Below are positions 1 through 64,000 of a stretch of 64,000 nucleotides of DNA, piece by piece. Source of the stretch: Octopus vulgaris (taxonomy: Eukaryota); the NCBI GenBank assembly GCA_951406725.2, contig OX597815.1, positions 121,644,001 to 121,708,000 of the forward strand, read 5' to 3'. A program made the position numbers and the translations under genes. How positions within the stretch are numbered: the first letter of the stretch is position 1; each line of letters begins with the position of its first letter. The notes under the pieces are model-generated. The model searched no databases, was not told the DNA's origin, and saw only the letters and a list, made by a program, of their open reading frames with translations.

Positions 1-1183
1 TAGAGTGTGTCCCCATAGACAGTGAGAGATTAAACAGTTAGTAACATTATGTTCTTTAAAATATTTCAGAATGTCAAACATTCCTTTCATATCTAAAAGG
101 AAAGAATGTTTTACTTTTATTGATTGTGTTTTTCTATTCCATATACAATATTTTCCATGTAAAATAGCAGAGAAAGAATGTTTATCAGTTATTGAGAACA
201 AATTAACTCTTCAAATTCCTAATTTCATTGGCAAAACTGCCAGTTCAGCTCAGCTCTTTGTAAATGATACAAAGTATGATAAGTTAATCTTTTACAATGA
301 CAGTTTATTCGTCTTAACAAAAAGAAAATTAGCTTCCATTGCAACTTGTTTTATGTGAGTTAAGAATCTTTCATCTATTACAGAATAATGCATATGCAAG
401 GTAGAGACATTCTTATTTCCAATGAGTTCAAGTGAAATGTAGATTAGGTTTCAGTTATCACACATACTAGATATCATATACAGGTTAGATATTAAATAAA
501 TACTAATATCAGTGTCAAGCTTCGGGATGTAAGGAAATGGAAAGATCAGTGGGTCAAAACATCTCACTTTTGAGTAAAATAGAAATTGATTCAATGAGTA
601 TGATATAAATGTTTAAAAGTATACATTAGATATTATACAGAGATATGCCCCCCCCCCCCCCGAAATCTATGAAACAAAACTTGTTTAATATGTCTCTGCA
701 TATAGCATTTTCTTAATTTGATACAGAGTAAGAGATTATATATTTGATCAGTCATTTTATTTTACTAAAATTTTCTTGAACTCCATGGTGAAATGAATCC
801 TAACGCTAACCATTACAGGTTTTGAACTCAGACCTAAGGGGACTAATTACTGCTAACTGTAATCATTTTCTATAGTTTCACTATGTTCACACTGAATGTT
901 TATTAAAAGCAGTTATCACAGTTATGACAAAACTTATTAATTCTCACAATATATTTTTAAAACTTGACAATTCTTTTTAATGTAATTCCTGTAAATCTGC
1001 ATAGATTTAATTAACAAATTGAAAATAACTTCTGGTCACTTTCTCTGGTGCCAAAAGATTCTAATTTCACCTATAGTTATTGTGAAATGTGAAGATATAC
1101 CACTTAATGTCAGGTATGAAGCCAGTGTCTATTAAGGGATGCCATAAAAGGCATAAAACACAATATTAAAATTCTTGATTTAC

Positions 1184-1214
<31 letters not shown>

Positions 1215-2334
1215 CGTATATATATATTCTTTCTTGTATTTCCTTCTCAAACTGGCCAGAAAGCAAAATTGTCAAATTGTAATCTCAGCATTTTGAAGAT
1301 TGATTTCATTTTATTAACTGCAAAATTTTACTGTTGATAAAATTTTTGCTTTTTAAAAATACATGAAATAGTAAAGATACTGGGAGATTATGTAAAAAGA
1401 AATATGATTTATATTAAAGAATGTATTTATCAATTTTCATTTAATATTTACTTTTACTGTTATCTTTATTTAAAAAATCAATATATTTTTTTAAAAGAGA
1501 AAATAACACTGTTCATACAGCTTCCTGTTATTCTGAATGTGTTTATTTTTTTATATATTATATCTTATAAAAAAATCTAGTATTTAATTATTTGTATGGA
1601 TATTCCTAAGATATTAATTCACTGCAGTTGATGGGATTTTTTTATTGATTTTCTAATACTTATTAATGCTGTTGGTATCAGGGATAACAAAATTATGTAA
1701 CACATCTTACCATAAAGGAATTAATATTTCTGTATAAATATATATATATATATAGCTTTGCTTTAAAATAATTTTTGTCCTAAAACCATACAGGAGAGAG
1801 GGCATACATATTTGATAACTAATTTTAATCTAAATGCAGCTTAACATGTCTGGTGAAGTTAATGACACATGCTTGCTGGTCACATATCAAGTCTATACTT
1901 TTGAATCATTAACTCTAAGTATATATACATATATATTTGTTATCTACTGAGGGAAGATGTGAAGCCATAATTGCACCTTAACTGAGTGAGACCTATCCGA
2001 TATTCCCTCAAAGTTGTGCATGAGCATGATTACACAGTCACTATATTAGTATCATGCAACATCAAAATGTTGCTGTACATTTTAATTTATGACCTTGTTT
2101 TGATAAACTGTGTGGAAGTTTGAATGCTATACACTAGTTTTGAATTTAAAATATTTTTGCTCAAAATATCAAAAGTTCTGCTCAGAGGTAACATTGGACT
2201 TGTTTATAACAAAATTGTATTTGTTCAGTTGTTAGACCCCTATACATTCTTAAGTCTTTGATGTCCAAATTATTTTAGACTGAGACTTAATATATCAATA
2301 TCTAAAGAGTCATAGGCTTGTATTATTTTGGGTA

Positions 2335-2535
2335 ACTGTCAGTGCATTGGACAAAATGCTTAGCGGTATTTCTTACGGCTCTTTACATTCTGAGTTCAAA
2401 TCCAACTGAGGTCAACTTTGCCTTTCTTCCCCTGGAGATAAATAAAGTATCAGTCAAGAACTATAATCAAGGTAAAAGGCTTACTTCTCCCCTCAAAATT
2501 GCTAGCTTTATGCCAAAAATTATAAAGAATTATTT
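2335..2535 (+). mobile_element. SINE family B copy (head ggcggcgagctggcagaatcgttagca..., (ATT)n tail). Other copies: ~12290-12430+, 18390-18570-, 18600-18790-, 19255-19445-, 26560-26660-, 26700-26890-, 27215-27400-, 39100-39310-, 43570-43760+, 59940-60142-
   Basis: Recurrent ~220-bp repeat with B-box-like GAGTTCAAAT and shared core gtcgactttgcctttcatcc; boundaries approximate. Confidence 0.8.
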
Positions 2536-3044
2536 GGGGAAGAATATAGAAATACTATTTTATTGTTTTCAGCTAGTTGGCAGTAACCATACTGAGCCAT
2601 GTAAATAAAATTTACTGGCACTATCTTTACTTTCTCAATGAAAATAAAATCATTTCACAAAAAAAAAAAATAGGTGCCTGTATATTATTAAAATATATTA
2701 TATAGATGCAATCTAGTGGACATTGTGAATAATTTCTTTTGTAGTAAGTTCCACTTTTTATATGTGCATTTAAGGCACATATCTCATTGCTATGCAACAT
2801 TACAGATCCAAACATTAGGGAATAGTAGCTCCATGATCTTTCCCAACCTGTTTATACTTTCAGAACAATTGACACCCTGCTAATTACATCTCTTAGGTAA
2901 TAAAAGCTATCAATTACTTCTAGTGAGCCATCAAGGTATTTAAGAGAATTTCGTTAAGAAAATAAGACATATAATTTTAAAATTTAGAAGCTGAAATATT
3001 TTTTAACAAACTAATTCTTCCTTTCATTTTCTTTGCAATTCCAG

Positions 3045-3101
3045 AAACTGAATACTGCTTTGCATTACGCATCTTCATCAGGTCTGAAAAATTGTGTTGA
3101 G
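3045..3101 (+). CDS. ANKIB1: ANKIB1 exon (ankyrin repeat) KLNTALHYASSSGLKNCVE
   Basis: Polypyrimidine tract plus ccag acceptor; gtaagg donor; 57 nt, phase 0/0; ankyrin T-x-LHYA motif. Confidence 0.9.
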
Positions 3102-4569
3102 GTAAGGTTTTAATTTAAAATTTTCTTTGGAATATCTCATTTTTATCCTTATGCATCTGACGGCCAAATTTCATGGTCTAAGTCATTTCTTATTTAGAGT
3201 TACTGCCCCGCTAGACATAGTTGAGGGGCTACATCTTGCTTCTATATGTTATTTTAGCACTGTTTGTTCACAATGGCTGAATGGATTAACACCAACCATT
3301 TACAGAGTGTTCTAGGTGCGTTTCATTGTGACACCAGCGGTACTAGTACTAAAGATGTCATTTCTATCTCCTGCATTGTCTCCATTCATTTATCATTGTC
3401 ATCATCACCATTATCATCATTTAATGTCCATATTACATGCTGCATGGTTCAGATGGTTTGACAGGATACATTGGGTCCAAGGACTGCATTGTGATCCAGT
3501 ATCTTCTTTGGCATGGTTTGTATGGTTAGATACCCTTTCTAATGTCAACCACTTCACAGGGTGTACTGGGTACTCCTTTCATTGTACCAGTACTAGTGAC
3601 ATCACCATACAGCTTACAAGCCTAAGATTCCCTTTGACTGAGTGGAGCTACAATAGAAAGGGAGATTTCTTTATGCCAGGAGATGAAGGAATAAAGGATG
3701 AGAGAAGGGACCACAACAGGACTGGTTTCTTGCTGTAGAGAAGCTACATAGCTACTCACATTATAGAAGAGAAGGTGGGACATACCAAGGTGGAGCTGAA
3801 AAGGAATAAAAATTGTAGGATAAGGTGTCAGGGTGAACCCTGAAGATACAAGATCAGTAGAAGTGAGTGTGGGTAGGTTGGGATTGTGTTAGTATAAGAG
3901 AAAGATGGTTAGTAATGGTGAAGGGGCGAATGTTAAGGAAGAACAAGTGTTGAGGGATAATAAGTAGATAAGATGAAGAAAAGTAGGTGACGACTCTAGA
4001 AATTGAATAGGGTTGAGGGCTGGATGTAGTGAATGGTTGATAAGGTTTCTCTGCATGTGTGTAGTGTGTATGATTAAATTGAATTAAACACTGAAGTTAA
4101 TTACTCAGAACTGTTATTCACATGAAGACCATCAATTAAATAGAGAAGAAAATATTAGCAACTGATTGAAATACTTGTTTTGAAATGCAGTGAGGAGAGA
4201 TCATTGTCTTAGTGCCCATTATTGTGTTAATCCTTTTGGTAAAGTTGTGGGCAAAAATTGTAGATATGTTTTGATATTATTAGACCTCATTAGTTAAATT
4301 AGTGCTAATATATTTAATGAAGTGAGCATTGAAAGTCTAATTAGAAATAATTAAGTCAGTGAAGAGGAGACAACATATATCTTAATTACTAATGTTATTT
4401 GGATCATTTCGGAAAATGTGGAGGATAATTCCAGATCTGTTTTGGTCTTGCTTAATGTAATCAGCAAACCGGACTTGCCAAAGTGGTAATTGGAGAATTG
4501 CTAAATAGGTATGAGCGTGCATATATATAAATATGTACATGCTTATGTATATTCATATACATGTATGTA

Positions 4570-6719
4570 CAGAGCTGGGCCTAAGTCTGTTAATCATTAA
4601 CAAAGTTAACATTTTCATTTACGATTTAGCTTTAAGTTAACTTTGAAAATCATTATTGGGCTAATTAATTTCTGTTACACTTAGCTTCCATTAACTCAAG
4701 TCCATTAACCTAAAAATTTCATAAAAACCAGTAAACATTTAAAAGTGACTATTGTTTTCAGATTGTGTTAGCATATTTAATATTGTATACGTTATTCTTT
4801 CAACCCTGATATAAATGACTTGTAGAACCTTGTTTGGCCCTGCCTGGATTTGAAACCAAATCCACCCACTTATTGCTTGCAAAGACAGCTGGAAATTCCT
4901 TTGTCCTGTCAAGAGGGAACAGTGATTTATGTGTTTCCACTTGATCCGTGACCTCACTGAGGTGGATGTCAACAGAGAAAATATTGACTTCCATAAAGTG
5001 GAAAAAATAAATGGAAGGAAAAAAGTTGGTAAATATTTCGCTGTGAATGCAAATAGCTGTTACGTGGTAACAGGGTATGCTAGAAATAGCAGCCAAATCT
5101 TTTCTTTTCTGGAAAAGGCACCGTTTACATGTGATTTTGATGTCACATTCATTGAAAGCATGCAAAATAACCTGGAAAACACCGCAAAATAAAACTCCCT
5201 TGGTAGGAAACTTCTAGGTCCCCACCTTTCCTCCCACCTTTCTTTTCTAGAAAAAATGGCTTACAGCAGGTTTGAAGGTCAGATACTTTGAATGCACGTG
5301 AAAAAACCTTGGAAAAAAATTATTCCACACCAAGGTACGAAATATTTACCGAAAGAATAAAATCTTGTACCTATTATACCTGTATTTTAATTCATTCAAA
5401 TTAATGTACCTCATACTGATAAGTGGAAAATTTTTTGCTGGTTGCCATCTGGAATAATTTTAGTAACAAATCAAACAGGTAAGGTGCATTATGAATTTCA
5501 ATTTTAATGTTTTTCCATAATATTATTGCTTTTACACCTGTTAATTAAATTTACTTACCCATAAAAGTCAAATTTACTCGTTAAGGTCAGTTAAAATTAC
5601 ATAACTATAAACCAGTGGTATATAAAGCACCCACTGACAAAATTTCCAATCTGTATGTAAAAAATTTACGAAGTTACAAGAATATATTGTGGACACCTCT
5701 CTTGAACCTGAATAATTCAAAATAATGTGAACAAATAAGCATTACACTTGACAGGTTAATATGAACACTAAATATGTTTTCAGGTGTTCTTTTTTTTTCT
5801 CACACACACACATAACACGGCCTCGCTCGGTTGGGACTACACGTGTGTTACTTTGACATCATCATTCCATTAAATTTGTTTATGGGGAGAAAAATATTGA
5901 AAAATAAATGTGTGTATAAGAACGAAGTGTGGAGGGAGGTTTTGGGATGTGCTAGAAATACTAGCCAGATCTCCCTTAAATCACATTTTTCTCTGGAATT
6001 TTTAACAATTTTTTTTTAAACCAAAAATGTTTCTCTCGCGGGTTTTAAGTGCATAGTGAAAAAAATGGCAAAAATTGTTTTGGACTGGGGTGGTGAGGGG
6101 GTGGCAGGAGTGAAAAAAAAACAATTTTTCAAAATTTTTTTCTTTTTTCTTGTGAAAAAATGCCTCCCTTCATTCTGAAGACTTTGGTGAAAAACATTAG
6201 GAAAAAATACCTGTCAAAATGGAGAAATTCCAACTTATGTGGACCATCTGATCTGAAATTCTGTTTTCCTTCTCCTGCCCACTTCCAAAAGTTTTGCCCC
6301 AAAATTTCTTTGTAATTGTTATCTACACCGTTTGAAAGGTATTTGTTTAAAATTTCATTAAAAAATACCTATTTTCCAGAAAGTTATGAGGGGGAAAATG
6401 TCGGGTCCTGTGAATTTTCCAAAATTCCTCTTCCCAGTCCCTTGAAAAAATTTTTCAAAGTCTTTACATACACTCAGTGTACAGGATATAAGTGATTATT
6501 TATTGATCCATTTTTCTGGAAGCTTTGAGGCAACAAAGTCGGTGGGGTATTAAACTGTAGTTATGCCTTTTTACAATAAAAGTTATCATTAACAGATTAA
6601 CATTAACTTCCATTTTATTTTCAAAGAATTAATGGATTAACAATTAATGAAGTTAACTTTTTGGTTAATGGATTAATGATTAATGAAGTTAACATTTTGA
6701 TTAATGGTACCCACTTCTG
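4570..6719. mobile_element. Non-autonomous hAT-like DNA transposon (~2.15 kb)
   Basis: Termini cagagctggg / cccacttctg; subterminal arrays of gttaac/ttaat motifs at both ends; 8-bp flanks tgtatgta and tgtatata (7/8 match, TSD-like). Confidence 0.65.
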
Positions 6720-7407
6720 TGTATATATTTTTGATACTGAAAGTAGAGTATCAGAATTTATTAAGCTAAAGTCCAAAATTTTATTACCCTAAGTTTCATG
6801 TCTCCAGTTGAACAATAAAACTGGTAATCATTAAAAGGAGTATTCAGAAAGCGAAAACAAAAGCAAAATGAAAATGAAAACATGTTTTGGCTGCCTGTGT
6901 AAAAAGACATTTATATAGGCAGATAGATAGAAATATTTGATTGTTTGTGTCGAAACAAAACACAGAAAGAAAGCAATGATATATTGTCTGCATATATATA
7001 AATTAATAAGCAAGTAAGAAAATGAATAGCAGTGAAATTCAATGCTGTTAACAGCAGCTCAAGCCATTCTCAGAATGTCAATCAGCTCAAATCCTGCAAC
7101 ATCGATAAAAAAGCTACAGAAAGCTTAGCAAAAATGGTGATTCTGGAATGCATTTGAAATTTGGATTTTCATTCATAAAATCCTGTAAGGTGATCAAAGT
7201 CAGCTTGCAACATGGCACAGATGGAATACTTAAACGGAAAACAAAAGATAAAATTGGAAACAGTCAGAAATTTCTTCACCATCTGCATATTTCTTTGGAA
7301 GATGTGCTTTTTCAAAACTATCTAGCAACCTTTTTGATTTGTGTAAACATATACTGAGGATGTTGATACAAGGATTCACGATGTTCTTGTTCTGCTGTAA
7401 TATATAC

Positions 7408-7670
7408 AGCGGTCGAGGGATCGTGGGTTCGAATCTCAGACTGGGCGATGTGTGTGTTTATGAGAGAAACACCTAGGCTCTATGGGGCTCCGGCAGAAGG
7501 TAATGGCGGACTTCTGCTGACTCTTTCGCCACAACTTTCTCTCACTCTTTCCTCCTGCATCTTGCAGCTCACCTGCGACGGACCAGCATCATGCCTAGGT
7601 GGGGAACCTATACGCCAAGGAAACTGGCCCAATGAGCCAGGCGTGGCTCGAGAAGGAACAAACAAACAAG
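7408..7670 (+). mobile_element. 5'-truncated tRNA-derived SINE with Meta-like core. Related copies ~14450-14750+, 33715-33990+, 48925-49180-
   Basis: B-box GGTTCGAATC, cctgcgacggaccagcatc core and (ACAA)n tail; superfamily assignment is from recall. Confidence 0.6.
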
Positions 7671-7680
7671 CATATATATT

Positions 7681-7966
7681 CAGTTCTATATTTAAGAGAT
7701 GAGGAATTATGCACATTATTTACATTTGACAGATATTTGTCCTCATCTTGTTTGTTGTTAAAACGTTTCAGCTGATATACCCTCCAGCCTTCTTCAGGTG
7801 TCTTGGGGAAATTGCAAACCTGGGCTCTCATTCCTAAGGTATTATTATTATTATTATTGTTCAGGTCACTGCTTGGAATCGAACTCGGAATCTTGGGTTA
7901 GTAACCTACACTCTTAACCACTATGCCATAGGCCTATGAGCATATGGCATAGTGGTTAAGAGTGTA
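7681..7966 (-). mobile_element. tRNA-headed, hammerhead-carrying non-coding retroelement (copy 1), with a 24-bp inverted duplication of its 5' end
   Basis: Minus strand: TGGCATAGTGG (A box)..GAGTTCGATTCC (B box)..(AAT)n..CTGAAGA-A-GGCTG..CAGCT-GAAACGTT. Arms 7907-7930 and 7943-7966 are perfect reverse complements. Homologous to 36691-37136. Confidence 0.75.
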
Positions 7967-8529
7967 ACTCTAGTTTGTTTCATCATTTTTCTCAGCATTT
8001 ACAAATCAAATGGTTTTTCACCTCAAATAACAGAAAGCAGTCAGTATATTTTTCCCATACCTGCCTGCTCTGACAAGCATGCAATGTTATGCAACTGTGC
8101 TGTTATCTAACATCCAGTTTAATATCCAGTGTGAAACCAATTGGAAAGATCAGCCCCAGTTGATATATAATACTGTACACTTTGACTAATACGCACACAT
8201 ACGTATGCATATCTGTGTGTGTGTTGGGAGAGAGAGAGTTATAGATAGATATGTACATATAAATATGCATAGTTTGGATGGTGTTTATAAGAAGACACAT
8301 AATTGACATTCACACACACCACTTATAACAAGCTTCCATATAGTTTTTGTTTCTCAACTCCACTGACAAGTCCCAAGTCTACAGTAAAAGGACACTTACC
8401 CGAGATGCCACATTGTACAACTGAAATCAAAACCATGTGGTTGCAAAAAAAACCTTGTAATCACATAGCCATGCCTGCACCTGTCATGAGTATGCTGGTG
8501 GGGATGTAGGCTGTATCCAGATCATGACT

Positions 8530-9130
8530 CCTGGATATCTCTTCTGCCACACTTTGTCCAACCCACACCTTCTTCAGTGATTCAGTTCCTCAAAGCGAAG
8601 TCATCTTGGATCGTGTAACCACTTTGGTACAAGACATCAATTGTACAGAGGATAAGTTATGCCTTCTAAAGTTCACTTTTGTTCCTTGTTGATTAGATCC
8701 AGGCAGAAAGCTTTTCAGTTGCTTTTAATATTACTTTTAGGGCTCTGGCCCTTCTTTCCTTGAATTTGAGAGCTGTTCCATGAAATCATAGGCAAATTTT
8801 CCCACAGCTGCTCCCTTGCTTTTACCTCTATAGTAAATGACTTTGACTTGTAGGCCAGATTCTCTCATGTTGTTGGCTAAACTTGTGTGCTTCTAAGTAC
8901 ACTAGTGACATGTGAAGGAGAATGGATGAAACCTAAATTGTTAGGTTTCATCCATTCTTCTTCACATGACACTCTGAATTTAATCAGAATCACTTGTTTA
9001 ATGAAAGTGAGTGGAGCACATTATCCAACCTCATACCACTCTTGTTAATGATTTGTGTGTAATTTTTCCATTCTAGAATGTCTGCCATGCATTCCCAGTC
9101 ATCTACTCCATCCACTATCTTCTGATGATT
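8530..9130 (-). mobile_element. Decayed 3' part of a non-LTR retrotransposon with restriction-like endonuclease (Hero/NeSL-like)
   Basis: Minus-strand translation DDWECMADI..GMRLDNVL..(R)VSCEE..FTIEVKAR resembles the DW..DL..LRPDIVL..VPWEE..VEVGCRG motif series; has stops and frameshifts. Confidence 0.55.
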
Positions 9131-10710
9131 TGTTGTTGGATGTCTTCCTTACAACTACTTAACTATGAACTAATGGTCTTACATAGTATTTGCTGTCTGG
9201 AAAACTAAAGTAATAAGTTTATGGTTTGTTACAATGTCCTTATCACAAGTGTTTGGTTGTTGTTATGAATCTTAGTTTCACTGCCACTATCTCTATTAGT
9301 AAAACATTGGCGTTATTTTCAGTAAAAGTAATGTAAATATGTTAGACATTTTCTGAATATGTTATATATGCCAAAAGAAATTGTGGTTTTTACAATTTTT
9401 GGCAGTACAGGAGGTAGTTTAGTACATATCTTCTATCTACAAATATCATAGTAGTTTAAGATTCTAGCTTATTGCTTCAAGGTATATGTAACATAAATAT
9501 TGATTGAATTTTCTGAATTGGGTATATTTAATGGTTAGATAGTGAAGATTTCCAACAACAAAATTTAGCAAAATTTGTTTATTGATATAACCTTCTTTCT
9601 GTTTTTGTTTTTTACTTTGAAGACAACACATACTTATCGCTTTCATCTGGTTTTAAATCATTCTATTAGTAGTAATGAATAAAGTTATCATGGTTAGTAA
9701 TATTGATTTTCTTCTTCATTTGGTTACAAAGATTTTCTTTCAAGTAACTCTTTGTTTCGTTTTTTTTTCTAAGTATTTCTTTCCTTTTTTCGAAAATGAT
9801 TTATTAAAGTCATTTTCAGCTCACTTTTGTTTTCATTGTGAAGTTCATTTCTTTAAATTTTTAATTGGATACATTTTATTATTATTAGTATTTTAACAGA
9901 AAAGATTATCAGTCTCACTCAAATTTAAGTTTTTACATTTAGTTGTGCAAAATTCCTGGAGCAGGAGGGACATTTGTTAATTCTCTTTCAGGCCTTCATT
10001 TAAATGTAGTTTAGCCACTTGGAATAATAATAGAGTTTTTGTTTTATCTCAAAATATGGAAAGAAGACATTGCAGCTGTCTCAGGAAATATAAAAAAATG
10101 AGTCTAAAGAAACCAGTTGATGCTTTGCATCATGCAAGCCATGTATGTCAATTGTTTAAACCTACCATAAAACGTCTATTAGTTCTTACTAATGTCCATT
10201 CTTCCAGTTAATCTTTTACATTTTTTAATAATACTTTCACTCTAATCTGTATCATCAGCTCTTCAGCAAAGCAAATTTTGCTCTCAGCTGATAGTTCAAT
10301 AACTTTGTCCTGTCGAAGTAATTTGAACATAGCATGTAGTTCCATTCACTCGTTTTATATATGATGTTATATCTACATTTAAGTCACAAGAGCATAGAAT
10401 CTAGTCCTATACTTCCTGCAGAAAGAAAAACATAAATTTGAGTGGTAGCTATGGTGAACATTACTACTACTACTTTATCTTTTACTTGTAATGTTTAATG
10501 CATTGAAATGTTATCATGCTAGTGTACCTCCTTGAAGGATTTGGCTAAGTCTGGTACTTATTCTATTTGTCCCTTTTGTCAAGCCGCTTACTTATAGTGA
10601 TGTAAACAAACCAACACTGATTATCAAGTGATGGGGGAGGGAACAAACATAAAGACATAGATATGCACATACCTACCATATATATATATATATATATACA
10701 AATTGAGATA

Positions 10711-11920
10711 GGGGTTGGCAGCTAAGTTCCTGCCGTTTTTTTAAATTTAAATTTTTTAAAAGGCTTAATAAGAAATAACAACTAATTAATCAATTATGTA
10801 TTCACCCTTGTTGTTTACAACTTCTTCCCAATGTTCAACAAGATTTTCAATACCTCATTGGTAGAAAGCATCCGATTTCGACTCAAAAAATTGATCCAAC
10901 TAAGCTCTCAATTCTGCATCAGTATTGAATGAAACTCGGTGCATAGCATTTGAAAGAGATCGAAAGAGGTGGAAATACATTGGTGCCAAATCAGGAGAGT
11001 ATGGCAGCACTTCCCAGCCATGCATTTGAATGGCTTCCTTGGTCATATTGGCGATATGAGGGCGGGCGTTGTCATGCAGCAGCAGAACTCCGTGCTGCTG
11101 ATTGAATAGCTGTGTTGAGTTGTTCCATCTGTTGAACATAGAGTTCCACATTGACCGTTTGGTTCCATTCAAGCAATTCGTAATGGATAATCCCTTCCCA
11201 GTCCCACCATACGCACAACATCATTTTACGTGGATGAAGATCTTTCACGTGCAGTGTCACTTGTTTACCGGTTCTAAGCCATTCCTTATGCTGCTTCATA
11301 TTGATGTACAGGCACCATTTTTCATAGCCAGTAACAATTCAGTAAAGAAATCATTACTTGTGTCCATGAGATGAGCAGTGACAAGCAAGCAAATTAGCGG
11401 AGATTATGGCTCGTTGATTTCTGTTGTTGTCACTTAAAGCATGCGGAACCCATGCTGCATACTTCTGAATCTTTCCCATTGAGTGAAGATGCTTCTCTAT
11501 AGAAGTGTCAGAACATTCCATTTTCTCCGCCAGTTCCCTTGTCGCTTGACGAGAAATATGATGAAAAAGTTGATTTAATCGCTCTTCATCGAACTCAACT
11601 GGACAGCCAGAATGAGGTGTGACTTGGAGGTCAAAATTTCCATTTCTGAACTTGGCATACCAATCACAAGCGGTTCTTTCAGCTATGGCACCCTTTCCAT
11701 ACACAGCACAAATGTCACGAGCAGCTTTTGTGGCCTTAGAATCTTGATTAAAAACAAAAAGAAGGAGGTGTCGAAAATGCTCGTTTTTCTTAACTTGACA
11801 TTCCATTTTAGTGATCTAAAAATAAACAAAAATTAACTAGAAAAAATACAAAATAAATTCCAAAATGATTCAAAAATAGAATTCTCAAAAAAAGCAGCAG
11901 GAACTTAGTTGTCAATCCAA
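10711..11920 (-). mobile_element. Near full-length mariner transposon with frameshifted transposase pseudogene, inserted in a family A SINE
   Basis: Terminal inverted repeats (TIRs) ggggttggcagctaagttcctgc / gcaggaacttagttgtcaatccaa flanked by TA. ORF pieces 11806-11354, 11299-11072 and 11172-10900 contain WVPHAL, LCVWWD, HDNARPH and YSPDLAP. Confidence 0.93.
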
Positions 11921-13055
11921 TATATATGTCTTTGAAAAAATGAATAGAAATGGCTTTTCTGCATTTTTCCACCTTAATAATTAGATGTTTGTAAGTTTAC
12001 AAAAGGTGATTTTGATAGGAGTTTATCGCTTAAAAGCAGTTTTCAAACTGATATTTTAGAGTTTGCTATTGACTGTTTAAATAGGGGAGTGTTTATACAC
12101 ACACACACAACAGGCTTCCACACAGTTTCCATTTACCGAATTCACTACTATAGCTAGCCTGGGGCTATAGTAGAAGACATTTACCCAAGGTGCTATGCAG
12201 TGGGACTGAATCCCAAATCACATAATTGCAAATCAAGTTTCTTAACCACTTAGCCATGGCTTGTTCCATCATCTTATATTTTTGACTTGATTAGTAGAAC
12301 GATGAAAGCATTAGTCAAGATACCTTGTGGTATATATTCTACTTCTGTACATTTTAGCTTCAAATTCCTAAAAGGTCAACTTTGTTTTTTCATCCTTCCA
12401 GGACTGATAAAATCAGGTACTGGTCAAGTTGTGAAGCTTGTATTAGAAATTGTTTTAGTTTAAAGCATCTTTTACTTCTTATATTTGGACACAATGTCAC
12501 AAATATGCAATGAGATATGCAAATCAGTTGAACTGACCTGGATATATTACTGATATTTATTAATGGATCTCTATCATTTTTAGTGAAGGTTCTCACCATT
12601 TAATCAGTAACATGAACTACCCATTGTATTAGCATGTGAGTGGCTGAATATTCCTCAGAGTAAACCTATAATGTAATTCTCAGAAAGAGCCAGCATGTGT
12701 GTGTGTGTGACAAGGCTGGTGTTTTGAAGTGCAGGTATAATTGAGTTGATGAGCTTTCAAACATTTTCTCTCTCCCTGATTTCATTGGGTCAGCTGAGGC
12801 TACACTAGAAGGTATCCATGATGCCACACAGTAGGACTGAACCTAGGATCAGAGGATTGTGAAGGCAACTTCTTTACTGCTCAGCCATGTCTACACATAT
12901 ATTAATGATACTAATTTCGTTAGTACCAGAATTATGAAACACAAAGTTAATTCCACAGAGGTTTGAAGTCAAAATACAATTAAATGCAATGTAAAATTAA
13001 ATAGAAATTAAATGCTGCAGCTCATCGAAGTCACTACTTGACTGTTTCTGTCACT

Positions 13056-13280
13056 TTAATCCTTTAGAATTTAAAGCAATCATATCTGACCCAAATATTC
13101 AACTTGTTTTATGTTCAAAGTGGCCATGCCCAGCTTCTCACACCTCCCTATAATGTCATAAGAATAAACAGTCACATCATCAAAATCTCAATGCTATGAG
13201 ATAATACAGGATTAATTCAAAACAGTGTGAATAAATAAGCATCACCTTTGACTGAGTAATATGAATGCTAAAAGGTTTGA
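13056..13280 (+). mobile_element. TTAA-flanked piggyBac-like MITE. Other copies: 36599-37230 (interrupted), 42635-43160 (interrupted), 52141-52224 and ~5710-5775 (partial), 56961-57145 (-). Related family at 59162-59389
   Basis: Consensus termini ttaaccctttagcatt / aatgctaaagggttaa and a shared internal sequence across copies. Confidence 0.7.
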
Positions 13281-13507
13281 CATTCATTTTCGTAACATTG
13301 ATAATAATGATAATTGATTGTTATTAATAATTTTAATAATTATCTGAATTAATGGCACTTTATTCAGTTTTACTTGAGTAGAAATTCTTGAGGTGAATGT
13401 TTTGATGCTTGGGTACCTGCATTCAAAATATGAAAAAGCATGCATAGTAATTATGGGTTAATCTTTCAATAATTTTCATTTTTAAAGTACATGAACATTT
13501 AGTTGTG

Positions 13508-13558
<51 letters not shown>

Positions 13559-13789
13559 GTTTGCTCATACAAACATGAAAAATGGAACTCAAAACAAGAG
13601 TATATGTACAGGTGTAGGTGTGGGTGTGTGGTAAGAAACTTGCTTCCCAACCACATGGTTTGAGGTTCAGTACCACTGCATGGCGCCTTGGGCAAGTGTC
13701 TTCTACTATAGCCTCGAGCCAACCAAAGCCTTGTGAGTGGATTTGGGAGTGGAAACTGAAAGAAGCTTGTTGTATATATGTGCCACCTG

Positions 13790-14120
13790 ACTGGCTCCCA
13801 TGCCTGTGGCATGTAAAAAGCGGCATTTGAGCATGGTCGTTGCCAGTGTCGCTTGACTGTTCCTGTACCAGTTGCATGAAAAAAGCATCATTCAAGCATA
13901 GTCAATGCCAGTACTGTCTGACTTGCCCACGTACCAGTGGCATGTAAAACATACCCACTACACTCTTGGAGTGGTTGGCTTTAGGAAGGGCATCGATGTG
14001 AAAACCTTGCCAGATCAGATTGGAGCCTGGTGCAGCCTTTTGGCTTGCCAGTCCTAAGTCAAACCGTCCAACACATGGCAGCATGGAAAGCAGACGTTAA
14101 ATGATGATGATGATGATGAT
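13790..14120 (+). mobile_element. RTE-LINE 3'-end fragment with (GAT)n tail inserted into a family A SINE (13610-14355). Similar fragments: ~3400-3600-, 16250-16700+, 21105-21250+, 24962-25355-, 26890-27200+, 40735-40975+
   Basis: Same sequence as the 3' UTR of the RTE element at 49960-50480, in reverse orientation. Confidence 0.75.
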
Positions 14121-15256
14121 CTATGTATATATATATATTTATTTATGTCTTTGTGTCTGTCTCCCCACTCCACTATTGCTTGACAACCGATGTTGGTGTG
14201 TTTACATCCCCATAACTTACCAGTTCGGCAAAAGAGATTGATAGAATAAGTACTAGGCTTACGAAGAATAAGTTCTGGGATCAATTTCTTCAACTAAAAA
14301 ACCCTTTAAGGTGGTGCTCCAGCATAGCCACAGTCAAATGACTGAAACAAGCAAAAGAATATATATATATATATATATATAAGAAAAAAAACAGAATTAA
14401 AAACTCCAGATATCAATAAAGCACTCAGTTTTAAATGAATTTGGTTAACTAAGGAACATGGTTCAGCTGTTAGATTATTGGATTCACAATCCTGAGGTAG
14501 TGAGTTCAATTCCTGGACTGGGCTGTGTTCTTGAGCAAGACACTTTAATTCATATTGCTCCAGTCACTGGTGCCAAGCTGTATTGGCCTTTACCTTTCCC
14601 TTGGATAACATTGGCGGTGTGGAGAGAGGAGGCTGGTATGCATGGGCAACTGCTGGTCTTCTATAAACAACCTTGCCTGAACTTGTGCCTTGGAAGGTAA
14701 CTTTCTAGGTGCAATCCATGGTCATTCAAGACCAAAGAGGGTCTTCACTCTAATAATAATAATAATATATTATTATTATGCTTTATATCCAACAATCAGA
14801 CACCAGTAAATGTAAGTGAAATACACATTCCTCGTGTATGACAAGAGGATCCAAATACCATTTAGAGGAATTTCAGGAAATTCAGAGTATTTGGCAACAA
14901 AAATATATATAGAGAAAATCACATCTTTTTTGTAGAATTCACCTTATATAGCTGACAGGTATATCTTTATAAAAAATATCATTTAAATTATTATATATCT
15001 TGTGTGTGCAGTTAGATGTGTGAATACTATTGTATCAAGAGCTTCAGATTATTCAGGCAGCTTCCGGTACATTGGTTAGTTTACCACTGTGCTTAGCAGT
15101 CTTACTAGTAATGACATAGAGGCCATATGTAGTAGAAAATTAAGATACACTCAAGTAGAAATTATTAGTTTCTACTTATGTTTCACTATTGCAATGGTGA
15201 AATGTATGCAGAAACTAATAATTTATACCTGTGTTTATCTTAGTTTTCTACTCATA

Positions 15257-15308
<52 letters not shown>

Positions 15309-15384
15309 GAATTTACAAAAGACAAAGATGGGTGTGTAAACAACAAACAGTTAACACTTGGGAAGTAAGAAAGTCTTCTACGTT

Positions 15385-15418
<34 letters not shown>

Positions 15419-15419
15419 A

Positions 15420-15793
15420 GCAGGAGTGGCTGTGTGGTAAGTAGCTTGCTTCCCAACCACATGGTTCCAGGTTCATTCCCACTGCGTGGCACCTTGGGCA
15501 AATGTCTTCTACTATAGCCTTGGGCCGACCAAAGCCTTATGAGTGGATTTGGTAGACGGAAACTGAAAGAAGCCTGTCGTATATATGTATGTGTGTGTGT
15601 CTGTGTTTGTCCTCCCAGTATCGCTTGACAACCAATGGTAGTGTGTTTACATCCCCATAACTTAGCTGTTCGGCAAAAGAGACTGATAGAATTAGTACTA
15701 GGCTTCCAAATTATAAGTCCTGGGGTCAATTTGCTCGACTACAGGCAGTGCTCCAGCATGGCCGCAGTCAAATGACTGAAACAAGTAAAAGAG
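15420..15793 (+). mobile_element. SINE family A, well-preserved copy. Other copies: 13610-14355+, 21275-21658-, 22905-23265+, 28105-28470+, 28540-28910+, 31490-32290-, 32300-32525+, 36035-36365+, 38070-38455-, 39790-40020-, 44035-44335+
   Basis: A box TGGCTGTGTGG, B box GGTTCATTCC, internal microsatellite, 3' end ...gactgaaacaagtaaaagag; many dispersed copies in both orientations. Confidence 0.88.
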
Positions 15794-15817
15794 TATATAT
15801 ATATATATATATATATA

Positions 15818-16145
15818 ACAACATAAGGGACTAAAGCCATCTGAATATGGTTAGGGACAGGGCCGACACCGTCACGGTGCCCTAAACCTGCAAAGGGAGG
15901 TAATTCCCCGATGAAGCGGAGGCCTACCACACGCCGATGATAGGCAATACACCTTGAAACCATGGTCCGTGTGTGGTTTCCGCTTCATCGGGGAATTACC
16001 TCCCTTTGCAGGTTTAGGGCACCGTGACGGTGTCGAGCCTTTCTGGTGACGTCGATGTTCGCCTGGGGCTAAATGCAACAGTAACACCCCCACCACCCTG
16101 CCCTGTCCCTAACCATATTCAGATGGCTTTAGTCCCTTATGTTGT
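15818..16145 (+). mobile_element. 328-bp foldback element (A-B-loop-B'-C-A'), Penelope pseudo-LTR/retrozyme-like, next to a (TA)n tract
   Basis: Perfect inverted pairs 15818-15863/16100-16145 (46 bp) and 15864-15920/15979-16035 (57 bp); GC-richer than the flanks; hammerhead motif in the loop. Confidence 0.75.
15928..15973 (+). ncRNA. Minimal type I hammerhead ribozyme motif (variant core)
   Basis: cacacg-CCGAUGA-U-AGG-caauaca-CCU-U-GAAA-CCAUGG-UC-cgugug: 6-bp helix I, 3-bp helix II, palindromic helix III (ACCAUGGU), predicted GUC cleavage after 15967. C replaces the canonical U4. Confidence 0.72.
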
Positions 16146-16820
16146 CGAGCAGTTACTGTCTATATTCCTTTTAGAGAATTATTATTGCTATATATATATA
16201 TATAAAAATCAAATCACAATCAAAAATGGAAATTGTAGTTGTGGCTGTTGCTAGTGCTGCTTGACTGGCTCTCATTCTGGTGGCACGCAATAAGCACTAT
16301 TCATGTGTGGGTCATTGCCAGTGCTGCCTGACTGTCTCCCCGTGCAGGTGGCATGTAAAAACCACCATCCGAACATGGTCAATACCAGCCCCACCCCACC
16401 CCACCCCACCCTGACTGACTCCTGTGTGGGTAGCATATAAAAAGCACCATCCAAATGTGGCTAATGCCAGTGCCACCTGACTGGCTTCTGTGCCAGTGAC
16501 ACATAAAGAGCACCTACTACACTCTCAGAATGGTTGGTGTTAGGAAGGACATCCAGCTGTAGCAACATTGTCAGATCAGATTGGATCCCGGTGCAGCTTC
16601 CTGGCTTGCCAGTCCCCAGTCAAACCGTTCAACCCATGCCAGCATAGAAAATGGATGTTAAATGATGATGATGATGATGATGATGATAATGAGGATGATG
16701 ATGATATACATATATTATATTACAGAAAATAAAGTAAATCTCAAATGCAGAATAGCTGTGAATACAGCTTAGAAAATTGGGCAAGTACTTTTAAAAGATA
16801 GGGTGGGGAGTGACCAGGAT

Positions 16821-16893
16821 GCTACTACAGAGAATTGAACCCTGTACTTCTCAAATTCTGGCTGAGCACTCTGAACAGTTAAGTTAAGCAACC
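16821..16893 (-). pseudogene. Degenerate tRNA-like sequence (tRNA relic or retroelement head)
   Basis: Minus strand has T-arm CAGGG-TTCAATT-CTCTG, a decayed A box and partial acceptor and anticodon pairing; not a functional tRNA. Confidence 0.45.
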
Positions 16894-16974
16894 TCTGGCA
16901 TCAAATACCATCTTTTATAATGCTAAATAATAGCTTTTGGAATGTGAGAGAATTTTTAATCTGCAGAAGTTACA

Positions 16975-17190
16975 ATGTCTGGACGTATGTGCATGTGTTA
17001 GTGAGTTCGTATTTCCACTCCTCTATGTATGCCCAACATAATATTGAAGCATTGCAAATGTTGCATACTTGGTGTTTCATGTGACTCAACCCAATACTCA
17101 AGTAATCCATACTAGTTAACAAAGCTAGCAGTTTGATGTGAGAGTTTGGGAAATGCAATACATTAAGGTTTCTGTTGGTGAAGAACAATG
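16975..17190 (-). mobile_element. Penelope-like GIY-YIG endonuclease remnant
   Basis: With frameshifts, 17065-16990 reads CNICNA..YYVGHT*R..IRTH*H, matching the Penelope pattern C-x2-C-x3-YIG-x-T-x-R-x4-R-x2-EH. Confidence 0.55.
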
Positions 17191-17329
17191 AATGGCTGCA
17201 GCTTTATTTGGATGAATATTTTATTGTGAGGCTTAATTACAAGACTTGAACAAATAAATTCTAGACTCTTTATATGTATGTTAAAACATTAAAGAGATGT
17301 AACATCAGGTCTCCAAAATGATGGAAATT

Positions 17330-17965
17330 TAATAGATATATTCAAGCTATCCTTGTCTCCAGCAATGATATTGCTGTTATGTGATATTATGTGATACAAT
17401 ATCAAATGTTCTAAATATTTGGTCATAAATTAAATTTTTATGAGAGAGGTAGTTGAATGAAATGGGATGAAAAATAATATGAATTGAAGATAAATTGTTA
17501 TAAATCACTCAAGCTAGGCAAATATATCTAAATTGAGATTTTCTAAACTGACCTAAGAGATTTCATATTACAAAAAAGATGTTTGTGGATATGAAGTGAT
17601 AGAAAAGTGGTATGTACACAAACCAGAGAATATTATGGCAAATGATGCTTACAGAATTTTACGGGATTTCGCCATGAAAATTGACTATTCTGTTGAAGCA
17701 GGGAGACTAGATATGATCATGGAAGACTGAAAGTACAAATCTTGTATGATTTTGAAATTTTGTGAGATAGATTGCATGGAAAGTAAGCTAAGAAGATTGA
17801 GAAATATCAGTATGTAGCCAGACAGATGATATAAATGTTGCACATGACATAATGGCTAACATTGCTACTGAAGAGGCTGAAAGATATTAGAACTGAAATA
17901 TTGTTGGTTTGCAAAATGTGCTATGCTGAATTCTACAAGAATCCTAAGGAAAGTTCTTGAGATTT
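17330..17965 (+). mobile_element. Old R4/Dong-like non-LTR retrotransposon 3' remnant (RLE domain)
   Basis: KWYVHKPENIMANDAYRILRDF..EAGRLDMI..KIEKYQ..AMLNSTRILRKVLE matches KWY.H.PE..ILWDF..RPDI..K.EKY..LLGTARILRKVL; 5' boundary uncertain. Confidence 0.75.
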
Positions 17966-18039
17966 GTTGTCACCAAATCTCAACATAATATCTCTGCTAA
18001 TTGAATTATCATGTAATAGCCTTTGTATAATAAGGATAA

Positions 18040-18235
18040 TACATTACAAAAACACCAGGACTTACAAGTGTATATAACATAGAAAAAATAGCACTACTAG
18101 GCACCACACACATCCTGTGTGAAACACTTTCTATACAGTGAAAATAAGAGAGCCATAACAAACCACAGCACATACCCAAGGTACACGGAGCTGTGCTCGG
18201 TAGTGCAGTGAAAGCATGTGATAAAAATAAGACTA

Positions 18236-18268
<33 letters not shown>
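18040..18268 (+). mobile_element. Younger R4/Dong-like 3' end with (TAA)n tail
   Basis: ITKTPGLTSVYNIEKIALLGTTHILCETLSIQ*, short 3' UTR, then (TAA)n. Confidence 0.72.
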
Positions 18269-18270
<2 letters not shown>

Positions 18271-21200
18271 CTCTTTATTAACCACAAGGGTTTACATTAA
18301 GAAAAACGTTATGGACAGCACAGGACAAAACAAAGAATGTGTGTTGTAAGGGGGTTTTTTTTAAATGTGCAATAGTAATAATAATAATAATCCTTTCTAC
18401 TAAAGGCACACAGCCTGAAATTTGGGGGAAAGGAGCTAGTCGATTACATCTATCCCCAGTGTTTCACTGGTACTTAATTTATTGATCCTTCAAAGATGAA
18501 AGGTAAAGTTGACTTCAGTAGAATTTGAACTCAGAACGTAGCAACAGGTGAAATACTGTTCAATCTGGTTGCCATAATGATAATAATAATAATAATATTT
18601 ATTTCTAATGTTGGCGCAAGGCAGCAGTTTTGAGGTGTGGGGGCAAGTTCATCATATCAATTCTAGTACTCAAGTGATATTCTATTTTATTGACCCTTAA
18701 AGGATGAAAGACGAAGTTGACCTCATGATTTGAACCCAGAACATAGAGAGCCAGAAGAAATGTCACTAAGCATTTTGTCTGAGATGGGTGCTTTTTACAT
18801 GGACTTGCATGAGGGCACTTGCAAGGCAAAAATTCCTTCAGCTGGTTGGGGTGGGGAATTAACAATTCTTCTGTGGTGGACAGGTCTTCTTGAGTACAGT
18901 AAAGTGCCATATATCTTGGTCCTTTGTCATCTCCTTAATAAGGTACAGTGTCCTGAGATCAGCCTTCAGTATTTTGTCCCATGTCCTCTTGGGTTTCCCT
19001 CTTCCACTAGTTCCATCCACTTTAAGTGATCAGCACTTCTTTATGCAACTATCTACATCTATATGTCTCACATGGCCTACAAGTGCAGTCTTCCTTCTTG
19101 CTCACTGCATCTAATTCCTAACTTTCCTCTCAATACTAGCACTCTGTCTCACTTGTATACTTACATTGCACGTTCAGCAGAGCATACTAGGGTCATTCCC
19201 CTCCAGCGTTCATGTGTCCTCTGCATTCAGGGCCCACATCCCAATAATAATAATAATCTTTTGTATTATAGGCATAAAGCTGGAAATTTGGTGGGTGGGG
19301 CTAGTTGATTACATTGACCCCAGTACCCAACAAGTACTTATTTTATCGATTCTGAAAGGATGAAAGGTGAAGTCATCCTCAGCGGAATTTGAACTCAGAA
19401 CGTTTTTCTAGTAGGCTAATGATTTTGCTAGTTCATCCGCCTTAATAATAATTATGATAACAATAACAACAACGACAACAACTACAAGAGGAAGAAGAAT
19501 GATGATGATAACAATGATAACAACAATAATAATAATTATAAGATAATCTGTATAGATTTGATTTGATCACTTCATTCTTTAGTTTATCTTCTACTTGAAA
19601 CCATCTGTTCACATTATATATCCATTCCAGTGTAGTTATCTCACGTTCATATATCAGATGTTTTCAATATTTAATCATTTCCCCAGCTTAACTTCACCTT
19701 GCATAACTCAACATTTCATCCTGAGATCTTTTCTCATACTGCCAGACATGATATTATTCTTTTAAAATAAGACTCAGAAGTAGAATATTGTTACTATATT
19801 ATCATGTAAATTATTAATATCAGATTATCTGATAATCAACATGTAGCATGATCAAGGAAGATTATAGGAAATGAGAATATTTCCTGTTTTAGCAACTGAC
19901 AATATGAATGATATTTTCACACTGAATATTAGAATATAAGTATTGTTGAAAAGATTTTTTATCAAAACCTATTATATGCATGCTTTTTACATTCATTATA
20001 TACTGAAATAGTGATAAAACTCTATTTTCTAGACTTGACCTGAAATAATACCACTATGTTTGTATTTGGTGTTGACAAAGCCCTACATATATATCACCAG
20101 ACTTGCATTGTTGGCTTTCAAATACAAGGAAATATTTATATTTTTAATTTATAGAGATCTTGCCAAGTAATTATGTTCTGTATATACACATTGTAAGTTT
20201 CCTACAAAGAAAATGATCTTTCAATTATAGTAACAGTTTTCTTTTAGATTAGACTTCCTCCTTATTACTCTTGTCACATATAATAAAACTGTGGAAAGGA
20301 AAATTGGATGATAAATTAATTTACTACAACTACTATTAACAGAGTTTCTACTAATTTGGGTGCCACATGCAAGTTAATTGTTAAACATGTCCTTCGACAC
20401 AAGTTATTGTCAGGTCACTGGTTTTGCAGAAATGTTAAATGCTAGACTGAATAGATATTGATTTATTGGCTGTATTTATTGACAAAACCAGATAATGAGC
20501 AGTATGTATTTAGTTGAATTATTGTTGGGAGTCAGAGATTTATTAGTATTTTTAACACTGATATAAAATACACGATAAACCAGTTTGTGAAGAATGATTG
20601 TATTTAGGGTGATAACTAAGTTTTTTAAATATTTTTTTGTCTTACTATACTATTTGTTAACATATTCTTAATGCAAGGTAATTTATTAAGAATACATAAA
20701 AAAAAAAAAGAGAAGTTTCTGGAATCTCATTAAATTCTTTCAGAAAAAATAAAGCATGTTTGCCTTTGAGGAAAACCACAATTTCTTTTCTGCTTATCAC
20801 TACTAAAGGAGACCTTATATGAGATTCTTGTTAACAAAAAGTATAGAAATTTCTATGCAAAAGGTAGCTATATGATGTTACTTTATTAGAAATGTGTTTG
20901 TTTGTTTTTTACACAATGTGTTAGATATCTTTGCAATCAAGATTGACTTTGTAATCAAAATTCTAATAAACATTCCATGCACAAACAGATTCAAGGTATA
21001 AAAAAAAAACAATTAACACCTCCATTTAGTCAAGCGAACTGCTACCTTTACTTTACTTTGTCTTGAAAGTTAATAGATGATCTCACTACTACTAGTGTCA
21101 CAAAATAAGTACCCCATACACTCTGTAAGGTGGTTGGTGTTCAGAATGGCATCCAGCTAAAGAAACCATACCAAAGCTGATATTGTGGCCTGACGCAGCT

Positions 21201-21464
21201 CTGTGGGGTGATTCATCCTGTCAAACTGTCCAGCTCATGCCAAGCATGGAAAACAAAGAAAACAAACATTAAATGGTACTTTTATTTGTTTCAGTCATTT
21301 TGCTGCAGCCATGCTGGAGCACCGCCTTTAGTCGAACAAATTGACCCTTGGACTTATTCTTTGTAAGCCTAGTACTTATGCTATCAATCTCTTTTTGCTG
21401 AATCACTAAGTTATGGGAACATAAAGACATCAGCATCAGTTGTCAAGCGATTGTGGGGGGACAA

Positions 21465-21524
<60 letters not shown>

Positions 21525-24500
21525 GGCTTCTTTCAGTTTCTGTCTTCCAAATCCACTAACAAGGCTTTGGTTGGCCTGAGGCTATAGTAGATGACACTTG
21601 CTCTAGGTGCCACACAGTGGGACTGAACCCAGAACCATGTAGTTGGGAAGCAAGCTTCACCAAGATTTTGTACAGTCTGCAATTTGAGGACTACAGACAA
21701 GAAATGGAAGAACTGAAGAAATTCTTGTAAGTTTTAGACATCTGTTCAAAGCTACAGGTCAGCAAATATTGATTTACCAATTGCAGCTGCAAAATTGATA
21801 TTTTATGTTTCATTTCTGGAATATTTTAATTACCATTTACATTGATTCATGGCCCCAATTTTTTAATCATCTCTAATCTCAGTTTATCTAAATTAGTTTT
21901 TAGTTCTCTTGAAAATTTTACATTAATGGGCCATACATTGCCCTTACATATGTGACTTATGGACTAGCATGTTTTCTCTTCATTGTAGTTTGTTATTAAA
22001 TACTTTGAGATTTTCCTGTAGAAAATATCATCATCATTATCATGTTCATTTTTCCATGCTCAAATGGATAAGACAGATTTTTGGTGGCTGGATCCCCTTC
22101 CTGTCACTAACCCTCACTTGTTTTCAGGTAAAGTAATACTTCCCATTGGTTGACCATGTTTTTCACAAATAACTGGAAAGAAATGATACCACTTGACTGA
22201 TGTTGTATTCTCTTACAATTGTCATGTAATAGTAAGACAATACACAAATATACACGCACGGATGGACGGACAGACAGAGGGGACAGGATTTTTTCATTTT
22301 CCTAGTACCAAATCCTGTCATGAGGTATGGATGGTTCAGAGTTATAGTGGAAGACACTTACCCAAGATGCTATACAGTGGGACTGGACCTGATACCAACA
22401 GTTTGGGAAGCAAATTTCTTACTACATTGCCATTTTGAATTTGTAATAATGTTAACATAAACCTTCACTTTAGTTAAGATGAACAGATTATTAAGTTTCC
22501 TTTGTAATAAAACTCTATATAATATTAATGATTAAATTTCCTAATTTATGTATATATACATTTTTTTAGTTATCAGTTTATTGAAAACTCAATACTTTCC
22601 ATTATACTTAATTGCTACATTAGATCCACTATATATTGATTCTAACTTTGCCTTGTTAAGCATGATAAAGATTTTATAAATTTTAAGTTAAAATTCGGTA
22701 AACATTTATGAAAGATGTTCAAAAGTATAGGTAGATAACTAGTTTCAGTGATTAATTTCACATCTTAAATATTGTGTCAAAGACTTTTAACATATCAAAA
22801 GCTTTTTTTTTTTTTGTCCTGAAGTAGGAAATATGTAAAATCTAAACAGTTGTTGCTTATCATCTACAAAGCACAATGACATCCTCACATTATAAATTTG
22901 ATCACGTGACTGCATGGTAAGATGTTTGCTTCCTGGCAACATGATTCCACGTTCAGTCCCATTGCATGGAAATTTGGGCAAGTTTGGGCAAGCTTTGTGA
23001 GTTTGGTTGACAGAAACTGAAAGAAGCCCACCATATACCTATATATGTATCTGTCTTTGTGTGCATGTTTGTCCCCACCCCCACTGCTCCACCACTTGAC
23101 AACTGGTGTTGGTTTGTTTACATGTTTATAAATTGGCATTCAGCAAAAAAGTACTAGGCTTAAAAAATAAGAACTGGATTCAGTTCCTTCAACTAAAACC
23201 CTTCAAGATGGTACCCCAGCATTAGCTGCAGTCCAATGACTGAAACAAAGAAATCAATAAAAGATATCTTTCTCAGAGAAACTGCAACATTCCCATTCTT
23301 GATGGTGCTTGAAAATACTCAACAGATGAGTCTTTGCTTTTGAACACACTACAAATAGCATCTGAGCACACTATGAGCACCATGTCACTGACATTCTGTG
23401 CCTCTTTGATTGTGCTGCATCATCCTTTCTCTCGTGATAGTGACATCTGTGTACAGCCTCATTCTGTACTTACTTTCTTTCAAAATATTGAATTTTACTG
23501 AATTTCAATTTTCAATTGTTTCAACTATATCAGTCTGAGAATATTTGGGGAAAAAAACCAAATAAACAAACAAAAAAAAGAACCCCACCTACTCATGGAA
23601 ATAAGAACAGATTAATTCTTTTAATTATATAATAATAGTAATGAAAATCAATAAGAAGAATCACTAAAAAACAATTCCAAAACAACAAACAGATCATCAA
23701 AAGAATATGAACTAAATATCTGTAAATAAGAGTGTTTTTTTTCAGAATTTTTTTTTATATAAATATATTAGCATTCTGAAACGTATAAGTTTATGTATAA
23801 ATATATATATTTGCTTTATTGTAATTTGAAAATCGTTGACAAGAATAACTTATTTAAACTATTTCAGTTAACTTCCATCTTCCATACCCCATAAGACTGA
23901 TTACTCATTAATAATTATCTCTGATCGTAGAAACATCAAGCGAATGATGCTGCTTTTAGTATTGGCTTGTGATCAGTAAATTTTTATCTGTTGTCTCTAT
24001 TTATAACAGTAATAATTTATATATATATATATAAATAATAAATTGTAAATCATTCATTGTCATTATCATCATTGCCATCATGTTATGCTCACTTTTCTGT
24101 GGGTTTGACAGATCTTCTCTAGTATAGTGTCTTACCATTTGTTGTAATCCCTGAGATCACCTTTCACTATTTATGCCTGTGTCTTTCTTATTCTTCATCT
24201 TCATAATCTTCCATTTGGATCACTTGGAAATTGATCCATCTGTTATCCACTATATGCATCACATGTCCACACCACCGCAATCAGGTCTTGTGAATGCTAC
24301 ATCTCATTCCCTTTATATCCAGTCTTTTTCTGTGCTCATTTATGCTCTGCCATTCATGCACATTAACATTATACATCCAACAGAGCATACTTACTTCTTT
24401 CCAGCTTTTGCGCATTCTTTGCATTCAGTGCCCAAATTTTTGCTACCATGCAACACTGTGCTTTATACACAAACATCAGATAATCTGTGAGAAAGAGAAT

Positions 24501-25926
24501 CCCCTTGTAGCTAGAAACATTAATAGCTCCCTCAAATTTTTCCAACCTATCCTTGAACTCTGGCCTCCTATGATTATTAGGTTACCAAGGTAGCAAATTC
24601 TATGAACTACTAATATGGCTTTCTCCATGCATTTGAAAGAATATTTCATAGTTCTCATACTGTTAGATACTCCTGTGCATTAGTACATACATATTCTTTG
24701 TTAGCCTGTCTGAATGCTGCTATCATCCCATACACACTTTTTCCCAAAGTTGTCATTATTTACAATCACATACTGTTGTGAAATTCAGAACACTTTGCAT
24801 TTCTGTTGGCACATCCCTGACTTTCCATATCTCTTTGCTACACGTAACTGTAAACTACTTGATATTGTTCCTTGTTTCCTCTTTCTTCCAGGCCTGGCTC
24901 TTAGCAGTTAATACTGTATCTCCCCTATGTCCCTTTCTATTCACTAGAGAAGCTGTTCCATCCCATCATCATCATTTAACATCTGCTTTCCATGTTGGCA
25001 TGGTTTGGACTGAGTACTAGCAATCCAGAAGGCTGCACCAGGCTCCAATCTGATCTGGTAAGGTTTCTACAGCTAGATGCCCTTCCTAATGCCAACCACT
25101 CCAAGAGTGTAGTGGGTGTATTTTACATGCCTCTGGCATGAGGGCTAGTCAGGCTGTACTGGCATCGACCATGTTTAAGCGGTGGTTTCTACGTGCCAGC
25201 AGCATGGGAGCCAGTCAGGCAGTACTGACAACAACCACGCTTGGATGGTGCTTTTTATGTGCCACCGGCATGGGAATCAGTCAGGCGGCACTGGCAACGA
25301 CCACACTCAAATGGTGCTTTTTACATGCCACCAGCATGAGAGCCAGTCAGGCAGCATTATATATTAATTTTTATTTGAAACCACTTTTGCCCTCCCAGTA
25401 AAGCAACCTGTGATACAGGTTGCAAAGTCCATACTTTCCTTTTGGCATGATCATATAGTGGTTGTCTTCATGACAATTATCTATAACACCCCTCCATAAT
25501 AATATGATTGCTTAGTGTGACTGAAATACAGTAATTTTTATAGTCATCAAAGTTTGTTTCCAAGATTTGTTACTAGTTTAGGGACACTTAGTTGGAATTG
25601 AAGTTGTCTTCATAATTTATAGAGGATTGTGGTAGTTGCCAAGCTATTTATTCTACAAGAGTTATCTCTACAGGAAGTTCTCTACATTATGGTGCTAATG
25701 GAAGATTCCATTAATGAGGTTGGGTTTATTTTAGTTGCCTATGATGATGTCAGGAGTACTGGCTGTCAGGCCATGGTGATGTAGGCAGGTGTTCCAACAG
25801 GCAACTGTAGGGAAACTTTTGCACTATCTCTCACTTATAACAGAAATTACAGGAATTATAGGAATAACAGAAATTATAGGAATACATAGAATCATCTTAT
25901 CAGTCTCTTTTTATCCATAGTAAATA

Positions 25927-26436
25927 CCGTAAATCCTCGAGTATAGTCCGCCCTTGAGTATAATACACAGGGGATTTTTAGGGGGCTGAACCTCTGAAAA
26001 ACTTAAACCTTGTGTATAATACACACCCTTTCTCTAACTTGAGTCAAGGAGTCTATATAACGTCCGTGATTTGTAAAAATGTAAACGGCAACGTCCTTTA
26101 TTATTATTGTATATATAACATAATGCAAACATATAGCTTTTTGTGCATTTTGTTTGCAGAAAATAAAGAAATAACTGTAATAACGTTTAATAAATGTTGC
26201 TTACTGCAAGTTATGGATGATTCTTTTATGACTTCATTGCTTTCAGGCTTAGCTTAAGGTATTTTCGCGACCAACATCACAAAATGCATCTGAATAAACA
26301 TTGCCGGACAGCAAATAGAGACTCGGACATTGCTTAGAAAATAATTTTCATTTTTAACCTCGTATATAGTACACACTAGGGATTTTGACCTATAAATTTG
26401 GGGAAAAAAATGCGGATTATACTCAAGGATTTACTG
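25927..26436. mobile_element. Tc1/mariner-superfamily (Tc2/pogo-like) MITE
   Basis: TIRs ccgtaaatcctcgagtata / tatactcaaggatttactg with TA flanks. Confidence 0.8.
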
Positions 26437-29400
26437 TATATGATTTTGTAAACCTAAGAACATAAAAATACATAAATGGGTGCTAATAATAATAATGACC
26501 AAACATAGTAATAATAGAAGCTTAAGGAAGAAAATGGGTGAAGATATCAGTATCTTATAATTGTTTCAAATTTTGGCACAAGGCCAGCAAATTCAGAGGG
26601 AGGGAGTAGTCAATTGCATCAACCTAGTGCTTGGCTGGTATTTATTTTATTGACCCCCCCAAAAGCATTAGTATCTAATAATAATAATAATTATAATTAT
26701 AATTTTGCTACAAGGGCAGCAATTTGGAGGGAGGGGATGAGTCGATTACATTGACCCCAGTGTTCAACTGATATTAATTTTATTGACCTCGAAAAGATGA
26801 CCTCGGCAGAATTTGAACGCAAAACTTAAAGATGGACGAAATGCCGCTGAGCATTTTGTCCAGTGTGCTAATGATTCTGCCAGCTCACTGTCTTGGGCCT
26901 CATGAAGGCAATGACCAAGACCTTTGGCATTATGTTGTGCTTTTGAAGAAGACCCTCAAGCTGAGCAAAGTCACAGCCATGGCAGATACTGGTGTCACAC
27001 AAATGGAACCTGTGCTGATGGCGTGTAAAAGCACCTATTACACTCTGAGTGATTGGTGTTAGGAAGGGTATCCAACCATAGAAAATCATACCAAATCGGA
27101 CTGGAGTCTGATGTAGCCTTCCAGCTTAACAGCCCTGGTCAAACCATCCAGCCCTTACCAGCATGGACAACGGATGTTAAATGATGATGATGATGATAAT
27201 GATGAATAATAGTAATGCTTTCTAATTTTGGGACAAGGCCAGCAAGTTTTTTGTAACTTAACTTCATGCTCAATTGATACCTATTATATTGACCTTGAAT
27301 AGATGAAAGGCAAAGTTAACCTTTTTGGAATTTGCACTCAGAAGGCAAAGAGCCAGACAAAATGCAGCATTTTGTCTGATGTGCTAACAGTTCTGCCATT
27401 CAAAGACATATTAAAGATAATGATATATATAATAATGATATGAGGAAAAATAACCTCATGTTATAATGACAGGATTTGGGCCTTTAAACTTTTAGTTATT
27501 TTCTTAACTCTTTATTCTTAATAAGATTTACAGCCTCATAGACATACTGTTCTTAAACTAATGTTTGTGTATTAAACATTTGTTAGCTATAATTGAATAA
27601 TTACTAATCTAATTTTTGATATTAATAATTTTGAGGACTAGGTCACTCATCTGATGAAGTCTGTTGAATGAAATGTTTGATAATATATGCAGATATATAA
27701 GCTAATTTCAACTCTGGCTCACATAATGTAACATTTAAAAAGTTAACATCATTAACTCTATAAGTGTAAATTTTCTAATTTCAAAGTAAATATCTTTGCT
27801 GTAACTATTTAATTAATATATGGTGGAAGAAATTAAAGTTCTTAATTGCCATCTTCAAATCTTTTCATCATTTTGCCAGAGAAGACTTCAAAGTTTACTT
27901 ATGTTTTTGAATAATAATGAGCATGGATTGAAAATTAAAAATATTTTTATTTACATAAATCAAATAAATATTAAATGTAACTACTTAAGGTTATAAGATT
28001 GATGATACATTCTAAGCCTTCTCTCTTTCCCCCATCAGTTGTAAATTATAGATTGCATCTTTATAAAAGGAAATCTGTTAAAGAATACAAACATTGTTGG
28101 TGCGTAGGTGCATGCACGGCTGTGTCGTAAGAAGTTTGCTTCCCAACTTCATGGTTCTAGGTTCAGGCCCACTCCCTGGACATCTACTTTAGCTTCAGGC
28201 CAACCAAAGCCTTGTGAGTGGATTTGGTTGATGGAAACTGAAAGAACCCCATCATTTGTTTGTCAGTGTTTGTTTGTCTTCTGCCACTACTTGACAGCTG
28301 GTGTTGGTGTGTTTAGATCCCCCATAACGTAGTGATTTGTCAAAAGAGATGAATAAAATAAGTCTCAGACTTTAAAAAAAAAAGCACCGGAGTTGATTTG
28401 TTCAACTAAACCCTTCAGGGCAGTGCTCTAGCATGGTCCCAGTCTAATGAATGAAACAAAGGAAAGATAACTTAAAAAGATACAAGATATGTGCAAATAA
28501 AATGCATATACACCCTTGTTTTAAAGATAAAATATGTGTATGTATGGCTGTGAGGTATGCAGTTTGCTTCCCAGACACATTGTTCCAGGTTCAGTCCTGC
28601 TCTGTGACACCTTTGGCAAGGGTGTTGCATTATAGCCTTGGGCCAACTAAAACCTTGTGAATGGAATTAGTGGTAGACAGAAATTGAAAGAAACATGGGT
28701 GGTGTTTGTTTGTCCCTCACCACTACTTGACACCTGGTGTTAGTTTGTTTATGTCTTTGTAACTTGGCAATTTGATAAAAGAAACTGTAAGAATAAGTAC
28801 CAGGCCAGTAAAAAAAAATGTATTGAGCTTAATTTGTTTAGCTAAAATTCTTCAAGCCAGAGTTCCAGCATGGCTGCAGTCTAATGACTGAAACAAATAA
28901 AAAGTAGAAGACAAATTACTACAACTCTCTAGATAAGAAAATCATTTCTTCTTATTATTGGTGATTTCACAAATATGGATAACTTGGGAAGAAGTAGTGG
29001 AGGGAAATGAGCCAAGACATTTCAGTAAGATATAAATTGATTGATTGATCTTTACTTCCCGGGTATGGGTATCTTTTGCGGAAATGGTTTGTGTCTTACA
29101 AACAGTGTCAACTGATTTCATCTGTACATTTCAATCTCAGCACAGACTTAGCATCTTCGTAAAATAAAAATCTCAATATAAATTGTCAAATAAGAACAGT
29201 GAAAATTAATGTTAGACATTTTCTCTGCAGCTAATAACTGGAGTTCATTAATGGCTTTATTTTCAGGACTAAATAATTAATTACTTTATACTACTGATAA
29301 CTCTTGACTCAGTTCTCAAAGACACTCTTTGAGATATTTGTTAAAATGAAAAACTATTGATTTAATATTTACTTTTTACTATTAATGTAAAGTATGTTTG

Positions 29401-30138
29401 ATTTTTTTCTTTACATTTTCAGTTGTAATGAAGTTGCATCTTAGCTCATTATATATTGCATAATTTGTCTGTATCGTGTTATATGGTACATAATCTTAAC
29501 ATTATTTTTAGCTGATTGTAGATTTTAGCCATGATTTAAGCTGAATTTTAGCTGACTATAAATTTAATATTTTCATTTAACTATTAATGCAAAATAGATA
29601 TTTTTCTTTTTACAGTATTACACTTTCAGTATCTTAGTAAATTGCTCACCCAGTCCTTATTACACACACTTGTCAATACAGTTTTATGTAGCAAGTCCTG
29701 CTCTTTGCTTCTAACTGAACTTTTAGCTTTTGCATTTGCATGAGTGAATGTATTTTCATATATGTGTATGTAGGTACAGTTGTGGCTGTGTGGTTAAGTT
29801 TACTTCCTAATCATATGGTTGCACGTTGGACAAGTGTCTTCTATAACCCCTGGCCAATCCAAATCTTTTGAGTGGGTTTTGTAGATGAAAACTGAAAGAA
29901 GCTTGTCATGTGGTGTGTGTGTGTTTTGACATTGTGTGATAGCTGTGAGTATCACTGCTATGTGAACAGTGTCATTCATGGAAAAAAGTATCTTGCTTGG
30001 AAATAGGTGAGGTTTGGTGACAGGAAAGGCATCTAGCTCTAGAAATTCTGCTTCAAGAAACTCCACCTGATCATGCAATCATGGAGAAATGAATGTTAAG
30101 AGGAGAATGAGGATGACGATGGTGTATGCAATTATATA

Positions 30139-30948
30139 CAGAGTGTGATGAATAAACTGTCATCTAAACTATGCAAGAATAAAGATAACAGTGACATCTC
30201 ATTTTAACATAGATATTTACCAAAATTACATAAAAATATCTTATAATACTAAACAGTAAATATATTCAATAAAATTGTCATTGGCTTCAATCATGGCCTC
30301 CAGATGACTTCAAAATCTCCTGCAAATTTTCTGAACGGTCTCCTTGTTTAAGTTGGGCAATGCTGCAATCCTTGTGTTTAGTTCATCTTTGGTGTTACAA
30401 GGAAGTTTGTTGGTCTCTTGCTCAACTGCACCCCAGAAATTGTCCAACGGCCATGACTGAGCTCTCCTGCTTGTATGACATGATGCAGAGTGTTGTTGCT
30501 AGACATAGGGTCTTCCAGCAGCCACTCTCTTGACCCAGGGCAGCACTGCCTCCTCCAGGCACTTGATGTAGAGCTCCATGTTGAGTCTGAGGAAGATGAA
30601 TGGAGGTATAACATTGCCATCACTAGTGATCACTCCAAACACCATGATGTTGACTGGATTTTTTATTTTTATCACTCTTGCTACACATTTTGGGAACATA
30701 GCTAGTCCTCAGATTGACACCCAAACACTCTGAAATATTCATATTGGAGCTTCCAGCATGAATGCCAAGCAGTACTGCATGTCATTTCCAAATTTCTGGC
30801 AGAGTGAAATATGTGATGGTGCTGTTTTTCTCACAGACGGTGCCCAACTGACCTTACTATACTGTGTAGTCAACAAAATCAAGAACAAACAATGTGCATG
30901 TGCGAAATTAAAAATATAAAATGGCAACTATTTACCCATCACATCCTG
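30139..30948 (-). mobile_element. Internally deleted Tc1/mariner (maT/DD37D-like) transposon
   Basis: Imperfect TIRs cagagtgtgatgaataaa / tttacccatcacatcctg with TA flanks; ORF piece NPVNIMVFGVITSDGNVIPPFIF..YIKCLEEAVLPWV..GRPYV. Confidence 0.8.
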
Positions 30949-31366
30949 TATATATAAATTGTTATATTTGGTGATGGTCATATTTTTCCTAATTAACCAT
31001 ACACACTATATACTTGGTTTTCACTTCAGCTTTATTACAATTCTTTTTGGTGTTAGGATGGGCATCCAGCCATAGAAACCATGCCACAACAGACAACCAA
31101 AGTCTGGACAGCTTTGCTAGCCAGCTCTATCTCAAACCATCCAACCCATTCCAGCATGGAAAGCGGGCATTAAACAATGATGATTTTAGTGACAAAGGAT
31201 GCTAAAGTAATAATAATAATGAAGCTGAGGTGAAAACTCAATATATAATATGTGTGATTAATTGTCAAAAATATGGCCATCCTCAAATATAACAATATTT
31301 GTTTCAGGAATCTTGCAAAACTAATAATAAATACACACACTTATTTATATATATATATATACACAT

Positions 31367-31417
<51 letters not shown>

Positions 31418-31418
31418 T

Positions 31419-31492
<74 letters not shown>

Positions 31493-31572
31493 TCTTTACT
31501 CTTTTACTTGTTTCAGTCATTTGACTGTGGCCATGCTAGAGCACCGCCTTTAGTCGAGCAATTGACCCCAGG

Positions 31573-32871
31573 ACTTCATTACAGATACATTGACATCAGC
31601 TAATCTGGTGACCAAGACTACACTCTTAGTCATATCCCTTCACTTGCCTCAGACACCCAGAACTCACAAAAACCATATTTTGTAAGTGGCTGACTTGCAG
31701 CTGTGCACAAGCAATTCAAGTAAAGAATGACATGCAACATCTGGAGAAACACCTCTACTAACTGGGTGGCTTTTATTCATCCACCATTGCAATTCCTCCA
31801 AGACTATTACATTTCCATCTATCTGTCTGGATGATTTATTGTCCTCTATTGCGTTTTTGTTCCATTTTATACACTCACACACACATATATATATGTGTGC
31901 GTGCGTGTGCGTGATTGTGTATTCTTTATTCTTTTGTTTCAGTCATTGGAATGCAGCCATGCTAGAGCATTACCTTTAGTCGAAGAAATCAACCCCAGGA
32001 CTTATTCTTTGTAAGCCTAGTACTTATTCTATTGGTCTCTTTTGCCAAACCGCTAAGTTATGGGGACATAAACACACCACCATCGGTTGTCAAGCGATGT
32101 TGGGGGGACAAATACATACATACATATATACAATGGGCTTCTTTCAGTTTCCATCTACGAAATCCACTCACAAGGCTTTCGTTGGCCCATGGCTATAGTA
32201 GAAGACACTTGCCCAAGGTGCCATGCAGTGGGACTGAACCCGGAACCATGTGGTTGGTAAGCAAACTACTTACCACACAGCCACTCCTATATGTATGTAT
32301 AGATGTACATGTGTGTGTGTTTGCGTATCTGTCTTTGTCCTCTCACCATCGCTTGACAACCAATGCTGTTGTGTTTACATCCCCGTAACGTAGTGGTTTG
32401 GCAAAAGAGGCCGATAGAATAAGTACTAGGCTTACAAAGAATAAGTCCTGGGGTTGATTTCTTCGACTAAAGGTAATGCTCTAGCATGGCTGCATTCCAA
32501 TGACTGAAACAAAAGAATAAAGAATACACATACACGCACACGCACGCACACATATATATGTGTGTGTGAGTGTATAAAATGGAACAAAAACGCAATAGAG
32601 GACAATAAATCATCCAGACAGATAGATGGAAATGTAATAGTCTTGGAGGAATTGCAATGGTGGATGAATAAAAGCCACCCAGTTAGTAGAGGTGTTTCTC
32701 CAGATGTTGCATGTCATTCTTTACTTGAATTGCTTGTGCACAGCTGCAAGTCAGCCACTTACAAAATATGGTTTTTGTGAGTTCTGGGTGTCTGAGGCAA
32801 GTGAAGGGATATGACTAAGAGTGTAGTCTTGGTCACCAGATTAGCTGATGTCAATGTATCTGTAATGAAGT
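31573..32871. repeat. Near-perfect long inverted repeat: arms 31573-32032 and 32414-32871
   Basis: Arms are reverse complements apart from a few differences in an internal microsatellite. ORFs 31664-31882(-) and 32562-32780(+) translate identically. Confidence 0.95.
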
Positions 32872-34105
32872 ATCTTTGTTGTCAAAGATCATCAGAATAA
32901 TAATGGAAGAGTCACAAGTTTTAAAGATAGGGGATTCATCACTACGTATGAATGGATGTTGGGAAGCATTGATTAGGTAGAAGTCAGATAACTTGGTAGG
33001 GGAAGTGATAGTAGGTGTTCGGAAAAGGATAAGACAGGGTTGAAGTTAAGAAAGAAATGAGGTTTGTCTGGAGTGTCTTTGTGTCAATGATAGATAAGAG
33101 CAAGCAGTGATCTGTTGAAAATTTCATATGATTCAGCTTCTGTAATGCCAGCATGAATGTGGTAGGAGTGCAGTAGCAAAGAGTAGTAGTAATAGTAGTA
33201 GTAGTTCTTATTGTAGACATCAGCATTTAAGGGAGCTAGAACAAATTTTAAAGAAGAGGAATGTGAGACAGGTGTCCTCAATGCAGGATGAGAGTGATAG
33301 TTAAAAAGTTGCTGCCGACCAGAAAATTAATTCAGAGAGAGGTAGAAAAATAAAAAAGGGGATTTTGAAGTGGTAGCAACTGTAAGTAATTCATTGCCAA
33401 TAATATCCAGGTGTGACAGTTAAGTGGATTACATGCAGAGGAAGATGTAATTTTCCGAGTGAAGTTGGAATGGAGAATATAAACTGGACAATAGTGATAG
33501 TCTGAATAGTTAATGAGTAAGAGATTGGTGTCTGAGTGGAAGGCATGATGTATATTGCTTGCATGTTAGGATAGTTTCTTGCATTTCAGAGGGTTTCAAA
33601 GTGTTTATGGGCATTGCCCAACCTTGAAATAGAAAATAAATTACTTTAACCTTAAAATATCAACCCCAATATTTCTTCTTTTTTTTCTTGATTACTATTA
33701 TACTTTAAATGATGGTGCATGGTTTGAAGTTAGGGTATTGCACACTCAATCACAAGATCATTGCTTCAATTCACACACTGGTGGTGCTTTGTGTTCTTCA
33801 GCAAAACACTTCATTTTACATTATAAATGGGTAACCCTGTGATGAATCAGTATCCTGTTCAGTGGGAATGTCAGCTTGCCCACCTAGCCAGTGGGGAGAA
33901 ATCATTTGAAGGCCAAAACGATGTGGTAAAGTGCATTGTGACTAGCAGTGTATAACTACATCTGATAATCTGGTTGATGTAATGATCATACTTCAAAATT
34001 AACAAGGATAATTGTGTCAATGTTGTTTTAATTTTTTTACTATTTTCCTTATTTTAATTTCCTTTTATTTTAATTGATTGCATATGAAACTTTTGTTTTT
34101 TTCAG

Positions 34106-34231
34106 TTACTTGTACAAAATGGATCTCCGTTATTTATAGAAAATGTAGATCAACTGACACCTTGTGATATTGCGGAAAAAAATGGACATGGAGACATTGC
34201 TTTGTTTTTGGAATCAAAAATGGTGTTCTCT
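34106..34231 (+). CDS. ANKIB1: ANKIB1 exon [42 protein letters not shown]
   Basis: T-rich tract plus cag acceptor; gtaagt donor; 126 nt; directly continues the ankyrin repeat (CVE|LLV). Confidence 0.93.
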
Positions 34232-35489
34232 GTAAGTACTCAGTTTTGATCAAGTATTTCTATAAGCAGATATTCACACTGATCAGAAAACAGCTTGTTT
34301 GCAAAAATTATAAACCACATTGGTGGCTGTTTAGGCTCAAAGGACTGGGTATTTCTAGCTGATGAAAAATATGGTGACACACTGATGTCCCAGAATCCCT
34401 TGTACCAATGCACCCAGTGTGTTATGAACATGTAAAAGGGAGAATTTTTTCTCCTGTGACATGTACAACAATGATTAGCATATTTACATTTAAATCTGCG
34501 GGAATGTATTAAGAATCAGTATGCAGATCATCATTTTAGACCTTGCTGTTCAAAATGCAAACAACAATTTCAACAAACAACTCATATTAAAAAATATCGA
34601 TACATCTGAGAAACAGCTTCATAGATAAAATGAAATTAGATGTTCACTTAGATTTCAGCATTGCTTAAAATTTAGTTATTATGTTGTCACATCACATACT
34701 TGAAAATCACATTATTTTCCTAGTCAAATGAAGGCTGTTTTATAGAAGTGGGAAATCTACAAAATAGTGACAAGGGTCATTTAAATTTAGATTGAAAGGG
34801 TTATTAAAGCAAATATCCAGGGTTATAATTTCAACCTTTACTGATAGAAATAGGAAGACTGAAAAATAATGTAAATATAAAAGTTTTCTAAAAGTTATCC
34901 TTTTACATAGGATTCCTACAAACAAAATATCAAATGTCATCCAATAATATTTACTACAATAGAATTTCTCTAACTTTTCTATAACTATTATATTAGTAGA
35001 ATTCACTGGACCATGTTTTATATCTGAAGAATAGACAATTGAAAATTGCAAATCTTTATTGTAAAATTATTCTGTTTCTGTCTGTATTGAAATTGTTTGT
35101 CTTTATATTTTATAAAGAAAAAAAAAAGATTATTAAATGATCAGCTACGAAGAAATATTTACTATTTAATATTTCATGTAAACGTGCATGTGTGTATGTG
35201 TTTTATTGCAGATAGAATTTTATTAGAAATTATTTTAAAATATCTCATATGCTTTATGTGTAAACAAGTGAACTTCAAAGGGAAGCTGCACAACCATTCA
35301 TATCAGAAATAACAAAAGCCTGGCAATAACATGAATCAATGAATAAACTTTGAATTCTAGCTTATAAGTATATTATTAAACTATTTTGCTTATCGTAAAG
35401 CATGTTATGAGAAGAGAATTTTCCAAGCAGTAATATCAAATGTGTATGTATATAGATAAATAATAAATAAATATTTTGGAATCAAATTA

Positions 35490-35652
35490 TGAGCCTTCGC
35501 TGTATAGTGACTTTAGAAAATAGTCTAATATTAGGGCATAAAAGCCCTTATAATGGAAAAAAATGGGCATTAGTATGTGTGGGAATTGAACACACACTTT
35601 CTCTTATATGCCCTGATATTTATTAAACTATTTTCTATACAGTGAAGGCTCA
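35490..35652. repeat. Imperfect ~50-bp inverted repeat (MITE-like hairpin)
   Basis: tgagccttcgctgtatag..gaaaatagt..agggcata versus tatgccct..actattttctatacagtgaaggctca. Confidence 0.6.
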
Positions 35653-36737
35653 AAATTCTGTTTATAAAATTTCACTCGCCACCAATTCCTAATTCACATA
35701 GGCAAATATATATTATTGTAATCAAAATTCCTGCAATGGCTATTACCACTTCTAAAACCTGGAAACATATTTTCTTGTGGTGGAGAATGTGGGATACTAC
35801 AAGGCAATGTGATGACAGGAGATTATTTAACTGTTTTATACATTTTTATTTACAAAATTCCACATAATCTGTAACATCTTAAAAAAGAAAGACATGCTGG
35901 CAGAATATGGATGTGGCCAAGTGGCTATGAAATGCACTTCACAACCATAAGGTCTTGGGTTTGGTCCTACTATATATCTTGAGCAAGTATCTTTACCAGA
36001 GCTTTGGGTTCATTCAAACCATGTGAATGAAATTGATGCATAGCTGCATTATAAGAAGTTTGCTTCTCAACCACATAGTTCTAGGTTCAGCCCCACTGCA
36101 TGGCACTTTGGGAAAGTATCTTCTCATATAGCCTCAGGCTAGCCAAAGCCTAGTTAGTGTATTTAGGGTACCGAAACTAAAAGAATCCCATTGTATATAT
36201 GTATTTATAATTGACAACTCCAGTCAGCGAAAACAAACAGCCAACAGAATAAGTACAAGTCTTAAAAAAAAAAATTAAGTCCTGGGGTCTATTTGTTTGA
36301 CTAAACCCTTTAAGGTAGTGCCCCAGCATAGCTGCAATCCAATGACTGAAACAAGTAAAATATAAAAATAACTATGTGGAAACCTGTCAGATGTGTGGCA
36401 TCTGTTATTCAAAAGTCTGGCTTTGTTACAACAATATCATATTCGTTCTACTTAGAATCATATTAAGTGTACACACACTTTTGGAATACTCAGCCACTTG
36501 GTACACTAATTTAATGAATAAGTTGTTCCGTTGAGTCAACAAATGGATGTGCTCATAAGTTGAAACTGATAGAGAAGAGTGAGTCCATCATATATTGCTT
36601 AACTCTCTGGCAGTTACACTGGGCAGATCCAGCCTCTCATACCGACCCTACAATATCATTCCCAAAATAAACATCATCAAAATTTCATAACATTATTTAC
36701 ATTTGACGGATATTTGTCCTCATCTTGTTTGTTGTTA

Positions 36738-36781
36738 ACACAACGTTTTGGCTCATATACCCTCCAGCCTTCATCAGTTGT
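36738..36781 (-). ncRNA. Decayed minimal hammerhead motif
   Basis: acaa-CUGAUGA-A-GGCUG..GAGCC-AAAA-CGUU-gugu; GAAA has decayed to AAAA. Confidence 0.5.
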
Positions 36782-37010
36782 CTTGGGAAAATTTCGAACC
36801 TGGGTTCTCATTCCTAAGGTATTTTTCAGTGTTATTATTATTGTTGTTCAGGTCACTGCTTGGAATCGAACTCAGAATCTTAGAGTTAGTAGCCCACACT
36901 CTTAACCCCAAAATTCCAAGTCCAATTCCAAACAGTAACCTGAATAATAATAATAATAATAGCATCGAAAAATACCTAGGAATGAGAGCCCAGGTTCAAA
37001 ATTTCCCCAA

Positions 37011-37056
37011 GACACCTGATGAAAGCTGGAGTGTATATCAGCCGAAACGTTATGTT
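37011..37056 (+). ncRNA. Minimal hammerhead motif with intact core
   Basis: gacac-CUGAUGA-A-AGCUG-gagugauauau-like loop (gagtgtatat)-CAGCC-GAAA-CG-UU-auguu; palindromic ACGU at helix III; single mismatches in helices I and II. Confidence 0.65.
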
Positions 37057-38799
37057 AACAACAAACAAGATGAGGACAAATATCCATCAAATGTAAATAA
37101 TGTACATAATTCCTCATCTCTTAAATATAGAACTGGAAAATTTCATAATTACAAGATAATGCATGATTAGTTCAAAACAAAGTGAATAAGTATCATGTTT
37201 GACAGAGTAATCTAAATACTAAATGGTTAATCATGGCTGAGCTCAGACTAAAGGACAATTATGCAGTACTGCACATTGGGCCAAAGGCTTCTGCTATTGC
37301 TCTGGTCCAGCCAATTCATTGTAAATGAAATTGATTTACAGAAACTGAAAGAAGGCCATTGTGGGATATGTATTGTATGTGTGTTAGTATCTTTGTTTGT
37401 GCATGTTGACAATAGAAGTAAATGAGTGTCACCATCATAGAAGCAGTGCCATTTGTTTCCAATCTGCCATGAAAATATGTCCAGCTATGTGGAACTATTG
37501 CGTTGCTTGGAAACATGTAAATTGGGCAACAGGAACGGCATCTAGCCATAGAAAACCTGCTTCAATAAACATCATTCCGGCGCGTGCAAACATGGAAAAG
37601 TGGGTGTTAAAACAACTGTGGTTGTGATAATGGCGATGATGTTGTTATAGTAGTAGGAGGAGGAGGAGGAGGAGGGGAATTTACCATCAGACTTTGGCTC
37701 GAGGTAAAATTTCAAAAGATTTGGCAGTTCAACAGAAAGTGTAAAGTGAAGCATTACTTTGTTTCTGATTTGTTGAGTTACAAACCAGTTGTAATTAGGT
37801 TTTGAATAAATTGTGAAATTGTTACTGTCTGAATGTTTATGATGTTACTTTTATGATATTATGAAATCTGTGATTCTAAATAATGTTGTTGTCTTAGACA
37901 GCTCTGATGAAACATTTCAGCAGAGTTCATTCTGTCCTTCTTCCAGCATAGTGCGTCTTTATCATTATCCAATGTAGGTAAGATAGTGAATGGAGGATAG
38001 ACGAAACGGGGAAATTTGGACTGGTGTTTCTAGCAAGCCAAGTGTCCACATAGAACTTTCATTGTTCTTAATACTCTTTTATTCTTTTACTTGTTTCAGT
38101 CATTGGACTACATCCATGCTAAAGCACCACTTTGAAGGGTTTTAGTCGAACAAATCAACCCCAGGACTTACTTCTTAAGCCTGGTACTTATTCTATTGGT
38201 CTCTTTTGCTGAACTGTTAAGTTACAGGGATGTAAACATACCAACACTGGTTGTCAAGTGGTGATGGGGGAAGCAAACACAGGCACAAACACACACACAC
38301 ACACATATATATGTTGGGCTTCTTTCAGTTTCCATCTACTAAATCCACTAACAAGGCTATAGTAGAAGACACTTGCCCAAAGTGTCCCACAGTGGGACTG
38401 AACATGGAACTATGTGGTTTCTAAAGCAAGCTTTCTACCACACAACTACATCTCCACCTATATAATAATATTTTTTTTAAAATTGTGTAATGGTATATAG
38501 CAATGGTCTGGAATATGTCTAGAATTCCTGGATTTAAATAAAACTTTACCATAAAAGTGTTTTTACTTTTCATTTTATTTGTTTTTTATTTATTTATTTT
38601 TTTTTTTTGTTACAAACTTTCAAAAGGAAATATTTCCGATTTCAATTTTCATCACTTTAAAATTGATATTTGTAACCAAACTATATCTTTAAATTGTTTT
38701 AAAATTAATGTTTTCCATTTTGGTTTTACTGCTAAGTTTCGTTCATACTAATATTTGAACAAATAACAATGCTTCTTTCTTTCTTTTTATTGTTTGTAG

Positions 38800-38856
38800 A
38801 ATGAAGGTTCCCAAGAGGATCATGAAGAGGTGGTTATTCCTGTTAGTGATACAGAG
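38800..38856 (+). CDS. ANKIB1: ANKIB1 exon (acidic linker) NEGSQEDHEEVVIPVSDTE
   Basis: Strong pyrimidine tract plus tag acceptor; gag|gtaagt donor; 57 nt, phase 0/0. Length fits the acidic linker between VFS and Y.GLR.QDL, but sequence conservation is weak. Confidence 0.78.
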
Positions 38857-40093
38857 GTAAGTGGTTAGCATTTTTAGTCTCTGACGACCTCTTGGTTTTA
38901 GTGAAATAAAATGACTGGTAGTCAACCTCTCAATCAATCCATTAGATTTGTCAAAGTCTTTTCATCATCTTCCATGACCTCATCAATCACTTAACTTTTT
39001 TTTCTCTTCCGGTCTCTCAGTCCTAGCTGATTGATCGATTGATTGAACAGTTAATCAAACAAATGATTAGTTAATTGGTTAAATACTAACAATAAATTTT
39101 TCTCCTATAGACACAAGGCTTGAAATTTTGGTGGGAGGGGGATAATTGATTACATCGACCCCAGTGCTCAACAGGTACCTATTTTATCAACCCCAAATGA
39201 ATGACAAGCAAAGTCACTCTCAGTAGAATTTGGACTCAGAACAAAGATGGACAAAATGCTGCAAAACATTTTGTCCAGTAGGCTACTAATTCTGCCAGCT
39301 CGCCACCTTACAAGTTGACCAATAATAAAATAAGTGAAATAGAACGAGGGCATGTCTTTATTATTGGCACGATGACTCTCTTGAGACACAGCAAAATCTG
39401 TTTCAACACAGGAGTTCACATCAATAATCTTGCAAACCAAAATACTACAAAAAATTGATTTAGTCAGTGTAAATAAAGTGGACTATATTTCTACTTCACT
39501 AGAAATATTACTGTTTCTCATTAGTGTCTTATTCTCTGATAATTAGTAACTCATTTATGAGCTGTGATAATTTTCATCAGAGAAAATAATAACTTTTGTC
39601 CTGCTTTGAAAAAAAACCTTATATTTTGCAAATTATCTTTCAAAGAATATGCCCAAATTAATCTTGAAAAGTTGACAAGCTCAAATTCAGCCAATTAAAT
39701 TAAATTTGTTTTATACAAAAAACTTTAGTGTTTGAGCAAAGCAAATGTGATAGGCATGAATTGCTTATTAGACTTTTCAGTGTAAATAAATATCTTTTAT
39801 CTTTTACTTGTTTCAGTCATTAGACTGCAGCCATGCCGGGGCATCACCTTGGAGAAGTTTAGTCAAACGAATCAACCCCAATGCTTATCTTTTCTTTTTT
39901 AAAACCTTGTACTTATTTTGTCAGTCTCTTTTGCTGAACTGCTAAGTTACAAGGATGTAAACACAACACCAGTTTTCAACTTGTGGTGGGGGACAAACAG
40001 ACACAGAAATACACACACATGCACAACGATGCACATACACACACATACACATGCACACACACACACATACATATATACATGCATACCTACATA

Positions 40094-40735
40094 TTGAGTC
40101 ATACCATAAATAATGCAGTTTTTTTTTATACTTCTTTTATTTTTCAAAATTAAGATAAGCAAATTTCTTTCTTAATCTTAAATATACTCACCTGCATTTC
40201 CTACAATGCTCTTCCATATATCTGGTAGATTTGCAAGGCCTCTCTTCCAAAATTCACATGTCCATGATGAAAAATACTCCTCCTGTATTGTTCTGACCTT
40301 GTCTACAGAATTCATGTTTTTCCCATCCAAATGATTTTGAAGACTTTGAATAAATGATAATCAGATGGGGCAATGACCGGCAAATATGGTAGTTGGGGCA
40401 TCATTTCCCATTCAAACTGCTCCAGCCTTTGGAATGTTATCCTTGCTGTATATGGCTGAGCATTATCCTGATGGAAGAACACTTTTTGTCTTGAAACCAA
40501 AGATGGTCGTTTCTCTTCTAGCTGCTCACAGTGGATCTCCTTTATTATTGTTTGTGTTGGATTTAAAAGTTCAAAGTGGACTAAACCTTTCATATCCCAC
40601 CACACAGATAGCAACACCTTACATGGGTGAAGACCATCTTTAGCCTGGAGTACCAGTGTTTCTCCTTTCCCTACCCACTATCTTCGATGCTTGACAGTTT
40701 CATAGAGAACCCATTTCTCATCACCAGTAACTATT
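40094..40735 (-). mobile_element. Partial mariner transposon (3' half)
   Basis: ORF 40617-40312 LSVWWD..HQDNAQPY..PVIAPSDYHLF; TIR-like ttgagtcataccataa after TA. Confidence 0.85.
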
Positions 40736-40974
40736 CAGTGCAGGTGCCACTTAAAAAGCATCCAGTCCACACTATAAAGTGGTTGGTATTCAGAGGGGCA
40801 TCCAGCTGTAAAAAACTTACCAAAACTGACCTCGCTTGTGCCATATAAAAAGCACTAAGTCCACTCTGCTGAATGGTTGATGTTACAGAAGTATGATGCT
40901 GGTTCCTGCCTGGCCAGTTCCTGGCAAACCATCCCACCCATGCCAGGATGGAAGGTAGACATTAAACGATGATT

Positions 40975-41080
40975 GGTATATATATATACATGCATACATA
41001 TATAAGTATGGATGTATATATATATATACATCCATACTTATATATGTACATGCATACATATATATATATATGCATATATA

Positions 41081-41126
<46 letters not shown>

Positions 41127-41305
41127 TATGTATATGTATACATACATATATAAATACATACGTACATATATATATTTATATATATATATCGCCTTGACTG
41201 GCTCCTGTGCCGGTAGCACATAAAACGCACCACCCGATCATGTATGTGTATTTATATATACACATGTATATATATGCTCACACACATATACGTATGTATA
41301 TATGT

Positions 41306-41351
<46 letters not shown>

Positions 41352-41415
41352 GTGTATATGTATAAATATACATATATATATATCACATGTATATATATAC
41401 ATACACACACATATA
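40975..41415. repeat. Compound (TA)n/(CA)n/(TATG)n microsatellite. Similar tracts at 13515-13555, 15255-15415, 31345-31490, 48140-48245, 48535-48660, 49515-49720
   Basis: Directly visible; these tracts generate the YIYIYI ORFs in the ORF track. Confidence 0.95.
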
Positions 41416-41524
41416 CTTTTTATCAGTTTCCTTTGAAAGCTGTGGCCATGCTGGGGCATCACCGTTTTGCTACACTGTTACTGAGAACTTCCTCTGATAT
41501 GTGGTATTTAGTGTATATGGGAGT

Positions 41525-41865
41525 TTGATGTCACTACCCTCATTTGCACCTCCTGTCACAAGGCAGGTTCATCTGAGACTCTCGACTGGAAGAGATCCAG
41601 TTTTGATTTGAAAACAGCTATGTCCACCTTGTGTAGGTCCCTCAGGCTCTTTGGGAGAATATCAAAAACTTCTGTGCCCCTGAAACCCAGGCTGTTGCAG
41701 TAATAAGTTCTGAAGGGCGATGGCATTGCTGGTATGTTTGGCACTGTGCAGTGGTGACCTGCTCTGACATTTGTGTAGCTTTCAATGCCAAAATTTGGCA
41801 CAATCCCTTCCAGGATCTTCCAGATATATATTACTGCATATCTCTCCCACCTTCACTCCAGTGAG
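41525..41865 (-). mobile_element. CR1/L2-like LINE 3' fragment
   Basis: SLE*RWERYAVIYIWKILEGIVPNFG..FKSKLDLF..VSDEP is a typical LINE ORF2 C-terminus. Confidence 0.7.
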
Positions 41866-41871
41866 TCTTGA

Positions 41872-41914
<43 letters not shown>

Positions 41915-42236
41915 TGCAAACAACATGAACTGCATAAACAAACGAGTTAAATACATAAACAAGGGGAAAAAATGGAAAACAGAACAATACAGAGAAAGGA
42001 CCCTTCATCAGTTGTCAGCTGTCTATCTACTCCTCATTTCGAGCATTCAGTGACAACATGAGTCTTCAAAGACAGTTGCTCTCATAAATTCTAAAATAAT
42101 ATTTAGGATTTATGGAGGGTCAAAGTTGGTATCAAAAACATGACAGTGGAAACATACAAGGAAACCGAATGAAAATAAACATGGAGGTTATTAGATCAGA
42201 ACGAAAGGAAAATAGTGAATGCTGGGAGAGAAACAT

Positions 42237-42267
<31 letters not shown>

Positions 42268-42753
42268 GTATATATACACGCAAGCATATATATATATAAT
42301 TCAAAAATGGAAAAACAAAACAGTAAATTGAACAATTATAAATACATATTTAATATCCCTTAAGTGTATTTTACTCATAGCTAAACTGTTTTATATATAT
42401 ATATTTATATATACACACCATGGCCAAAACCTGTATAAGTATATATATATATATATATAATCCAGTACAAGGAAACAAGCTTCTCTTACAGGGTACTTAT
42501 GTGCATGCATGTCTTTGACAACTGGTATTGTTTTGTGTTCCCATAACTTAGTAGTTTTGCAGAAGAGATCCTTAGAATGAGTGCCAGACTTAAGAGAGAA
42601 AAAGGACTGTGTTTGATAGGCTTGACTAAGCGCTTTAACCCTTTAGCATTTAAACTGGCTAGATCTGGCCTCTTGCAGCAGCCCTATAATATTATTCTAA
42701 AAATATACTATCACATCTTTGAAATCTCAAAGCTATGAGATAGTTCATGATTA

Positions 42754-43092
42754 TCATATTTGATGGCTTTTAAGACACATGTTTTTTACCCAAAAATGGC
42801 TTTAAAAATTCCTCTGCATCCAAGGCACTCAATGTAGGCTCAAAGCTCACTCAAAACACTATGTATGTTTACAAAACATGTGCTGCCATTTATTGGTGAA
42901 CAATCGCCTACGGTATGTTTATATCGAATGTGGATGCAATAAATTGCTTATAATTACCAGTAATAACATAAAGTTATACAAGTAAGTGGAGGAATTAAAA
43001 CATTATTTTAGCAGTAATTTATTTTACAAAAGTATAGCCTTGGCTAGGGTGCATCCTATGCACTTGTACATCTTATAGGCCATCAAATATGG
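42754..43092. mobile_element. Tc2-like MITE nested in a piggyBac-like MITE, itself nested in a family A SINE
   Basis: TIRs tcatatttgatggc / gccatcaaatatgg with TA flanks; host MITE sequence continues on both sides. Confidence 0.72.
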
Positions 43093-46000
43093 TAATTCAA
43101 AACAATTTCAAGAACTAAGTATCACATTAAACAGAGTAACTTGAATACTATAAGGTCGAGGAAGTGCTCCAGCATGAGTGCAGTCCAGTGAAGGAAACAA
43201 GAATAAAAAAATATATATAATCTTAGTAATTTAGAAGCCTATATAAATTTTAAAGGTATATTTTGATTTTCTTGATCGAAAATAATACTTTCTTAGTTAT
43301 TGATTTAACTCTACAATACCTCTTAACACATTTTATAGTTTATGTTGTAAAAGCTGCTTCTCTAAAAATTATTCAGTATATTTGCTTTTTTTTTAAATTA
43401 CTTCAAAAAATAAGTAAAGTTGGAAATATCAGCTTTATCAGACTACTTTACATCTTGAAAAAATAATATTTTGCAAATTCTAACTATTGAAATTGCTTTA
43501 AAAGAAAAGTACTATTTTAAAATTTGAAGTCTGCATAGGAAATACATTCTTTTTTTTTTTTTTTGACATTAAGGTGACAAGCTGGCAGAAGTGTTAGCAT
43601 GCCAGGCAAAATGCTTCTTAGCATTACGTTTAGAATTCAAATGCCACCAAGCTCAACTTTGCCTTTCATCCTTTTGGGTTCGTAAAATAAGTACCAATCA
43701 ACTTACCCCCCTCCCCTGACATTGCTGGTCTTGTGCCAGAAATTTGAAACCAATAATTTTGGGACATTGCTCACATAATTCTTGGGTTCTCTTATCAAAA
43801 GTTAATGTGAATAAATAAAGAATAATGTGGCTAAAGTGGATTTTGAAAAGTTGAAGATTAGTATATCACAGGACCATGTGAAAGAATTTCCAAGGCACAA
43901 ATTAAAATTAAAGGGGGAAAAAATGGATAAGGTAACTGATATGTTAAGAATATAATATAGATCATAAAGGATATGGTAAAAATCAGTGTATTCAAAGAAG
44001 GGCATTGAAAGAAAATCAACTTATTACCTTAAGTGTAGGCATGGTATTGTGGTTAAGGAGCTCACTTTGCAACCAGGGCAAGGGTCTTCTACTCTAACAA
44101 ATTTGGTAGATGGAATCTGTGTAGAAACCTGCCTTGTGTGTTTGTCTTTGTAATTGTGTTTATTTCGGTATTAGTTTGATTACATCCCCCATAATTTAGA
44201 AGTTCAGCAAAAGAGATTGATAAAATAGATACCTAACTTAAGAAATAAGTACTGGGGTCAGTTTGTTTGACTAAACACTTCAAAGCAATGCCCTAGCAGG
44301 ACCGCAGTGTCATGGCTGGAACATGTAAAAAGAAGAGATGATGCCGAATCCAAAATGTTTCTTGTTTTATGTACTTTCTATGAAGCCTTGTGAGAGTTAT
44401 TCCAATTTCTTACAACAATTAAAATCTTTGGGGGATAGGTTATCATACATGAAAATAATTAGCAACTAGTATACAAAGAAAAATATATATAATGATCAGA
44501 AAATACTTGTCGGTTGTTTGTTGTTCATTTAACTATGTAGATAACCTTAATCCCTTCCTTTTGTGAGAATTACAGAATTCCTTGTACTACTATTAGAGCC
44601 AACAGTTCATTGTTGTATATTCTTTTCAATTGATTCATTATCGTATAAATTTTCCCTTTGATGAGGAACTATTCTTTAGTAGTGTTAGATAAAATGTGGC
44701 AGGTAAATTGATTCTTAACTTCATATCTTCTTACCCAGTGTGTGTTCTAGCAATTTAGTTAATTATTAAGGTATTATAGGCAAGATCAAAGAGAGCATTT
44801 ATATAGTTTTGTAAATCCAGATCATTTGTGATGGATTAATGTTGAGTCGTTAGTTTGGACAGTGGCTATATAATAAATTCCTTTTCGTTCAATATATGTA
44901 ACTAAAGAAAAATATAACACATTATGTCTTCAAGATGTATGAATATAGTTGTGCTGGATTACTGCATTGTAGAGAAACAAACTGGATTAGTATCTTAATA
45001 AAAATGCTGACTAGAGAAAACTGCTCAGGTTATCAGATAATTTTAGTTCTCTTTCAAAGAACGCAAGGAATGTAGAATAATGCACTCCAAGTAGTTTATG
45101 TATTGCTGATGATTCATAAAGAAATATAAAACTAATTTGCCACAGTTTCCAATGAATATCATGTATGTAGGAGTGATGAAGGATTGGTGGAAGAGCAGAC
45201 AACAGTTAATTAAATCCTCCTTTCGAACGCACAGCTACCTTGACTGATTGCATTTTCTTGTGTTCTGACAGCTTATATAGATTTCTCAACCTGTTAAGTA
45301 TGATTGCACATTATTAAGTAAACCGAAGTTCTGTGAATGAAATATTACAGTGTAGTTTTTAATGAATTTCTCTATGAAAGAATTTTTTTTTAAATTTTAA
45401 ATATCATTTACAGAACTGACGTATATATGTATATATTATATGTATTATTTACATATATATATATATGTAAATAGTACATATAATATGTAAATGCATATGT
45501 ATATATATATATATATAGACAGACAGATAGATATAGTTAGGCACAGATATATTTATATGTATTTACATACTATATATATATTTATTTTATTTACATATAT
45601 ATTTTACATCTTATTTACAGAATTGGTTTTTAATATTAGTTTTGTGTTTATTATTAAAAAATACAGTAGCATCTCAAAATTTAAACCCAAAGATTAGAGA
45701 GACAAAATTTATTGCTAAAATGTATCTGTTTTGTATAAACATTGAAAAAAATCATTCTAGAATTTCTGCTAATTGATTTTCTACTTTTTTCAAATTTTAG
45801 TTCCTCTGGAAAGCAAATGACACATGATTGATTATTAGATTAAGTAATCAAAATAAAATTAAAATTTTTTCACAGTCTTAAATTTCAAATTACTTAATGT
45901 TAGATTCTTTTTATAAAAATCTCTGTAATAAAAGTAAGTTAGGATAATGTTAGTGTACATTCATTAGAGGAAAAGGAAATTCTTGTTTTAGAGAGGCCTT

Positions 46001-47544
46001 TTCTTCAGAGATACAAAGATCTATTTAAGTGAACTCATTACTCTTTTATAGATCTAAGTACAGGCAAAGTTATGTGGCTAAGAAGTTTACTTATCAACCA
46101 CATGGTTTAGATTTCAATCCCATTGCATGGCACCTTGGGCAAGTATCAATTATTTTTCTAGATGAAAACTGAAAGAAGACTATTGTACATGAGTGTGTGT
46201 GTGTGTGTATTGTTTGTGTATGTTTGTTTCTGTCTTGACATTGCATGGTAGTTGATAATGAATGTCATTATCACACAAGTGGTATCCTTCATTTTTGAAT
46301 CTTTCATGAAAACATGTCCAGTCTTTGGGAGATATTATCTTGCTTAAAAACAAGTGAGTGTTGACAACCAGAAGGACAGACACATGTAAAACATCTGCCT
46401 CAACAAATTCCATCTGATCCATGCAAACATTGAAAAGTGGACATTAAAGCAGTGATGATGATAATGGTGTGGAGATCTACTAATTTCCTTTATCACACAT
46501 GTGTACACATATACATGTGCACATTCATTCTGCCTTAAAAATTACAAGTCTTGATGTTATTCTAACATTATCCATGCAATTAAGTTCAATGAATAGATTT
46601 TAACCACATAGTTCAGCTACATTTATTGTTTTAAACTCTTGTCATTAGAGTTAATATACAATATTGACTAGTATACAGTATTTCTCAAGCCTGACTAATC
46701 CTAACTAGCAAGGCAGCCCAATTGCTTGGTGAAGAAACACCAACTCACATCATGCTGACTTGTCATGTTAATTGCTCTGATGAGTTTCTGCTTCTAGGAA
46801 CCATTTATACTACTATTTTTTATCACTATTATTAATCTGTAAGAACTCATCAGACCTAACCAAGTAGTTGTGATGTATTAGAAAATTATTTCACTGCATA
46901 AATGTTTACACTAGAAATAAATATAAACAGAGTTATTGGATTATTATAAACTCTGAATATGTATAATCTGCGTGGAACAGTATTTTATTTTTAATTGATT
47001 TCTTAGTCCCTTGTGCTTAGAATTCAACTTCAGATAGATTTTGAGCCAAGCTATTTGATATCATTCAAATGCTGAAAGAAATTCATTATAATCTATTTTA
47101 TATTTATACCTTTTGCTGTTTTTCTCTATGTTACTTTAATTCTAAAGGATGCAGTGTGGCTAAATGGTTATAATGTTTGTTTCACAGTTACAAGGTTCCA
47201 AGTTCCATCCTGCGTCATTGTAATTTGGGCAGCTGTCTTTTACCATATCCTTTGGCAACCTAAGCCTTGTGAGTTAAACTGGTTAGATAGAAACTGTGCA
47301 GAAGCCTGTCAAATGGACTGTCTCTGTAATGTAAAGGGCTTGCCTAGTCATACACTGTGCCATGTTGATTTCCTCTGAGGTTTATGTTAAGGGTGCACAA
47401 TTCAATGGAATACTCAACTACATACATTTTAATTCCATGAGCTGGTAATTCAGTTCATTAGAAAACTTAGTAATCGTCATCTAAACTGATGGAGATCGAT
47501 CTGCTTTTTTTTTTCTTTAATAATTCTCTGCTATTTGTTTACAG

Positions 47545-47662
47545 GAATATAGTGGTCTCCGTACTCAAGACTTACAAGAAGTAAAAGATCAGCTGCTAGT
47601 TGAGACAGCTGATATGTTGAGTGTCCCACTCTTTACTGCTGAAGCTCTCCTTAGAAACCATG
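47545..47662 (+). CDS. ANKIB1: ANKIB1 exon [39 protein letters not shown](E)
   Basis: acag acceptor; gtacgt donor; 118 nt, phase 0/1; strongly conserved ANKIB1/Ariadne UBA-like segment. Confidence 0.93.
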
Positions 47663-48185
47663 GTACGTTCACGCTTTCTTTTTTTGTGGTGGTGGTGGTG
47701 GTGGAGACATTTTTTTTGTTACTACTTATATTTTACAGTTTTAATTTAAAAAATTTTTTTTTTCATCTCTTGTTTAAATCATGAAAGAAAATAATTTCTT
47801 TAAGACAATCTAGAAGTAGCTACTCAATTGTACACAGAAAAAAATAGTCATGTATTCATCGCAAAGTATACTGGACTCTAGAGCTGCACTAATGTTAAGC
47901 ACGTACATCATCCAATCTCACAATTCAAGTAGCTTTGTACTATTCTAGTGGCATGCTTTATGTTCTATTTTTCCTTACATGCATTCAGAAGGATTCCAGC
48001 ATTGCTGATTTTACAAACAGTGCTTACATATACTGTTTTATTTTTTTAATTCTTTTGTAGTCACTAGACTTACATAAAAGAAACATCTACATATCTTTGA
48101 ATATATATATATATACCAATGTCTATATCTATCTATCAATCTATCAGTCTCTCTCTCTCTCTCTCTCTATCTATATATATATATG

Positions 48186-48239
<54 letters not shown>

Positions 48240-48585
48240 CATACACACCACTGAACAGTTCTTAGAAAGGAGTTTTTACTGTTACTGCTATGAACACAAA
48301 ATGTTAAGTTGAGACTGAATAGCTAAAACAAAGATTTTTACATAAATTATCTTGGTAGAAAATAGTAATAGACTGGAGAATAAATGGTAGGATTAATTTA
48401 ATATAATAACTTTGTCAAAATACATTGAAGTGAATATATAGTCACTTATTGATTTAAATAGATACATTACACATGCACACACAAAACGTAGCTATATATC
48501 TTACTCTCTGATTCTCTTGTTTTCTCTCTGATATGTATAAGTATATATATATATATATATATATGCGTGTGTGTGTGTATGTATG

Positions 48586-48640
<55 letters not shown>

Positions 48641-49196
48641 GTGTGTGTGTGTGTGTATGTGTATTATGTCTTCTTGTCTTTGACATCATGTAAGTGTTGT
48701 AAATGAGTGTTACTGTCATGCAAGCAGTGTCGTTCCATACCATTCATCTGTAGGAATATAACTAGCCATGGGGAAATATTACCTTGTATGGAAACAAGGT
48801 GTCAAGATCATCCATCCTTAGAAAATGTGCCTCAATAAATTCCATGCCACCTATTCAAGTATGGGAAATTGTATGTTAAAATGATGGTAATGATGTTATA
48901 TATATATATATATATATCAAAGGATAAAAGGTCTTTCCCAAGCCAAAGGTGCATAAGGCCACTTTCCTAAATAAGTAAGGCCAATTTCCTAAATACTGTG
49001 GTGTTTAGCATATATCCCCAGTCTGTTGCAGGATTAATCTCATTTACCAGCTGAATTGACTGTAGCAATGTGAAATGAAAGGTTTTGCTCAAGAACATAA
49101 CACACCACTCATTCCAAGTATCGAGACCACAATCTTATGTACATGAGTGCCACATCTGAACCACTAAGCTATGCACCTACACACACACGGACTGAT

Positions 49197-49228
<32 letters not shown>

Positions 49229-49516
49229 TATATATATGTGTGTACAAACAGACAAGCTCAATAAGGGGAAAGATATATTGTTAATCCTCATTATTATATA
49301 TAAGATTTATGAGCCAGTTTGTTCATATTTTATTTCTTATTGTATGTTTGATTTTTCTTTTAGTGTTTTTTTCCTCAGTAAGAGACTTACATTGCAATCT
49401 TGAAATATTGTTTGTAGATTCTCATTTCCCCCTTTTGTGAATTACTCGTAAAGATTAATTAAAGTAAACTCTGATGAATTCAAATATCTATATCTTTCTA
49501 TTGATCTATCAGTCTT

Positions 49517-49576
<60 letters not shown>

Positions 49577-49726
49577 CATACATATATATATATATATATT
49601 TACATACATATATATATATATATATATTCACACACACATATTTATATATATACACACACACACACGCATATATATATATATATACACACACACCTATACA
49701 GATATATATATATATATATAAAAATA

Positions 49727-49904
49727 CAGTGTACATTTAAACACATTATATAGTCAGAAGCCGTGGTCCAGGAGATACATGGTAAATGTTTTTATTTTTC
49801 TTTCGCTTCGAAATTTATCCCTAATAGTGGTTTGGATTTTGGCTATTCCTTTTAGCATGCCCGGTATCCTAAGATGGACACCTTATGTGTTTAAATGTAC
49901 ACTG
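49727..49904. mobile_element. Tc1/mariner-type MITE (178 bp)
   Basis: Perfect TIR cagtgtacatttaaacacat / atgtgtttaaatgtacactg with TA flanks. Confidence 0.8.
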
Positions 49905-49959
49905 TATTTATATGAATAATATTTAGTCTATTGATTAATTTCTCTTCACGCTAAGAGAT

Positions 49960-52140
49960 AATGTCTGCTTTCTATGCTGGCATGGGTTGGATGATTTGAC
50001 TGAGGACTGGCAAGCCAGGCAGCTGCACCAGGCTCCAATCTGATCTGGCAAGATTTCTACAGCTGGATGCCCTTCCTAATGCCAACAACTCCAAGAGTAT
50101 AGTAGGTGCTTTTTATGTGCTACCAGCACGGGTGGCAGTTGGCAGCACTGGCATCAGCAACACTCAAATGATGCTTTTTACGTGTCACCAGCACAGGTAC
50201 CAGTCAGGCATCACTGGCATTGGCTACACTGGAATGGTGCTTTTTACATGTCACCGGCACGGATGCCTGTCAGGCAGCACTGGCATTGGCCACACTCAAA
50301 TGGTGCTTTATACATGCAAGCAGTATGGGTGCCAGTCAGGTGACATTGACGTTGGCCACAACTACAATTTCACTTGACTCAACAAGTCTTCTCAAGTATA
50401 GCAGAATGCCAGACAATTGAAGGGTACTTTTAAACGGGCCGGTTATATGACACTGGCATCAGCTATGGCTATGATCCCACTTGGCTTGCCGGGTTTTCTC
50501 AAGCACAGCATATCTCCAAAGGTCTTGGTCACTTGTCATTGCCTCTGTGAGGCCCAACATTCAAAGATCATGCTTCACCACCTCATCCCATGTCTTCCTT
50601 GGTCTACCTCTTCCACAGGTTCCTTCCATTGTTAGGGTGACACGTCTTCACACAGCTGTCCTCATCCATATGCAACACATGACCATACCAGCACAGTAGT
50701 CTCTCTTGCACACCATATCTGAGGTTTCTTATATCCAACTTTTCTCTCAATGCACTTACATTCTGTCATGTATGCACACTGACATTACACATCTAGCTTC
50801 ATTTCTTTCAAGCCTGCATACATCCTCAGCAGTTACAGTCTATGTCTTACTGCTGTTCACTCATATGCATCATACAGTCTACCTTTCACTCTAAGCAAGA
50901 GGCCCTTTGTTACCAGCAGAGGTAGGAGCTCTCTGAACTTTGCCCAGACTATTCTTATTCTAGCAGCTGCTTTCTCAGAGCATCCACCCCGCTACTGACT
51001 TGGTTACCTAGGTAACAGAAGCTATCAATTACTTCCAGTTTTTCCCACTGGCATTTGTTGGAATCTGTTTTCTGTACATCTTTGGTGTTTATTGCTGCTG
51101 TGCAACTGCCACACAAAAGACTATCTTCCCAGTTAACCTTCCTTTGATATTACTGCATCTCTTATGTGTCCATAGCTTAATCAAGTACATCTTATGGAGT
51201 TTCTACCTATGCTTTTTCTACAGATTGAGCAGGACCATTTTCCCAAAGGGATTTGAGATTTGCCTGCCTTCGTACTTATTAAGACTTTGGTTTTAGCTAG
51301 GTTGACTCTCAGCCATTTGATTCTAATCCTTGCTTCCACACCTGAAACTTTTCCTCTAATTCTGATAGTGACTCAGCAATTAGAGCAAAGTCATCAGCAT
51401 AGAGGAGCTCCCAGGGCCATCCTGTCTTGAATTCCTCCGTTATTGCCTGGAGGACTATGATAAGAGGGGGCTGAGGACTAGTCCTTGGTGGACCCCTACT
51501 CAGAATTCTTCACTGTACTCGTTGCCAACCCTCACCTTACTGACAGCATCCCTGTACATGGCTTGTACAGCTTTCACAAACCATTCATCTATCTCTAGTT
51601 TCCTCATTGACCACCAGATAAGGGATCGGGGGACCCTGTCAAAGGTTTCCTCCATGTCAATGAAAGCCAGGTACAGAGATTTATCTTTGGCTAGGTATTT
51701 CTCTTGCAGCTGTCTTACCAGAAATATAGCATCAGTGGTGCTTTTCCCTGGCACAAACCCAAACTGCATCTCATCTAGACTGACTCTCTCCTAATTAGTT
51801 TGGCTAGACCCTCTCCATGACCTTCATTACCTGATCCAACAACTTGATACCCCTGTAATTATTTATATCTAATGCATCATCTTTACCTCTGTAGCAGTTG
51901 ACTATGGTGCTGCTACACCAGTCATTGACTCCTTGTATCACCTGGTTAACCTGGTTAACTATACGGTCGACTAGGCTATAGCCAACATCACCTGATACTT
52001 TAAGCATCTCTGCGGTGATTCCTGATGGGCCAGGGGCTTTCCCTGTCTTCATACTCTTAATTGCTTTATCTACCTAGGTACTGTCAATTTGGATAGCTGG
52101 CACCTCTGTTGGGTTGACATTGGGCAGACTCTCTTTCTCG
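49960..52140 (-). mobile_element. 5'-truncated RTE-clade LINE with decayed reverse transcriptase and 3' UTR containing ~60-65-bp tandem units
   Basis: KAPGPSGITAEMLK, NYRGIKLL, QFGFVPGKSTTDAIF, AFID..FDRVP, VGVHQG and WELLYADD (YADD at 51390-51401); stops and frameshifts. Confidence 0.92.
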
Positions 52141-52293
52141 TTATTTTAAAATGAAACAATCACATCATAATGCGTCATTAATTCAAAACAGTGTGAATAA
52201 ATAAGCATTACAATTGAAACAATAATCTGAATGTTAAAGGTTTAAGTAACATGTCTTATTATTTATTTATTTATTTATTTATTTTCTCTTTAG

Positions 52294-52457
52294 AATGGTC
52301 CCGAGAAACTTTATTAGAAGCTTGGATGACTGATCCTTTCGCATGCTGTGAAAAATGCGGAGTAACTCCTCCACCAAGTCTGTACAGTGATCAGCCAATA
52401 CTTCCAGAAACTCTCAACAGTCCAACCACTTCCGAACCACCAGAGCAAGACGCTATT
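52294..52457 (+). CDS. ANKIB1: ANKIB1 exon (E)WSRETLLEAWMTDPFACCEKCGVTPPPSLYSDQPILPETLNSPTTSEPPEQDAI
   Basis: tttag acceptor in phase 1. Donor att|gtaaaa is weak but gives the phase 0 required by the next exon; 3' boundary less certain. Confidence 0.85.
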
Positions 52458-52511
52458 GTAAAATATTTTTCATATCTTAAAACATTTGATTTTTTATTAA
52501 CCTGAGTATTT

Positions 52512-52547
<36 letters not shown>

Positions 52548-53534
52548 GGTTTGTTTGTAGATTCTTATTTATATTAAGATGGCAGTAAAGGCATAATGTT
52601 TACTGAGAAAATCTGTAATTTTTACATCTTTCTTCAACCCCACTTCATGCACGCACACACACACACACAATTATTTTTCTTTAAGTAGCTATATAAAAAT
52701 TATTTAGAGAATTGGTTTGTTTGCTACCTGTCAAGATTTTTCTGAGTTTTACATCTAATAAAGTTTACATTCCTAATATTGTTAATAAGCAAGTAAACCA
52801 AGATTGAAAATAAGCTGCCCCCCTCCATCTTTTTCTTTCTCTCTTCTTACCATCCTCTCTCTTTTCTCTTTCCCTTCATATATGCATGACTGTGTGTGTG
52901 TGTGTGTGTGCATGGTGTGTACATATATTTACATACATACACATTCACATACACAGTGCAGTCTCTATATATGAACATAATCTGTTCCAGAGATTAACCA
53001 AATTATTCATTATGTGAGTTATTGAAATACATATAAATAAGGATAGTTCATTCCAGGCTACACTCAAACACCACATAAAGACCTGAAATGATGTTTTATT
53101 TGTCCATCCATCAATAGAAAATACATAAATGTAGATTTGTGTGTGTGTGTGTGTTTTAAGCGAAAAATAAGAGAAATATTATTTTCCATGAAAATTTTTG
53201 AGATGGCATGCATACATGGATGTTAATGAACTGTTTGTACATGCTCTTTCAGCCACTTATATGTGTATGTGTGAACCACTCTTGGTTTTTTGTTCAAATT
53301 TTAGCTGATTGAACATAATTTTCTTCAGAAAAGTGGTTTACATTACAATTTGTTTCCCCCAGCATTTATACACATGCAAAACCTACTCACAGTTTCTTAT
53401 TCAAATTCCAGCACAATATGCAAGTTTAATTTTCTTTAGAAAATTCATTCATTATTCAATTTGTTCATTTAGGGCATTTTTTATCTATAGACCCCTTTTG
53501 ATTAAGTGATTATATGTTGTTAACTTAATGTGAT

Positions 53535-53715
53535 AGTCCCATGAAAGGGAAGAATGCTACTGTTATTTAGCCCTAGGAAACACTGTTTCCTGTTGTACTT
53601 GACACATTTCCTGTGTCCTTATGTTTTCAAAGTGGAGACAAGTACCTCCACCCAGCAAAACCAGCATCCAGAGACTAGTTTCAGAGTCATTGCTCATCAT
53701 CAGTCCGGAGTAGCA
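53535..53715 (-). mobile_element. Non-coding hammerhead-bearing element, distant relative of 15818-16145
   Basis: Same order of parts in the sense (minus) strand: HHR, hairpin, hairpin, RGGGCTAAAT..ACAGTARCA; ends not defined. Confidence 0.65.
53667..53709 (-). ncRNA. Minimal type I hammerhead ribozyme motif
   Basis: uccgga-CUGAUGA-U-GAG-caauga-CUC-U-GAAA-CUAG-UC-ucugga: 6-bp helix I (one GU), palindromic ACUAGU helix III, GUC triplet. Confidence 0.75.
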
Positions 53716-56700
53716 TAGCTTGCTAGCTGTCGATGCCTATCCGCCTTTGGAAACAAATATATTTCAAGTGAAATACATTCACTGATTTTTGAAAATAGAA
53801 ATAATACTGCATAAATCTCTCTGAGAGATTTAGAAATATATTATTTCCCTTTTGATTACTATTTTATTCTGGTGAACCTCCATAGCCGTTCAGTGTGTTT
53901 AAATGAGTTTTATATATTCTTCTTTGGAAATTTCTGTTTTGTTTTTCACATATTAACTTGTGCAGTCTGAACTATGTAAAACATTAGAGAAAGAAACCTA
54001 ACTGTTTCTTACTGTAAATAATTCTAAAGCAGAATGTTTTCAGGAACTCTTAAAATACTACTGTGGATCTTCAGTTTGTTGTTTTGCTTGTGTGAACCCC
54101 CAAAAATCTTATATGGACCACAGATGATAACCACTGATTTAGAGGTCTGTTTGCATCTGGGAACCCTGCTATATATATGTGTGTGTGTATTTGAAATGTA
54201 ATTTTTGGATAACTGGAATAATTCTGTATTAGATTATCACTATCCTCTAATATACTTTTAATAAGTAAAAGCTATAAATCACAGTTAAAAATCATTAAAA
54301 ACCGATTCCCGTAGCTTGCTTTGTTTTTATCGTAAATCACTGCCAACCAGTGGTTTGTAAGTAACTCATTGATCCACTTAAATAATAGTTTATTTGTTAT
54401 GTTTTGATTTATTCAAGTGAATTACAGTGCAGAGCAGTTACCCATAACAGAGTTCTACTTTTGTAAATTAGATAGGATCTAATGACTTATTGATCTTGAA
54501 GATAACATTCAAAGATTAACAGTCGCCTGTTTCTAGGCAAAACGATTCAATAACCATATAAATGAAGCATTGGAAAAGAAAATGTAATTGAGGAGAGGGT
54601 GATATGGAAGTCAATTACTGGACTATTAGAGATCACGAGGGTTAATATCTTATCAATAACAGAGATGAAAGTGCTTGCTAAAAAGAACAACGAGCTTTAT
54701 ATTGTGTTGAAAGTTTGATTCCATTCTTGTACAAGAGTGTTAAATTACAACTCATTATTGAAAATACTGTAGAAATCTGTGACCATTTTAAATAATGTAT
54801 TTTGTATTAAGTTTAGTTAATGACGTTCTTAACAGTGACTAACCTTTGTAAGGTTTACAGTTATTTATTAAGGAATATAGTTTCATTCCTATGGTTTGCT
54901 GTTTTCTTTTCCTTAACAAATTTCTCTCCTGTCTCTTCTCAATATTTTATTTTTAAATATCATCCTTTTTTCGGTTTCTGTAGTGGTATGTTTCAGTATG
55001 TTACATAAACATTGCTTATCCAACAATTAACAATTACTAAACTATTTATCGTATCATTTATTTCATGAGATCTGTTATTAATACTTTTTAAAGCTTCAAA
55101 GCATGGAAAAGAATATTTTCTGATGATAGATTATGGATATTAGTAGGTACTGCTGTTATAAAAATTTAGTACTAGAACTTAGAGGCTAAATTATGTATTT
55201 TTTCATAAAATATTATCTTTCTTTTACTTTTCTGATCTCACCTTTTACATTTCTCCCTATCATATATTTGCAGATGAAACTTCTCTTTTTATCTTTTTGT
55301 GTTGTGTTTTACACACAAGTACATCACTAGTTTATTTGTCTAGGAAAGTTTAATGATATATATATATTGATGTTTTCAGGTAGAAATACTAAATGAATTA
55401 CAAATGCTATCATGAACAATTGATAGTTTAGATTAGATAGATTTGTATATGTTGCCATCAACCTGTTCTGCTACATAATTGCTTAAAGAATCTGATATTG
55501 CAGTTCATAGTCTTTGAACCTTCACTAGCTGCAGTGTTCTACATTAAAATGTTGCTAGGCTATTTGTTCAAAGGCCACTGTATTTCTTTGTATCTACAGT
55601 GTAGTATTGATATTTAATATTCTAGGGTTGTATCGATAATACTATACTATGCATAATATTGATTTAGCTCATTACTTTCCTTAAAATTTGGTGAAATAAT
55701 ATTCAGTATGCTTATCATATAGAGAGAGCTCACTTTGATTTGCACCTAAATTTCAATAGTATTTATTTGAAATTAGATTTAAACCCTTTTTCCTATTCAA
55801 AAGTAAAATACACAAAATATTTTTAGATTGTAATTCTTCATTTTAATGTTGTTGCTTCAAGGAGTGGAAAAAAACGAGAGAACAGAAAGTAAACTTGTTG
55901 AGTACCTTGTAGTTGCAATTTTTTACTTTCTTATTCATTTGACTGTCACTGGTTTTGAATACTTCATGTATAAAAGTGATTAGTTCAGAGAATAATTAAC
56001 TCTATTCATACTCCACTTATGAACAGTGTTTGCTTTTGTATATATGATTCTGGTAGTATTCCCAGTTTTCATCTTGTGAAGAAAATGTTATGATAATTGG
56101 TTAGCATTCAATAACAAAAACTGTAAAACTACTAAATTACATCTTGAAAGGAGATGAAAAAACCCAGTTTTAATGAAATATAAAATAAGTGGTTTAACTA
56201 TGATTTTAAAAACTTTTATTCAGTACTTGTATATAAAGTAAGGTGCCTGAAAAGAAGACATGGATTTTGAGAATGTTGGGAAACCTAATCAGCAAAAATA
56301 TAATCTATTTGTAAATTAATCAAAATGGGAAATAGTGTTATGAATTTAAGAAAAAAATGGAATATGTACAGTTAATATTGATTTTAAAAGTGAAGTGTTT
56401 TATCATTCAACTTTAGATATTAATTGAATATGAACTGATAGTTTTGAAAAATGTTTATGAAACTATTGAAATCTAATAGATATGTACCAAACATGAATGT
56501 GTACTTTTATAATAAAAAGAAGAAAAAACTAAAGAAAATTATGATCTTTTAGCATCTATTGATATTCTGTGACCTGTAAGAAACATTTAGTTAACTCTTT
56601 CATGTTGAATTCTATTATATTTCATACCTGCTCATATTATATAATTTGACATAGTAATTATGTTATTTGGCAGCAAATTTTTAGTCAGATCTTTAGATTT

Positions 56701-57620
56701 ATGATTCAGAATTTGAAGTCTATTTTCACACACATTTGATACTTGAATGAAAATAGATAAGATTTAAATATAACTCAGAAATGTATGAGTATTTCTATAA
56801 GGAATTTGGAATGAAATGATAAAGCCCTTATCAAATTATGCAAAATGAAGCTGTATCAACACTGTGGTAGGTGCTGACATACCAAATGATGCAAAATATT
56901 CTCAATGAATTGAAATTTGTCTCTTAGTTGAAGAAAGGAAACAAAACCTATCAATAATTATTAACCCTTTAGCATTCTGATTACTCTATCAAATCTAGTG
57001 CTTATCTATTCACATTGTTTTGAATTAATCATGCATTATCACACATTTTCAAGAGGTCAGTGGTGCAGTTGTTTATTTTTAAAGTGACCTTAGTGTAGGT
57101 GTGATAGGCCAGATCAGGTCAGCTTGAACACAAAACAGGTAGAGTATACATGCCACCAAAGAAAAGAGATATTTTTAAAAAATGAAGAATTAATTTTATT
57201 GGAAATTAAATTTTTATGTTTAAACAGATGGATAGGGCTGAACCTTATTAGTAGACAAGGTGACAACTACAAACATGTCTCAGTTTATGTAAAAACCTCA
57301 TCTGCAGAACATGGCTTTTTCAATTATTACAGTTAAAAAACAAAAATTTCTGGCCAGTATAGTTCTCTTAGCTCACTTTTTATATCAACATCGACTCATA
57401 TTAAATGACATTCAATTTGGAAAGTGTGTGTAGGTATCAAGCCAAGAATAAATAAGAGCCACCAAATTCTAAAATAGAATTAAGAATAAACAAGATACAA
57501 CAAATTGTAAAAATCTTCAAAAGATCTCACCATTTATATATATGTGCACACATGTATAAATGAGTAAAATTGTGTAGTTTATGGCAGTTTTTATAAATGA
57601 TACAATCTCTTGCTTTCCAG

Positions 57621-57709
57621 TGTGATATATGTACCTGTACATTTATGATGTCAGAAGAACCAGTTCATATGCCTTGTGAGCACCGATTTTGTCGTTCTTG
57701 TTGGGAACA
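57621..57709 (+). CDS. ANKIB1: ANKIB1 exon, RING1 N-half CDICTCTFMMSEEPVHMPCEHRFCRSCWE(Q)
   Basis: ttccag acceptor; gtaagt donor; 89 nt, phase 0/2; C-x2-C...C-x-H-x2-C-x2-C RING pattern. Confidence 0.93.
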
Positions 57710-57747
57710 GTAAGTAAAGTTACTTTCAAGCTTTTTATTTATTTATA

Positions 57748-57982
57748 CAGGGTGGCCCAAAACTGGGTTTACAGTTATCATGTAGGCACCTTAAATTTCT
57801 TTTAAAACATTTTATTTCATTTAAATTTCTATCTTTCAAACTGAAAATGGAGCTTGACAAAATTAACTAGATTAGCATAGAATAATGGTTTCACATTTTT
57901 TTATAATTAAGATCTAAACTGTTAATATATGAATGCAAAAGAGATAGTTGAATAACTGTAAACCTACTTTTGGGCCACCCTG
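57748..57982. mobile_element. Tc1/mariner-type MITE (235 bp)
   Basis: TIRs cagggtggcccaaaa..ggtttacagttat / ataactgtaaacc..ttttgggccaccctg with TA flanks. Confidence 0.88.
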
Positions 57983-58566
57983 TATTTGAAATTCTCTCTA
58001 TCAATTTTTGCTTATACAGTGTGGTGGTGGTAGTGGGGGTCTGTGTGTGTGTGTGTGTGTGTGTACGTATATTGTTTGTGTACATGTATGCATGTGTATG
58101 TACATTGTGTGTATGTGTGTGAAGAACCTGAAATTCCTTCTTAGAGATTAATATAACTAACATGTCCAACTATGGAGAAATATTACCTTTGCTTGGAACC
58201 AAGTAAAGGTTGACAACAGGAAATGCTTCTGGCCAAAGAAAAATATGCCCCAGCAAATTCTGTATGATCCATGCAAGCATGGAAAAGTGGATGTTAAAAC
58301 AAAAATGATGATAATGTAACACTAAAAGAGATATTGTCACTGTAAAAGCTTAAAACTATTGAAAATTACTATTTGAAGTGGGATAGAATTTTTATGGATT
58401 TAATATTGTGAAAAAGAACCAATTTTTCACATATCCCTTCCAAGGTTGTAGGTGCATATTCTATGTCACTATTTATAAAAAAATTTTTTAATCATTTCCT
58501 AAAATGAAAAAAAACATTTTTTTTTTTTTAGCATTGAATAAGATGTTTCTGTGTTTATTATTTTAG

Positions 58567-58711
58567 ATATCTCAATTTAAAAATTCAAGAAGGTGATGCT
58601 CATCATATTACATGCCCTGGTTATGACTGCAGTCGACTTGTACCTGTTGATGTGATAGAAAACGTTGTGTCAAGACCCATGGCCAGACGCTATTTACAAT
58701 TTGATATAAAA
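58567..58711 (+). CDS. ANKIB1: ANKIB1 exon, RING1 C-half (Q)[48 protein letters not shown]
   Basis: ttttag acceptor; gtaagt donor; 145 nt, phase 2/0; CP-x3-C motif and RYLQFDIK. Confidence 0.94.
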
Positions 58712-60229
58712 GTAAGTTTTTCTCATCACAACCTTACTAAGAAATATCATTTAGTTTGTTTTTTTTATAATTATGATTTTATGTACATAATTTTTTTTGC
58801 TTGTAAAACAGTTTCATTTACAACTGGAACTAATGTAGTTTTTTTTCTATTATGTTCTATTTTCATCTTGAATATTTTGTGTTGTAATTATTGTAAATTT
58901 TGAACTAATGACTAATTTAATTACAGGCTAAATTAATGATAGAGGGGAAAATGTAATTCAAATAGTAACATGCAAAGAAAGTACTAAATTTTGTGGCTTG
59001 AAACTGCTTTAAGCATAAACTCGCCATTAATAATCTTATCAAATTATATTATTGCATGTTTGAATATAGAAAAGAATTAGTGAATAGTAACTGACTGACT
59101 ATTCATTGCACAATTACAAAATATAGTCAAATGTTTAACATATCACAGTAAAATGATGTTCTAACTCTTTTGATACCAACCTACCAGTGATCACTCTTGG
59201 TTCTATAATACAAGCTTCCTTTTTAAATATGATCTAAATTAAAACTGTTCATCAAAATTTTATGTCAATTTATATTCTATATATTCTAAACGCCAGCTTA
59301 ATGACAGATATTTTACTAAATTCTTCAGTCTTTCAAAATGAATTGATAGAAATGCAGTATATTTTCTATGTATGGTTACAAAAGGGTTAATGAGTAATCT
59401 CATTATCCTCGAAGCTGTAATGTTCATACTTTTCACAAGGTCACTATTGTTGTAAGTGATGTGGAAATAGTTAATATTGGAATATAAACTGAGTTGCACA
59501 CTTCGTTTATTTACAGCTTACTCTTTATTTTACAATGTTCTCCTTCATGATTGAATAAGTGCATATTTGAATGTCTCACAGGTCAAAATCATATGTCAGA
59601 CATAACAGGCACAAATTTTAATGCAGTAAGAGTCTGCTATACGATAGACAGCAAAGTTTTAAATGAGTGTTTGTGAATATAGATTTGTAGTAGATGAGAT
59701 GGGCTTTCTTTACACTTTCACTCATTTAATTTGTGTTTGTGTATGTCAATAGATACATCATAGGAAAGTATCTTAACCAATTTTGGTTTCTCATCCTTTC
59801 TAACACCTCATCAGAGTAATGAGGAGAGAGAAAGTATTCATGTTCATTCTCCTAATCTAAGTGTTAAGGAGAGAAGCCCTTAGGTTTGAGCATCATCACC
59901 TACTAATACCAAAGTGATATTTAATCATATTTTGTAAAAATAATCCTTTCTGTTATAGGCACAAGGTCTGAAATTTGGGGAAGGGGGATAGTCAATTACA
60001 TCGACCCCCCAGTACTCAACTAGTACTTTATTTATCGACCCTGAAAGTCGACCTTGGTGGAATTTGAACTCAGAACATAGTGACAGGCAAAATACTGCTA
60101 AGCATTTGCCCAACATGCTAATGATCTGCCAGCTCGCCGCCTTCTATTTAGTCTATTCTGTTTGTGTTTGGACTAAAAGAACACCAGAGTGTGATCTTCA
60201 CTAATGAAAGGTGTGTTTGTTTTGTTACA

Positions 60230-61640
60230 TATGCATCTTGGTAGGTGGTGATAAGTATGAGAAATGACTGATTGGATTTTCCATTGAGAGCACTGGAATA
60301 CTGCCATGTGTGTGTGTGAATATACCATAGTAGTTGGAATAAATTTGGTGTTGAGTATAGTGTTGCATGTAATTATGCATATTTGTTGTTACATGTGTGT
60401 TTGCCAGAATATACATATGAAGAGTTCTAAGCATCATATATAGTTGTATTTTATATATGCTGTTTATGAACATGTTTATTAGTTGTCATTGCTAGTAATT
60501 TTGTTTGTTGGAGTTTGTTTGAAGTGTTTTAATAAACAAAGATTTGGTGGTGACACTGTATTGTTTGTTATTTTGTAGATATATTTGGTGTTTATTTCAG
60601 GAATATAGTTTTGTATATATGAATGGAGTGTCAGAGCTGCTTCTTGTAGACACGTTTAGCCTTGAGAGAAATTTGGATATCTTATCTAAATAGCAGTTCT
60701 TTGAAAGTTTTATAACTTCCAAGTAGACATTTGGTGTTTTCACTGTGATATACAAATTCAAACACTTTCTCAGTTGTACTATTCCAGGAGTTGTTGCATA
60801 TATCTGAATCCATTCATGGTTTTGGTGTTTTGACATATAGCACTTTGTTCTTTTATTGAAGTTTCTATATAAGACTTGCTCTTTGGTTTTGTATAGACTG
60901 AGGTAAAGTAAACCTTACACTCTGATTGTATCCTATTGTTAAGGATGATTTCTTTTGTGGTTGCTTAGTTACTGTTATTTTGATATTCATCCATCAGTTG
61001 TTGTTGGTGAGTATAGTATTCGCATCTTTCCATGTGCAATTGTGTTGACTATTGTTAGGAGAAATGTAGTGGCTGAAGTTATATGTATTGTGTATTATGA
61101 ATTCGTTTGTCAGAGAGATAGTTATTGGCAAGTATATGTAATACAAGAGATTTGAGTTGCTAATATATTAGAAGTGGAACTTTTAGTGAAACCTCTCTTG
61201 AGGAGTGTTTTGATGACAGATATTTTATTCTAAACTTCACTTTCGTTATTTATGTATATGCAATGGTGGATAAACTTGGTGTAAGCAGAAGTTGTCAATT
61301 CATCATCTGAGACACACATTTAAAACCACACATATTATTATAGCATTGACATTGAGTGAGTGAAGTTTACTATAGAGTTGTCTTCCAGTTCATTTCATAG
61401 AGCTTCAGCTTTCATTAAGATTTCTGATGACAAGAAACCCATCATCTACTTTCTGACAATAAACAGTGAGTTTATGTATTCATGTGGGTCAACATGTTTG
61501 ATTTTAAAGCTGACATCATAAATGGAAAATGTCAGACTGAGTTGAGAACCTATAGCTACAACGTTAAGCAAAATATGTTTTGATAGTAGATTGATTGGTG
61601 GTACTCTTTCAGCTTAGTACAGTTTTTTACAGCATTTTTA
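60230..61640 (-). mobile_element. Heavily decayed Penelope-like reverse transcriptase region
   Basis: Minus-strand pieces VAIGSQLS (61563-61536, cf. GxAMGSPLS), KISVIKTLLKRG (~61228-61190) and ILANNY (cf. L..NGY) occur in the expected order; boundaries approximate. Confidence 0.45.
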
Positions 61641-62564
61641 GATAAGTGTTACGGGAGTAGTTTAAAAAGACAAAAGGCCTAATCTATGACAATATGTGTA
61701 TGGTGACATAGCTATAACTATATTCTGGCAAAAAATTTGCAAATTGCTTTACTCAGCTTGAGGTCAATTTCTAGTACAGTTAGTTGAGATGACTTTTTAG
61801 TTATTCATTGGTGTCCTTGGAGATTTTTGGTTATTGAAAATAAGGACTTCTTTCTTTCCATATAGATTCCACATGAATAATAATACCCTCATGTGTCAAT
61901 GTCATATACAAATATTATAAACTACCAAAGTTATTAAGAACTTATTAGGAAAGGACAGAATGAGCCTGAAAATACAGACCAATTACAAGCTGCTTTAGTA
62001 AAGCTTTAGGAATTCATTAATGATTGGCTGGTCTGATATTCACTGCAGATTCAGGAGTCAATGAAACATCCCTGATGACATTAGTTTTCTTGAAGACATA
62101 CACAATGAGTGCCTTATAACAAAGAACATGAATGATTACTCAATTTGAACAGCTAAAATCATTGCAACTAAAGGACAGTTATATTTTCAGATTCATTCTC
62201 ATTCCTGCAAGCAATTCAAAACTTAAAAGCAAAGCAAACTCACATTTTAAAACTTATCTACTAACTCTGAGGTACAATATAGTATTTTTTTTTTTGTTAC
62301 TGTTCTGACCATATTGACATCCCTTGAAATTCAAGAAGCTTATAGAATAGCCAAAAAAAAAATCTTTACTATATATTAAGGTACAGGCATGGGTGTATGG
62401 TTAAGTTTATGGTTAAGAAGTTTGTTTTGGAAGCAAGTGATTTTAGGTTCAGTCCCTCTGTGCAGCATTTTCCACTATTGCCCAAGGCCAACAAACAGAA
62501 TTTGAGGGAATTTGCTCAACAGAAATTGCAGGGACCTCATCATCTGTGTGTATGTACATACATA

Positions 62565-63796
62565 CCAGGCTTTGCGAAAGTCCTGTTACACTCGTCATGA
62601 TGCTCTCAACAAAGGACACAATGATAGCTTTGATGCAGTTAGACACATCTCTATTGTTTTAATATACAATTATATGTTTAAATATTAATATTAATCAATG
62701 TGACCACTCTTGGCAGCAAGCACATGCTCCAGGCAAGATCTGAAGGTGGCACACACACACATTGTGGATGCAGTCCTTCCTCATGCTGGCCCACATGCAG
62801 TTGGTGGAGGACTTCAGTTCATTTATGTTACAGTGCGGATCTTGCAGGCCTTACCCTCGACATGTACCCACACACTGTAGTTGAAAGAGTTATGGTCGGG
62901 CAACAGCAGCAGCCAAAAGTTCTTCGAGCAGAAGTTCATGTCTGACCCCAACCACTCTTGCATGGCTTTGGTCGTGTGTGCCAGGGTACTGTCCTGCTGA
63001 AACACATAGTCTGTCTTCTTTGTGATCTTTCTCACCCAGAGCAGGGCTTTTGTGGCCAAGATATCCCTGTAGTTGGCCACAGTGAGCCTGTAACCAGTTG
63101 CAAACCACACTAGCGGCATCTTCTCCCCATTTGAAGCATCATCATGGAGGCCAGATGCTTGGTCGTTGACACGTAGCAGATCTTGGAGAGATCCTGGCCA
63201 AAGCTGACCATTCAGTTGTTCTTGTTGACAATTGGATTGAACCTGAAGGCTTTTCCATCAGAAAAAATGACAATTCGATTGTTGTGACACTCGAAGTCAT
63301 TGAGAAGGCAACAACAGTGCTCCCGACATTGTTCTCACACACGGTCAGTGAGCAGAGGCCTTTCCATTCACCTCAAGCTCTTACTGCCCTCTTGCTTGAT
63401 GGCCCTGGACACTGTAACCACTGAGATGTTGTTCTTCATGAGCACAGTCATTTTGAGTTTTGGATCACTTTCAAAGGCCTTTCTCTCAGCCAAATGGTTG
63501 ACAACTTGAGGTCTGCCTTATTGAGGTCAATCTTTGAGGTCTTTACTGTTCTTAAGCATCTCTGTGACTCTGTGAACAGTCATCTGGCTGACTTGTTGTA
63601 GCTCATGTGCAGGAGAGCAGGGATCTTGATTCTTTTTGCTTCCATCTCAATACACCTTCTCACAATAGAAAAGACATTTTAATGACACATGCTGGAAAAA
63701 TAGAATGTTAAGTATGTTTGATAGCACTCTTTCTATCGCAGTCGTTAACCTCTTGAAAGATCAAAACCAATGTAACAGAACTTTTGCAAAGCCCAG
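62565..63796 (-). mobile_element. Full-length but decayed Tc1/mariner (maT/DD37D-like) transposon
   Basis: TIRs ccaggctttgcgaaagtcctgttaca / tgtaacagaacttttgcaaagcccag with TA flanks; FSDGKAF and YVFQQDSTLAH..W..PDHNSFNYSVW motifs. Confidence 0.9.
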
Positions 63797-64000
63797 TACA
63801 TACAGTGTCATCACAGTATTATCTACTGATGAGACATGATATTGTGGCTAAAACACTGTATAATGACATCTGTTAAAAGGACAACCCTGAGGCCAAAGAA
63901 ATAAGAACCTGCAGTATGGTAGAAGCCATAGCCATTCATAATAAGTACTGGTGGAATATTCCAATGAAAACCTCAATAAAATGTAAACATAATAGAGCTG

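What the first reader, a model, noticed from the sequence alone, without database searches (positions are those of the whole stretch)
15818..16145. Perfect nested foldback element with a variant hammerhead ribozyme in its loop
Seen: two mismatch-free inverted pairs (46 and 57 bp) enclose a 58-nt loop. The loop reads cacacg-CCGAUGA-U-AGG/CCU-U-GAAA-CCAUGG-UC-cgugug, a complete minimal type I hammerhead with palindromic helix III and a GUC site. It lies on the ANKIB1 sense strand, so it would be present in the pre-mRNA. Established: Penelope-like elements and retrozymes carry minimal HHRs whose palindromic helix III allows cleavage as dimers. Inference: a young, non-coding, ribozyme-processed retroelement whose left arm (A-B) is an inverted, internally deleted copy of its own 3' end. 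The U4C change could be a family trait or an inactivating mutation.
Basis: partly seen in the sequence, partly recalled or inferred. Interest (0 to 1): 0.8.

Follow-up and report, generated by a model that had tools for sequence, protein, structure and literature searches.

The report
Octopus retrozyme with variant hammerhead core
This is a young copy of a many-copy octopus repeat whose hammerhead-shaped RNA motif carries an unusual C in its catalytic core in every longest contig examined, and its folded-back shape likely comes from insertion by Penelope-type retrotransposon enzymes; whether the motif still cuts RNA is untested.

Summary
The two perfect inverted pairs (46 and 57 bp), the 58-nt loop and the type I hammerhead motif are real. 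The element lies on the sense strand of a 31-kb ANKIB1 intron in an octopus genome. It is longer than reported: a 43-nt tail (16146-16188) precedes a (TA)8 run.

Public contigs show a high-copy family. Its unit fits from 15902 to the tail, has two 3' ends (with and without tail) joined to (TA)n, and is probably about 360 nt and tandem. CCGAUGA (U4C) is the family consensus, not a private lesion. Two variants rare in the family are mirrored in the left arm, so that arm was copied from this molecule.

A diverged U4 relative at 53.7 kb keeps all 10 helix pairs, 6 of them changed on both sides. The motif has full-size helices with a U·U mismatch, so it is not the minimal form.

Best reading: a 5'-truncated non-LTR retrozyme inserted with the known Penelope signature (inverted tail-less copy, tail, TA target). 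Cleavage, circles and read support for this locus are untested. New variant of a known kind.

The parts
15794..15817 (.). (TA)12, left half of the target; ends a copy of an abundant host SINE-like repeat
   Evidence: other copies of that repeat end in (TA)n at 14337 and 31521
15818..15863 (-). Arm A: inverted, tail-less copy of 16100-16145; carries the complements of the family-rare letters at 16112 and 16144
   Evidence: (table 3)
15864..15920 (-). Arm B: inverted copy of 15979-16035, joined to A with the 64-nt spacer skipped; 15902-15920 also matches the family's own 5' part
   Evidence: (table 8)
15902..16188 (+). Family unit as far as public contigs fit (5'-truncated monomer; about 70 nt of the inferred 360-nt unit missing)
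   Evidence: table 8: X2 15902-16204, X12 15902-16165, X4 15902-16143, X1 15902-15980
15921..15978 (+). Type I hammerhead motif: internal loop plus 6-bp helix I, U4C core (15934-15940; C4 = 15935), U-U-closed helix II, 2-bp helix III in an 8-nt palindrome; predicted cut after 15967
15979..16035 (+). B': family body; includes a segment complementary to the ribozyme core (about 15986-15992)
16036..16099 (+). 64-nt spacer, missing from the left arm; the part most widely shared with related subfamilies
   Evidence: (tables 2, 7, 8)
16100..16145 (+). A': ends at the family's tail-less 3' terminus
   Evidence: table 4 (8 contigs join (TA)n to this end) and table 5c
16146..16188 (+). 43-nt 3' tail, present on one side only
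16189..16204 (.). (TA)8, right half of the target
53547..53713 (-). Diverged relative of the family with the standard U4 core (core at 53703), antisense in another ANKIB1 intron; comparator
36690..37135 (+). Unrelated hammerhead-bearing repeat with the same architecture (inverted tail-less copy, about 32-nt tail on one side); comparator
3044..3101 (+). ANKIB1 exon upstream of the host intron
34103..34231 (+). ANKIB1 exon downstream of the host intron

Best explanation
The sequence is a solo copy of a high-copy, non-coding octopus repeat with a U4C type I hammerhead motif, likely a 5'-truncated non-LTR retrozyme that Penelope-like enzymes would have inserted into a (TA)n run. Shown: family status, U4C consensus, two 3' ends 43 nt apart that both join (TA)n, and a left arm copied from this same molecule. 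Inferred steps: (1) tandem source arrays of about 360-nt units are transcribed, and the hammerheads would cut weakly, mainly as dimers through the palindromic helix III, to give monomers or circles; (2) a Penelope-type RT/GIY-YIG enzyme nicks (TA)n and copies the RNA from the tail end; (3) the other target end is joined to a second copy of the same template that ends at the tail-less terminus (16145), covers A', skips the 64-nt spacer at a short imperfect match and covers B'. This could be a second priming event or fold-back of the first cDNA; (4) the two meet at the unit's own hairpin (15902-15920 against about 15979-15997), which gives the perfect nested foldback. This solo copy has no dimer partner and probably cuts ANKIB1 pre-mRNA little or not at all.
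For:: 1409 contigs laid in X1; the longest pieces in all 4 runs start fitting at 15902; no difference row at 15935, 34 letters inside those pieces, while a difference 31 letters from a piece end was listed; family G at 16112 (240,910 of 241,126 depth) and A at 16144 (648,855 of 678,550) against window A and G, both mirrored in arm A; 8 contigs join (TA)n directly to the 16145 end (34,838 of 35,211 depth at 15817); X12 and X4 contigs run on in TA behind 16204; one X4 contig of a related subfamily runs tail -> 210 letters -> spacer, a period of 362; 20 of 24 listed runs hold at least half the words, in 7 studies (6 without the best holder's) and 3 organism labels. Relative at 53703: local score 101 against a shuffle maximum of 66, downstream part alone 68.5 against 54.5, 0 of 1000 shuffles each; 10 of 10 helix pairs kept, 6 changed on both sides, 1 on one side, a different palindrome. 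Same architecture in a second family. Literature: inverted 5'-truncated copy, one-sided 30-40-bp tail and microsatellite bias in PLEs (PMC8557442; PMC3846280); tail equals the distance between two RT start sites (PMC11167929); mussel retrozymes of 350-390 bp, and an axolotl hammerhead with U-U at the base of helix II and a 2-bp helix III that cleaves better as a dimer (PMC7229834).
Against: No autonomous Penelope partner was identified. No TSD can be read in (TA)n. The 360-nt tandem unit rests on one contig of a diverged subfamily plus arithmetic on a second (X12 record 9, whose 94 extra letters were not displayed). The monomer hammerhead fold lies 8.5 kcal/mol above the ensemble in context and 12.4 in the isolated loop (no active-ribozyme control run), and the unconstrained two-copy fold did not form a double hammerhead. 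U4C considerably lowers activity in vitro (PMC3088659). Covariation rests on two sequences, and nhmmer found the relationship in one direction only (E 3e-4 with the relative as query, no hit the other way). Three differences per long contig (X2, X12, X4) were not listed and probably lie in 15902-15931, which includes part of helix I. A larger near-perfect inverted duplication of host DNA at 31573-32871 shows foldbacks also arise here without this element. The tail (43 nt) is slightly longer than the 30-40 quoted.
Confidence: 0.7

Rival explanations
1. Same element and insertion route, but the ribozyme is dead: the family amplified from a master copy that already carried U4C, because Penelope-type copying does not need cleavage. 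This competes with step 1 only.
For: Hammerhead mutants did not change insertion in vitro for an anole PLE (PMC11167929); Naiads thrive without canonical hammerheads (PMC8557442); U4C lowers activity; the monomer fold is disfavoured; the older relative has U4.
Against: All other core letters and all helices are intact in this copy; U4C kept enough activity in vivo in a viroid (PMC3088659); the helix III palindrome is longer than in the U4 relative (self-duplex -11.2 against -4.8 kcal/mol), as compensation would predict.
Confidence: 0.35
2. The repeat is the pLTR of an autonomous, ORF-bearing Penelope element, and this copy is an extremely truncated insertion of it.
For: Every insertion hallmark is that of PLEs; opposite-strand hammerhead pairs are typical of truncated PLEs (PMC4209133); sequence upstream of 15902 was not seen.
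Against: Full-size helix I with internal loop instead of the minimal PLE form; no long reading frame starts in the unit (read by eye); a 362-nt head-to-tail period in X4 and a matching 359-nt contig in X12.
Confidence: 0.12
3. An ordinary monomer inserted first, and the left arm arose later by DNA fold-back repair or gene conversion, or is an assembly artefact.
For: Perfect arms and mirrored variants fit this too; a 320+117-bp perfect inverted duplication of host DNA sits at 31573-32871.
Against: The left arm ends exactly at a terminus that many other family copies use next to (TA)n (tables 4, 5c); it contains no host flank and no tail, and it has an internal skip, none of which a fold-back read would be expected to give (inference); the second hammerhead family shows the same tail-less inversion with 90% arms, which an assembler would not make.
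Confidence: 0.12
4. A foldback or MITE-type DNA transposon with 46-bp terminal inverted repeats and a chance hammerhead-like loop.
For: Perfect terminal-looking inverted repeats; TA on the left side.
Against: No TA directly right of 16145; family sequence runs on 43 nt; family contigs do not begin with arm A; hammerhead pairs covary with a relative; chance rate 0.00 per window.
Confidence: 0.03

Closest known systems
Metazoan non-LTR retrozymes (Cervera & de la Pena 2020, PMC7229834; Li, Clavereau & Pollet 2026, 10.64898/2026.07.22.740005)
   Same: Non-coding unit of about 360 nt (mussel 350-390 bp), canonical-size type I hammerhead with short palindromic helix III, many copies, solo monomers, some head-to-tail arrangement; axolotl HHR_Amex2 shares the U-U base of helix II and the 2-bp helix III.
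   Different: U4C core as family consensus; here a solo copy with an inverted tail-less arm and a 3' tail in (TA)n, features I did not see described for retrozymes in the passages read; cleavage and circles not shown.
Penelope-like element insertions with inverted pLTR and tail (Arkhipova 2013, PMC3846280; Craig 2021, PMC8557442; Frangieh 2024, PMC11167929)
   Same: Inverted 5'-truncated copy at the 5' side, one-sided tail, two 3' termini, AT-rich or microsatellite target, microhomology joins, hammerhead near the 5' end.
   Different: No ORF; tail 43 nt; hammerhead full-size, not minimal; inverted arm internally deleted.
PLE minimal hammerheads (Cervera & de la Pena 2014, PMC4209133)
   Same: Type I topology, palindromic helix III region, presumed dimer action.
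   Different: Those have a 4-5-bp helix I, a long helix II, a bulged base after position 9 and G10.1-C11.1; here helix I is 6 bp with an internal loop, helix II is U-U plus 3 bp, and position 4 is C.
U4C hammerhead of a viroid (Ambros & Flores 1998, as cited in Perreault 2011, PMC3088659)
   Same: Same core change; reduced but non-zero activity reported.
   Different: There a variant in an RNA pathogen; here the consensus of a many-copy genomic family in an animal.

Membership tests
Type I hammerhead ribozyme | Core CUGANGA, GAAA and UH in order, with helix I open | tested here: not met
   All letters match except position 4 = C; U4C is a known tolerated variant
Type I hammerhead ribozyme | Helices I, II, III with compensatory variation | tested here: met
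   10 of 10 pairs kept against the 53703 relative, 6 changed on both sides; two sequences only
Type I hammerhead ribozyme | Match to an Rfam hammerhead model | tested here: not met
   No hit at E<=10; the U4 relative is missed too, so the test is insensitive here
Type I hammerhead ribozyme | Site-specific self-cleavage | not testable with these tools
   Needs an in vitro assay
PLE minimal hammerhead | Short helix I, long helix II, bulge after position 9, G10.1-C11.1 | tested here: not met
   6-bp helix I with internal loop; U-U plus 3 bp, the register kept by covariation (criteria)
Non-LTR retrozyme | Non-coding unit of 150-450 nt with a type I hammerhead | tested here: met
   287 nt here, about 360 inferred; no ORF of 90 aa or more overlaps it
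Non-LTR retrozyme | Many genomic copies | tested here: met
   1409 contigs in X1; 7 studies, 3 organism labels; copy number not determined
Non-LTR retrozyme | Head-to-tail tandem copies, each with a hammerhead | tested here: inconclusive
   One X4 contig with period 362 in a diverged subfamily; its hammerhead was not seen; X12 length consistent
Non-LTR retrozyme | Linear and circular monomer RNAs | not testable with these tools
   Only contigs were laid
Penelope-like element (autonomous) | ORF with RT and GIY-YIG endonuclease | tested here: not met
   None at the locus; sequence upstream of full-length copies not seen
Penelope-type insertion | Inverted 5'-truncated copy next to the 5' end | tested here: met
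Penelope-type insertion | Optional 30-40-bp tail on one side; two 3' termini in the family | tested here: met
   43-nt tail, slightly longer than quoted; both termini joined to (TA)n in contigs
Penelope-type insertion | AT-rich or microsatellite target | tested here: met
   (TA)12 and (TA)8 flanks; other copies run into TA
Penelope-type insertion | Sequence homology to the pLTR of an autonomous partner | not testable with these tools
   No genome held
MITE / foldback DNA transposon | Element bounded by terminal inverted repeats with a fixed TSD | tested here: not met
   Family sequence extends 43 nt past the right arm; no TA directly after 16145

The most novel reading that the evidence does not exclude
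Octopuses carry a young, very abundant retrozyme family whose hammerhead is an active but attenuated, dimer-only U4C/U-U variant that searches requiring CUGANGA miss. It makes ~360-nt circular RNAs and is integrated by Penelope machinery that copies one template twice from two start sites. That would be a direct insertion footprint for PLE-driven retrozyme mobility and would point to a hidden class of CCGANGA genomic hammerheads.
Probability: 0.3. Interest if true: 0.72.

Novelty: new variant of a known kind. Interest (0 to 1): 0.5.

Why it matters
Which enzyme moves animal retrozymes is still argued from co-occurrence and sequence relatedness (PMC7229834; 10.64898/2026.07.22.740005). A retrozyme-like unit with the tail, the inverted tail-less copy and the TA target of Penelope insertions makes the question testable by mapping the ends of many copies in one genome. 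The mirrored rare variants give a single-molecule snapshot of how the inverted arm forms, a step still unexplained for PLEs. A U4C core fixed in a many-copy family is a natural test of whether cleavage is needed for spread. It also suggests that ribozyme surveys with a strict CUGANGA descriptor undercount. A 103-bp perfect RNA duplex in an octopus intron would be a likely A-to-I editing substrate (inference from recalled knowledge).

Tried and rejected
No whole genome is held, so copy number, arrays and an autonomous partner could not be looked for. Rfam: no hammerhead hit. Expression: no RNA holder listed; 11 holders are only guessed to be RNA, so nothing is concluded. Read support for this locus: no listed piece spans the stretch, and X2, X12 and X4 have no cover over 15806-15895; this neither confirms nor refutes the A|B junction. 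Viral contigs: 5 hits, 20 hits and 0 hits; none extends beyond the motif. Metagenome contigs: exact 32-mer 0 hits; architecture pattern 5 hits, of which 2 look like chance (L027, L028) and none of the 5 matches the octopus element downstream. The pattern was derived from both window copies, so its 2 hits are circular. A second hammerhead on the minus strand (core copy in B/B') was considered by eye and rejected: it has no helix I partner. The direction of the template skip could not be fixed, since both directions need one extra base lost. Literature: 'hammerhead + U4C/core variant' gave 2 papers, 'hammerhead + CCGANGA/CCGAUGA/CCGATGA' 13 listings, none on a genomic U4C family by title and abstract start, 'octopus + hammerhead ribozyme' 5 papers, 4 listed, none on this. 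Lunse 2017 and Ambros & Flores 1998 are not held and could describe U4C variants. Supplements (mussel hammerheads in PMC7229834, PLE files in PMC8557442, the O. vulgaris repeat library of PMC13282606, only listed) were not read and may already hold this family. Earlier-scan look-ups by sequence, place and words found no look-alike.

Full report
Observation. The nested foldback is as described: 15818-15863 pairs with 16100-16145 at 46 of 46 positions, 15864-15920 with 15979-16035 at 57 of 57, around a 58-nt loop; folding z = -29, 0 of 100 shuffles. The loop holds a complete type I hammerhead layout with core CCGATGA at 15934-15940 (C at position 4 = 15935) and a predicted cut after 15967. A descriptor needing all three helices, written after seeing the motif, gave 2 hits in the window (15934+, 53703-) against 0.00 (C4) and 0.02 (U4) per shuffled window over 100 shuffles. 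Rfam reports no hammerhead here or at the second site. An exon from the window is 98% identical to Octopus sinensis ANKIB1; exons at 3044-3101 and 34103-34231 on + put the element on the sense strand of a 31-kb intron.

Boundaries. The insert sits between (TA)12 (15794-15817), which ends a host SINE-like repeat, and (TA)8 (16189-16204). Between the right arm and that run lie 43 more bases (16146-16188) that belong to the element. No target duplication can be read.

A family, and U4C is its consensus. Of 24 listed runs, 20 hold at least half the sampled words, in 7 studies (6 without the best holder's) and 3 coded organisms. I laid 4 of the 24. X1 gave 1409 contigs with summed depths of about 1e5 to 1.2e6 over the element; this is not a copy number. 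The longest pieces in all four runs start fitting at 15902 (X2 to 16204, X12 to 16165, X4 to 16143, X1 to 15980), with 7, 5, 4 and 5 other letters. No difference is listed at 15935, which is 34 letters inside those pieces, whereas a difference 31 letters from a piece end was listed. So C4 is what these contigs carry. Three differences per long piece (X2, X12, X4) were not listed and must lie near piece ends, probably 15902-15931; I could not see them.

Two 3' ends. Contigs of X12 and X4 continue in TA behind 16204. In X1, 8 contigs (34,838 of 35,211 depth at 15817) join (TA)n directly to the arm-A start, which is the tail-less end at 16145, and table 5c shows one more such join. Craig 2021 (PMC8557442, passages) and Arkhipova 2013 (PMC3846280, passages) describe this for Penelope-like elements: an inverted 5'-truncated copy, a 30-40-bp tail on one side and microsatellite bias. 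Frangieh 2024 (PMC11167929, parts 1-2 of 4) maps the tail to the stretch between two RT start sites and finds AT-rich cleavage. An unrelated hammerhead family in the window has the same layout at 36690-37135: 136-bp arms at 90%, and an approximately 32-nt tail on the right that a second copy near 7.7-7.9 kb shares.

The left arm was copied from this molecule. The window has A at 16112, where X1 has G in 240,910 of 241,126 depth (also X2, X12, X4), and G at 16144, where X1 has A in 648,855 of 678,550. Both rare letters are mirrored at 15851 and 15819. One X2 contig shares the 16144 letter, so that one marks a subfamily. The skip of the 64-nt spacer falls at a short imperfect match between the start of the spacer and the start of A'. 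The inner join lies where the family's own 5' part (15902-15920) is complementary to B'. I infer either a second priming at 16145 or fold-back of the first cDNA with resolution at 16145; the data do not separate these. Gene conversion or a later DNA fold-back would also mirror variants, and a 320+117-bp perfect inverted duplication of host DNA at 31573-32871 keeps that rival alive. No listed contig spans the locus.

Unit size. One X4 contig (depth 21) of a diverged subfamily runs through the tail, then 210 unlike letters, then the spacer: a head-to-tail period of 362. The 359-nt X12 contig ends one base before a polymorphic site (16167) and carries 94 letters beyond 15902; as one full turn it gives about 360 (my arithmetic, letters not displayed). 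Mussel retrozymes are 350-390 bp (PMC7229834, parts 2-3 of 6 and passages).

The ribozyme. The 53703 copy is a diverged relative: local score 101 against a maximum of 66 in 1000 shuffles; the part downstream of the hammerhead alone scores 68.5 against 54.5, and it is the best non-self piece of 1344. nhmmer gives E 3e-4 in one direction and no hit in the other. It has the standard U4. Anchored on the core, all 10 helix pairs are kept: 6 with both sides changed, 1 with one side, 3 unchanged. Both copies have the same three-base bulge before a 6-bp helix I, U opposite U at the base of helix II, a similar loop 2 and a palindrome across helix III (8 nt here, 6 nt there). This is the full-size geometry, not the minimal PLE motif of PMC4209133 (parts 1-2 of 4). 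It is close to axolotl HHR_Amex2 (U-U, 2-bp helix III, 22% cleavage in an hour as monomer, more as dimer). That the loop letters resemble those of the canonical loop-loop contact is recalled and was not checked by a call. Perreault 2011 (PMC3088659, passages) notes U10.1-U11.1 as the best-tolerated mismatch, and U4C as much weaker in vitro yet sufficient for viroid infectivity, citing Ambros & Flores 1998 (not held). Against activity: the monomer fold is 8.5 kcal/mol above the ensemble in context (no active control), two copies did not fold as a double hammerhead unconstrained, though the palindrome self-pairs at -11.2 kcal/mol, and without its 5' extension the core pairs with a complementary segment in B'. 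This copy has no partner, so cleavage of ANKIB1 pre-mRNA is unlikely to be substantial.

Elsewhere. Collection scans found no relative. A metagenome pattern scan gave 5 loci: L026 is a U4 hammerhead repeat in nested inverted copies, L029 and L030 are one locus with a C4 core and partial helices, possibly a decayed copy, and L027 and L028 look like chance.

Comparison and novelty. It works like a non-LTR retrozyme carried by Penelope machinery. Membership is met for size, non-coding status, copy abundance and all insertion hallmarks, inconclusive for tandem arrays, and untested for cleavage and circles. Li et al. 2026 (part 1 of 5 and passages) argue for a PLE origin from co-occurrence and pLTR relatedness, with no mention of octopus, molluscs or tails; Goubert et al. 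(PMC8969392, passages; author name recalled) restate the PLE layout. The O. vulgaris repeat paper (PMC13282606, passages) lists 31 recently active Penelope-like families and does not mention ribozymes; its library was not read. PMC6155905 and PMC6765202 were seen as passages. My searches found no report of a genomic family fixed for U4C, but Lunse 2017 and several supplements were not seen. Verdict: a real feature and a new variant of a known kind. The foldback itself is a known insertion signature; the interest lies in the family-wide U4C core and in the Penelope footprint on a retrozyme-like unit. Interest 0.5.

Noticed in passing
window 31573-32871: Near-perfect nested inverted duplication (320 bp and 117 bp perfect) of host DNA including part of a SINE-like repeat; a recent fold-back event or an assembly artefact.
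   Followed up: partly
window 36690-37135 and about 7681-7966: Second hammerhead-bearing repeat family with standard cores (37016+, 7797-). The 36.9-kb copy has an inverted tail-less arm and an approximately 32-nt tail; the 7.8-kb copy has a 27-bp hairpin at its 5' side.
   Followed up: partly
window 53547-53713 (-): Older U4 relative of the element, antisense in an ANKIB1 intron, with no inverted arm or TA flank detected.
   Followed up: yes
window 16111-16121, run X4 record 25: Four A>G differences (16111, 16115, 16117, 16121) in one low-depth contig of a run guessed to be RNA, absent or nearly absent in X1, X2 and X12. Could be editing, but the contig has 19 differences in all and is more likely a diverged copy.
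   Followed up: no
window 16031-16038 and 16142-16149: Both arms end inside the same short motif on the right-hand copy; meaning unknown.
   Followed up: no
window about 15986-15992 and 15909-15915: B' holds a segment complementary to the ribozyme core, and the unit's 5' part holds a second core-like copy that pairs with it; a possible folding switch. The U4 relative lacks it.
   Followed up: partly
run X2 record 18, behind 16189: A contig identical to the window over 16127-16189 continues in 28 non-TA letters; may be the missing 5' part of the next tandem unit or another flank.
   Followed up: no
L029:801-850 and L030:108-160: Metagenome locus with a C4 hammerhead core, palindromic helix III and partial helices I and II; single copy, host not determined.
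   Followed up: partly
L026:512-1287: Nested inverted copies of a standard-core hammerhead repeat in a metagenome contig: the same kind of foldback in another source.
   Followed up: partly
window 15131-15252: 61-bp arms, 84% complementary, with no spacer.
   Followed up: no
window 10900-11815, 40312-40677, 62823-63257, 51500-51790: Broken frames that look, by eye and from recall, like mariner/Tc1 transposases and a LINE reverse transcriptase.
   Followed up: no
window 27651 and 59814: Further core-like hammerhead matches without a checked helix I.
   Followed up: no

Follow-up and report, generated by a model that had tools for sequence, protein, structure and literature searches.

The window, a 64,000-nt stretch of Octopus vulgaris contig OX597815.1 (assembly GCA_951406725.2, positions 121,644,001 to 121,708,000, forward strand), has only two stop-to-stop frames of at least 150 aa and carries two short non-coding elements, A and B, each with a type I hammerhead (Table 1). 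On re-reading the sequence of both elements, we found every position given in an earlier note to match, including those of hairpin 1 and of the motif common to the two. The hammerheads also have the features ascribed to them there: a helix II of AGG/CCU in A and GAG/CUC in B, a loop beginning CAAU, a U·U at 10.1-11.1, the helix III palindromes ACCAUGGU (A) and ACUAGU (B), and GUC sites. Position 4 of the core of hammerhead A is C (CCGAUGA), a feature absent from that description. Two points needed adjustment. The motif had been placed after hairpin 2; both are present, but CCURGGGCU forms the 3' side of hairpin 2 itself and does not lie downstream of it. The two elements, described as low in sequence identity, are nevertheless alignable homologues, with 128 of 227 columns identical (56%) and an alignment score of 115, compared with 39±10 (maximum 62) in 300 shuffles. 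The motif occurred twice in the 64-kb window and in none of 100 shuffles.

Table 1 Features of the two elements in the window (positions are those of the 64,000-nt stretch)
Feature	Position	Strand	Description
Element B	53505..53846	-	Single copy with two insertion ends, from an older ~350-nt retrozyme subfamily; the main arm lies on - and a short inverted arm on +
Target-site duplication, left, 12 bp	53493..53504	+	Exact direct repeat flanking B
Target-site duplication, right, 12 bp	53847..53858	+	Exact direct repeat flanking B
Type I hammerhead, B	53667..53709	-	
Hammerhead B, helix I	53704-53709/53667-53672	-	
Hammerhead B, core CUGAUGA	53697-53703	-	
Hammerhead B, helix II with U·U	53683-53696	-	
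Hammerhead B, GAAA-palindromic helix III-GUC	53673-53682	-	
Hammerhead B, predicted cut	between 53673 and 53672	-	
Upstream hairpin, B	53767..53783	-	Compensatory changes in 10 subfamily rows; missing from the truncated window copy of A
Spacer hairpin, B	53632..53651	-	Between hammerhead and hairpin 1; similar ones seen by eye in A and H
Hairpin 1, B	53601..53617	-	
Hairpin 2, B	53569..53600	-	3' strand is CCURGGGCU of the motif; outer stem partly decayed in the window copy
Shared motif, B	53555..53577	-	CAGUARC forms the 5' side of the long-range helix closing the domain with T1
Two inner module hairpins, B	53518..53550	-	53537-53550 and 53518-53535 (second decayed in the window copy)
End site T1, B	53505..53513	-	Insertion end; putative RT start 1
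Short inverted arm, B	53806..53846	+	Stops at T2 ('tail' end; putative RT start 2); includes terminal hairpin
Element A	15818..16189	+	Truncated copy with two ends, belonging to a young 360-nt retrozyme subfamily; lies in (TA)n
Element A, arms			Inverted arm 15818-15920 stops at T1; main arm stops at T2 (16189)
Type I hammerhead, A	15928..15973	+	Core CCGAUGA (U4C), helix III ACCAUGGU and a U·U at 10.1-11.1; cleavage predicted after 15967
Module in A	16018..16189	+	Hairpin 1 16018-16034, hairpin 2 16035-16070, motif 16062-16086
Module in A, 3' part		+	Inner hairpin 16110-16128, T1 ~16145, long-range helix 3' strand 16152-16158, T2 16189

Directly 5' of element A lies a SINE-like tail ending in (TA)n (15700-15795), which recurs in many sampled loci and which we take to be of SINE type. 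A dispersed 66-bp tandem repeat family is also present in the window, at 25181-25356, 50105-50340 and about 16240-16490.

Across the whole 2.8-Gb genome, a relaxed form of the motif gave 8,667 matches, compared with none in the reversed control, and a pattern leaving out A and B still gave 374. The sampled loci comprise at least nine subfamilies, labelled here A, B, C, D, E, F, G, H, I and J, which are 48-86% identical over the 3' module (48-68% between main clades). In the subfamilies compared, 94-101 nt separate the hammerhead from the motif downstream of it; the linkage of the two that had been proposed from the window copies also holds in sister subfamilies. Head-to-tail arrays of non-coding units were found in A, H, I, C and E, with a period of 351-360 nt and about 24 units in one array. 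Element A matched 40 of 40 scored genome places at 100% identity, many of them spaced 360 nt, and its 34-nt core has 817 exact genome copies; judged by these copies, A is a young, expanding tandem repeat inserted in (TA)n. For element B, the best 40 of 2,398 candidates were 93-97% identical over the queried part, and the genome holds 188 cores of the B pattern. No uninterrupted B dimer was seen among these loci, the window copy being a monomer. Two B dimers are broken by foreign inserts of 1.5-2.5 kb (L193:1800-4260; L194:1145-2610), which by eye look like pieces of a LINE ORF1 with zinc knuckles.

At the level of sequence, A and B are thus genomic copies of one ~350-nt non-coding, hammerhead-bearing superfamily of non-LTR retrozymes. 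It has the properties of a metazoan non-LTR retrozyme that can be tested on genomic DNA: a type I hammerhead in each unit across subfamilies, a short non-coding tandem unit within 150-450 nt, and dispersed retro-insertion without coding capacity, seen as target-site duplications (TSDs), inverted ends and no linked ORF of a Penelope-like element (PLE). In sequencing runs, 390-nt contigs from two runs fit a 360-nt loop, although tandem DNA or a circle would look alike there, and family A is matched by contigs from runs of four organisms, one run each, their ends, strand and circularity not being readable. Among database holders of retrozyme sequence, none is on record as RNA.

We then compared the ends of individual insertions. 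Two sites account for them: T1, just past the inner hairpin, and T2, beyond it by 44 nt in A and by about 55 nt in B. All 15 distinct two-ended A insertions had one end exactly at T2, and the other was at T1 in 13 of them and 12 or 27 nt short in 2; 8 one-ended or incompletely covered insertions were left out of this count. Among 37 B loci, 12 were left out on the same grounds, and 23 of the 25 two-ended insertions had one T1 and one T2 end, the exceptions being L026 with two T1 ends and L210 with two T2-like ends. Subfamilies D, E, F, I and J, with duplicate loci merged, obeyed the one-T1-plus-one-T2 rule in 10 of 13 interpretable rows; 20 G2 rows, for which the query held (TA)n, were not counted. 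Target duplications, mostly of 11-14 bp, were present at 16 of the 25 B insertions, compared with 2.3% of mixed-flank controls, some of the matches being low-complexity (L010, L018, L208) or partly element sequence (L209). Among the loci read, target type seemed to differ between subfamilies, with (TA)n at the ends of A, G and H and mostly ordinary AT-rich DNA around B, D, I and J. This differing preference may reflect different PLE partners over time.

PLE insertions are recognised by an inverted pLTR, a one-sided tail and a TSD of 8-10 bp (PMC3846280; also PMC8557442; both cited in part), and in vitro the PLE tail is the stretch between two adjacent RT starts, both target strands being cut and extended (PMC11167929, in part). 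The retrozyme insertions have inverted arms with a one-sided tail, together with short TSDs in AT-rich or (TA)n targets. In looking for an autonomous partner in the same genome, we scored 150 of 6,136 candidates from a GIY-YIG search and obtained four PLE families, P1-P4. Two are intact for RT plus GIY-YIG: P1, with a 781-aa frame, and P2, of which 138 of 141 scored copies were 100% identical over the queried part; P3 and P4 are broken. The intact PLEs, which have many near-identical copies, end in (TA)n like family A. Each of the seven two-ended P2 insertions had one T1 and one T2 end, and so had 2 of 3 P1 insertions. The T1-T2 spacing, about 30 nt in P2 and 40 nt in P1, differs from that of A and B; this counts against the link to PLEs, as does the P1 exception to the rule. 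The footprint of the retrozymes matches that of resident P2, in line with the Penelope-type system suggested before.

An autonomous Penelope ending in the module, the partner that the earlier note proposed to look for, was not found in the sampled families P1-P4. Neither the module nor the upstream block left a sequence trace in their ends by blastn or nhmmer, and no terminal sequence common to the superfamily and any of P1-P4 was found. PLE coding sequence joined to the module was found neither in 141 sequences (140 loci and the window) nor in 20 further loci, and the retrozymes have no RT plus GIY-YIG ORF between pLTRs, as an autonomous EN+ PLE has. No retrozyme-PLE chimera was seen in the 160 loci, and the neighbours that we read (L100, L157, L176, L168) are separated by (TA)n or host DNA. 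Several candidates were set aside: module matches in PLE loci L079, L087 and L091 are separate retrozyme insertions (L079 by strand and position only); two pairs of B hammerheads on one strand, spaced 1.6 and 2.8 kb, are interrupted dimers with no PLE coding match; and a weak likeness by eye of the P1 end to the module was not significant. The scoring covered 150 of the 6,136 endonuclease candidates, and the partner may be a PLE outside these four families.

We consider it probable, from the insertion footprint, that A and B belong to a retrozyme superfamily which ends at two fixed sites in a covarying module and is copied in trans by a Penelope-like RT/endonuclease. In a chain of steps that we infer from PMC7229834 and PMC11167929, arrays would be transcribed and the hammerheads would cut as dimers via the palindromic helix III, releasing monomers that a host ligase would circularise. 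The PLE protein would bind the folded module and cut both target strands about 12 nt apart; priming of one strand at T1 and of the other at T2 would yield the inverted arms, and copying round the circle would yield tandem arrays. The copy at 53.6 kb, a lone and partly decayed monomer, is predicted to cleave poorly alone.

The earlier note had read the architecture of the two elements as conserved under selection. Compensatory changes across subfamilies bear this out, over a module that is larger than was claimed, with statistics that ignore relatedness. Given 14 subfamily representatives, RNAalifold returned, unprompted, a long-range helix between CAGUARC of the motif and a downstream GYUACUG, whose variable pair is A-U in 8 cells, G-C in 5 and broken in 1. 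In a five-helix model of the module, 88.5% of cells were paired, compared with 27-48% in slid controls, and 7 of 26 pairs had double changes. For the upstream hairpin and hammerhead, 91.9% of cells were paired and 15 of 19 pairs had double changes; in these models, much of the unit beyond the module appears to be structured. We regard the covariation support as good and not as a formal test, because the controls ignore relatedness and the helices that were counted had been modelled on these very sequences; independent changes per module pair are also few.

What the module does is a separate matter. Since it was not found in the four sampled PLE families, its role in RT recognition is one that we infer, and we set that role about level with a function in RNA stability or host binding. 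A more specific form, which we offer tentatively, is a structure-only landing signal: the non-coding RNA circle may parasitise a Penelope-like RT/endonuclease without any common terminal sequence, a dimer priming at T1 and T2. If true, the module would be the first defined cis-element for retrozyme mobilisation. Rather unlikely, though the strongest of the competing accounts, is that the elements are PLE-mobilised while the module serves another RNA task, for example stabilising or ligating the circle, binding a host protein or evading silencing; the RT would then be unspecific, and T1 and T2 would come from A/U-rich pairing with the target. It would accommodate resident PLE ends that have no sequence in common with the module, covarying helices outside the module, short matches between the ends and (TA)n flanks, and a target type that differs by subfamily over a constant module. 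It fits poorly with ends that fall at the same two structural positions in main clades 48-68% alike, including outside microsatellites, and with the most invariant module bases lying near those ends.

The same end structure is that of PLE pLTRs, and other PLE families may exist beyond the 150 of 6,136 GIY-YIG candidates scored; the copies could on these grounds be truncated solo pLTRs of an autonomous PLE outside the sampled families. We hold this to be improbable: A, H, I, C and E form head-to-tail non-coding arrays, T2 reads on into the next unit and not into an ORF, and no PLE ORF is joined to a copy of the module in the 141 sequences and 20 further loci.

We next turned to the hammerhead itself, whose U10.1·U11.1 with a 3-bp helix II had been taken to define a variant class. 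The U·U is not decay, because it is the majority state in both A (817 exact cores) and B. By hand count, the 100 listed of the 188 B-type cores comprise 66 U·U, 15 A-U, 8 C·A, 4 G·U, 3 U·C, 2 C·U and 2 U-A. The U·U is also present in one G1 copy and in PLE P2. Yet sister subfamilies with the same module differ at this position: G-C in H, I and J, A·G in D and A·A in C/E-type copies, besides the A-U and C·A of B-type cores. In a 10-row alignment, 10.1-11.1 was standard in 3 of 10 rows, whereas 28 of the 30 cells of the next three pairs up the helix were standard. The U·U subfamilies are scattered among non-U·U ones on a 60-segment tree, for which bootstrap is rough. The pair was also already described for axolotl HHR_Amex2 (PMC7229834, in part) and in PMC3088659 (in part). 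Because it varies by subfamily, is scattered on the tree and is already published, we reject the class, which we think very improbable; the ribozyme variant itself is not new.

Other core positions vary in a similar way, and the subfamilies form a natural series of hammerhead core variants. C3-G8 and U3-A8 are swapped among them, a change known from schistosome PLEs (PMC4209133, in part), and helix III palindromes of five different sequences occur in the 60-segment set, with a sixth in B. The pLTR hammerheads of P1-P3 (L081:278-312; L238:4463-4497; L123/L124 about 4075-4140) have non-standard cores as well, with U3-A8 in P1 and P3 and, as in A, C4 plus U·U in P2; their helix III is palindromic (decayed in L123). 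Rfam gave no hammerhead in the window at E<=1 and none in A or B at E<=10, and its Hammerhead_1 model detected the sister subfamily H, which has G-C, with 32.2 bits (E 7.8e-6), below the gathering score of 34. Rfam matches to miRNAs and snoRNAs were microsatellites, inverted arms or short chance matches. Within A, an older subfamily (L157, L172, L099/L100) has UUGAUGA or UUGACGA and young A (L031-L060) has CCGAUGA, having gained U4C; this change is reported to lower cleavage in vitro (PMC3088659, in part).

Satellite DNA arising by unequal crossing-over, with an incidental hammerhead-like sequence, would produce long near-identical tandem arrays, but is scarcely credible given that copies are dispersed, have inverted arms, end at fixed sites and are flanked by target duplications, and given RNA-type compensatory changes that include the C3-G8/U3-A8 core swap.

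Among known systems, the metazoan non-LTR retrozymes of Cervera & de la Peña 2020 (PMC7229834, in part) resemble the octopus superfamily in their ~350-nt non-coding tandem units and type I hammerhead. Closest there are the mussel repeats of 350-390 bp and axolotl Rtz_353/HHR_Amex2, whose hammerhead resembles that of family A in its 2-bp helix III capped by a tetraloop and in the U·U mismatch that forms the base of helix II; monomeric HHR_Amex2 cleaved to 22% in 1 h, and dimers cleaved better. The part of that paper used here describes no conserved non-ribozyme module or fixed ends, whereas the octopus has at least nine subfamilies with a common covarying fold and a varying core (C3-G8/U3-A8, U4C). 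Our literature search, with most subscription papers, Repbase and supplements outside its scope, found no report of cephalopod retrozymes and no conserved non-ribozyme retrozyme module. As for the hammerhead, U10.1·U11.1, U4C, U3-A8 and a palindromic helix III are all known from core-variant ribozymes (Perreault et al. 2011, PMC3088659; Cervera & de la Peña 2014, PMC4209133; both in part); what differs here is that the core variants alternate among sister subfamilies and recur in resident PLEs.

EN+ PLEs (PMC3846280, PMC8557442 and PMC11167929, each in part) are like the retrozymes in their inverted arms, one-sided tail, short TSD, (TA)n or AT-rich targets and two RT starts 3' of a hammerhead. 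The retrozymes differ from them in having no ORF, a tail of 44-55 nt as against 30-40 nt, and putative start sites in a multi-helix module that is common to several families. That animal retrozymes depend on PLEs is also the conclusion of Li, Clavereau & Pollet 2026 (10.64898/2026.07.22.740005, in part), whose case is built on co-distribution and on homology to pLTRs (of 57 Xenopus families, 24 matched known elements); our basis is the insertion footprint, and we detected no pLTR homology to the resident PLEs. For the genomic re-copying of animal retrozymes, PLE dependence has so far been argued from co-occurrence and pLTR similarity. The footprint described here is direct, in that the two-site end rule holds for retrozyme insertions and for a resident PLE alike. 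A young retrozyme subfamily coexists with PLEs of which at least two families are both intact and young. This makes the partner and the cis-signal testable with an in vitro assay that exists for a lizard PLE (PMC11167929, in part).

Finally, the frames of two resident PLEs deserve mention. In P1, an upstream frame of 479 aa overlaps the RT-EN frame (L084:268-1704 and 1626-3968; L081 about 1750-1770). The overlap holds six T followed by A, which we take to have the form of a -1 frameshift site. A similar two-frame overlap is present in P3 (L123, L124); canonical EN+ PLEs are single-ORF (PMC8557442, in part).
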